A DNA stretch of 64,000 bases from NCBI GenBank assembly GCA_943704425.1, contig CALSCP010001507.1, forward strand, positions 665-64,664. Direction: 5' to 3'. Positions 1 through 64,000 of the stretch are shown piece by piece (the first letter of the stretch is position 1; each line of letters begins with the position of its first letter). The stretch is from Ministeria vibrans ATCC 50519. Its lineage: Eukaryota > Protista > Filasterea. The position numbers and the translations under genes are program-made. Under the pieces are notes generated by a model. That model was not told where the DNA came from. It saw only the letters and a list, made by a program, of their open reading frames with translations, and made no database searches.

Positions 1-818
<818 letters not shown>

Positions 819-1393
819 TCTGCCAAAACAAAAAAATATATATTTGAAATTTGAAGTCCGAATAATTTCACCACAAAACGGCAAAGCTCAAAAAGCAGCA
901 AAAAGTAAGGGAATAGACCACTTCCGTCCCACGAATACTATACAACGATCCCAGATTCCCAGTTTAGTGAACCGATTTTGTGTCCACAACAAACTGTGAA
1001 ACAACAATACAAACACCACCTCCAGACCGCACAAACGCACTGTAACCCTACCTGCCATCTGTATGGCTTGCAATCAACTACACCGTAGACTTAGGGGCTA
1101 TGACAAGTCTGCGCTGTCGCTACAACAGGAAAATACCATAACACTGGATGATTCCTCGATCAGATCAAAACACACTCCCAACACATGCATATCGCCCGAT
1201 ATGGCAAACGGAGCAGAACTAAACGTTGTTTTGGTGAATTGCTGTGAACAGTGAAATGAGTGTGAATTGTGATGGACTTGAATCTTTAGTCGTTGATCGA
1301 ATTTCAAATCTCCCTCTGACTCAGATTGTTTGCTAACACTTTACCGACTGTGCAAGCTCTCCTCTTCACACAACCACCGACATAGCTTTTATC

Positions 1394-1923
1394 ATGAGTG
1401 CCTCTCTTCCCAGCGGCTGGGAGGAACACGTTTCGCGCAAAACAGGCCAAACGTACTTTCTCAATGTTCACACCAAAGAATCGCAATGGGACCGCCCTAC
1501 TGCGCCTGCGTCCAAGCCTAGTTCGTCGAAAGTGCGCGCTTCACACCTCTTGGTGAAGCACAGAGACTCGCGCCGCCCAGCAAGCTGGAAATCTGAGGTT
1601 ATCCAACGAGTCCTTTTTTGCTCTTCGTTTTGAAACACTCTTTGCGGCTGTTGTAGTCCATCACACGCACGAAGGAGGAGGCCATTGCGATTCTGGAAGG
1701 TAAAGCTAGGGTGCAGCGCGTTGAGCTGCGTTCCAGCCACTTTGCTTAGGGTTCCGACGACAGATTGTCAACAACGAAGTTACGTTTGAAGACCTTGCGT
1801 CGCGCGAGAGTGACTGTAGCAGTGCCAAGAAGGGTGGCGACCTTGGTCCCTTTGGCCGTGGTCAGATGCAGAGTAAGCGAACGAAGTGGTATTTCACGAA
1901 TGACGCATGGAGACTGATGTGCT

Positions 1924-2007
<84 letters not shown>

Positions 2008-2158
2008 ATTGTATATGTGTGTTATTGTATGTGTGTGTGTGTGTGTGTGTGGATTGGTAGAGCCCTTTGAGGATGCAACGTATGGACTGCGTGTTGGCGA
2101 GCTCAGCGGAATTGTCGATACGGATTCGGGGGTTCACATTATCCGGAGAACAATGTAG
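1394..2158 (+). CDS. PIN1: Peptidyl-prolyl isomerase Pin1 (WW + parvulin), 4 exons
   Basis: WW domain [31 protein letters not shown]; [44 protein letters not shown]; GT-AG introns join in frame. Confidence 0.96.
1926..2051. repeat. (GT)n microsatellite in Pin1 intron
   Basis: Visible directly in the sequence. Confidence 0.95.
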
Positions 2159-2555
2159 AAATGTGAAGTAGGCCAGTTTTTTTCTGCTTTTTTAAACGAG
2201 AAGTTGGAGGAGCTTGTTGATACCTCTGCAACACTGCACAGCCCTGAATGAGACTGATTGCCTGCTTTGCTACCCTAGCAATCAAGAAGAGCCTCCACTG
2301 GCCGAGGATGTGACTGCCTGGTGGGGGTCGCACTGTATTGTGTGTGTATTTCGTCTCACAATCCGTCTATTATAATTCTCCTTTCTGATCTGCCAATAAG
2401 TTGTCACACCATGTCCCGCACGTACACGAACGAAATCAAGAGAGTCATCACTTACTCTCGCATGTCCTTTTACTCCTATTCTCCCTCACTTTTTTTTCTC
2501 TCTCTCTCCCTCGCGCGTGCGCTCTTAGTCGTATCTAATATTATTCTGAGTACTT

Positions 2556-5500
2556 TCACTGAATAAATCCATAGTGACGCGCCATCCAGTAGGGCAAAAG
2601 GAAAGCGGACGGATCCCCCTCACTGGTTCCAGAGCCGCTATCAAGAGTAAACACATCGGCATTCCAACGCAGGGTGTTCTGCTCGTTGTAGGGTAGCACT
2701 CGCATGCTCTGCGACGCACTCGACCCAAACCGGTCCGTGTTTGGGTCGACGACAATGTCTTGCCGTTCGCTGTTGTGCACTTTCCAGGAGATCAGCTCCT
2801 ATTGAGTGACAGAATATTATAAAAAAATAATCATTATTGTTTATAATAATGATTAACGTCAAAATGGATTCAAGGCAAATAAATTTAACAATCATATTAA
2901 AATTGGTAGTCATTCAAAAAGCACTGAATGATTACTAGTTTCTCTCTGTATCACTTTGTTTTTTCTTCCTCCTTTCTCTCTCTCTCTCTCTATCACTTTG
3001 TTTTTTCTCCCTCTTTCTCTCTCTCTCTATCACTTTGTTTTTTCTCCCTCCTTTCTCTCTCTCTATCACTTTGTTTTTTCTCCCTCCTTTCTCTCTCTCT
3101 TTCTCTCATTCTCTCTCTATATATATCTTTCTCCTTTCTCTCTCTCTCTGTATCTTTCTCCTCTCTCTCTCTGTATCTTTCTCCTCTCTCTCTCTCCCTC
3201 TGTATCTTTCTCCTCTCTATCTTTCTCTCTCTTGATGCGTACCATTGGCCAAGTGCGCAGACACCACACCGCCTCCTCCAGATCTGTGTCCTCCTCATAT
3301 CCCATTGCTGAGTACATGACATTCCACAGCGACGATCGTTCTGAACGGTTAATGTGCCACGATCGCATAGCACTCAGCTTCATCTCATTCTTCAGTCCCA
3401 TATGCTCACTTCCGTTGTTAAACTACGAGTTTTAAAAATAATGTCAGTTTCAAATCACGACGGGCAAGAATAAAACAAGAGAGAGTGATCACTTCCAAAA
3501 TACAAAATACAAACGAGACAGACTCGAGAGTGCGAGAGTGACCAGTTCCCAATCCCACGCGATAATAAAAAAAGAGAGAAAGTGAGTGAAGCGCCAAATA
3601 TTTACCCAGAATGTGAAGTACGGCAACCACGCCAGTTCGTCGTCACTAAAATTATCGTCATCGGGAATCGTAATTTTCTACACAAATGAAACCGTCTTAG
3701 CGGCCTGTGCAATATACAATGACACGAATGATGTTCTTACTTGATTGATCATGTTCCTATCGTAGCGGTGATCTTTCACAAGATAGTCAAAGGCCGATTT
3801 GAGAGACTCGTCGCCACTCAATCGATACGCGGCAGAAAGGAACGAGAGGATTTGAAGAGCGTTAATTCCTACACAACAAAAATAAATAATTATTATTATT
3901 ATTACTGTGAATGAATGTGTTCTCACTCAAAATCCCTCTTGACACATTTTTCATTGAATCACTTTCAATTTTGCTGGTTTGCCATTCTCTCTCCAACAAA
4001 CTCACTCGCCCCCTTGGCTCACTCACTCACTCTCACACAATATTTCAATATCAAGCTCGCCCAACAAATAATAATAATTTTAATTTATAATACTTATTTG
4101 GTTTGTGTGGGTGTTCAGTCTCACTCAATCACTCTCACTCAGTCAACACAATTGTATGTACATCTTTACTTACCGCGTTCGTCATACCAAAAAGGATCGA
4201 CATTCAGCGTCTCAGGATCCCAATGGCCCCACGTGGTCGCATTGCCAAGCACACTACGCATCACGGGCATAATGGCATATTAATTGGTGCGGCAAAAAGT
4301 GAGTGTTTATTGCGGGTTGTTGTTCCGCTTGTGAATTAAAAAATTATTAGAATTTAATGAGGTGAAGTTGAAAACAATAAGACGAAACAAATGAAAAGAT
4401 CACAAAAATTACACACTAGAATCAGTGAGATTCAACAAAGAGTGAACACCAAACTCATTCAAATCGGCTTACGAGACCAACGTGAAGTTGTTGCGGGTGA
4501 TGTACTGCGCAATATCGACCGCAAGCGCCTTTGCCTGTGCGCGCTCGGCATCCGTTTCCGCAAGCAGATCGTGCACAATCGGATACACAAACATGTGGCC
4601 GCATACCTAAGCCAAAATAAACGTTTGTACAGTTTGAACGAATGGTGGGGTATGTTCAACGAAAGCCATGAAAATGCCAGCAGTCCCCAACCAATCCAAA
4701 TACAATTAATAAAGATGATACCTCGTCGCTACTTGCGTCGCCCTTGAATGTCCATCCCGGAAGAGCCTTAGACGGGTACCAGCGTCCTCCATGCTCGTGC
4801 GGGTCCGTGTCTTTGACAAACGATCGCGCCATCAGACCTAAAAGTAATTACAATTCCGTTGTAAACAGTCTTATTGGAATAAATGCGACGATAATGTGAT
4901 CAAAAAAAAGACGCAACACCGGTGAAGAAGCAACCACTCATAAGAGGGTGCGCTGTCAATTCTTGTAGTTTTAAGACGACGGAAAAGAAAGTAATCATAT
5001 AAATACGCAAAAATTTATCATATTTTTAGTCTTGTGAAACAAAACGCAGAAAAGTAGTAAACGCGACGAATAGAAGTATTATCATTACCTTTAATGCCAG
5101 TGATGTGATTGAGCTTCTGAAGGGCCAAAAAGTGCGGCCAGGCGGCGGACTTGACTTGGGGATCGCGGGTGACGGCATAGCGGAAGGACTGCGCAGCGAC
5201 ATAGAGGGAGGTCCAGAGGCCGTCGTTGTCGTTGTCGTGGCGCGTGAATCCGGTGAGGTTGCCCGGGGTGTTGAGAGCGCAGTCGGCGACGAGACCGTAG
5301 CGGTCGTGGCGAGGCTCGACGAGCGTTTGAAGATGCGCTGCTTTGCGCGAGAGGGTCCAGGACTCGGAACGGATCCATGCGAGTCCTTGGTCTGTCGCGA
5401 CGACTGTGAGGGGCGCGTGGGTGCCGTGGGGCGCTTCGACGTGCATACTCGTGTCGGTAGCAAGCACACGGTTGCCGGGAAGCCAGCGTTGGCCATTCAT

Positions 5501-7035
5501 GTAGGACCAGTCAGAGAAGGAGGAGGAGGAGGATGAGGAGGCGAGACCCGAGTTGGGCGAGTAGAGGGCGAGACCACCGTCGCGCGAGCCCACCCACACA
5601 CTCGGATCGCCCGTGAGACCCGACGCAGCCAGGGCTGTCACGTTGTTCACGGGGAGTCCACCATGAAGATAGCCGGCGAGACGGGTGTACGTGCCATTGG
5701 CATTAGCAATGTTCACACAGGCAGCGTTGCCAATCCACAGGGCAGCCTGGCCGTCACAGGCAAATGCAGTAGGCGCACCATCAACAAGACCATGGGTCCA
5801 GTCCCACCAATGAGTAAGCCCATTGTCGTCACTGCGGTACAGCTTCGCGTCCGTGCCAATAGCCAGCCCACACGCACTGTGCCAGTGCAGGGCGGTAGGC
5901 GGGAGCTTGACAAACGAGAGCACGCTCACTTGCTGTGTCGCAAGGTCGACCTAAAAAAAAATCGTGTTAAAAACAATATGGTTGTAGGGAAGAGGAGAAA
6001 GTGGAATAGAGAAAACCAAATCAAATTGAAATGAGGATGAATTTGAAGATGAACAGAGCAAAGAGAAAAAGAAGGGGAATTCCAAAACAAACCCCCAAAG
6101 TGAGAAAATATCAAAATAATTGGAAGAAAAAAAGAAAGAGGTAGAGAGCGATAAGAGAGAGAGAGCAACAAGAGAGGGGGAGAGAGAGAGAGAGGGAGAG
6201 AGAGGGAGAGAGAGGGAGAGAGAGGGAGAAAGAGAGAAACAAGGTGATAGAGGGAGAGAAGAGAAAACAAAGTGATAGAGAGAGAGAGAGAGAAACAAAA
6301 TAGAGAGAGAGAAAAAGAAAACAAAATGATAGAGAGATAGAGAGAGCAGTAAAAAGAGAATAAAAAACCCCAAATTTCAAACAAGATGAGACAAAACAGA
6401 TGAGACGACGACGACGACGACGACGAGTCAGGCCAATAGTATGTCAAAGGCTACCTTGAACACTTGACGGTCGCCCGCGACAAACGCCGTAGAGGTCTCG
6501 TGATTCACTGCAAGGCCCACGATATGCGTCGACGAGAAGGGGTGGGCAATGGTCGCGTCAAGGCGATCCTCGCGCACCACATACAGCTGCGTGGGCGTTG
6601 CAATCAACAGAGGCGCATTGGGGGCGGCGCTGCGGGACGACGCCAGACGCGAGCCGGGCACAAGGTGCAGGTCGAGGGCAAGATCGAGGCGAGTGAGGTC
6701 GGGAGTGGCGCCCGTTGCTGCGAGACGCAGTGCGTACAGCGATGCGTCGGCGAGAAGGTACGCACGCGCGTCGTCGCCGTCGTTGGCAGCGCTGTGGTCC
6801 ACCGCAACGTCGCGAATCGTAGGCGTGTCCAACTCAGGCCAAACTCCCACGCGTGGTGCGTCGCGGTAGGTCAGGCGAGTCGAAACTGCGAAGAGAATGA
6901 ATTTCGTGCAGAAAAAAATATATATATTCAACTCTTTCACTAACTGTGCTCGATGTAAGGCGTGTCCAGGACCAACTTGGACTGCGCCGTCAGAGGGTGG
7001 AGAAGGGATAGGAGAACGAGAGGGAGAAGGTACAT
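2556..7035 (-). CDS. Large secreted multi-exon protein: beta-propeller-like N-terminal half plus helical (glycoside-hydrolase-like) C-terminal half, bacterial-type family
   Basis: Signal peptide MYLLPLVLLSLLHPLTAQ; LPVNNVTALA / VWVGSRDGGLA propeller motifs; DNDNDGLWTSLYVAAQSFRYAVT, SDDELAWLP and FLLPYWMARHYGFI motifs. Confidence 0.65.
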
Positions 7036-7412
7036 CACGGGAATGAAATTGAAATTAGCAATAATAAATAATATTCAGAAATCTTTATTCTTCAGTCGAT
7101 GACGCATTCACAGACACAATAAATCGAACAAAAGTGAAGTATCTGATGGCTCTTGCCGATTCCTTGGACCTTGGCTCCTTTATCGCATAAACTGACAAAC
7201 CTGTAATTAATAAATCGCTCGTTTTCCAAAGTCGAACCTATTGCGTTGTAACTCTAAAGCACTGTAAAGCCTATCCAAGGTGACCACAAATGTAGTAACA
7301 CTAGCACTCTTAATGGGCCGTAACGTTGACTTTTTAATTAAAAATAGGTATATATAACCAAATAAGCAATTTCGCCGTCAGATGAAGTGGCACTTGCTTC
7401 TGCTTCCAAACT

Positions 7413-7514
7413 TGCTTCATAGTGTAGTTGGTTAGAATGAAAAACATCTGTTTTCCATGATTCCCACGATCGGCTCTGAACCGGTAGACCTGGGTTCGAA
7501 TCCCGGTGAGGCAA
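7413..7514 (+). tRNA. trnQ-CUG: tRNA-Gln(CUG) with a 29-nt intron (7436-7464) in the D-arm
   Basis: Acceptor stem TGCTTCA/TGAGGCA; anticodon arm ATCGG-CTCTGAA-CCGGT; T-arm CTGGG-TTCGAAT-CCCGG; D-stem GTGT/GCAC forms only after removing 7436-7464, giving a 73-nt cloverleaf. Confidence 0.88.
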
Positions 7515-7524
7515 TTTTTTTTTG
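7515..7524 (+). terminator. RNA polymerase III terminator (oligo-T)
   Basis: T-run immediately after the tRNA discriminator base. Confidence 0.75.
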
Positions 7525-7989
7525 CATTTTTGAGCAATATCTTTTAATTTTTTATATTATAATTATATTTTTTATTCGTGGTTTTGTTTTTTTTTTTTTT
7601 ACCAAAGTATACTTGTACTGAATGGCGTCTCCGCGTCTGTTTTGTGTCATCCTGTTCGACATGTTTGTTTCATTTATTGCTCAAGGAAAGGTAATATAAT
7701 GAACAACAAGTGCGATTTAACGGATTTATAATCATTGAATATTATCATAGGCTCTCTCTCCAACCGCGAAACTCCCAGGTCGGGTCTCTCAGTCTCTGTG
7801 GACTGTGACGACTAATGACCGATGAGTCTGACTCATTTTTAAGTCTGTCTGTCACTCTGAGGCATCTTCAGTCTGTGCTAACGTTCCAGCTTTGAGTCAA
7901 TATTTTTAATCATTGCCACTTCACCACTCCGCCGCCTTGTATCCCTTACCACCGCACCACCCCACCCCACCCCTTGCAACTCAGTTGTT

Positions 7990-8474
7990 ATGAACGTTGA
8001 CGAGATCCTCCGACGAATGGTTGCGGCGGGCGAGTCTCCCCCGCCCGCCAAGGCCGTCCTGGCCGCCCCGACCCTCGACGGGCTCAAAGAGTACCTGGAC
8101 GGGCTTGGCCGTCCCCCGCGCATCGTCACCATGGTGGGTGCTGGTGTGTCGACCAGTGCTGGTACGGTTCTAGTTGTGTACCAAGTGTGTATGTGTGTTG
8201 TAATTCTTATTATTCGATTGCTCAATACTTCGTCTAGGAATTCCCGACTTTCGTTCACGTAAGCCTTTTCTCCCTCGTCTCTCTCTCTCTCTCCCTCCCC
8301 TCTCTTTCTCCCTGCTCCACTGACGCTTTCTTTCATCTCTTCTCTTTTCGCATCCTTCTAGCTGGCACTGGTCTGTATGACAATCTGCAAGTACGACACT
8401 TTTGAGTTTGCATTCATCATTATGATTTGTTCTCTTTGTCTTGTTTTAGAAGTACAATCTTCCCTATCCCCAAG
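7990..8474 (+). CDS. SIRT2: Class I sirtuin (SIRT2-like), 5' part, exons 1-4
   Basis: IVTMVGAGVSTSA|GIPDFRS|PGTGLYDNLQ|KYNLPYPQ across GT-AG introns; ends at a phase-1 donor at 8475. Confidence 0.9.
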
Positions 8475-8489
8475 GTACGTACTTCGACA

Positions 8490-8925
<436 letters not shown>

Positions 8926-8960
8926 GTCTAACTCTCCCTTGTCTGTCTCGTGTGTTTCAG

Positions 8961-10495
8961 CATTGCGAGACACTATGTGGAACGCCATAGGCTGTTGGGA
9001 ACAGGCCCTTAAGGGAGACGGCGTCTCAGTAGATCCTATATTGCGCACGGGCACGCAATGCCTGACGCTCGTGCCCATTTTGGCGCAAGTGGAAGAAACT
9101 CGCATGCGACTGTTGCAAACGGAAGGTTTTCTGACGGCGTTTGTGACGCTTGCATCGGCAAATCCGCCCACGAGTGTGGCAGAGGATGTCAAGGTGAGTT
9201 TTATGCGGATGGGCACGTCGGCGCTGTCGGCTGTATTTGCCTGGCTGGCCTCCGCGAGCGAAGACTCACAGCGTACCCTGGGTGCCAATGCGGAGTATGT
9301 TGAGGGAGCTCTGGATGCGCTTGAGAACAGTGTGGCGCTTCGAGGCATCTTCTATGTAGAGGAGGCGCTCGACTCGCTGCTAGATTTGGCCTTTGTGACA
9401 GCCCATCGACACGACATGACGGGCGAGCACGAAGACGAACAGAGTTTGTGTGTGCCGGCGTTCGAGGCGATCATTGCGCGAAATGGTGTAAAGCAGTTTG
9501 TGCTTGCATGGAATGTGGCCATGGAGAAGCGCGTGCGCTCCGACGATGTCGATGCAGATCAAGTCGTCACCGAGGACACGTACGACACGAATGCTGATGG
9601 TGATGTTGAATTGTATATTAACGTTGAGTGTTTGAACTGTGTTATGGTTAATAGGTGTCGCGTTCACATTGTAATGCAGACACTGCACTTTCTGTCGGCG
9701 CTTGTCTCTGTGCGATCATTACTACCCTCACTGGTGACGCAGCTGAGCAGTCCAGATGTTAGTGCGATTGTGTGCCAGCGACTGGCCGATGCCTTGTGTT
9801 GGGACTCGTGGCGATCGCGGTCGGTGCGCGAGTCGATTGAAGGCAGCGGTGGACGTGTGAATGCGGCACTGACAGTTATTGAGGCGTTGGGTGTGACGGA
9901 GACATTGTTGCTGGCACGCGATCGTCGCGACATTGACCTGTTGCGACATGTGAGTGAGCTTCCGCGTCACCTCGACGATGTCATGGTACGCAAAAAAAGT
10001 TCCGTGCCACGCCAGTTTATCGATGTGACGGCACCCGCGTTGCTTCTGCGTGTCACTACCTTTCTCAATGACGTGGTGGAGCCAATGGCGCGCTCCAGTG
10101 CAGCTGTGCGAGAGCGTTTGATGGCCGCAAAGGCGTATGCTATGGAACGGACCTCGGCGCGCTCAAGTCGACGCTCGTCCATTGCCAGTGTGGCTGCGCG
10201 TACACGCGGCATGAGCGAGACCGTGCTCTGCTCCTTTTGTGGCGAGTCTAAGGGAAAGCTACGTCTATGCACTGGATGCATGTCCGCGCGCTACTGCGGC
10301 GTCAAGTGTCAGCGGGCACACTGGCGAGCGCACATGCAAGAATGTCGTGTGCCAGCCGCAACATCACGAAAAGGAACAGCTGCAGTCAACGCACAGGGCT
10401 CCGATGCAACCAAGGCTGACGTGGCCGCCATTGAAGAGGAAAACGAGGGCGAAGAGGATGGTATCTCTGGATGGAAAGAATCCGAAATCTTGTAA
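8961..10495 (+). CDS. MYND zinc-finger protein with helical N-terminal region (5' end uncertain)
   Basis: CSFCGESKGKLRLCTGCMSARYCGVKCQRAHWRAHMQEC is a MYND finger; ORF follows a tttcag acceptor at 8960 (phase 1) or starts at ATG 8975. Confidence 0.85.
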
Positions 10496-10554
10496 AATCA
10501 AAAAGAAAGTAATGAAAGCACAATAAAATTATTATTGAAAAACGAAGCAGTCAC

Positions 10555-11466
10555 TTAATGAGCACTCATTCGAGCACTCCAGCGCTTCTTGACTTCATCC
10601 AGCTCATCTTGCATGCCCTGAAAGCATTCGCCAACGTGCTTTGCCTTCATTGCTAAGTGTACAAAATGGAAAAAAAGTTGTTTAAAGAGAATTTTTGACG
10701 AAAAACAGAATGAAATTGAAATAATTTACTGTACCGATTTGAGAGACCATTTGTTCCACTTCAGCGGCCGTTTCATGGAGACCAAGCTGCTGAATAGACT
10801 GCGTGCATGACACAATCATACTGTCCACCATAGAATCCACAGCTTCATGCATCTCAGTGCTGAACGCTACAACACAAGACCATAAGAATACAAAACAAGT
10901 TTCGCTTTCGTTTCATTTTCGTTTGCATTCCTCTGCACCCGCCATTGGGTGGAACCCAGAGGAATTGATGAATTAAAATAGTATTGGTGTATACCGCGGT
11001 AGAGTTCATCGAGATGCGAGTCGTTCAGGCGCATTTTGGAGGTCGATGTGTCGAAGATGCCTTGTAAGCAGACGATTTGCTCGCCAAGCACCTTGGGGAC
11101 GACTGCATCGAGCTGGGGACAGTGAACCGGCGGTCCCAGCGAGCCAAACAACTCGACGTTCACCGAGAAGCTCGCTGATGGGTAAGGCAACGAGGCAGCG
11201 GCAGGACAAGGCGGCGACGTCACTTCGACTTCGGCGCGCATTTTCTCGTCGTCGTCCTCATCGCCTGTTTCGGCTCTCACGCTGCCGATTTTGCAAGGCT
11301 CAACCATAAAATTGTGTGTTTGTTCAAGGTGTCCTTGACTGGGGCTGTTGGCGTTGCTGCTGGAGTCGCCGTTCGACGAAGCGGAGCTCTGCGCGGCCAT
11401 TTCATCCATTTCGCAATCATTTTTGCTAGACGCCATACACTCCTCCTTGTCGTACAACGTGTTCAT
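10555..11466 (-). CDS. Hypothetical protein, about 3 exons
   Basis: Long first-exon ORF plus exons FSTEMHEAVDSMVDS... and MKAKHVGECFQGMQDELDEVKKRWSARMSAH*; no family recognised. Confidence 0.6.
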
Positions 11467-11780
11467 ATCAGCTATTCAGCTTTTGTGGATGATACGCGAT
11501 AAAGTTTTGATTGTTTTTTTGAATAAAAAAAGTGGTAAAGTGTAATCTTTTACATTTTGAACTATGAAACATATATTATCAGTGTGACATTCACTCAGTG
11601 ACAGTAACACAATGTAATGACTAATGAATACTCCGTACTTCGTACTCCGTACTCCGTGATGAGTGTGATCAACTAATGATAGGTAAGAATAAATGAAGTC
11701 ATTGAGGTGATTTAGATTGATAATATTTATTAATTTTAATTAATACCAAAACTTTTACGTTTCATTCTCACAGCCCGACG

Positions 11781-13160
11781 ATGGAGAAGCAACCGCTGCT
11801 TGGATCTCAAGACCAGGGTCCCTACTACCCCCCGCCGAACAGTGGAAACTACCCACAGGTACGAGAGAAACAACACCCTCCGCTCGCACCGGCTCACGCA
11901 TGCTTTGTGGGCCTTGGACGCCCAGGGAGCGCCCGGCCAGCCGCCGTACGCACCTGTTGCGCAGCAGCCGGGGGCCCAGGCGCCGCAGCCTGCGCCTGGC
12001 GGGCCCGTGCAGCCGTACTCGGCGCCCCCTGGCTTCCAACAACAGCCGGGCGTCGTGCTCATGCCGCAGCCACAGCCCCCCGCCCAGTCCTGTCCCCAGG
12101 GACTCGAGTACCTTGGCTATGTCGACCAGATCCTCGTCCACGAGGCTGTCAACCTATTGCAAAGTACGCAAAAATTTCCCAAAGCGAAAAAAATAAATAA
12201 ATTATTATAAAAAAAATGTATTTGACTTGTTTCTGACCTTCTCGTTCCCCCAACAGGCCTGACGGGCTTTGAGCAGAACAACAACTTCCAGATCAAGAAC
12301 ACGCTTGGCCAACAAATCTTTGTCGCGTCCGAAGGTAGAACCAAGTTCGTACGACTCAACCTCCTCTCACACTTCTCCTGCGCGCTCCTCTGCGATCAGA
12401 CACCGACTGCTGCACGCGCCAGTGTTGCGGTCAAGCACGCCCCTTCCTCATTCACATCCTGGACAACTTCGGCAAAGAAGTGATGAGCATCACGCGTCCC
12501 TTTCGCTTCTCCAACGTGTGCACACCTTGCATCCTCCCCATCAACTTCTGTTGCCTCCAGGACCTCACTGTCACCGCTGCCAACGGTCAAGTTCTGGGCC
12601 ATGTTGTTCAGCGATGGTCTCTGTGTGCCCCCCGCTTTGACGTGCGCGACGCGTCGGGCGCCACCGTCCTCGAGATCCGCGGGCCCATCTGCATCTGTCA
12701 GTGCGCTGTTGTCAACTTTGAGGTGTACGCGCCTGGTTCCTCCCAGCCTATTGGTCGCATCTCAAAGCAGTGGGGTGGTCTTGTCAAGGAGCTGTAAGGA
12801 CGATCATTGTGTGTCAATCAGAGTTTGCCTTTGCGAGTGTGTTGTTTGTGCTTATGGTATTATGTATGTGTATGTATGTGTGTGTGTATGGTTCACCGTA
12901 CTTTATGTGTATGTGATGTGGTTCTTTATGTGACTTTTTTTTTCTTTGAGTTTCATTGTTCTATGTGAGTGATGTGCACTCTGCGATGTGTCTTGACACT
13001 GCCATCCCTTCTCAGGTTCACCTCTGCCGACAACTTTGGTGTGTCCTTCCCCATGCAACTCGACATCACGCAGAAGGCACTGCTTCTCGGCGCTGTCTTT
13101 CTCATTGACTACATGTACTTTGAGGACCGTAATAGGGATCGGGAAGAGCGTCGCTTTTAA
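11781..13160 (+). CDS. PLSCR: Phospholipid scramblase
   Basis: Pro/Gln-rich N-terminus, [70 protein letters not shown]. Confidence 0.93.
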
Positions 13161-13411
13161 CCCTAATACACAGTCTCGTATTTTATCAAATTATAGTAAT
13201 AGTAATTATTATTAGGAACAAAAGATTATTAGGAATAAATGAAGTGAAAAAGTAAATAAAAGACTTAAAAGTTAAAGACTTTATTGGACGCTGCGATCAA
13301 ACACAATACGACGCATAATACAAACACTCTCCCTCACTCTCTCTCTCTCTTTCCCTCTCTCTCTCTTTCCCTCTCTCTCTCTTTTATTCCCTGTTGCTGC
13401 TTAAGTTTTCA

Positions 13412-15655
13412 TCACATTGCAATCTCGTCAGTCGTCGCGAGACGCACAGCGCCATTGCCAGAATTGTCAAAGTCATCCACATCGAGTCGCACGTCATCGT
13501 AGTCGTCTGCATTGCGGTCGTTGTTACCCCGACTCGACTCGGAGCTCGAGGCGCTGGCGCGATCCGTCTTGAGCAGCGACGAGCTGGCGTCACCTTCGGT
13601 GATGTCGTCGACGGCACGCGCCAACTTGTTGCGCGTGCGGTCTTCTTGCATGGCCAGCGCATCCGCCTCAACCTGCTCTCGTGTCACCATCTCCATTTGT
13701 GTTTCGCGCCCACCCCGGCTAAACCGACGTCGCGTCGACTGCACAAAGCTACTCGATTTGCGTGACGCACTGCTGCTGCGGTACAGTACCACCAAGAGTA
13801 CGATGATCGCCAAGCCGCCAATGACACCGCCCACAGCACCGCCAATGGCTGCAGTCGACGACGAACTCGAGCCGGTCGACGCACTGCCCGTTGCCGTTAC
13901 CACACTGAAGGATGTCACACACACCGTGACAGTCGAAGCGACCAAATCAAACGACTCCACCGCCAACTGCACCCAGTCGTTGCTGTCGGGGCCCGACGCC
14001 TTCCACACAACAATTTCATTGGCAGCGAGCACAGCGACGCTCACCTCAAACGTGATGCAGACCGGCTCTAGGAATGTCGTGCCGTGAGGCAGCAGCACAA
14101 TGGCTGCGCTCGCCGATGTCGACGTGGAAATGCCCTGAGTGTCAACCTGCGCCTTGCCCTCGATGGTGTCAAGCACCGACACCTGTACCGTCGTGTTGCT
14201 CGTGACGGCATTCGCCGGCATGGTCACCGTCACGTTGTCCGAGGTCGACTGAGTCCCGCCCGCCGAGTCAAACGACATGGAACTCACTGGATTGCAGTAG
14301 GTGCCGCCAATGAGGGTCGCCGTCGAGGCGCATTCGCAAGTAAACGAATTGAGACCGTCAGAGCAACTCCCACCATTCTGGCAAGGCATCGAAGCGCACT
14401 CGTCGATGTCCGACTCGCACGCCGCGCCGGAGTAGCCCGCAACACAGGCGCAATCATAGCTATCAACACCGTCCACGCACGTTCCCGCGTTAGCGCACGG
14501 GTCTGAGGCACACTCGTCAATGTTAGTGTCACACGCCGCGCCAGTGTATCCGGCGGCGCACACACACGAAAAACCATTGAGTGCGTCAACACAGGTCGAG
14601 CCAGCAGCGCATCCGCCTGAGGCGCACTCGTCAACGTCGGCACTACAGGTGGCGCCTGTGTATCCCGCAACACAGGTGCAGGCATAGCTATCGACACCGT
14701 CCACGCACGTTCCCGCATTGGCACACGGATCAGAAGCGCACTCGTCAATGTTCTCGTTGCACGCCGTGCCAGTGTAGCCGGCGACGCACACACATGAAAA
14801 AAGACCACCGTTGGACAGGCACGTTGCACTGTTCTGGCATGGGTTTGAAGCACACGGAAGCACTTCTGTCTCACAATGATCACCAGTGAAACCTGATGCA
14901 CAGGTGCAGAAGACAAAATCACCTACAGGAGCGCGGCGACGTTCAAACGCGCCCACGGAACAGGTACCTCCATTCAAACAGGGCATCGAAGAGCAAACAG
15001 TGACTCGAGTGGTACAGGTGGTGCCCTCGTAGTCTATGTGACACAGACACAAGAAGCCGCCCTTGGCATTGACCACGCAGGTGCCGCTGTTGGCGCACGG
15101 GTTCGACGCGCACTCGTCCTCTGTGGACTCGCAGGACTCGCCGGTGTAGCCTGCGACGCAGTTGCACACATGGCTGTCTATTCCAGAGACACAACTCGCG
15201 CCATTCTCGCACGGTCCCGAGGCACACTCGTCAATGTCCGTCTCGCACATCTCACCGGTGTAGCCGGCCGGACACGCACAATGCCACTCATCACCAAGCG
15301 CCGCCCGGCGATGGAGACCCGCAAACGCGATGGTACAGGTTCCGCCGTTCTCGCATGGACTCGACGAGCACAGCGTGACACGCTCCTCGCACTGCTCACC
15401 CTCGTAGTCTGCCGAGCATGAGCAAGAGTAGCTGTCGATTTCGTCAATGCAAGTCCCGCCGTTCTCGCACGGTCCCGAGGCACACTCGTCAATGTCCGTC
15501 TCGCACATCTCACCGGTGTAGCCGGNNNNNNNCGACACGGTCACAGAATAGTCAAAATAGCGCAACTCAAACGGAGCGACGGCTGCCTGAGTCGGTACAG
15601 TGAGTACACTCAGTGCCATCAACAAACACCCGATAGCAGGTAGTATGAGGCGCAT
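13412..15655 (-). CDS. Type I membrane protein: signal peptide, about 11 Notch-like (calcium-binding) EGF repeats, ZU5-like domain, transmembrane helix, cytoplasmic tail (assembly gap at 15526-15532)
   Basis: Repeated DIDECASxPCxNGGTCxDxxxxYxCxCxxGYTG; LLPHGTTFLEPVCIT...W...VTSFS (ZU5-like); TM AAIGGAVGGVIGGLAIIVLLVVLY followed by RSS..RK. Confidence 0.88.
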   Translation of the reverse strand: MRLILPAIGCLLMALSVLTVPTQAAVAPFELRYFDYSVTVSXXXGYTGEMCETDIDECASGPCENGGTCIDEIDSYSCSCSADYEGEQCEERVTLCSSSPCENGGTCTIAFAGLHRRAALGDEWHCACPAGYTGEMCETDIDECASGPCENGASCVSGIDSHVCNCVAGYTGESCESTEDECASNPCANSGTCVVNAKGGFLCLCHIDYEGTTCTTRVTVCSSMPCLNGGTCSVGAFERRRAPVGDFVFCTCASGFTGDHCETEVLPCASNPCQNSATCLSNGGLFSCVCVAGYTGTACNENIDECASDPCANAGTCVDGVDSYACTCVAGYTGATCSADVDECASGGCAAGSTCVDALNGFSCVCAAGYTGAACDTNIDECASDPCANAGTCVDGVDSYDCACVAGYSGAACESDIDECASMPCQNGGSCSDGLNSFTCECASTATLIGGTYCNPVSSMSFDSAGGTQSTSDNVTVTMPANAVTSNTTVQVSVLDTIEGKAQVDTQGISTSTSASAAIVLLPHGTTFLEPVCITFEVSVAVLAANEIVVWKASGPDSNDWVQLAVESFDLVASTVTVCVTSFSVVTATGSASTGSSSSSTAAIGGAVGGVIGGLAIIVLLVVLYRSSSASRKSSSFVQSTRRRFSRGGRETQMEMVTREQVEADALAMQEDRTRNKLARAVDDITEGDASSSLLKTDRASASSSESSRGNNDRNADDYDDVRLDVDDFDNSGNGAVRLATTDEIAM

Positions 15656-15949
15656 CGTTGAATAAAAATAAATTAATATTACTCGTCGTAATTTATATTG
15701 TGCATACTATGAGTAGAGTGTGATAGAATTTGTACCACGTTTGCATATGGGGAAGTCACAGACAAAACCGCTTTGCAAACTCAACCGAAACTTTAGACTC
15801 TGGCGAGTCTAGAGCCTAGAGGTAACGTGGAAGAACAGTGGCAAAACAGGTGATGTGTCCCAGTGAGGCCATGGCAATGGTGCGCCATACCCCCATTGGG
15901 GGCTTAGGGCTCTGACACCAAAGGTGTCTGTCGGCAAGGAGTGTAAGGT

Positions 15950-16900
15950 TGAAGTCGTGGTTGAAGCAATCGGATCGGTGGTCGTCGTCGTCGTCGGCGG
16001 CGGCGGCAGGTCCTGGTGGCTGCGGCGGCGCTTCCGTGGAACACAGGCGGACTGGCAGAGCGGGTCGGCTGCAGGGGGGCTGGTGTGCTTGTTGTCGTGA
16101 TTATTTGTTAGATTATGAGAATAAAGATATGAATGGGTGGAAGGGGGAGGAAAACGGGGGTTCGAGGGAGTGAATCACTGGGTGGCGTTGGTGGCGACGA
16201 TAAAGCGATTGTACATCTCCCCCAGGGGATGAAATACTTCGTAGTGCGAGTCGTTGGTCGCGCGCAATGCCTCGGCAAGGATCTTGCCGACCAGTGAGTC
16301 GTGTCGGTGTTGGAACACCGCTGGGTGAGCACAGTGGAACAGGAAGTGTTCTGGACTTTCCAGCAGTGGTTGTTGCAGAATTTACATTATCGTCATTCAT
16401 TCGTTGCAGTTGTTGTTGTTGTTGTTGCTGTGGCTATGGGATGGCTGCGCACGCCCGACACGTGACCGTATCGGCCGTCGCACCAGCCGGATTGTTGAAG
16501 CGAGCAAAGGCTGGGCCCCTCATGCCGCGGCGGATGCAGGCGGTGCCAGTGATAAGTGTGTTGCAGCGCAGCAGCAGTAGCACCTGTCCACACCTCTTCG
16601 GCATCTTGCTCAGGTACTTGGACGCGCTCAGTGGGTTGTACATTCTGTCCTTGAGAGGCGACGCGCTCATGGGCCCAGAGAGGTTTGGTGTCCTCTGCCG
16701 TAGCTCGCCGTCTTTGACTCGGGTCGTAGTACAGGACCCGTCTCGCTGGCGCCCCCGCCGGCATTGGGTACAGCGTCTCGAGCGTGTGGAGGATCGACAG
16801 CGCGTTCATCGTTCTCGGGGCCGCGGCCGCCCTCTCCGGGGTGTTTGCTAGCAGCGCTACAAACACCTGGAATGCCAGAGGCACCACCGCGAGAGTCGTG
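15950..16900 (-). mobile_element. Degenerate 3' fragment of a non-LTR retrotransposon (CCHC + RHD motif)
   Basis: Frameshifted minus-strand translation gives LLLLRCNTL...CKFCNN/LESPEHFLFHC AHPAVFQHRHDSLV at 16386-16290; stops and frameshifts present; boundaries approximate. Confidence 0.6.
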
Positions 16901-17018
16901 CCCCTCGCCAGGTGCTATGAAATTATTTGATGTCTGACTGAAAAGTGACAGAAGAAAAAGTCTCATATTTTATCTCAATTATTTAAGTTTTTTAATCACC
17001 CTTGGCCAATATTTCATC

Positions 17019-17213
17019 ATGGATATCTTCCAAGCATGCGAGACGGGTCGTCTGGACTACCTTGAGATGCTGCTGAAGAGCAAAAAGGACAAGAAACGTC
17101 TGAATGATCGGTAAGCGGACTCGCACGCGCCTCTCTCAACGGCACTGAGCCCATGTGCTTGTCGTGTAGGGATCCCGAAGGCCACTCGCCTCTTACACGC
17201 GCTGCAAAAGCAG
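17019..17213 (+). CDS. 5' exons of an ankyrin-repeat gene with no matching 3' part downstream
   Basis: MDIFQACETGRLDYLEMLLKSKKDKKRLNDR|DPEGHSPLTRAAKA is an ankyrin consensus; exon 2 ends at a phase-1 donor at 17214. Confidence 0.75.
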
Positions 17214-17518
17214 GTATGGCAACGTGAAAGCCTTTTGTTTGTCTGAACCCGCACCTCTGTCTCGCGCTGTCTCCCGCTCCACAGCGCCTCGCTGCCCCTC
17301 CAATCCCCTCTGATCAGCCCACCTCCTTCTCACTACCCTCCTCTTCCCCACCCTTCCTTGTGGCATTCGCATCGTCTTCGTTTGATTTGTCTCAGGCGCG
17401 TTTTTTTTTTTTTTTTTTTTTTTTTCTTTCTTTCTTTCTTTCTTTCTTTCTGTACACTCCGTTCCCAAGCTCACTCTGTGTGTCTATTTTCATTGTTATT
17501 ATTTTCCGTCTACTTCAG

Positions 17519-18471
17519 CCATCTTCGAGCTCGACTTCTTCCGCACCAACCCCGAGCCCTTTTGTACCCTGGCACGCTCGCTGTATCCGGGCGAGTTCAA
17601 GCCGACGCCGTCGCACTACTTTATCAAGCTACTGGCACTCAAGGGGGTGCTGCAACGACACTACACACAGAACATTGACACGCTGGAGCGGGAGGCGGGT
17701 GTGCCTGACGAACTGCTTGTCGAGGCACACGGGTCGTTTCACGCTGCCAGCTGCATCGACTGCGACAAGGAGCACTCGCGCGAGTATGTGCGTGAGCGCA
17801 TTTTTGCCGACGACACCCCCGTGTGTGTTCATTGCAATGGTCTTGTGAAGCCCAACATTGTCTTTTTTGGCGAGTCTCTTCCCGAGCGCTTTCACAAACT
17901 AAGCCACAGCGACCTTGCCCAGGCGGATTTGCTCGTGGTCGCCGGCACGAGCTTGCAGGTGCAACCGTTTGCATCGCTTGTGGGTCGTGTGGGCGGGCGT
18001 GTTCCGCGCGTGCTCATCAACCGTGAGAAGTGCGGTGAAGGGCCATACAATGGATTCAACTTTGAGGGTTCGTTGCAGCGCGACATTGCACTGCTGGGCG
18101 ATTGTGACGAGGGTTTTCGTCGTCTTGCTGAAGTACTCGGGTGGGCAGACGACTTGGAGAGGTTGTGTGGTCGAGGAGAGGAGGTGGGAGAGACGGAAAC
18201 AGAAGAGACGGAGACAAAAGAGACGGAGACAGAAGAGACGGAGACAGAAGAGACGGAGACAGAAGAGACGGAGACAGGAGAGACGGAGACAAAAGAGACG
18301 GAGACAAAAGAGACGGAGCCAAAGAAACTCAGTGAGAGCGACGACACGTCAACGACAGTTGAATCGGCTGTAGCAACGAAAGCTGGAAAGGACGTTTATG
18401 ATGATGATGTGGATAGCCTGACAGAGAAGCTCGACACTGTTCAATTGGAGACGAAACCTGAAAGCCAGTGA
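17519..18471 (+). CDS. SIRT2: Class I sirtuin (SIRT2-like), 3' exon
   Basis: AIFELDFFRTNPEPF..LYPGEFKPTPSHYF, HYTQNIDTLE, EAHGSF, CxxC...CxxC, KPNIVFFGESLP, GTSLQVQPFASL, LINRE, GDCD. Confidence 0.93.
18189..18318 (+). repeat. Coding 15-bp tandem repeat (GAGACGGAGACARAA; ETETE/ETETK) in the sirtuin tail
   Basis: About 8-9 near-identical units. Confidence 0.9.
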
Positions 18472-18570
18472 AACACTATAAAAAACTTATGCTCTTCTTA
18501 TTCTTTAAAAGTGTGTCAGACGTGCTGTACTCTCGAGTCAGGAAAGGAATAAACTTTTGATTGGATAAAT

Positions 18571-21152
18571 TTACGTGGGCCACACGGGCCGAGGCAAAGA
18601 CCAAGCAATGGCTGCCTCATCAAAAGGCCTCCAGACCCTCAGTTTTGCCGTGGACCACGACGAAACATCTTGGTTGAAGCTGGCAGCGTCAACAAACATG
18701 TACTGCATGCTCTCTACCGAGGATGTGTCCCAGGCACCAATGTTTTGATTGAACAGTGGAGCGTTCCAAAACATCCGGGAAAGATCTTTCACCTGCCGGA
18801 AGAATATAGAAGGAAAAATGTTTGAGGCAAACACTTCCAAGAAGTATACCGTACATTCGTGGTGTTCCACAACTCAAGGCCTTCACCACGAAAGGAGTCT
18901 GCGCCTTCAAACATGCTTTTGAACGAAATCACCTGATTAATGAAGAAAAAGAAGAGAAAAGAAATTAATCGAAGCCTGCTGACAAAGTGGAGGAATAGAG
19001 GGAATATCGTGTACGAGTTATTGTCGCTCCCAATTCATAATAATTATAAATAATAATAAATGGGTTGTATTCTCTTCTCTAAATAATAATAATAATAATA
19101 TTTTTATAATTATAATTATATCGTATTGTTTTCGAATCAATTACCTTGGCTGTGTTCCACCCAAGTCGCTGATTGAAAGAGACTGCGCCCGAAAACATGA
19201 ATTTCAAGTTTTCAAAATTCTTCGTGTTCCACTCCAACGGTTGATTAAAAGATTTAGCCACGTGGAACATACTGTGCACACTCCTGAGCGAGTCGGTGAT
19301 CCAATCCAAGCGCTGATTAAATGCAGTATTGAAAGCAAACATACTCTCACTGCGCTCCAAATTTGAAGTGTTCCATCGAGATATGTCACGATTGAAAATC
19401 CCTTTGTAGAACATTCCGCCCATCGCTTGAACCTAATTATAAGGAGTGCGAGAAGAGAGTTTTAGTTTCCTATTCACATTCTGTTGCACAGTTTTTCCCC
19501 ATTCAGTTGGTCATATTTGTTGTCCTTGACGTACGCTCGAAACATCCCAATTGCCGATGAAACCATTAAAAGTTGAATTTGCAAACATGTGCGCCATGGT
19601 AACGACCTGAAAAAGAGTGTGCAAAAAATGACAGAATACAATTAAGAATAAATAATTGGTATCATAATAATTATTATTAGAAGAATAATAATAATAAAAT
19701 TATTATGATTGTGATCATTGTTAAGACGTATATTACCTGGGAGGTATCCCAAGAATCGAGAGAATTTGCCTGAAACGACGAAAACTCAAACATGCGCGAC
19801 ATGTCCTGAATAGTTGAGACGTTCCAGTTGGCTAGAGCGTCCACACGACCGAGCAAGGTGGTGCCGGAAAATGCACCTTTCAGCGTAGTGGTCGTGCTCA
19901 AGTCTGGCACATCAATTGCTGAGATTCTCATGTTGTGTGCTCCCTCAAAGTAGTGGCCGTCGCAACCAGCGTAATTACCAAGCTCGATAGGTCCCCATTG
20001 GCGAACATCAACGAGGTGAACTATGTCGGCGTTTGCTCGGATGCCCTGCACGCTACCCTTGAGGGTGACAGTGTGAACGCCAGCTGCGGCATATGTGTGC
20101 GTCACGGCTGCATCAGCAGCGCTTGTAATGATCTCGCGCGGTGTGCTGTCTCCAAAGTCCGCCAGGAAGTTGTAATTACCGTCGAGGACGAGCGGCAACG
20201 CAATGGTTTGATCGGGAGACAGAGTTTGGTACATGAGGATTGTCTCCGGTAGCGCGCGTTGGACAGTGACTGTAAATGAGCAGACGGCTTGGTTGCCAGC
20301 AGTATCGCGGGCTGTGAACGTCACGGTTGTCTCTCCAACGGGAAAATCCCAGCCAGAACTATGCGTTGAGGTAAGGGAGAAAACACGATTGTTGTCACTC
20401 ACGTGGGGCAGTGCGTAATAAACCACACTTGACTCGCCCATGCTGAGCGTTCGCACGACACTCCCCGGACAGCTTGAGAGCACAGGGGGAACTGTGTCGC
20501 AACATCGCACGTCAATAGCACACGAGTTTACTCTTGGTGAACACTACATCACATACAAAAGACAGGTGAGTAGTGAGAGCACAAAAACAAATACATTATA
20601 ATCATGACAAATATTTAGAAGGAAAATAATATTTTAATAACATTCAACAACAATAAAAAATATTTCAATAATAATAATAATTATTATTAATTATTATTAT
20701 ATTTTTTCTTACGTTTTTCAGGTCGATCTCGCAAAAATCTCCCGCAAAATTGGTGTAACATTTGCAAACTGCGGTTCCGTTGACGTCTTGGCAAGCCCCT
20801 GCGCCAACACGACACGGGTTCACCGAAGGCATGCACGGTCGAGCTTTCTCACAGAGCTCTCCATGAAACTGGTAAGGGCAGAGACAAATGAACGAATTCG
20901 AAAGAGCACTGACGAGGCAGGTTGCTCCATTTTGACATTGATTGGAGCTACATATTTTCCCCTCATTCAATTGCTGAGCAACCATACGATACATCGTATC
21001 CTTTAGTCCAGCAATTTCCATAGCAACATCCGTGTTTTGTTCACTGACGGTGGCTTCAAGTGAGGTCAGGCGTGCGGGTATCTAAAGATGAATTTGAAGT
21101 TTAGGAATCCATGTAGAAGAAGAAGAGTAATAATAATAATAATAATAATAAC

Positions 21153-21216
<64 letters not shown>

Positions 21217-21219
21217 GTA

Positions 21220-21261
<42 letters not shown>

Positions 21262-21269
21262 GCGAAAAA

Positions 21270-21303
<34 letters not shown>

Positions 21304-21309
21304 GAAAAA

Positions 21310-21349
<40 letters not shown>

Positions 21350-21355
21350 GAAAAA

Positions 21356-21398
<43 letters not shown>

Positions 21399-21800
21399 GA
21401 AAAAATAATTATAATAATAATAATAATAATTAGTAATGATGTCATCAATGCCAAGAACTGAAGACTATAAAGAAATAGAGAAGATCCCTTTTTTCGAAAT
21501 TTAACGCGAAAACAAAGCAAACATAATCGACCCTGTCGACTTTTATGGGTTTTTCCAAAACAGCACCTTCTCCGCGTTATCCGCCAAAGTTTCGAGAAAA
21601 ATGTTCCGGCCGTTGTAAAAGATCTTCCCGAGATGCGGGTCCATGCGAACGGTGCGAGTGTCATCGAGTGTGGAGAACTCAAAATATTCCGCCGACATTT
21701 TCAAATTCTGCTCAACACCTCTTCCAATCGCAACGCTGTTAGGATCAGCAGCGGATAACAGAGAAAAGCAAAAGATAATCGTTGCTACAATAAACAACAT
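18571..21800 (-). CDS. Secreted mosaic protein: cubilin-N-like region and coiled coil, 2 EGF, HYR, PKD-like, DUF285/BspA-type repeats; no transmembrane helix
   Basis: Signal peptide MLFIVATIIFCFSLLSA; KICSSNQCQNGATC; DTVPPVLSSCP...FPVGETTVTFTARDTAGNQAVCSFTVTV (HYR); DFGD..THTYAAAGVHTVTL; repeated FNQxIxxWDTSxVxxMxxMF. Confidence 0.85.
21128..21430. repeat. (ATA)n intronic microsatellite
   Basis: Visible directly in the sequence. Confidence 0.95.
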
Positions 21801-22004
21801 GGCGGAAATCCCAAAAAAAGAAAAAGAATGATAATTAATATAAAATCGTCCAAATCGAAAACAAGAAAGAACTTCGACAAAAGTCGGTTCGACAAAAATA
21901 AAGTATTATTATTATCTCAAGCTCTCAATTCCAACACCACTCATTTAAACATTCTGGCCATTTCAGCACAGTATCCAAAGAAGCATAAGATAAAGTTGCG
22001 CGTA

Positions 22005-23009
22005 ATGGGACTTCTGGCGACTATCGTTCTGACCTTTGCAACTGTGGCGGGATCTTCGCCTCTTCGACCCGTTGCGAGTCCAAATGTTATCCTTCCTATT
22101 CCCTGGTCACGTCTTTCTTTCAACCATTCACTCTCTCCTAACTTTTGCACTACAGTCAACTTGTCTTCTCTGGTAATCAAAAGAAGACAAATTGAAAAGA
22201 AAGGGAGACTCGACCAAATTTTCGACCATTTTCAATCAGTTTCCATAATAAATGAAGCATAATAATACACTGCGCTCAAAATCATTTTTTTAATTACCGC
22301 TTTCTTTCTTCTTCAGGGTTTAAACGGAAGTGTTGCCATCAACGCGACACATGCCCCAGCGCGAGTGGAAAAAATTCAGGCTCTCGGAAAAATTCAATTT
22401 ACCGAACCAGGCGCGAAACTTTCTTTTGGTAATTCGTCGTATCTTTCCGGCTGCCAGTCGTGTGCTTCGTCGCCTTGTCATAACGGGGCATATTGTTTTA
22501 ACCGCGAGGGAAGCCAGTTCACTTGCGTATGTCCCGTCTCATTTACGGGGGCGTTGTGCCAGCTTGAGGCACCATCAAACGCCTCCGCAAACTCCAATTC
22601 GTCACCAATCACCATCGGAGTTGCCGTTGGTGCTATATTGGTATGTTGTGTTGCTTTGGCCCTTGCTACAATCTCAAGACGACGACGCCATGCTCGGGCG
22701 AGAAACAGTGCGANNNNNNNTGCTGAGTGTTCCGAGGGTCGTACAGGAGGGTCTCCGTCAAGTCACTCGGTTCCTTCTACCTCGACGCAATTCCAGACGG
22801 ACACTCTTCATTCAATGGGCAACTCAGGAGTAGCAACTGATAGTGCAACAGCAGCATTAGCGACTGAAAACATTGCAACGACGATCACGACAACACCACA
22901 ATATCTTCAGCTGCTGCAGGAATTGATATCCTCTGTGAACATACTCAATAAGGCGACGTCATCGAAAGAGTATCTTAACAATGCGCTGCAAACAAGTTCA
23001 GATATTTAA
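22005..23009 (+). CDS. Small type I membrane protein: amnionless-like beta-helix segment, 1 EGF, transmembrane helix, tail (gap at 22714-22720)
   Basis: Signal peptide MGLLATIVLTFATVAG; phase-0 intron; PARVEKIQALGKIQFTEPGAKLSFG; CASSPCHNGAYC EGF; TM ITIGVAVGAILVCCVALALATI then SRRRR. Confidence 0.75.
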
Positions 23010-23481
23010 ATATAAAAAAATGTTGCCTTATTCGGAGTGAGAAGAGAAAGTGAAACGAGAGGAAACAAAACAACTAGACTTTCAAACGGAAATGACCCGA
23101 GAGCAGTCCATGGTACCACGAATAGTCTGATACACCCATGATAGACCTCATAGAAGTGCATGGAAGGACACAGAGACACAGAGCTTGTGTACAGCAGTCT
23201 CGGGCGCTCTATATTAGCTGAAAGAGAGCAAAAGAGAGAGAGCGGGAGAACTTAAACCTCGCTCAGAATGCACTGGCGTGCCTCGAGAATGGCTTGTAAC
23301 GCGGCCAAAACACATTTAGAAGGCAGAATGGTGCGCCTCCGTTCTGTTGTGACAAAAATTGCCGCACTGAAGACAAACACGACGACACTCGTGCGGTAAG
23401 CTGTTGTGCGTCTTCTCAACATAACAAGTGAGTTACAACTTACAAGTCTGACAAGTCAAAAATCAAAATTAACTGTTTTTC

Positions 23482-24553
23482 ATGCTCTTTGCACGCGCAT
23501 CGTATGTCCGTCGCGACTACGATGCTGCAGCCCAGCAGGCGGTGTGCGCCCTCAAACGCGCCGACAGGGACGGCGACAAGGACGATGCTGCCGAACTGTT
23601 GATTCGCGCTCGTCTCGCTGCCTCTGCCCTTTCTGACGGCCCTGTCGACCTTCCTTCGACCACAACCACTGTTTTGCTTGATGTACAACGCGAGTGCAAC
23701 GGGGCGCTTCCGCCGCGAACGCTTCTCTTGGCGTAAGAAGACAGACATTGGAATTTGAAGAGCGCATCGTTTAACGCTTGTGGTGTGTAGAATGCGACTT
23801 TGTCTGAGAACGGCCGATGTGGCTCGCACAACCGCACTGCTGCTGTACAACAATACACTTGAGGCGTATGGCGAGGGCGTGTCGGTGCCCCCGCGTGAGC
23901 TTGCGGCTGCCACAGAGCTGGTTGCACTTCATGTTCTGACTTGTGTCAAGGACGCAAAACGACTCTTGGCGCGCGATACGACGCTCAGTGCTGCCCATCG
24001 ATCAGTAAGAGAGACAAAGAGGGATGAGGAGGGGGGTTAAAAGAAACATTGCGGTCGAGAGAGTGAGAGAGTGAGAGAGGTGATACATTTTGTGTGTTTG
24101 GTATCTTACCTTTCTGTATCTCTCATGCTTTCTTTCCTTTGTCATCACTGTCGAGAGAGAGAAGGAGAGAAAGAGAGAGTGTGTGTGTGCGTGTCAAATG
24201 ACGAAAAAAGGCTAAACCGAACCGTACCACAGAAATGCATTGAGGTTCTGGACGAACGAGGCAGTGGGACAGACGAACAGAGCAAAGCGCAAAGAGATAC
24301 ACACGACGAGCACAACACAAAAGACGAAGGAGCAGCAGCAGCAGCGCAAGACGACGCACCGAGTCAGTGGGAGCGAGTACGAATGCTCTGGACACACACG
24401 GTGGCAGCAGTAGTGGGGCAGAGAGTGCTAGTGGGCAACGCAAAGCGCACTGTGCCGCTGACTCTGCTGGCGCTTGTGCTGCTTCTGGTGTTCTGGCGCA
24501 TTCGTCGTGCGTTGCGCAGGGAACTCCGTCTGGTGGCCACTGCGCTTTTGTAA
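23482..24553 (+). CDS. Tail-anchored helical protein, possibly PEX26/APEM9-like
   Basis: Three in-frame exons; helical TPR-like N-terminus; C-terminal TM VPLTLLALVLLLVFW followed by basic RIRRALRR; family assignment tentative. Confidence 0.5.
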
Positions 24554-24911
24554 ATGCATCAGCACAGGGTGCTGATAACACTATTTGTATTGTATTTGAA
24601 TTTTGTAACAACAACAAACATGAATTTGTTTTTCGACCATTCTCATGGAATGAAAGAAGTCCAATCATCCACTGACGAAGTGACATACGTATCCGATTCT
24701 TTAAATTAAAACATCAAATCCACATTGTCTGTATAACTGTATTATGTGTCAATAAATTCATTCATTCTACTCGTCTCGTCTAATCGTGTACTCTCTCTCA
24801 ATCTTAAAAAATTTGTGATTCTTCGTTCTTGTGATCTTTGTGACTTAAGACTTTGTCTATTAATTAATCTTTTTTTCGTCGTCCCCTCGTTCCCAGCTAC
24901 TCGTTTTCAGC

Positions 24912-25371
24912 ATGGGCTGGAAACCATCGCATGGGCTGCGGCGATTCGGGCGCTACGGCTTTCCCTTTCTCATTTCCATTGTGGGTGCATCGTTCGCTCT
25001 TGCTGAGTTTACCGAGAGCCGCTACATCTATTCGAGCCGACAGGTCCAGCAGGTTAGTGTGCTGCTTGAGGATAGCGATGGAAGAGGCGTCTCTGTGCGC
25101 ACAGGGGAGCGCACAGTCGTCGAGAGTGCGAAGTAACACTTTTCTCTGCTGTAGATTGACGACAACGATCTGGCAGCGATCAAGTTCAAGAGGAAACCCT
25201 TTGACTTGGAAGCAGCCTGCGAGGTGAGCGCGAAGAAGGCGAGAATTGAGTGTTGTTGAGCTGATTGGGAGGTTTGAGAGGGGTTAGGAGGCGAAACGGA
25301 CGGCGGATGCGATGGACTGGGAGCAGAAGCGCCTGCTGCATCCCGGCGAGGACAAGTCTCCTTCCAGCTAG
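24912..25371 (+). CDS. COX16: Cytochrome c oxidase assembly factor COX16
   Basis: RYGFPFLISIVGASFALAEFTESRY, KPFDLE and DWEQKRLLHPGE across 3 exons. Confidence 0.8.
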
Positions 25372-25732
25372 CGATGTGTACCCCGTGGGCTGGGAAGTTT
25401 CCTTCTAGCGAGCTCAAGTTGGTTATTTTTATTGCTCTGTACAGTATAATATCATCTTTCCGTCGAAGTGTCTCTTCTGGACGGTGTCCATCACAGAGAC
25501 TGCATTGCTAGCCTCTTGTGGAATCAGAATGGAAAAGAGGGTACAGGTAGTCGACTCAATGGGCAGTCCATAGGGCAATGAGCACAGAACGCTTTGATCC
25601 AGCGAACGAACGAACCCACGTACAGATGTTGAGGTTTTTCGAAGATGAACAGATCAAAAACTTTTCTTGCACACACGCACAAGAGTCATAAACAAAATAT
25701 TGTTTTATTTGTACAACATCCACGTTACATCG

Positions 25733-26602
25733 TTACGCCTTCTTCGCTGCAAGCGCATCAACCAGCTCCGATTTCTCGGCAAGACCAAGAGCAGAAACGC
25801 CGTGTGCGGCCATGAGAGCCTTGAGGGCCTTGATGGGCATGGCGCTAAGCTCGTCGCGCGACGGAATGGGCTCGAGGGGCACCGCACTGCTAGTGAGCGC
25901 ACTTGCAATGGCCTTGTTCATCTGTGGGTCGCCGGGATGGCCTGTAAACACCACTGTGCCACTGGCGTCAATGACAAAGGCCGTCGGAATGCCCCGTGCG
26001 CGCGACGGCACCATCAGCAGTCCATGTAGCGTCTCGTCTTCATCCGACAGCATCGTATAGTCCAACTGGGTGCGACTGAGCTTCTTCACAAAGGGCCCTG
26101 CGACACTCTCCGGCTCGCTCGTCACCCCAATGAACTTCACCTGACGCTTCTTGTCACGGTAGTCCCGCTGCAGCTGGCTAATGTGCGGGATGGACTGGCG
26201 GCACGGCGGACACCACGTCGCCCAGAACTCAACGACCACAACGCCCTAAAGTGTGTGTGTGTGTGGAAGTGAAGTGCGCGAGTCAGTGAGTGCGACGAGA
26301 CTCAAAAAACGCCGACATCACACCACAGCAAACCTGTACCCCCATCGTCTCGCGAGTCCACCTGCAACGCATGCTATCATCCGATAGAACGTCTTGAGCC
26401 AGACAGATCCGGCCAAAACAGCCTCTTCTCCCCTCCATGGACGGGTCGAGAACCCCAACATGGCACAATACCCTTTTCTTTTATCGCCGCAATCTCTTAC
26501 CCCTTTAATTGGAATGCCGTCGCTCTTCTTCCAGTCGCCTTGGTGCAGGATCGTCGCCGACGACGTTAGTGTGACATTGTTCAGCTTAGTACCAACGCTC
26601 AT
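25733..26602 (-). CDS. TlpA/redoxin-type thioredoxin-fold protein with C-terminal SAP-like helical domain
   Basis: VVVEFWATWCPPCRQSIPH, GIPTAFVID..G; tail LSAMPIKALKALMAAHGV..LAEKSELV. Confidence 0.85.
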
Positions 26603-26862
26603 TGTTGAGAGAAGAGAAAAATTATGAAAATAATGAATAAAATAATATAATATAAATGATTAAAAAAAGTTATCAAAATCAACGTTTCAGTTTCGCTGCG
26701 TCATGCTCATCTAAACAAACACTCAGTCTACTCTGTGAACACTCAGTTACTCACTGTCTCACCCAGCTCTTTTACACTTCTCTGGCTGTGTCTTTGAGTG
26801 GTCACTGAAATCTGAATATTATTTCGTAATTCTATTTCTTCCTTATCTACCGCCCCCCCTCA

Positions 26863-28268
26863 ATGATGAAACTCGCACACCCACTGGTCGTTGCCCTCCT
26901 TGTGGCCACGGTCTCGGTTGGCGCGCGCCCTCTCGTTGTGGACATTGGCGACAATATCGTAAGCTTTGTTCACCAGGAGCAACTTCACGAGTTCCTCGCG
27001 ACGGAGCGGCTCTCTGTGCTTGCCCACGTCTTCAGCGAGCGCTTCAGCCTTGTGGACGCGCGTTTGTCGGCGCGCATCAGCGTCAATTCGACGTTGGGAG
27101 CTTCTTTGCGTTCGGGTCGTCGTCTGATCAACATTGCCGCGTCCACTTCGGACGAGCTCGAGCTTGTTGTGCGACGTCTTGCTGCGTCCCCGGACCACCG
27201 TTCAGACTACGCGTCGTTGGCGGCCGTCGCGGCGCCTGCCGATGCGTGCACTTGCGCCACGGGACGCGCGACCATTTCCTCCACCAAATCAGCCCCGTCA
27301 GCCACACTCGCGCTGCAGGACATCGCCGGCGAGACATGGGCCATTGTTGCCTCGGAGGGCAAGCTCAACACGACCAAGTTTGGCTCGGGCATTCGCACGT
27401 CGCTTGGCTCGGATGGCACGCAGTGGATCAACGGCTCTGTCGTGTCCACCGCATCGCTCACGGGCGCCCGCCTGAGCGTCTCAAGCGACGCCAGTGTCCA
27501 GGGCAAGCTTTCGGTTGGCGGTGGTCTCTCGGCGACGGGCGATGTGTCGCTTACCGGCGGCAACGTGAATGCACAGGCGATTTCGGTGGCTGACGCTACG
27601 GTCGCGCACGACCTCATTGTCACAGGCAAAACAACCCTGGGCGAAGTGGACATTCAGGGGGGCACTGCAACGACGCTCACGGCGCACACTCTTGCTTCGA
27701 CAACACAGACGACAGCGACACTTGCAGCGACCACGTCTGTCAAGGCGCCAGCCGTGTGTGCTGGTGCGCGCTGTCTCAACACACTCTCGCTCAAGGCATC
27801 CACCTACCACGTCAGCGGAGGCGACCCCAAGACTCACGATCTGGGCACTCACCTCCTCTGTACCATTTCTGAAGTTCACCCTCACGGTTGGACTGTTTTT
27901 GACATTGTAAGCTTCTTTTTTTGTTTGTGTGTGTGTGTTTTGACAAGTATGTTCTCGATCAATCATTCTCCATTTCATTCACCCTTCTTCGCACATATTA
28001 CTCGCACCTATTACTCTTTGTCCAACTTCTATTAACTCAGTGAACTAACGCTTTTAGTTTTGTATCTCTCTATCTGTTTCTCTTGATCAATCCACTGGCA
28101 ATCTATTTCTCTCTCTTCCACTTTTGATTTTTTTCGTATCTCTCTTACTCTATGTTTTATTCATTCGCACCCTAGGAACTGACTGGCGCTCCCGACCAGG
28201 ACTGGAGCATTAAGACGTCGTCGCCGCAGGGCGACTCTGCAATTATGTGCTTTGACTGGTCAATGTAA
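26863..28268 (+). CDS. Secreted protein with fibre/spike-like beta-strand repeats and a small Cys-containing C-terminal domain
   Basis: Signal peptide; VQGKLSVGGGLSATGDVSLTGGNVNA...DLIVTGKTTL; VCAGARCL; last exon ELTGAPDQDWSIKT..AIMCFDWSM* joins in phase 0. Confidence 0.7.
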
Positions 28269-28454
28269 ACCTGTCCTTTTTTAATATTATGATATGGGTC
28301 TTTGTATTCTTCAGCTTAGCATAGAACGAGGAAAGAGAGACACAAACAGAGTAAAACAGGGGGAAAGAAAGTATCAGAAAGGGCGAGGGGGGAGGGGAGA
28401 GAGAGAGAGAGAAACAAAAGGGAAACAAGAGAACACACACCAAAAATAGAAGAG

Positions 28455-32065
<3,611 letters not shown>

Positions 32066-32454
32066 TGCCAGAGGAATCCACAAAAAAAAATAGGTTTTTA
32101 TTTGTATTATTGATTTTGCTTCCATCCGTACTCTGTGCTTACTCTGGTGGCGATCGGAGGGGAAGGGCAACCGCAGGATCGCCGCGGCGGAAATACTGCT
32201 GCAGGGGGACGAGCACACTGCGCTCAGGGGAATCCCTGAGCAGCGATACGGGGCGGAGGGGGAGAGTGTGAGAGGGAGAACCCGATGTAGGTCGACGGAG
32301 ATGTATAAGGAGACTATAATAATAGTGTATACTATTATTAATATTCTTCTAGTGCACCGACTGTATTCCTCTTGTTCTTAAATTTGTACAAGTGCAAGTC
32401 TATCAGAAAGACCATTCAACAAAAGTTAAAACGGTCGCAAAAGAAATATAAATA

Positions 32455-33732
<1,278 letters not shown>

Positions 33733-33954
33733 GACTTTCGTAAAAAGGTAAAAGACAACTGACAAATCGTCAACGGTCAAATTACTTATTGGTGAAAATA
33801 ATTGGTATTACTTTTTTGGTGATCCGCGATCGTGAGAAGAGTAAGGAGGACTTTGGAAGATTACGTTTTGTCAAACATAATTTTTCTGTATCATGGAAAT
33901 GGTTGTATTCTTATTATTATTATTATTATTATTTATTATGATAAAAAAAGGTGT

Positions 33955-35519
33955 TTACTTGCGCTTGTGAGCGCGAAGAGACTCGTCAATCTTGCTCCAG
34001 ATGGTTTCGGGGGCATTTTTGCCCATGACAAAGTCCATATGGCCATAATCAAACTCGGTGGCCCACACAATGCGCTCTTTCGGGATAAGCGGAAGGTACT
34101 TGAGGGTGGTCGACAGGGGACACAGATGATCGTACTTGCCGTACGCCACAATAACATCCGTGCCCAGCACACCCAGGTCGTACACGGGCGGGGTCGACTG
34201 GCCGTAGTGTACGGTGTTGGCTGCGGCTGTGCCATAGTCAAACATGGCAAATCCACTGTTGGTCTGTGCCCAGTGTGCGTTGTTCTGGACCGATGTATAA
34301 GCGGGCCAGTGCGTCAGAAACACCGGCTAAGTCGGTAAGATACACAGCATTAGAGACAATTATAATATATTATTTTGTTATCGGAGTACGAGTCTTGAGG
34401 CGTTGAAGTTGGAGGGGCTTTCGCAGCCAGTGAGAAGACAGAGCGCACTGGCGCAGAGGGAAGGATCCGCCTCGCACGCGACGGGCGACCATGTGTTGTT
34501 CTGCGTCATGCCCAAGCCGCCGTTACAGCAGCCGGGCCAGTCGTCGGTGCACTTGGGGCACCCAATGCTCTGCACTGTCGTCGTGTCGTTGGGTGGAGGA
34601 GAAGGCGGCGGAAATGCTGGTCCGCCCAGCGAGACAAACACGTCAACTTGCTTGGCAAGGGAGGGGTACGCCGTAAACGACGCATACCCAATCGTACCCC
34701 CTTGTGAGTGACCAAACATCGCTTTAATCGTAGCCACACCAGTGACCTGTAAATGGAGAAGGAAGAGAGAAAGACATAACGTGAGATGAAATTCGACCCC
34801 ACGGGCTGTCCCATCCCGGAATATCGTCGGACGACGGTTTCCAAAGCACAAGAGGAGAAAGAATAGAGAGAGAGAGAAAGGCACAGAAATGATACCAAGA
34901 ATCAACAAAGAGAACAAGACAATGCACAGCAAAACCTTGTGACAAGAAGAACAACTCAACAGACGCACTAATTAGACCGCTACTGCCTACACAACGCTAC
35001 CTGTCGAATGTGGCTGATGGCTGCCTTGACGTCGTACTGCGCCATTTCGTCCCATGACCACGCCCAAAAGGCCGGATCAGACGGCTTCAATGACACATGG
35101 CGTGGTTCGGGGCGCGCACGAGAGTTTACAAGCCACACGTCGTAGCCTGCGGTCGGAAAGAGAGACTTGACGCCCACCACACACACACAATGAGAAACAA
35201 CATTCGTACCTCTGTCCGCAAAGTAGTAGGGAATGGTGGTAAGATAGTCGGTCACCCAGATGCCTGTCTGGCACACAAGACCGTGCTGGAGGTAAATGGC
35301 GGGCCGTGGAGCGGCTGGCACGGTCTCATTGGCGCCGTGCGGAATGCGCTGGACACTCAAAATGAACCCGTCGTCCGTCACGACATCATACTCCTCGCAT
35401 GGATACCCCTTGTCTCTGATGATCTCCGCAGTGCTTCGGTAGGCGTCGGCCGGCAGCTCGGCGCGTGCGAGCGCGACCAGCGTCAGCGCAACGAAAGTAC
35501 AGAGAGACGCAAGTTTCAT
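33955..35519 (-). CDS. Secreted acid lipase (LIPA/gastric lipase family)
   Basis: [48 protein letters not shown] nucleophile, catalytic Asp (GKYD) and His (YGHMDF). Confidence 0.92.
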
Positions 35520-35585
35520 AAGAACAATTACTCAACAATATTAATCTGATCATAATTTAGGTTTTGAAATTCAAATTTCAATGAA

Positions 35586-36351
35586 TTAAACATTGGAGGG
35601 AGGCGCGTAGGCAGCGGGTGCCACGGGGTCGTTGTAGTGGGAGGCACCGCTGGAGTCGCCCGCACCGCCGTCCTTGTGGTCGCGGTAGTCCTTGAAGCTG
35701 AACCAGCACTGGAAGCCCCAGCAAATCCAGTTGCCAAAGCCAAACACAATAGCCGCCGTGAAGCCTGAGCAACTAAGCAACTTGTATGTTGCATCGCCAG
35801 CGAAAATGGCGGACGCGAGCAGGAAAAAGAAGCAAAAGACTCCGCTCACAATAAGATCCTACACAAAGACACAGGAGATTCGCTCGCTGGATGAGTCTCT
35901 CTCTCTCGCTCGCTCTCAAACACCCCCCTCACGCGTACAATCAGGTAGAACTGGCCCGGCAGCTTGTCCTCCGACGTCGCCATCAGCACAACAAACGCAA
36001 GACAGTACAGAAACGCCATAACACCCGTCGCAATCAGAAAATCGCCCTTCGATTTGAAGTCGCCGCTACTGCCATCGCTCCAGCTAGTCCCATTGCACCC
36101 AGCGGCAACCAGGGCAAACGCGAGAATCGCAAGGAGCTGTAGAAAAAGAAGAAAATTACTAAAACTTTCCCACACGCTATACGCCATTGTGAGGGAGGAC
36201 TGCCCACTCATGCTTGCGGGGGGGCGAGTGTGCACAAGCGCAAGGAGAAGTGCATCGAAGCGCAGGCTCGCCTGGGTGAGAGCGTCGTTCGTACGATTTC
36301 CAGCAGTTTGATGAACCCCTTGGGCTCCTTCATGAAGTCAAAATTCACCAT
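35586..36351 (-). CDS. Synaptophysin-like MARVEL four-TM protein
   Basis: MKEPKGFIKLLE, DFLIATGVMAFLYC and IVFGFGNWICW..WFSFKD motifs; four hydrophobic segments. Confidence 0.82.
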
Positions 36352-36539
36352 GGCAAGCGCTAATGTCCAATGTTTTCAAGGTCAGGCGCGACTGGTAACT
36401 GACAAAGAGTGAAAAATTTGAATCTGATGTGATTTTCAGATTTTGTCATTTTGATCGCACTTATTAATTTATTAAATTTATTCGTGTCCGTCAAGGCCGG
36501 CCCTCCCTCTCACCCAGTCGCCTGTGTGACGTGTGTGTG

Positions 36540-37716
36540 ATGGAGTACACGCCCAGTCCGCCTGAGGCTGCTAATCCAGTTGAGAGCGAACAGGCTGATC
36601 ATCAGGTAAACAGTTTCACACAGTTTTCTCAAATGGTTCTCCCATTGACTCTTGTGACAGGAACAAGCGCGCCCGTCGGAGAGAAGATGTCTCAGGTGGG
36701 ATAAAGTCCACGTTCATCACTTGAAAGTGCTCAACCGGGCCGACAGCGAGGTAGGTCGACCATGCAATGGCGTGCGACGCATCGTCAACACTCCGCTCGC
36801 TTCCAACAGACGGGCCACTACCAACTGGGCCTCGACTGGACCTCCGTGGCGAACGAACTCCACTCGGTGGGCTCGTGGGAAGCACTGCGGTCAGAACAGG
36901 GGCGAATAGAGCGCGGCAAAGTGGGACATCGAGTCGCAGACCAACTGTTGGCGGAACGGGGCGCTGTGAAGCTGTTGCAAGCGGAACGCGACGCAGCCGC
37001 CGACCAACTTCCAGACATCCACCACTGGCACATCAAAGCGGACGGACTCATCTACCAGCGAAACGGCGAGCACAGCAGTCAGGTTGTCAGATTTGAGGGA
37101 CGCATTGTACAGACATCGCGCGGCTCAAGCTACCGAGTAAGTCATCCTCACCCTCACCCCATCCCTAACCCTGTTGTCCTGCAGGTCGGCGAACTTGACC
37201 CTGACATTATGACTGCCTTGAGTGCAGTTGGAGCACCCTTCGACCCAGAGACTCCCTTTGCCAGTCTCGAGGCACTCCTCTATGCCGAGCGCATCGTCTA
37301 CGGTGCCGCAGCGGAGCCCTCCCGTCGCGTTGTGGACGCCCTTCACGATCTCTACAGCGCCATCGAGTATCACAAACAAACACCCTACAAAATTGTTGTC
37401 GTTCACCAACTGACTTCCTTTTTCTTTTTCTAAATAGCAAGCCCACACTGACCGACCACCACTTTGCGTCACTCTTCACCATCCTCCACCAACTCGGCAT
37501 TGTTATCCCGTCCGTCATTCTACCCCCAATTGATTCTTCCGCCCAAGACATTGCCATGCAGCAGCAACGCCAACAACCACCCGACGAGCAGCCCCTCTCT
37601 CACACACACTCGCCCGAGCACAGACAGCGCCCTGCGCGACCACCTCCACCTCTCATCCATCAACATGCCGTTGACAATTCCTCGACTGCCGCTGAAGCTT
37701 CTCTTGCCACTCTGTA
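36540..37716 (+). CDS. Hypothetical protein with a possible SANTA-like motif
   Basis: Multi-exon ORF; IHHWHIK...HSSQVVR...VQTSRGSSYR|VGEL; last exon ends AEASLATL*. Confidence 0.55.
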
Positions 37717-38089
37717 AACAATCGCCACTCTTCTCTCTCTATCTATCTATTAGTTGTTTTTTTTTCTCTTCTCTCTCTCACTTGTTTTTTTCTCTCTTCT
37801 CTTCTCCATCTATAACTAATTGTTTTTTTCTCTACCCCCCTTTTTGTCACAGTCTATCACTGTTTTCTTTTCTCCCTCTTTTTATCACTTTGTTTCTTTC
37901 TTCTCTTTCTCTTGTGTAAATATACTGCTTTTGTTTTTACTACGCCCACTTCCACTTTGAAAACAGTTTTGACTGTGCGAGCACTTCTTTGAGAGTAAGG
38001 CCGTAAAAGGAACAAGCAAGAAGGAAACAGATCCACAGAGCAAAGAAGAGCGAAAGACGAAGCAGAAAAGAGACGCGAGACTCGAGAGA

Positions 38090-40464
38090 CTAAGAGAAGA
38101 ATAGACAAAGGAATGCAAAGTGAGCGGCTGAGATGCGACTGAGAAGTGACCATACTGTGATTCTAAGCGTGATTGCGTGGAGCGTCTTCAGGAGAATTGC
38201 GTCTTTCTCTTCGGGCGAGGGTGGATGGTTAGAGGGAGCGCTGCCAGAGGGTGACGAAGCAGAGGAGGAGGATGCAGAGAAGGATGCGGAGTGAGGCTCA
38301 GGAGAGGAGGATGAGGCTGAGACTGTGTGAGTGGGAAGGGGCTGGCCTGGGAAGTGACACCGCATCTTGTGCGACACTGCTCCACTGCGAGGAACAGAAA
38401 GAGAACGTATGTGTGAGTGGCGTTGTGTACAGTGAGTGAGTTCAAGTGAGAGTGATATAGAGTCCTTCAGTTGAGTGTGTGAGGGGTTGTGGCCGTGAGT
38501 AAATAAACGCGCGTGCTTACGTTGGATTTGACCAGAGTGGTGGAAGGTTTGTGCGTTGGGATTCACTCTGGAGCATAAAGCACTTGATGAGAAACTTGTC
38601 CTTCCACTCGAGCATTTGCGCATCATCTTCAGTCTATAATAAAGCCACAGAGAGAATATAAGAATAAGAGAAAGAAAAAGGCATACAGGGAGTCCATGAC
38701 ATTCAGTGGGACCCAACACTGGAACAAGGAAAGAGTACAGACACACAGAAACAGAGAGTACAGCTAAAAGCGGAAGAGAGAGGGAGACACACACAGACAC
38801 ACATACCACAGCGACCACAATGGATGTCGTCTCGCCCATTCCAACTGCCCCAATCGCCTGTGGCTTGACGCTGTATCGCGAAGGATTGGTCGTTTGCACT
38901 TTGAACGTCACCGTGCCACTCGATACATTCGTCAGTTGAAACGTCGCCTGAATGAAACACACAAATCACACACAATAGGGTTATGTCTACCAGAATCGAT
39001 AAGACTAGAAACCGTACTGAAAGAGTCGAAGCAGAGCGCTTGAAGTGAAGAAGATCCTTTGCGGGAGAGAGGCGCAAGAGTGCATCAAAGTCAGCAGAGT
39101 TTGCAGGAGAAACGGAGTGGGACACAAGAGAAGAGCGCACAGGCGAGACCGCATCAAATGTCACTTTCTTGTCGCTTGTGCCGGTGTTGGCACTCGTTCC
39201 CCCACGCGCCTGCTGTTGTTGCTGTTGTTTCTTGGTGCGTGCAGTGCGTTCAAGTTCCGCCGAGTCAAACTGAGGAGGACCCGGCTCAAAACAGACTTCG
39301 GAAAGCGACTCAATGGCGGGAAAGCAGCCCGTTGTAAACGCATAGACATACGCGTCAGAGCCACCGCACTCGGCGAGAACTTGGTCCCGCGGAATGTACT
39401 CTTGCAGTTCCTTCTGCATATCGACAATGAAATGAATTGTTAGTCCTCACTCACCCATAGCACCCACGCCGTTACTACACAAAGTACACCAGTCGAACGA
39501 ACCTTATTGACAAACTTGATCTTGGCAATGGCGCGCTGGTCGAGCCACGCACTGATGATACGCCATGCTGCGTTAAGCACCCATGGCATGTCCAAAATCA
39601 GCAGCCGGTGCAGCAGTCCCACATAGTGCAGTTTGAATGCCTTGATGAAAAACTTGACAAAGTCCAAGTCGAGATTCGAAATCCCTACACACACACACAC
39701 ACACACACACAAAGACAAAGACCACACCATCCCATTATCTCTAATTTCCTCATTGCAACTCGTATGCTCGTTATATAAGTTTACCTGCCCCTTGCATGTC
39801 CCAAATCACCACAATGTCCTCCACTGGTGGCTTCAGCTGACGCTCCACAAGCTCCAGAGCCAGCACGAACCCACGCACACAGTCTGCACAATTGTAGGCC
39901 GGCGACTTGCGATGGCGCTTCACGTGAAAGTAGAACACCGGTCGCCCCTGTACATCCAGACCACGCACGTGTAATGACGCTACATGAGAATCGTATGTGT
40001 CAGACGGGACGTGACATTTGTGGACGTTTCTCAACTGACATGTCTTTAGCAGCTCCGCCGGCACCGACGCCTCGCTCAGGCCCTCCACGCCGTACTCGCG
40101 ACGCCACTTAAGCGAGGTCTTTAACAGTGCCAGGGCGTCGTCGACCGAGTCTGGCTTGGCGCTGCACGGACAAGACGAAAAAAAGGGAAATCATGCGCGG
40201 TGCCTTCTACCCCCATTCACGCCTCTCGCTCCCTCTCCCGCCGCCCACCCCGGCCCCCATTCATTTCACTCGTACTCGATGTATCGTTTCAGAAAGAAGT
40301 CCTGCTCGCGCACCCGACGAATGTCCCGTTCATAGTACGCGTCCGTCTCAAGCGCACTCAGAAACTTCGCACGCAACTGCGCCACCTTATCGCTCTGTAA
40401 CAGACAAAACACCCCATCAGTCTGGCTCGCCCTCACTCCTCCGCGATGATTCGATCCTCACCAT
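38090..40464 (-). CDS. MOSPD2: MOSPD2-like protein (CRAL-TRIO + MSP domain + C-terminal membrane anchor)
   Basis: YERDIRRV; GLDVQGRPV; WDMQGAGISNLDLDFVKF; DMPWVLNAAWRIISAWL; LTNVSSGTVTFKVQTTNPSRYSVKP; HKMRC; hydrophobic C-terminus. First exon is apparently ATG only. Confidence 0.88.
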
Positions 40465-40589
40465 GAAAAATCGACGGGGTGGACTCACTGACTGATGAAA
40501 ATGTAAAGTAGTAAAATGTAAACCACTAGTCTGATAAATAAAGAATCGAGAAATTATTTTTCGAAAAGTCCAAACTCAAAATAAATTTG

Positions 40590-42052
40590 ATGATCCGGCT
40601 TGTTATCGCCGCCTCACTGGCACTGCTTAGCCTGGCACAGAACATCGACATGTAAGCGCGCTCGTCCTCGCGGCGCACCGGCGCCTCTAATGATTCTTCT
40701 GTAGAAAGCAAGATGACAACAACCTCGTCTTCACGCCCGCCGGCGCAGGCACCGTCGACGCGAAGGGTCCCCTCTACCTCGATGGCGAGGCTGTGGATAG
40801 CACGCTCGCCCTTCGAGAAGCGAGCGTGTCGAATTTGACCAACTCGCGTCTTGTCAACAGCGCATTGCTGGACCGTCTCTCCGCAGCCCTTGACGCTGTC
40901 GAGCCCGCTGCTGCCCCGGTCTACGCTCCCGCTGCATGCCCCCATTGCAGCTCGTTTGCCTCGTGCGCGGGCAGCGGCGCCTGCCAGTGTCGCGCGGGGT
41001 TTCGCGGCTCAGGACGCGTCTGTCGTCCAATCGACCTTTGCGCCGACGGCACTCACCACTGCGTCGCCGGCGTGTCCACTTGCCGCTACATGGGACCCGG
41101 CGAGTTTCGCTGCGACTGCAACCTTCCCTACTACCACGCGGCGAACGGGACGTGCACGCAAGTCCGTCTTCAAACTCAACTTCCCGCCTCTCTTTCCCCA
41201 GCGGCCGCCACCAACTCCCTAGTCTCCCTGCTGGCCAACAACGTCGATCCCGGCAACCAGTTTGGCCGTAGCATGGCGGTATGTATCGCAAGCACACAGC
41301 AACTCACTTTCTTATGCTTTTGTTTCCTTCTCTACAGAATCTAGGAGACGTTGACGGTGATGGCGTCGACGATTTGGCAGTGGGCTCGTCGGAAGCGCAA
41401 GCAGGTCAGCAAGACGAATCATTGCCTTTGAACGGTTTAGTCTCATCCTCTTTGTAGTGTGGATTGTGTTTATGCACCCAAACAGCACGCGAAAGTTTGA
41501 CGCGCGCGTGTCACAGACCGCCGCTGGAGCGAGCGGACTCTCGGTTGCGTTTGGGGCAAGCGTGGCAGCTCTGGGCGACTGGAACAAAGACGGTGTTCCG
41601 GATATGGCGGTGGGTGCGCCGAGCACAGATGGCTCAAGCGACGGGCGTGTAGTGCTGATCTTCCTGCTCCCCGATGGTGGTGTGCTCGAAACACACTCGC
41701 TCAATGTGACCAGCATCAACCCGGCGTATGCGTCACTGTGGGGCTCCAGCATTGCTCTCATTGGCGACCTCACCGGTGATGGACTTCCTGAGCTGTGCAT
41801 TGGTGCACCAGGCGCCTCAAGCAACCGCGGAATCCTATCGGTACTCTCCGTCTCGCGCACCGGCACTCTTCTTGCCATTGTCGGCTATCCCGTGCTCACC
41901 GGTCTTTCCGCTGGCGACCACCTTGGCTGGGCCGTTGCCCACGCAGGCGACGTCAACTCCGATGGTATTCCCGATCTTTTTATCACTGCCCCCGGTCGCA
42001 ACGGCTGTAAGACAACACAGAATTAATAATAATAATTATTTTTATTATTATA

Positions 42053-42112
<60 letters not shown>

Positions 42113-43643
42113 GTTATTATTATTATTATTATTTTTATTAATTATTCTTCTTTTAATTATTTACACTTTTGTATAGATGGCGCTGCGTATCTTTGTCTGA
42201 TGGACCGCAACGCATTTCTCTTTTCCGCTTTCAAGTATTCAGCCACTGAAGTCGGTCTCTCCAATCCAACTGCTCGTTTTGGTCAATCTCTGATCGTCAC
42301 AGGTATCGTATACATTATCTCTCCCATTCCCTTTTTATATTTTTATAATGATTCGATTAGACATCAACTCGGACGGGATCAACGACATTGTTGTGGGTGC
42401 GCCGGGAGAGGAGCTGGTGTATGCGATAACGCTGACGGCCGACCATCGCGTGGACAGTTACTCGAGTGTGTCGAGTGCGCTGGAAGATGCACTTTTTGGG
42501 TCATCGCTGGCAATGGTCCAGCATAATACGCAGCTTGCAGTGGGAATGCCCTATCTCAATGCGTCGGGTGTGCACACGGGTGGTGTTGAAGTGCTTGGTC
42601 TGACGCCTACAGGTGATGCGGACGTGGTGCGCATTGTCGGCGCTAGTTCTTATCCCTTTGAGGCGGATGGGAAAATGGGCACTGCCATGACGAGTGTAGG
42701 GGATGCTGATGGCAATGGCGTCAACGATGTGGTGGTGCTCCATGGCAGTGGTAGCACCGTCAAGGTGTCGCTGTTGTCAATGCTGCGTGACGGCCAAATT
42801 GGAGCGGGCCGCGTTCTCACCGAATCCATTGTGGCCCTCTCGTCGCTGTGTACCCTCGGTGACCACACATTTGACATTGTCGTGGGCGCACCCGCTTCGC
42901 GCACTGGCGGCAGCGTCTACACGATGACTGTGCCGCTCGACGCCTCGGCGAGCTCACTGACGCTGCTCATGTCGGCCGAGTCGCTCATTGAGACAGGCGA
43001 CGAGTTTGGCGCGGCCGTCGCGTCACTGGGTGATGTGGATGGCGACGGCAAGGCGGATCTGGTCGTGGGCATGCCTGGCCGTGATGCTCAGAGAGGCACC
43101 GCTGCCATTATCTTCTCGAGTGGACCGGCCAAGCTTCTTGTTGGTCGTTCCGGGACCACTGCCGAATTTTTTGTTGCTCAAGGAGATCGATTGGGCCTGG
43201 CGCTGGCCGGCCTTGGCGATATTAATGGCGACGGAGTGCCCGACCTGGCTATTGCAAGCAAACATCGCTTGTTTGTCGTGTTTTTCTCGACCAGCGGCAT
43301 TGCTCTTGCCGAGCACATCATCACACCCCTTGAGCTGAGCGACTCAGCGTATCTTACCATTGCCCCTCATCTGTCGCTGGCGGGTCTTGGCGACGTTGAC
43401 GGCAATGGTGTGCCCGACATGGCTCTCGCCGTGCCCGCCACCAACACCGTCATGGTTCTTTCGCTCAGCCGCAGTGGCGCCGTCAACGCACGAGTCTCAG
43501 CAGTGCTTACCAACTCGCTCTATGGCGACTCGGTCGGCGCTTCCTTGGCTCGCCAGTCCGTCGACGATGCCACCTCTGCCTTCTATGCCGGCACTCCTCT
43601 TGCTGCCTCTGGCCAGGGCGGTTTTCTTCTTTTCAAAATGTAA
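40590..43643 (+). CDS. Secreted protein: cubilin-N-like region, coiled coil, 2 EGF, many FG-GAP (integrin-alpha-type) repeats; no transmembrane helix
   Basis: Signal peptide MIRLVIAASLALLSLA; repeated FGxSVAALGDxNxDGVPDxAVGAP; ends GGFLLFKM* without a TM or GFFKR motif. Confidence 0.85.
42023..42140. repeat. (TAT)n intronic microsatellite
   Basis: Visible directly in the sequence. Confidence 0.95.
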
Positions 43644-43724
43644 TTAGTATTTCCCTCGCGTTTGACGTCACAAATAAAATTATTACTCTTTTTTGTGGAG
43701 TGTATGTTCCTTCTGCTTAAATTT

Positions 43725-45120
43725 ACTTTCAGGTGACTTTCATTGATATCTTTGAGTGTCTGTGTACGTACGACAGACGCGTGACAAGCGATAAAGCAGA
43801 CGTCTGCGTCAGGTTTTCTTAAACATTTGTACTTGTACGGCTTATTTTACGTCATCAAAATAGTATAGTAATTATTTCGCATTATGAAATATATAATCAT
43901 AATTATTTGTCAAGCATATTATATACTGCGAAAATAATATATTAATATCATTTCAAACACGCACTAAAGTTAGTATGTAATGCAAAATGCAAATATTAAT
44001 TAAACACAGCTTAATCTGTAATTTCCAAATTTGCCAAACAGTGGCTCGAGGGGTCTGCAAAAGAGGCTGAAAAAGACGGCAAAAAAGGCTGTGAAGGACG
44101 CGCTCAAGAGTTGTACGAGAACCATGTCAAGAAGAATGGGAGGGCGGGTAATGATGCTCCGACCAACGACAATTACTGAGAGAGAGTGAGGTTGTGTGTG
44201 AGTGTAAAAAGAGAGAGTACCAGTATGCGTCATGGCACTTCATGACGCCCCTCTACGGTGGAATTGGTTTCCGGAGGANNNNCAACGACAATTACTGAGA
44301 GAGAGTGAGGTTGTGTGTGAGTGTAAAAAGAGAGAGTACCAGTATGCGTCATGGCACTTCATGACGCCCCTCTACGGTGGAATTGGTTTCCGGAGACATG
44401 AAGAGGAATGATGTTTGTGTTTTTTCTTTCCAAAGAGTGTTTTCAGAGAGTAGAACTCCTGCTCACAGGGCTTCAAAAAAAATATAACTCTTGCTCAACA
44501 ACTTGTGGATTGAGAGGGATGGGTGCCTTGGGTCTTCTCAGTCAGCAATGCTGCTAGTGATAGGCAGTGTTTTTTTTTTTGAATTTTTTTTTTGGAAGTC
44601 CCTAGGGCAAAAGCTTCATTGTACAAGACAATCTATTGAAAATCCTAGGACAGATAGTCAAGACTGAGAGTCTTATGTTGGCTTGTATATACGAAAGTCA
44701 CCTGAAAGATCAATCAAAAAGCCAAATAGTGGCTTAAGTAGTTGATTCACAAGACTTGTGTTGGTGCATAGCGTGTGTTAGTCTTTGTGACTTTATTTGT
44801 GTGTACGGTCGTTTTTTGAAAGACATTAATCAAGACAATCTTCTGACACCGCTCCACCCCCGCATGAAAAGTTTAATTAGAAAAACCTCCCGCATGAACA
44901 TTGTTTGTACAATGAAGCTTTTGCCCTAGAACTTCCATAAAAAAAAAAGAACATTGTGTGTACGGTGTCCTTTTAAATATATATGAAGAGCAACTTCGTG
45001 TAGAGAATGCGCGAGCAACACCAAGTCGGCAAGACAACTTGGCGCGTTCTTTTAAATAAGAGTGAGGAGATAAAAAAAAAGTCTTATGTTGGCTTGTATC
45101 AATGAAAATCACCTGAAAGT
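43725..45120. mobile_element. Putative non-autonomous DNA transposon with 24-bp terminal inverted repeats
   Basis: 43725-43748 ACTTTCAGGTGACTTTCATTGATA is the reverse complement of 45097-45120 with 1 mismatch; an internal second copy of the right end lies at 44670-44708; no intact ORF. Confidence 0.65.
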
Positions 45121-45157
45121 TTAATTAAAATGTGCATTGTGTATTGGGAATGGAAGA

Positions 45158-47038
45158 TTATTCCTTGGGGCCATTGTCCGAGATGTAGCGGAGGAGATCA
45201 ATGCGGGTGACGATGCCAAAGACAACAGTCTTACTAGTGCTGCCGCCCTCGGTGTCAATGGAGCGCTGAGAATGCACGACGACAGCAAAATGGTGCTTGT
45301 CAAGGAGCGCAGACAGATGCGACAGTGTTGTCGAAATGCCAACCTGAACGGGGAACAAAAGTCAGAAAGAGAGAGAAAGAGAGAGAGAAAAGAAACAAAG
45401 TGATATATATATAGAGAGAGAGAAGGAACAAAGTGATAGAGAGAGAAAGAAATGATAGAGAGAGAGAGAAAGAGAGACAAAACAAAGTGTTAGAGAGAGA
45501 GAAAGAAACAAAATGATAGAGAGAGAGAGAAAGACAGAGAAAGAAACAAAATGACAGAGAAAAAAAAATAGAGAAAGCACAAAAAAGCCCAGAGAGAAGT
45601 GCGTGAGTGTGAAAGAGACAAACCTGCTTGAATTCGGTGTAGACGGCCTTTGAGATGGGATCGGACGGCTGAATGCTTTTGGCAATCATCTTCTGCATGA
45701 GAGAACCCTAAAAAACAAACAAACACCGCACAGTCACCACACTGTAACACACACACGAGAGAGAGAGAGAGGGAGAGAGAGAAAGACCGCGATACCTCTG
45801 TGACCATTCCCTTGATGAGACCATCCTGGTCCACAATGGGAACCTGGTCAAAGCCCTCTCGGCCCATAATCTCAATGGCTCGGCTGCACTGCACTTCCGG
45901 AAGGAACGTCAGGGGAGTGTTGAGCTTGAGGTTGGACACTGTGTGCGACGACCACCAAGTTTTCTATTATCAAAGTCACAAGGGCATGGGTGAGTCCACA
46001 CACACACAGACAAACACACGCACTAAATACAGTGGGTACTTACGGACTCGAGCGCAGGCTCTTCGGACGCAATGAAGCCCTTGGCGGCCATCCAGTCGTC
46101 ACTGAGAAACTTGGTCATGTAGTTGCGAACTGAGTCGGCGAGAATGACCACGCAATTCTGGCCCTCCTTGAGGTCCTTGGCAGCCTCGAGGGCCAGGTAC
46201 ATGCTGGCACCCGACGACCCGCCGCACAGGAGGCCCTCCTCACGAATGAGGCGGCGCGCCATGGTGAACGACTCGGGGTCCGACGACTTGTACCACTTGT
46301 CAACATACTTGCGGTTGAGCACCGTGGGAATAAAGTCGTAGCCGGTACCCTCAACCTCGTAGCTCACCGGCTTGTCGTTGAGCGACGCCGGCTGCGCCAG
46401 AATGGATCCGTGGGGGTCGACGCCCACGACGACACACGCAGGGTTTGCCTCCTTGACGCGCATCGCAATGCCCGTAATGGTGCCTCCCGTGCCCGCTCCC
46501 GCAACAACCATATCCACCTTGTTGTCGAGCGAATCGAGAATCTCCGCTGCCGTGCCGTCGTAGTGAGCAATCGGGTTGTAGGGATTGGTGTACTGATCGA
46601 GAATGTGCGATCGTGGAATCTCCGCGTTCAGACGGTTTGCCACGCTAATGTGCGACTCGGGCGCATCCCACGCAGCGCTCGTGGGCGTGCGCACAATCTC
46701 AGCACCAAGTGCGCGCAGCACATTGACCTGTGTGACAGATTATGATTATCACATCACATACACACACACACACATCTATATAGAGATACATTACCTTCTC
46801 CTGACTCATCTTCTCGGGCATGACGATGATGCAGCGGTAGCCACGGACGGCAGCAGCAAGGGCCAGGCCAATGCCGGTGTTTCCCGACGTCGGCTCAATG
46901 AGCGTGTCGCCCGGCTGCAGACGGCCCGCCCGCTCTGCCTCCAGGACCATGCGGTAGCCAATGCGGTCCTTGACACTTCCGCCTGCGTTGAAAAACTCAC
47001 ACTTGGCATCTGCGCGCCAAACACGAGTGTCGCGTGTT

Positions 47039-47069
<31 letters not shown>

Positions 47070-47114
47070 CAGACAGACAGAGGCACACATACACACAAAC
47101 AGTCGTGACGAGAG

Positions 47115-47148
<34 letters not shown>

Positions 47149-47472
47149 GTCATTGACAAATATTTTTGCTCTCTCGATCAATAAGCAAAGAATTAGAGTG
47201 CGCAGAACGGGTAGGAGACAAGCGGCAGTGCCATGCAGGGGGCAGGCAGGACGTGCACAAGGGCAGGGGTTGCGGGAAGAGCGACTGAGACGCAAACGAA
47301 GATAACATTTTTTTTTGTGTTCGATGTCGGTACATAAATTGCACTTGAGGCCGGCAGACGCAGCAATGCGGTTGATTTTGATCAGAGGGGTGTTGCCGAT
47401 GTTCTCGAGGACCGACGAGAGGAGCTTGGGGCGCGGTTTGCTGCGATGGGAGAGAGAGACAGAGAGAGAGGG

Positions 47473-47510
<38 letters not shown>

Positions 47511-47641
47511 GAGTGGAGCGACGGAGCGCACGAGACATCGAATCGGAGGCGGTACAGGTCGAGGTGGACATGCGGGGAGCCCGTGGAGGCGCCGTCGTAG
47601 GCACACGTCCAGGGCTTGTCGGGGCGAGGATTGGAGGCCAT
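45158..47641 (-). CDS. CBS: Cystathionine beta-synthase (heme-binding N-terminus, PLP core, CBS domains)
   Basis: WTCAY...SPHVH; [10 protein letters not shown]; [16 protein letters not shown]; EPTSGNTG; GAGTGGT; [16 protein letters not shown]; GIVTRIDLL. Confidence 0.96.
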
Positions 47642-48143
47642 TGTGCTTGTCTGTGTTTGGGTGTGGAGGGTTGAGTTACAAAAAAGTGAGAATTTAGAAA
47701 ACTATAAGATCCGTTGGATCAGAAGAGACGGAAGAAGATCAGAATCAATTGGACAGAATAAAAAGAGAAGACGAGAATATTGTCTACAACTTCATTACAT
47801 TACAAGCATACTCACATAATATACACAGGTCACTAATAGTGTCTCAAAGGAAAGTTTACAAGACGGGAAAGAGATTTGTATACGAATCGTCGCCTAAAGA
47901 GAAGCACACACCCCAATGAGACAAAGTTTCTTCTTCCCGTGTGTGTGTCGTCACCTTCACAGTCATCAACAGCAAGAGGAAGGATGGGCGGGGGTGGAGT
48001 CACTGTAAAAAGATACCCTAAGAAGCGTAGGTGAGAGAGAGACGGAGGGAGCGACAAACGACAAAGAGGAGGAGTACCGTCGGTGTTGGGAACGCGACAG
48101 CGGAAGAGGGAAACAAGGAGAGAGAAAGGCACAAGAAGAGCCA

Positions 48144-50451
48144 TCAAAATGGTGTACAGGGAAACCTAAGTGTGTGTGTGTGTGTGAGTGGAGAACGTGT
48201 AGGGAAAAGGAGTTGTACCCGGAGATCGGCACAGGAAGGGATGTGGAGGTGGGAGTCGAGGCGGCGGGCGACCCGGGCCCGGAGAGAGAGAGAGTGAGGG
48301 GAAGGAGCGGGTGATGGGGGCATGGGGATGTCAATGTCATTAGAGGGGGGGTAATAAACGGCGGGGGGCTGTGAGGCGGTGGTGGTGGGGGGGTGGAGAA
48401 AGTGGGTGGAAGTAGAAGATTTGAGAACATGTGTGGAGCAGGAAGAGGTGTCGGTGGGTGAAGCGGAAGAGGGCGGACGCACGAGAAGCTCGTCAATGTC
48501 GGATTCCTCGCAGGACAAGAACAATGGGACGTTGTTGTTGGTGGTGGTGGCGGTGGTGTTGTTATTGCGGAGAATGGAGCGGAAGGGCTCGCCGGCGGAT
48601 GTTGAGGCGCACACGCCGGCCGCGTGATCGTACTCGTGCTCAGTGCCCTGGCCCCAACTCACGGACCGATGACTTCTGGAGGGCACGTCGACTGCGGCAT
48701 GGTGGCTCGGAGAGCATGATGGTGATGGTGGTTGGGGTGCGCTGTGATCCGTGGTGTCCCCTTCGAAGGCATGCACGACGACGGTGACGCTGGCGACAAG
48801 CATGCCGGCGAGGGTGCGTCGACTGCTGGACGTCGAGCCCAGGTGCGCGCGCAGGGCCCACAGGTGAGCGGCGGAGCCCTCAAAGGTGAGCTCAACGTCG
48901 TCGGAATTGACGACACAGCTGCCCGTGTGACGCAGGAAGACACCGGCATCGAGCTCACTGCGCTGCCTGGGTCCATGGCCTTCAAATACATCCCAGCACA
49001 AGCAGTCCAGCGACTGGAGCACACTCGCAAGAGACACATCGCCGCGTCCAGTGGTCGGGCGGGTGAGACGCACGGCAAACGCCACACGCTTCCACGGGAA
49101 TAGCGCCACTTGGGTCTCGCTAGTAAGCAGCGGGGCAATGGCACAGCAACCGGCCGCGACCATGTCGGTACGGCGACTGACGGTGTCATGGCCAACGCAC
49201 GGGACGCACACGCAGAGGGGGAGAAGGGTACAGCACTCGCAGGCACGTTGGCGGACGACGTGCTTGTGGGCGAGAAAGGCAAAAAGGGCGCATGCAGAGT
49301 GGCACACGACGGTGTCGTGAAGAGCCGGAATGGCAATGGGAAGGACACGTTCGGAGGGGACGACAGGGTGACAGTGGACAACAGCAGAAGGCATGTGAGG
49401 GGTTTGAAGGTGGGGGAGGGGGACGGAGTGCTCGAGAAGAATATCGCGCATCGACGGTCGAAGGGGCGGAGGCATGTGCAACGGAGCGTCGAGAAATGGA
49501 GAGGGGATGAGAATCACGGGGGGCGCGTCGTTGTCGGGGGAGAGCGGTGCGGGAGCCGGTAGGGGCACAAAGGCGACAATGGCATTGGGGGCATACTCGC
49601 GCGTGACGGCACGCACGGCATGGGCGTAGTAGTCGCTGTCGGGGCTGCTGGAGGAAGCCATAGAGCACTGGGCAAGCAGCACAAACAGACGAAAGGAGGA
49701 CGTGTGGAAGAGACTCAAGTCGACTGTGCTGTCGTGCGCAAGGACCATCTGCCACGATTGAAGCGGACTCGGCTCGAGCTGCAGCGCTCGCTTCAGTGCC
49801 CGTCGCTGGTTCTTGTTCTTGTCCGGGACTACCACCGCCACAAAGCGACTCTGTTCGGCCTCTAGAACCACGCGGGGTATTTGTCTTGCCGCTGTGTCGG
49901 CCGCAGACTCACCAAAAATGAAGTCTCCACTGTTCCTCTGGTTGCTGTTGTTGGGTCGCCAATCGAGTCGTGAGAGAGTCAGCGACGACGTCAATTGGTT
50001 GGTCTCGGCCAACAGGGAGGCACAGCCGGCCCATGACCCAGCAGGAGACGACGAAGAGGGATTGAGAAAGACAGTGCTGATGGCATGCTGGACGGGGAGC
50101 ACAGAGGCAGACGAGGTAGGTGAGAGTACAGTGGTGGTCGTGAGGAGCTGCAGGCTGGGAGACGCAGTGGCTGCACACATGCTTGTGGTTGAAGTTGTTG
50201 TTGTTGTTGTCGTGGTGGTGGTGGTGATGGAGGCGGTTACGGGGGTAGGAAATGGTTCGGAGGCAAATGGATCGACAGCAACGAGGACCTGATCCCAGTA
50301 GGGCTCGATGTCGCTCCTGAGCGTGTCGAGTGTTAGGGTTTCCTTGAGCCCACCGTTGTCGGAGTCATCGACGAGGGTGTCGCCAAGAACAACGGCCCCA
50401 TCAAATACGCGTGCCGCAATGTAAAGAAGGAGCTGGGTGTTGACGCTGGGA

Positions 50452-50494
<43 letters not shown>

Positions 50495-51036
50495 ACCGAC
50501 ATGAGCCGAAGTGCCCCGCTTGGCGTGCCTGCTTGAGAGCCGCGCGAACTTCGCTGAGGCCCACTCGCGCCGAGTCGTCCCAGACGAGCTGACCGGCGGC
50601 CGCAAAGGCCTTGGCGACAATCTGCTGTCTTTGGTGGCGCGGTAACCCCGGGAGCGCGTCGTCCAGTGGCGGTGCAAGGATGAAGTCAAGATCAGCAAGG
50701 GTGAAGTCGGCGAGGACCAGGACGCCAAAGCCGGCGTTGCACAGATCCACCGCGAGGTCACGCGTCGCCAAGGGCACGTCGTCTAGACTCCCAAGCGTCT
50801 CCAGCGAGTCGTACTCGTGCCGTGCGACGATGGCGGCGACACGACGCCCAAAGGTGTCTGTTCCGGAAAAAAAAAAATAGTGTGTCATCACTTGAGCCCA
50901 CCACGAAAATAGGAGGAGAAAACAACACACGACGGCGCAACCATGGCAATGCCACTGCGGAGGGGTTGGGCCTACAGAGGAGCAGGCCGGTCGCAGCAGG
51001 CGCGAGAACAGTTCGGAGCTTACATTCGACAGTCAT
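48144..51036 (-). CDS. Large hypothetical protein
   Basis: About 2.7-kb open GC-rich exon with a probable first exon at 51036; low-complexity linkers; CECCTLLPLCVCVPC cluster; 3' end uncertain. Confidence 0.6.
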
Positions 51037-51484
51037 GCAGCCGAGACGCGTAGCAGACGCACTGCGCGGGTCGCACCAGTGGGAGCGGGGTGTGGACTCA
51101 CAAGGAGCGCGGGTGGAAAGGAGCCAAAAGGGTGATCAGTGATATATTCGCTGTTTAATTGCAGTCATGCACTTTTTTAGTTAATTTTTTTCAAACTCAG
51201 TTCAGTGAAGTGAACGGTAGAGAGACGCCAGTTGGTGAATTTACCTCTTGACGAATGACGAATGATCGTCTGCAAATGGCAAGATTCGTCAGTCTGTCTT
51301 CGAGCGGGTCTGATTTGTCTCTGATTTGCCTCTGATTTAACTTTCATCCGATGAATAATTGTACTCGTGTATACTTCCGACTGATCACTGAAGTGACTGA
51401 CCTGACTCCTCAGTCCTCAGTCCTCAATAACTCCTCATTCTTTTTCAACTTTACTCTCAGCACATTTTCCCATACACTCTCGGG

Positions 51485-53733
<2,249 letters not shown>

Positions 53734-53992
53734 TGCCAATGAAGCAACACTACAATTTTATATAGAACAAAGTCGTCGTTACTTTGTTTTTGTTTTTACC
53801 TTTCATTTCGACCGATACCGCGAGAACGCCACCAACATACCACTGCGTTAGATACTCGGGTCCTCACATCGACGTTCTAACCGCCTGCTCAATTTCACCA
53901 ATGAACTTTGACCACTTTGAACTTAATATAATACACATAAAATATGCGCAGTGCATTATTCAGTTTTAAATCTAGTCACTCTTTTTTTCCTT

Positions 53993-55390
53993 ATGGACAC
54001 CCATGATGAAGCAGCGCCGCCGAAGAAGAGCACGATCAGCGTGGCGGGTCTTGTAATGATCGCCACATGCGTCGTCCTTGTGGTCGTCTCCTCCTTCTTC
54101 CGCGGCGTCTTCTTTGAGCACGGCCCAGGCGAAGAGGTACGCACTGCCACTGCGCTCTCCCTGCCTCCACACGCCTCACCGCCGTCACGCAGGCCCCCAT
54201 TCCCCCCTATCTCTTCACCTATGTCAATACGTCGGGTCTGGCAGTGTATTTATGTGTCGTGCTTTGTCGGGGCGATCAAACCAAAGAGGTACGCACAGCG
54301 CACAAACGACTCTCTGCCACGCTCGCCCGTCTCAACGCCGTAGAAAGCACCCAAAAGCATCGCAGAGCTCATGCGGATTGGTGTGATCACGTGTCCGTGG
54401 TACTTCCTGATGGCTGCGACGTACAACTTCTCTCTGGAGTACACCAGTGTCTCTGATGCAGTCACAGTACGTGTCCGTCAATGCACTGCCATTGAACTGA
54501 TTGTCTTGCCTCGCTTGCCCAAATAGGGCTCCATGACTACGCCCGTGTGGACGTACGTCTTGTGCGTCGGGATATTTCGTAGGTACGTGGACGCTTTTCC
54601 GATTGAGAAAGTCTGTTCTCACACGATCACACCGTCGTATACCCCCTTTGCGTCACACCCCATGGCAGTGAGACATTCTCTTGGCGCAAAACCGCGTCGG
54701 TCATTGTGTGTCTACTGGGCGTCCTCATCGTGGCTATTAGTGACAGCCAGGCAGCATCAGTGGAAGCGGCGGCAACCGTACGGAACAGCACGCTCGTGAG
54801 CAGTGTGATGGCGAGCGAAGAGGAGAGTGCCAGTTCGGTGTTGATGGGCGACGCCCTGGCCATTGCCAGTGCTATGTGCATGGCCACGTACACTGTCATC
54901 TCCAGTCGTGCCATCCCCGACGCATCGCCGCGACAGACCGCTGTCATTCTGGGCTTCTTGGGCGTCACTGCCCTTGTCATCGGCTTCTTTGGTTTGGGCG
55001 TGTGCCACATGAGCGGAATTGAACCTTTACGGATCCCTCCAAAGAGACTCTTTATCTTTGTGCTTGTTCATGCGGGTATGCAAAAACCAAAAGAAACCCC
55101 GAGAAACAAAAACAACAAACCCGAAAACACCAATTTTTTTCTCACTGACTGGCCAACTGACTGTGTCTGTGTGTTGCTTAGCAACGTACACTCCATCCTT
55201 TGTGTTCCTCGTGACGTTTGCGAGCTCCCTAACATCGCCGCTAGTCGTCAACGCAGGGCTCGTCATGACCATCCCCGTCTCTGTCATTGTGGACTCCTCC
55301 CTGCACCACGCACTCCCCGAGCCAGGCGCACTCCTAGGAAATGCCCTCTGCGTTGTCGGCTTCATCACCCTCTTGCGTGCCTCAGCATAA
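53993..55390 (+). CDS. SLC35F/EamA (DMT superfamily) transporter
   Basis: WYFLMAATYNFSLEYTSVSDA; GDALAIASAMCMATYTV; LTSPLVVNAGLVMTIPVSVIVD; multiple TM segments. Confidence 0.85.
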
Positions 55391-55491
55391 CAACCACTTC
55401 AATTGATTGTACATACCACTCACACACACACACACACACACACATACAGACACAAAGACAGACAGACATACAGACAGACAGTTCGTTCAGA

Positions 55492-57263
55492 TCAGAGCTC
55501 CTTCAGCAACTGCGACGCAATGACCACCCGCTGAATCTCACTTGTCCCCTCGTAAATCTCGGTAATGCGGGCGTCGCGGTAGTGACGCTCTGCCGGCATC
55601 GTCGACACATACCCCATCCCTCCCAGCACCTGAATCGCCTGGTGTGCACAGAACGTCGCTGCTTCAGACGCAGCCAGCTTGGCCATGGCCGCCTCCTTCG
55701 TAAATGGCTCTACCACCAAGATACATCGCAAAATGAGGGGTGCCACACAAAAATCGATGTTGATGTGGCTTACTTCCGGCGTCCTTGAGCCCCGCTGCAC
55801 GCCACGTCAGAAGTCGAGCCGAGTCCAACCGCACTGCCATGTCTGCCAACTTGAACTGAATTGCCTACGCACAACAAACAGACGGAGAAAGGAAGGAGAA
55901 AGAAACAAAGAGATAAAAAGAGAGAAGTAAGAAACAAAGCGAGGTAGCGGGTGACTCAAGCGTCACTTTCAGACCCAACTGTGTACCTGCAGCTTTGCAA
56001 TGGGGTTGCCAAAGGCAATGCGCTCTGTGCTGTAGCGGAGGGCACAATCGAGTGCTGCCTGTGCAATGCCCAGCCCCTGCGCCGCAATCCCAATCCGCCC
56101 ACTGTCCAGCGTTGCCATGGCAATCTTAAACCCATCTCCTGCCCGTCCCAGCAGATTCTCCCGAGGAATCCGTGTCTCTTCAAACGTCAACGTCACCGTC
56201 GACGACGCCCGGATCCCTATGCATTGCATTGTAAGTCACGTCCAATTTCGATGTTGTGCGCGTGCGTGTGTGTGTGAGCATCTACCTAGTTTGTCTTCCG
56301 GTTTGCCCAATGTCAGTCCCTCAATGGGCTTCGGCACTAGAAAGGCACTGATTCCTATATAATGCAACCCACCCCCCCAATTCTTTTTACATCCTACTCA
56401 CTGTTTTTATGCTTTTAATTTACCTTTGTGCTTCATTGACTTGTCGGTCGTGGCAAACACTACTGCCGCACTCGACTCAATCCCATTTGTGATCCATGCC
56501 TTGTCGCCGTTTAGCACATACTCATCCTATGTCACACAATATAACATTAGCAAAGTGTACAATCTAGTTCATGTCCCTCTCTTGCTACGCCCCCCTCTCT
56601 GTTCTTGTGCGTAGTAACTGCTCACTGGCTTACCCCTTCAAGGCGCGCTGTTGTGTTGGCAGCACCCGCGTCACTGCCATTGCCACTCTCGCTCAGCGCA
56701 AAGCATCCGAGCTTCTCGCCCGACGCATACGGCACCAGAAACTCCGCCTTTTGGGCCTCCGTCGCATTCTTCAGCACGGGGCCGACGTAGAGACTGCAAG
56801 CAAAAGGACAAGGGTCAGCGCCGCACACGACGGCGACGGGCACGCGCGCACCTGTTGTGTGCGCTCATGATGACGCCGGCCGACGCGCATCCTCGCGAGA
56901 TCTCCTCCATTGCAACCGCGTACGACAGGTAGTCCATGCCGGCCCCTCCATACTCCGTCGGCACATCGATCCCCATCAGCCCAAGCTCGCCCATCTTTGC
57001 AATGGCGTCCGTTGGAAACCTGAAATGCAGTCGGTCAAAAAAAATTTCACGGGACAATTTTTGTGCTTTGTTGGCTGCGCTCACTGGTGGTTCTTGTCCC
57101 ACTCGGCAGCATTAGGCTTGAGCTCCTGCTCAGCAAAGTCGCGGCACATGTCGCGCAGCTGCTGTTGGGTTTCGGGCAGAGCGCCGAAGACGTCGCCGGC
57201 GGACGTGCTCATGCGCCGCATTGGGCCCCCCAGCCTCGATCCAGCTCGCAAAGCAGACAGCAT
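55492..57263 (-). CDS. ACADS: Short-chain acyl-CoA dehydrogenase, mitochondrial
   Basis: [13 protein letters not shown]; [10 protein letters not shown]; KLGIRASST; [11 protein letters not shown]; [21 protein letters not shown]; presequence-like N-terminus. Confidence 0.95.
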
Positions 57264-57564
57264 CAATGATTCGTATTATTGGTGTTCGGAACAAAATGAA
57301 TTTGTTTAAATTAGTGATCAATAATTATTGATCATTTTTAAGAATTAAGGTCCTTCCTTTGAGGATACTTCCACTCCTTTCTCTGTGCCACTCTGATAAG
57401 TCTGTGGAGCATCACGTGTGGTCTATTGAAGTTTAAGCGATACAACCTTTCTTGATTCTTCTGCAGCTTGAAAAGTAGCTCCGCGCTGTTTGTTTGGGTT
57501 GTCACTTTTCGTTTGATTGCAAATAAATTGGAAATTCAATTAATCAAGTCACACACTTCTCTTG

Positions 57565-57792
57565 ATGACTACCCTTGGTGACATTGGAGCGGCGGTGATT
57601 CCTCGCCACTTGGATGCCGTCCAGGACTGGCCTGGCGGCAGCGTGTGTACGTCATGCAACTTCGCGTACGGCATTGCCTTTGGCGCTCTCGAAGCACTCG
57701 TCTTGCACGCCATCGGGACTGCCCTGGCCAAAGGGCTTCGGCGGGGCCGTGTTGGGACTCCGCCTTTCGTTCTCACCACCACCAACAACGCC

Positions 57793-57833
<41 letters not shown>

Positions 57834-59192
57834 CTCATTTCTCGCCGCCCTTGGTCAAGCCACACTCGCAACGACCGCCCTACTCGGCGCCCTCTACTGG
57901 TTCCTGGTCGTTCTGTTCTTTGGCAACTTCATCTCGTGGCTCTTCCTCGCAGGTATGCCAACTCCGGCGATTCCTTCAGGCGCGCACTAACCACCCTGCG
58001 TGTTAGGCGCCATCCTTCCCCTCCCCACCCTTCTTCACGCACACAAGGCGCCCGACCACCTTGACCACACCAACACAAAGGCACGTGTCAGCGAGAGGCG
58101 CTGCCAAGCACCCTCTGCAGGCCGATTTGGGCGCGCTCTCACTGCCAGCGGACTGCTCGTTGGCGCTCTCACTCTCCTCTGCTTCGCCAATGTCGCCCGT
58201 TTCTTCTCCACCGAGTTGGTGCGCCGCGGACCCAATCGCGATACCCTCATGGTGACGCCGACGGACGCGAACGTGCTCCAGCTGCGCGAAGAGTTCTTTG
58301 CAACACACTCCCCTGCCGCCTATTTCTCCCTTCCCTTCCACAACCAAATGCTCTCCGTCGACATCTTCATCCGCGACACCATCATCTGGGAAGCCGACTA
58401 CTCCTACTACCACATGATAGGCACATACCTGTCGCCCCACGAAGTCATCGAACGTCGCCACGGCGACTGCCAAGGACAGGTACAACCCAATTTGTAATAT
58501 TCGCCTGCGTATGAATGATTTCTCACTTCATTCATTTATTTTTAATTGGAAATGTTTTCTTCCTCTTCATTTATTTATTTCTCTAGGCTGTGACCACTGC
58601 CTCACTCCTCAAAGCACTTTCAAACTACCATGTGGAGGTGGACCACGGGCCAGCGCTGTTCGAGGCGTGGGTGGTGGAGACACCCTTCCACTGGTGGACA
58701 ATGGCGCAGTCGCTATCGAGCGGCGCCACACACTACCTCAACCAACACGGAAGCGCAGGCAACAACGGCACCGTGCTACCACAGACGCCCACCCTTGCAT
58801 TTACCAACCCTCCGCCTGGCGTCAACCGCACTGGCACCCTCTACACCGCCGCCCCCTGGTCCGCCCTTGCCGCCTCCTGGACCGGCGCGCACATCCTCAA
58901 GCGCGAGATGCTTCCGTCTCTCACCGTCGACAAGACGCTCGCCTACGCCTTTACCATCGCCTTTGCCTTTGCCCTTTTTGCCGCTTTTGTCTACGGTGAC
59001 ACCTCTTCCGCAGCCGCTCTTGAGCTTGCCCTCCTCCGCCTTGCCGTTGCCTTCCTCCTCACCCTCCTCTCTCTCGCCCTTCTCGTTCTCCTCATCCTCC
59101 TCCATTATCCCATCGCCTTTCTCCATCTTGCCTTCTCCCTCACCACCACTCTCGCTCTTCTCACTAACGATCCCCACCTCAACCCCCAATAA
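57565..59192 (+). CDS. Multi-pass membrane protein with a transglutaminase-like (Cys-His) domain
   Basis: YLSPHEVIERRHGDCQGQ|AVTTASLL...PFHWW flanked by hydrophobic segments. Confidence 0.7.
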
Positions 59193-59306
59193 ACTTTCTT
59201 CTCTACATTAAAATTATTATGAATTGATTTTATTATAGTTCATATTGTTCCATTACACATCTCTCTCTCTCTCCTCCTCCTCCTCCTCCTCTCTCTCGGT
59301 CTCTCT

Positions 59307-62300
59307 CTACACAAAACTCTCAGTGCCCCAACTGGGATCAATGACAAGGACATTTTCAGGCACATAAGACAGGTCCTCGACACTTGTGAAGACTGTGCGC
59401 TCAACCGTGAATGGCAAAGGGTCTTCGTCGCCTTCGCTAGCTGTGCCGTCGCCCTGGAACACATCCTCAACGGCCGGCACGGGCACTTCCAGACTCGGCG
59501 TCGACGAAAAGCCCCGGCCCGTCTTGGGGTCGTGCACACTGACTGCGCTTGAGATCGTTTCTAGCTTGTTCTCGGCCGTCATCGGCTCGTCGTTCGTTTC
59601 CAGCTTGTTCTCGGCCGTCGTCGGCTCGTCGTCGCTGTCGCTGTCGTCGCGCGCTGCTGCGCCCATCACCATCGAGTGCTTCCCTGCAAACATGCTCGAC
59701 GAAGGCTCACTGCGCGACAGCGGATCATCCATGGAAGACATTGCCATGCTGTCCCGCCCACTCGCCTCCAGCGTCGTCGCACTCGATGCCATCAGCGAGT
59801 GCGGTGCGTGCGCTGCCATCGACTCCTCTGCCGCCGCCTTGGTTGCTGCCCGTGTCGCCGCTCGCTTCTGCTCTCGCAGCGCCTTGGCCTGCTCGCGCTT
59901 CTCACGCGCCGATGCCGACACACTCGACCCCCCGCTCGTCGACATGCTGTGGTGTGTCGAGTGCGTCGACACCGAGCCATGCGACGACGTCGACAGGTAG
60001 CCGCGTCGGTTTAGTTCGGTTCGCAACTCGTCGTAGACGCGTCGCTGCACAGCGTACATTAGGAAGATGAAAAAGCCCTGGCTCGCATTGAACAGCACAA
60101 ACAGCACGTTGAGCGCAAAGGTACCCTCGCTGATCGCAAGTGGCCCCAAAATCCACGTGAAGCCCAGCAGAATAAACAGTCCCAGTAGAATGCGCACCTG
60201 CGACTTGTCAGACTTCTGTTTGCTCGTTGACGAAATAGCCTTGCGCCGCGACGTGTTGAGCGTCATCATGATGCGCACAAAGAGATAGGTGTTCACCAAA
60301 ATGGCCAGCAGCACCGGCGCAAAGAAGGTTGCGTACAGCACAGCCCCCTGGCGCACCCAGCAGGCGCTCTCCGTCCCGTACGCGTCGTGGTCAGATGCGA
60401 CGCCAATCACCGTCAGCAGAAGCGGCAAACACCAGGCAAACACCAGCATGCGCCGACGGTACATCTGCACGCCACTCTTGAGCAGCACAATACCAAAGTA
60501 GAGCGAGAATATCATCACAATGGTAATAAAAAAGTTGGCAAGCAGGAAGAACTGCAGGAGCGCAGCCGTCAGTGAACAGGCGCCCATGGGCGACACACGC
60601 CCCAGCCCCGCAATCACCGTCACGTCCACCAGGAAGATCGCCAGGCACAAGTGCATCAGAAGCTCCATCGCAAAGGTGCGCAGCTTCTTGAGGAAGAGGT
60701 ACAGGAAGAAGGTGATGACAACGCCAACGAGCGACAGCGAACAGGCCACCGTCGTCAAGATGCTTAGCGCCTTGGTCTGGCTCTCGCTAATGCCACCCGC
60801 ACCGGGTGTCTTAAAGAGTACCGCAAACGACGTGAAGTGGGTGCAGCAACACTCAAGCCACTGGTCGCCTCGCCCCGACTCCACACAGCCATCCGACACC
60901 CACTCCTTCGAGTCGGTCGAATAGAAGTTGCACGTCGCGTTGACCGCGTCCTGATCAGCTCTAAAGGTCGTGTTAAAGCAGAAGGGACAGGGCAGCTCCG
61001 TGCCGGCAGCCAGACCGCCAAAGCCCGCCGAAATGACCGACGACGGCACAAAGGTTTCGCTCGTGTTGGACGGGAAGAAAGCATCATTGGCAGTGACGGC
61101 AACGCGGAAAATAAAATCGCCCGCGCGCGATGGGAACGCCGACAAGAGACACAGCGGAAGCGTAAAGTCAATGCCCAGCTCTGTCGACAGGCCCATATCG
61201 GTGGCAGTCAGTGCGGCTGTGTCGTTGCTCGTGTACGTCAAATTGGCAGTCGTCGCTGGGAAGCGCGCCGACGCCACAGCGACAAAGGGCGTCGCCTTGG
61301 CGGCAAAAGTGATCGACACGTTGCCCGTCTGCGTCGCCACAGATTCACTTTGGGCCAGAGTGCCTCCAGTCTGCGAGAGCGCACCCGCAAACTTGTCCAG
61401 TGCCTCCACATAGTCGGTGCGCGAGCCAGGCGTGCTTTGCCGTTGGTTGACGGCGAGCGATGTCGATGGCATCGCCACAATGTTGTCAAATGAGCTCAGA
61501 ATGAAGTTGGTATCGTTTAGTGCGAGTCCCGTTGGACTAGCCGACGCAAAATCAACCAGATCGTGGACAATAATGGAAACCGCCTCCGTCTCGTTCAGAT
61601 TAAATCCTGCCGACGTTGTTGAAGCAATAAAAACAAGTCTGGCAGCAGACTCGGCCGAGCTCGCAGTGGTGGTGTTGCCCGATACGAGCGACTGGGCCTG
61701 ATTCAGAATCGTCTGCGCACGCACGCAGCCGGACTCGTCGGGTGCTGCCCACACACCGCCTCGCAGACACACACGTTTCACATTGCCCACAAACCCAACC
61801 AGACACGACAGAGTCACGTTGCTCAGCTCGACAGTGCGCGCATAGGCAATACCAGAGACCTTCTCGGCCGGACAAAACAACGGGAAGTCATTCACAGGGA
61901 TGGTCACGCGCGACTCTGCTGCCACCGTGCTAACTGCGGCGCCGCCCGACACCGACAAAATCTTCACGATGAACACCTCGTTATCCTCGGGAATAGTGTC
62001 CTGCACAGTCTGTATGTAGATACGCGCCACAGTCTCATCCGCAAGCAGTGTCGCCACGCCTGTCGTATTCAAGTAGTCTATGCCGGCATGTGCCGTGTTC
62101 GCAACCGCCGCCCAGCTCACTGATATTTTTCCGTCTGCACCGTTGGAGCGCTGCAACGTAACGACAGCCAAGGCACCCTCGTTGACAGTAAGGCTACTGG
62201 GCGACAAGGAGACAACGCCATGCGCCTGTTCGCACAATGTGCCCGTACCACCCAACCGACACACACACGAAAACCGATTGACGCCGTCCACACACTGAGC

Positions 62301-64000
62301 GCTGTTCTGGCACGGCGAAGAGCCACACTCGTTCACATTTGTTTCGCACTGGACACCAATAAACCCGAGCGGGCAGCGGCACGAGTACTGGCCCACAGAC
62401 TCGGTGAGGCAGGTGGCGCCATTGACGCACGGCACCGACAAACACTCGTCGATATCCGTCTCGCACAGATCGCCGGTAAACCCTTGAGCACAAATACAAG
62501 CAAACGTAAAGTCGGCGTCGACACACGTCGCTCCATTGGTGCACGGCGACGAGACACACTCGTCGACGGAGAACAGGCCCAGCACGCCCGAGCTAAATAC
62601 CGAAGCGGACACTTTCCCGTTAACCACAGCCCGTCGTCGTCCCAACAAGACGCTGCCAGCGGGAACCCAGTCATTCGTGCCTAAAGGCGCGATGTACATC
62701 AGCAGCTGGTTTGCTTGCGTGTCTGTGAGCCCAGTGGGTGCCGGCAACGACGCAATCACACCACTGAACACGGTCAGCTGACCCATATCGCCTTCAATAA
62801 AAAACTCGTACGTGTCGCCAACCAGAGCGGCGTTAGGAAAGGGTAGTGTCAAGCTGGACACAAGAGAATCGTTGGAAGAGACGGAATGAACTCCAATCTT
62901 CACAGCGGACGTAAAAGCCTTGTCAGAGACAGTAATAGACACATTGTTCGCAAACACGAACACCCCGCCGGCAGTGGACACCAGCGATGGAATGTGACAG
63001 AGTGTGCCCACAAAAGAGACACTCTGACAGTCGCACAAAAACGAATCAACTCCGTCCACACACTGACCGTTGTTTTGACAGGGGGTCGACAGACACTCGT
63101 CAATGTTAGATTCGCACTGAACACCAGTAAACCCCGATGGACACAAGCAGACGAACAAGCCCGCTCGTCCACCTTCACTGCACGTACCGCCGTTCGTGCA
63201 CGGCGTAGACAAACACTCGTTCATATCAGATTCGCAGTGAGTGCCAGTGAATCCAGTGACGCAAACACACTCAAACATATCGGGACTGGATCCTTCGCTG
63301 CACGAACCTCCATTTGCACACGGAGACGATTCGCATTCATTGGCATCCGTCTCACACAACAATCCTGTAAAACCAGGAGGACATACGCAGAGAAAAACGT
63401 TCACACCACTCTCGGTGGAACAAAGTCCGCCATTTGAGCAGGGCGACGAGGCACACTCATCCATGTCAGACTCACAGTTCGTTCCAGTGAACCCAGGAGA
63501 ACAAGTGCACTCAAAGCGATTCGATGAGAAACCCTCAGAGCAAAGGCCCCCGTTGGCACAAGGAGAAGATGCACACTCATCCATGTCAGACTCACAGTTC
63601 GTTCCAGTGAACCCAGGAGAACAAGTGCACTCAAAGCGATTCGATGAGAAACCCTCAGAGCAAAGGCCCCCGTTGGCACAAGGAGAAGATGCACACTCAT
63701 CCATGTCAGACTCACAGTTCGTTCCAGTGAACCCTGGAGCGCAGGAACACTCGAACGAATTCGGCAACAAACCCTCGACGCAGCTCCCACCATTTGCGCA
63801 AGGCGATGAAGAACACTCATCAACGTCCGATTCGCAATTCGTTCCAGTAAATCCGGCAGCACAAAAACACGAAAACAAGTTAGGGGAAGAATCCTGGCGG
63901 CACAATCCACCATTTCCACACGGGGACGAGGTGCACTCATCAACGTCGGACTCACAAAATGCCCCAGTGAAACCAAACGCGCAGACACATGAGTAAAAAT
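59307..64000 (-). CDS. Adhesion GPCR: EGF array, ZU5-like, EGF, Calx-beta, HormR, GAIN/GPS, 7TM, long tail (5' end beyond the window)
   Basis: GPS CNFY...WVSDGC...CCCTHFTSFAVL; Calx-beta TAHAGIDY..QDTIPEDNEVF; HormR FCP...RVCLRGGVWAAPDESGC; seven hydrophobic segments with LLGFTW and FNASQGFFIF. Confidence 0.93.
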   Translation of the reverse strand, partial: FYSCVCAFGFTGAFCESDVDECTSSPCGNGGLCRQDSSPNLFSCFCAAGFTGTNCESDVDECSSSPCANGGSCVEGLLPNSFECSCAPGFTGTNCESDMDECASSPCANGGLCSEGFSSNRFECTCSPGFTGTNCESDMDECASSPCANGGLCSEGFSSNRFECTCSPGFTGTNCESDMDECASSPCSNGGLCSTESGVNVFLCVCPPGFTGLLCETDANECESSPCANGGSCSEGSSPDMFECVCVTGFTGTHCESDMNECLSTPCTNGGTCSEGGRAGLFVCLCPSGFTGVQCESNIDECLSTPCQNNGQCVDGVDSFLCDCQSVSFVGTLCHIPSLVSTAGGVFVFANNVSITVSDKAFTSAVKIGVHSVSSNDSLVSSLTLPFPNAALVGDTYEFFIEGDMGQLTVFSGVIASLPAPTGLTDTQANQLLMYIAPLGTNDWVPAGSVLLGRRRAVVNGKVSASVFSSGVLGLFSVDECVSSPCTNGATCVDADFTFACICAQGFTGDLCETDIDECLSVPCVNGATCLTESVGQYSCRCPLGFIGVQCETNVNECGSSPCQNSAQCVDGVNRFSCVCRLGGTGTLCEQAHGVVSLSPSSLTVNEGALAVVTLQRSNGADGKISVSWAAVANTAHAGIDYLNTTGVATLLADETVARIYIQTVQDTIPEDNEVFIVKILSVSGGAAVSTVAAESRVTIPVNDFPLFCPAEKVSGIAYARTVELSNVTLSCLVGFVGNVKRVCLRGGVWAAPDESGCVRAQTILNQAQSLVSGNTTTASSAESAARLVFIASTTSAGFNLNETEAVSIIVHDLVDFASASPTGLALNDTNFILSSFDNIVAMPSTSLAVNQRQSTPGSRTDYVEALDKFAGALSQTGGTLAQSESVATQTGNVSITFAAKATPFVAVASARFPATTANLTYTSNDTAALTATDMGLSTELGIDFTLPLCLLSAFPSRAGDFIFRVAVTANDAFFPSNTSETFVPSSVISAGFGGLAAGTELPCPFCFNTTFRADQDAVNATCNFYSTDSKEWVSDGCVESGRGDQWLECCCTHFTSFAVLFKTPGAGGISESQTKALSILTTVACSLSLVGVVITFFLYLFLKKLRTFAMELLMHLCLAIFLVDVTVIAGLGRVSPMGACSLTAALLQFFLLANFFITIVMIFSLYFGIVLLKSGVQMYRRRMLVFAWCLPLLLTVIGVASDHDAYGTESACWVRQGAVLYATFFAPVLLAILVNTYLFVRIMMTLNTSRRKAISSTSKQKSDKSQVRILLGLFILLGFTWILGPLAISEGTFALNVLFVLFNASQGFFIFLMYAVQRRVYDELRTELNRRGYLSTSSHGSVSTHSTHHSMSTSGGSSVSASAREKREQAKALREQKRAATRAATKAAAEESMAAHAPHSLMASSATTLEASGRDSMAMSSMDDPLSRSEPSSSMFAGKHSMVMGAAARDDSDSDDEPTTAENKLETNDEPMTAENKLETISSAVSVHDPKTGRGFSSTPSLEVPVPAVEDVFQGDGTASEGDEDPLPFTVERTVFTSVEDLSYVPENVLVIDPSWGTESFV
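63451..63734. repeat. Perfect 120-bp tandem repeat (one EGF unit), about 2.4 copies
   Basis: 63481-63600 is identical to 63601-63720. Confidence 0.95.

Follow-up and report, generated by a model that had tools for sequence, protein, structure and literature searches.

A secreted BspA-type repeat protein and an orphan EGF membrane protein encoded head-to-head in Ministeria vibrans, compared with cubilin and amnionless

Two divergent genes were analysed in a window of Ministeria vibrans DNA, the window being the whole stretch of 64,000 nucleotides. Gene A is on the minus strand with its ATG at 21800 and gene B is on the plus strand with its ATG at 22005, leaving 204 bp between the start codons. 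These are probably two independent genes with a short divergent promoter in common, one for a secreted BspA-type protein and the other for an orphan EGF protein with a transmembrane (TM) segment, and the pair most likely represents ordinary neighbours in a compact genome. No kinship of gene A or gene B with cubilin or amnionless could be demonstrated. The original prediction had described a head-to-head pair resembling cubam, the cubilin-amnionless receptor. The positions, the 204 bp spacing, the signal peptides of both genes and the gene models, which are backed by RNA, all stand, but no test ties the pair to cubilin and amnionless.

Spliced contigs from the RNA-like runs X7 and X9 (one study) and X14 (another) agree with both gene models at every base, and these contigs from two studies demonstrate that both genes are transcribed. 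The contig depths of gene A and gene B are alike in three RNA-like runs (50.7/55.9, 70.6/66.1, and approximately 6/5), depth being a poor measure of expression. The spacer between the ATGs (21801-22004) is AT-rich and is presumably made up of a bidirectional promoter and two short 5' UTRs, with a promoter region in common of at most approximately 170 bp. The RNA of gene B begins at approximately 21956-21960. RNA contigs of gene A end at 21785/21786, 14 to 15 nt short of its ATG, so that RNA backing begins only inside the signal peptide, past its earliest codons. One of these contigs bears 28 additional letters at the 5' end of gene A, which were sought in the window and in the assembly and found in neither. 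A sirtuin gene neighbours the pair, its best relatives being the SIRT2 of animals, fungi, and choanoflagellates at 50-60% identity, in keeping with an opisthokont-like protist though no proof of one.

Gene A has 7 exons encoding approximately 689 aa, and every intron is GT..AG and in phase 0. Exon 1 (21567-21800) encodes 78 aa that match no Pfam family, a signal peptide of approximately 18 aa and then approximately 60 aa containing three short strands and the start of a long helix. The AF2 model of this exon has strands at residues 14-17, 21-25, and 30-34 and a helix at 37-59, with a pLDDT of 70. The splice to exon 2 (21567|21081) is present in RNA contigs. Exon 2 (20713-21081), the joints of which are also backed by RNA, encodes 123 aa comprising a heptad-like stalk helix of approximately 42 aa and two EGF domains (Pfam EGF, E 1.8e-7). 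Exon 3 (19737-20543; 269 aa; RNA contig pieces at 19735-20543) carries an HYR domain (3.6e-19), a PKD domain (2.4e-6), and the first DUF285 repeats (3.8e-8), all by Pfam. The rest of the gene consists of DUF285 repeats. Exon 4 (19535-19606; 24 aa; Pfam E 0.002; RNA joints 19430/19533 and 19604/19735) and exon 6 (18855-18932; 26 aa; Pfam E 0.046; RNA joints 18790/18853 and 18930/19143) each encode one repeat unit, exon 5 (19145-19432; 96 aa; Pfam 1.8e-20) is covered by RNA contigs, and exon 7 (18571-18792; 73 aa and the stop codon; Pfam 1.2e-18) encodes the final repeats. All seven exons are on the minus strand. The order in the protein is thus signal peptide, approximately 60 N-terminal residues of short strands and long helix, two EGF, HYR, PKD, and DUF285/BspA repeats. 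There is no membrane anchor, and the C-terminus is without a hydrophobic anchor. The predicted architecture of a secreted, anchorless protein with short strands and a heptad-like helix, then EGF domains and HYR/PKD/DUF285 modules, is borne out by the sequence, Pfam, and the AF2 strands.

Gene B has 2 exons, both on the plus strand, and encodes 308 aa when a gap in the assembly is bridged. Exon 1 (22005-22172; 56 aa) contains the signal peptide and the first 39 aa of a unique ectodomain, with no Pfam family, and is followed by a GT..AG intron (22173-22316) seen in RNA contigs. Exon 2 (22317-23009) adds the other 46 aa of the 85-aa unique ectodomain, one EGF domain, which is the sole Pfam domain of gene B (1.8e-7), a Ser/Asn-rich stalk of 13 aa between the EGF and the TM helix, an RRRR stop-transfer sequence, and a cytoplasmic tail of 133 aa with the motif YLQL, ending in the stop codon. 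With its signal peptide, TM segment, and RRRR sequence, this is the small type I membrane protein that had been described. The 3' UTR is short (23010-23036, plus strand), with a poly(A) site after 23036 and a loose poly(A) end in run X7. The gap of 7 N (22714-22720) corresponds to 73 real letters, in frame, with 25 codons replacing 3 interrupted ones. It is bridged by contigs of X9 and X1 and by the 294-bp contig C514 (L033); in run X7 the region is shorter and still in frame. Since the bridged gap keeps the frame, the part of the tail with YLQL belongs to gene B. The strings quoted in the original prediction (FEFST, LGKIFYNGRNI, KICSSNQCQNGATC, SFICLCPYQFHGELC, PARVEKIQALGKIQFTEPGAKLSFG, SGC, and YLQL) were all found in the sequence.

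Searches and models were done exon by exon, the gene A stalk and the gene B ectodomain each spanning exons 1 and 2. Among 5.8 billion protein clusters, searched through a word index, gene B had no detectable homologue of comparable length (126-402 aa), a protein atlas held no usable match, and no paralogue of the ectodomain was present among the 96 loci of the genome that were compared. EGF candidates number in the thousands in this genome, and gene B belongs to a very large set of EGF-TM proteins in it.

Amnionless has a type I topology and two FxNPxF endocytic signals in its tail. Gene B shares with amnionless (PF14828; 6GJE chain A) the type I topology and signal peptide, and its gene likewise adjoins one for a stalk protein. 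The ectodomain of amnionless (residues 20-357) combines two beta-helices with a Cys-rich region and a SEA domain (PMC6283879), approximately 340 aa in all, whereas that of gene B has 85 unique residues before a single EGF. There was no match to Pfam Amnionless in an hmmscan of the gene B exons and none to the amnionless chain 6gje_A in a PDB sequence search, both at E<=10, and the Amnionless model, run against the entire genome in all six frames at E<=1, placed nothing on this contig. Neither FxNPxF nor NPxY occurs in the full 133-aa tail. Pieces of gene B compared with the amnionless-like units of locus L095 gave shuffle p values of 0.13-0.99. The identification of gene B as amnionless is unsupported, in view of the lack of Pfam and 6gje_A matches, the size of the ectodomain, and the tail without FxNPxF. 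The N-terminus of a large EGF protein on contig C2362 weakly resembles beta-helix 1 of amnionless.

The N-terminus of cubilin comprises a hairpin, an intertwined trimeric beta-helix of three turns, and then a coiled coil; its likeness to phage spikes has been noted (PMC6283879). Set against this region (residues 36-131; 6GJE chains B-D), gene A is also secreted without a TM segment and also has short strands, a long helix, and EGF domains. Two EGF domains come directly after the coil, as in cubilin, a generic feature for which Notch EGFs are nearest. Gene A has 2 EGF domains rather than 8, however, carries HYR/PKD/DUF285 in place of CUB domains, and shows no detectable sequence relation to cubilin, nor does its model match cubilin. 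When exons 1 and 2 of gene A were compared with the PDB by phmmer, there was no match at E<=10 to the cubilin N-terminal region (residues 26-135 in the chains of 6GJE); cubilin was also absent from the top matches of fold searches with the model of exon 1, and Pfam identified no CUB domain in any gene A exon. The genome does encode a CUB domain at another place, on contig C408. The EGF motif quoted as cubilin-like is generic, with Notch and Delta scoring 1e-15 to 1e-20 and no cubilin listed, and the closest PDB relatives of exon 2 are Notch EGFs (4e-15). The proposal that gene A has the N-terminus of cubilin found no match by sequence or fold, Notch scoring far higher for the motif.

The top phmmer match of exon 1 in the PDB was instead SEL1L (E 0.0025), through the motifs GRGVEQN...A..YF and LGK.Y..G; on this reading the gene A N-terminus would be helical, forming one Sel1-like repeat, and would not consist of strands. 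The aligned stretches taken singly have E values of 14-15, though, the total being inflated because one query unit matches two target repeats, and no Sel1 match appears in the Pfam results at E<=10. The AF2 model has strands at residues 14-34, and a motif IG.GVEQ...FST is common to paralogues that continue as strand-like repeats. A Sel1 repeat is thus very improbable here, and this reading was set aside.

An N-terminal module of strands plus coil is found in at least 28 other genes of the genome (alignment A1). The order in gene A (signal peptide, stalk, EGF, PKD, DUF285) is the same as in paralogues such as that on C2642. Some paralogues carry another C-terminal domain instead of DUF285. The match of gene A itself to the module is weak: aligned to A1 by hhalign, exon 1 has a probability of 10% and A3 one of 7%. 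Over a stretch of 26 aa, gene A is 46% identical (E 8e-5) to the N-terminus encoded by the gene on C1374, and the module's NDGDLVL motif is present in a relative of that gene on C31. Among 1.84 billion proteins, the module has just 61 matches.

The AF2 model of a paralogue module consists of two hairpins and a helix (pLDDT 81). With this model as query, Foldseek placed the three cubilin chains of 6GJE at ranks 1-3 of 350,542 chains, with weak scores (E 0.47-2.2), and a search independent of Foldseek placed 6gje_B first of 48,161 chains, again weakly (Z 3.3). The 6gje_B match places 58 of 60 module residues on cubilin 42-104 and, alone among the top matches, extends over the strands as well; the identity between module and cubilin N-terminus is 16-20%, with a TM of 0.38. 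The predicted likeness to the cubilin N-terminus therefore holds weakly at the level of the family, where cubilin is the best PDB match of the paralogue module, and not for gene A itself. The results suggest that the module is a lineage-restricted N-terminal stalk, with the cubilin N-terminus as its best structural match, at poor scores.

It is conceivable that the gene A N-terminus and the paralogous module share an ancestor with the trimerising beta-helix and coiled coil of cubilin, in which case gene B need not be amnionless-like. Common ancestry would explain why two independent searches rank cubilin first, but the scores and the identity are low, monomer models of intertwined trimers are unreliable, and the model of gene A itself does not retrieve cubilin. 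It would also explain the position and order of the module, which are those of cubilin (signal peptide, strands, coil, EGFs). Yet cubilin is missing from the PDB matches (E<=10) of both profiles, A1 and A2, and A1 against 1.84e9 protein representatives (E<=1e-3) finds neither cubilin nor any protein of cubilin length with an N-terminal match. Gene A, moreover, is only loosely tied to the module by the hhalign values above. The strand unit recurs as tandem repeats in fibre-like proteins, one of which, P0136, has 5 repeats and the endosialidase-chaperone domain Peptidase_S74 (6e-11), and this fits the phage-spike likeness of cubilin (PMC6283879). Taken together, such homology is unlikely. A wider proposal is that the module of at least 28 secreted proteins, which gene A may carry in diverged form, is genuinely though distantly related to the cubilin beta-helix and coiled coil. 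It would then be a reusable stalk from before animals whose open end is capped by a membrane partner, either gene B or the EGF protein on C2362. This proposal is distinctly unlikely.

Were the two genes a functional analogue of cubam without common descent, A would oligomerise, the B ectodomain would cap A or hold it at the membrane, and the BspA repeats would capture ligands or prey. The head-to-head arrangement over a spacer of at most approximately 170 bp, with both genes transcribed at alike contig depth in three runs, is consistent with this, as are an anchorless A beside a type I B with a YxxPhi motif, and strand-rich unique regions that adjoin EGFs in both ectodomains. However, 0 of the 28 paralogue loci had an EGF/TM open frame in divergent orientation in the 1.5 kb upstream, whereas the script used does detect gene B here. 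The pairing of A and B, put forward as a linked system, thus does not recur at those loci. The ectodomain of gene B is unique, with no co-varying relatives, and YLQL is the only YxxPhi in the 133-aa tail (gap bridged by C514), a single occurrence being expected by chance in a tail of that length. A cubam analogue at this locus is quite improbable.

The preferred reading remains that of two independent genes, which would have a short divergent promoter in common in a compact genome of approximately 30 Mb and no functional link. Gene A is one of approximately thirty stalk/EGF/PKD/DUF285 proteins of the genome, is secreted, and is probably oligomeric through its N-terminal strands and a helix of approximately 65 residues. 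Its EGF, HYR, and PKD modules may act as a spacer, and its BspA-type repeats, to judge from the family annotation, as the end that binds ligands on cell surfaces, in the matrix, or on prey or bacteria. Gene B is an orphan type I membrane protein of 308 aa with one EGF. Against the independence of the pair it can be said that gene A, having no anchor of its own, would need a partner if it acts at the cell surface. The contig depths of the two genes are alike, a poor measure of expression. The top PDB match of the module by two aligners is the cubilin N-terminus, making a cubilin-like assembly possible.

The body of gene A belongs with the BspA/DUF285 leucine-rich repeat surface proteins with PKD domains of bacteria, archaea, and some protists, having PKD and tandem DUF285 in exons 3-7. 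DUF285 has 82 matches on approximately 35 contigs of the genome, and the paralogue L082 as query retrieves thousands of bacterial and archaeal BspA relatives, with E values down to 1e-207. Gene A differs from these proteins in its spliceosomal introns, which interrupt the repeat at a single constant position in phase 0, in the eukaryotic EGF, HYR, and strand-plus-coil stalk in front, and in having no bacterial sorting signal. In layout it is similar to collectins, ficolins, and coiled-coil proteins of the tenascin/angiopoietin type, with what may be an N-terminal oligomerising coil, spacer modules, and a C-terminal binding domain, but it lacks a collagen region and its head domain is of another kind. 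Tandem repeats that match the strand unit of the paralogue module occur in fibre proteins of phages and giant viruses, which are trimeric and beta-helical and have Peptidase_S74 at the C-terminus; here, in contrast, there is one strand unit only, followed by a coiled coil and no chaperone domain.

A cubilin-amnionless endocytic receptor in this organism would, if true, predate animals and be notable for the origin of animal nutrient uptake. A literature search for cubam before animals found no paper, and a pre-animal receptor of this kind is not backed by evidence for this gene pair. What the locus does provide is a well-documented case of a BspA-type repeat protein from a eukaryote whose gene contains introns and which also has EGF and HYR modules, and the lineage-restricted stalk module of its relatives bears on the origin of the unusual head of cubilin.

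Every exon junction of genes A and B is matched by spliced contigs from RNA-like runs of two studies, so the gene pair is real, and the two head-to-head genes of the original prediction, with ATGs 204 bp apart (21800, minus strand, and 22005, plus strand), are both transcribed. Gene A consists of seven exons on the minus strand (21800-21567, 21081-20713, 20543-19737, 19606-19535, 19432-19145, 18932-18855 and 18792-18574, with the stop ending at 18571), and its introns are GT..AG and phase 0 in every case. The exons are about 50% GC; the far more AT-rich introns are packed with long (ATT)n/(AAT)n microsatellites (21111-21443, 20660-20710 and 19073-19124). Gene B has two exons on the plus strand, at 22005-22172 and 22317-23009, and RNA-like contigs place its 5' end at about 21956-21960 and a poly(A) tail after 23036. 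The host assembly is eukaryotic, with 29.7 Mb in 2,860 contigs, and DNA of the window is present also in algal-culture and seawater metagenomes.

RNA-contig coverage of gene A reaches no further than 21785/21786, directly after a possible splice acceptor (...ttattgtAG, minus strand), and one contig extends by 28 more letters with no counterpart in the window or the assembly, so that the real first exon may not be the one that contains the ATG at 21800. Read in frame, the 28 letters would put a positively charged stretch before the hydrophobic core; they could come from a first exon that is alternative or missing from the assembly, or the contig could be chimeric. In gene B, the 7 N at 22714-22720 replace 73 letters that are present in both DNA and RNA contigs and in C514 (L033), a stray 294-bp contig that spans the gap. 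The frame is kept when the gap is bridged, thus gene B encodes 308 aa and the YLQL-bearing tail beyond the gap is its own. In sequencing run X7, which has another strain label, this region is 21 letters shorter and still in frame; the gene B tail therefore has a length polymorphism.

Searches for both genes were run exon by exon, and the structure model of gene A covers exon 1. Gene A contains Pfam matches to two EGF, HYR, PKD and DUF285 repeats in five exons, and its first 78 residues are without a Pfam match. No second hydrophobic segment was found in its sequence, in keeping with the predicted lack of a transmembrane (TM) helix, and the protein would therefore be secreted or depend on a partner for retention at the cell. 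The four introns of the DUF285 region (18791-19736), all confirmed by RNA joints, interrupt the repeat at one shared phase-0 site, following W-[DN]-x-[ST]-x. Such a shared site suggests either that the repeats were duplicated once the intron had been gained or that they expanded exon by exon.

Gene B had been likened to amnionless on motifs, a likeness that is short and gap-interrupted. All of the tests run go against this assignment. The Amnionless family PF14828 has no match to gene B at E<=10, and when the whole genome was searched with it in six frames (E<=1), this contig gave no match. In a phmmer search of gene B against PDB, the EGFs of Notch and Delta were retrieved and the amnionless chain 6gje_A was absent; the 50 residues that precede the EGF in exon 2, searched by themselves, had no PDB match at E<=10. 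The complete tail contains no FxNPxF or NPxY. Pfam identifies a single EGF and nothing else, followed by a TM helix and RRRR. The ectodomain of amnionless is made up of two beta-helices, a Cys-rich region and an SEA domain (residues 20-357), ahead of a TM helix (PMC6283879), whereas that of gene B has 85 unique residues and one EGF. No homologue of comparable length (126-402 aa) was found in a word-indexed search of 5.8 billion clusters, and none of the 96 loci retrieved encodes a paralogue of its ectodomain. Gene B is unlikely to be a homologue of amnionless. A large EGF protein elsewhere in the genome (L095, G000:C2362:41290-41911, minus strand) starts with two related units bearing NW..(I/L)PCSG, a motif common in bacterial beta-helix adhesins. 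Its first unit has a sub-threshold Pfam Amnionless match (model positions 10-78, E 0.004), with 6gje_A as its top, non-significant PDB match (E 0.6). Gene B has no similarity to these units.

In gene A, the EGF motif KICSSNQCQNGATC...SFICLCP is generic EGF consensus (Notch match 4e-15), with no cubilin listed among the PDB matches of that exon, and the exon 1 sequence has no cubilin match in PDB. A weak SEL1L match of exon 1 (E 0.0025) was rejected: one unit had been counted on two target repeats, each at E 14-15. The AF2 model of mature exon 1 with three relatives (pLDDT 70) contains three strands, then a helix that begins at residue 37 and lasts to the end of the model; the helix continues through some 42 heptad-like residues in exon 2, so "short strands then a long coil" was a fair description. 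Foldseek with this model gave unrelated weak matches (E about 1 or worse) and VIA-align gave PUR/Whirly/COMM-type folds (best Z 4.4); cubilin was absent from the top 50 of these fold searches. The sole CUB domain matches in the genome are in a 2,656-aa open frame at G000:C408:110773-115132.

At least 28 genes of this genome share an N-terminal layout (alignment A1) in which the signal peptide is followed by a conserved unit of some 35 aa and a coil of 25 aa; behind these come EGFs, PKD-DUF285 or other domains. These loci (L062-L091, e.g. L082:1549-1728 and L062:1516-1695) are on contigs C1674, C2642, C1564, C1613, C1412, C1813 and others. The consensus of the strand unit is roughly NDDGDIVL.PA.N.SV...GDL.VNG..V.TE. 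There is no Pfam family for the module, and among 1.84 billion representative proteins it has 61 matches at E<=1e-3, several of them this genome's own open frames and none of them cubilin. The strand unit matches tandem repeats of fibre-like proteins, one with a terminal endosialidase-chaperone domain: P0136, a 420-aa metagenome protein, combines five tandem copies of a resembling unit with a C-terminal Peptidase_S74 domain (6e-11), which hints that the strands are of the trimeric beta-helix fibre type.

The AF2 model of the module is hairpin, hairpin, helix (pLDDT 81). The three cubilin chains of 6GJE are ranks 1-3 of 350,542 chains in Foldseek (E 0.47-2.2, TM-score 0.38), and the cubilin chain 6gje_B also tops a scan of 48,161 chains made independently of Foldseek (rank 1; Z 3.3, rmsd 4.8 A), where 58 of 60 module residues align on cubilin 42-104; lower ranks are mostly of the helix alone or have fewer residues aligned. 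The cubilin N-terminus is the best available PDB match of the modelled module, a weak one that was found twice and is far from significant. The human cubilin strands GNLVF... and GKIKLN resemble GNLVL... and GKLLLNG of the module, a lead only. Distant homology of the stalk (strands plus coil) to the cubilin N-terminus would explain the top rank in two independent searches; however, the scores are non-significant and sequence profiles give no backing, and such homology is improbable.

Gene A itself compares weakly with the module profile (hhalign probability 10% and 7%). Over the first 26 residues of the mature protein it shares 46% identity with the N-terminus encoded by a gene on C1374 (E 8e-5 for the pair), a relative of which on C31 bears the module motif NDGDLVL, and the order stalk, EGF, PKD, DUF285 is common to gene A and paralogues such as that on C2642. 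With moderate confidence, gene A and the module genes are assigned to a single architectural family, in which gene A has diverged.

No second case of the pairing of A with B was seen at the paralogue loci (0/28): none has a divergent-strand EGF- or TM-bearing open frame within 1.5 kb upstream, and the same script picks up gene B at the gene A locus. EGF-bearing genes are extremely common in the genome (2,000-2,900 first-look candidates). On its other side gene A has a convergent sirtuin gene as its next downstream neighbour, with stops 100 bp apart. The sirtuin-2-type exon (17647-18471) has an acidic (ETET)n tail, and it is closest to SIRT2 of animals, fungi and choanoflagellates, at 50-60% identity, with no near-identical relative. 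In three runs the contigs of genes A and B have similar depths, a measure that cannot establish co-regulation. It is unlikely that the two form a functional anchor-plus-stalk pair. They are probably an ordinary divergent pair of neighbours, in which gene B would be an orphan EGF type I membrane protein. Gene A would belong to a family of about thirty and encode a stalk-EGF-HYR-PKD-BspA binding protein that is secreted and probably oligomeric.
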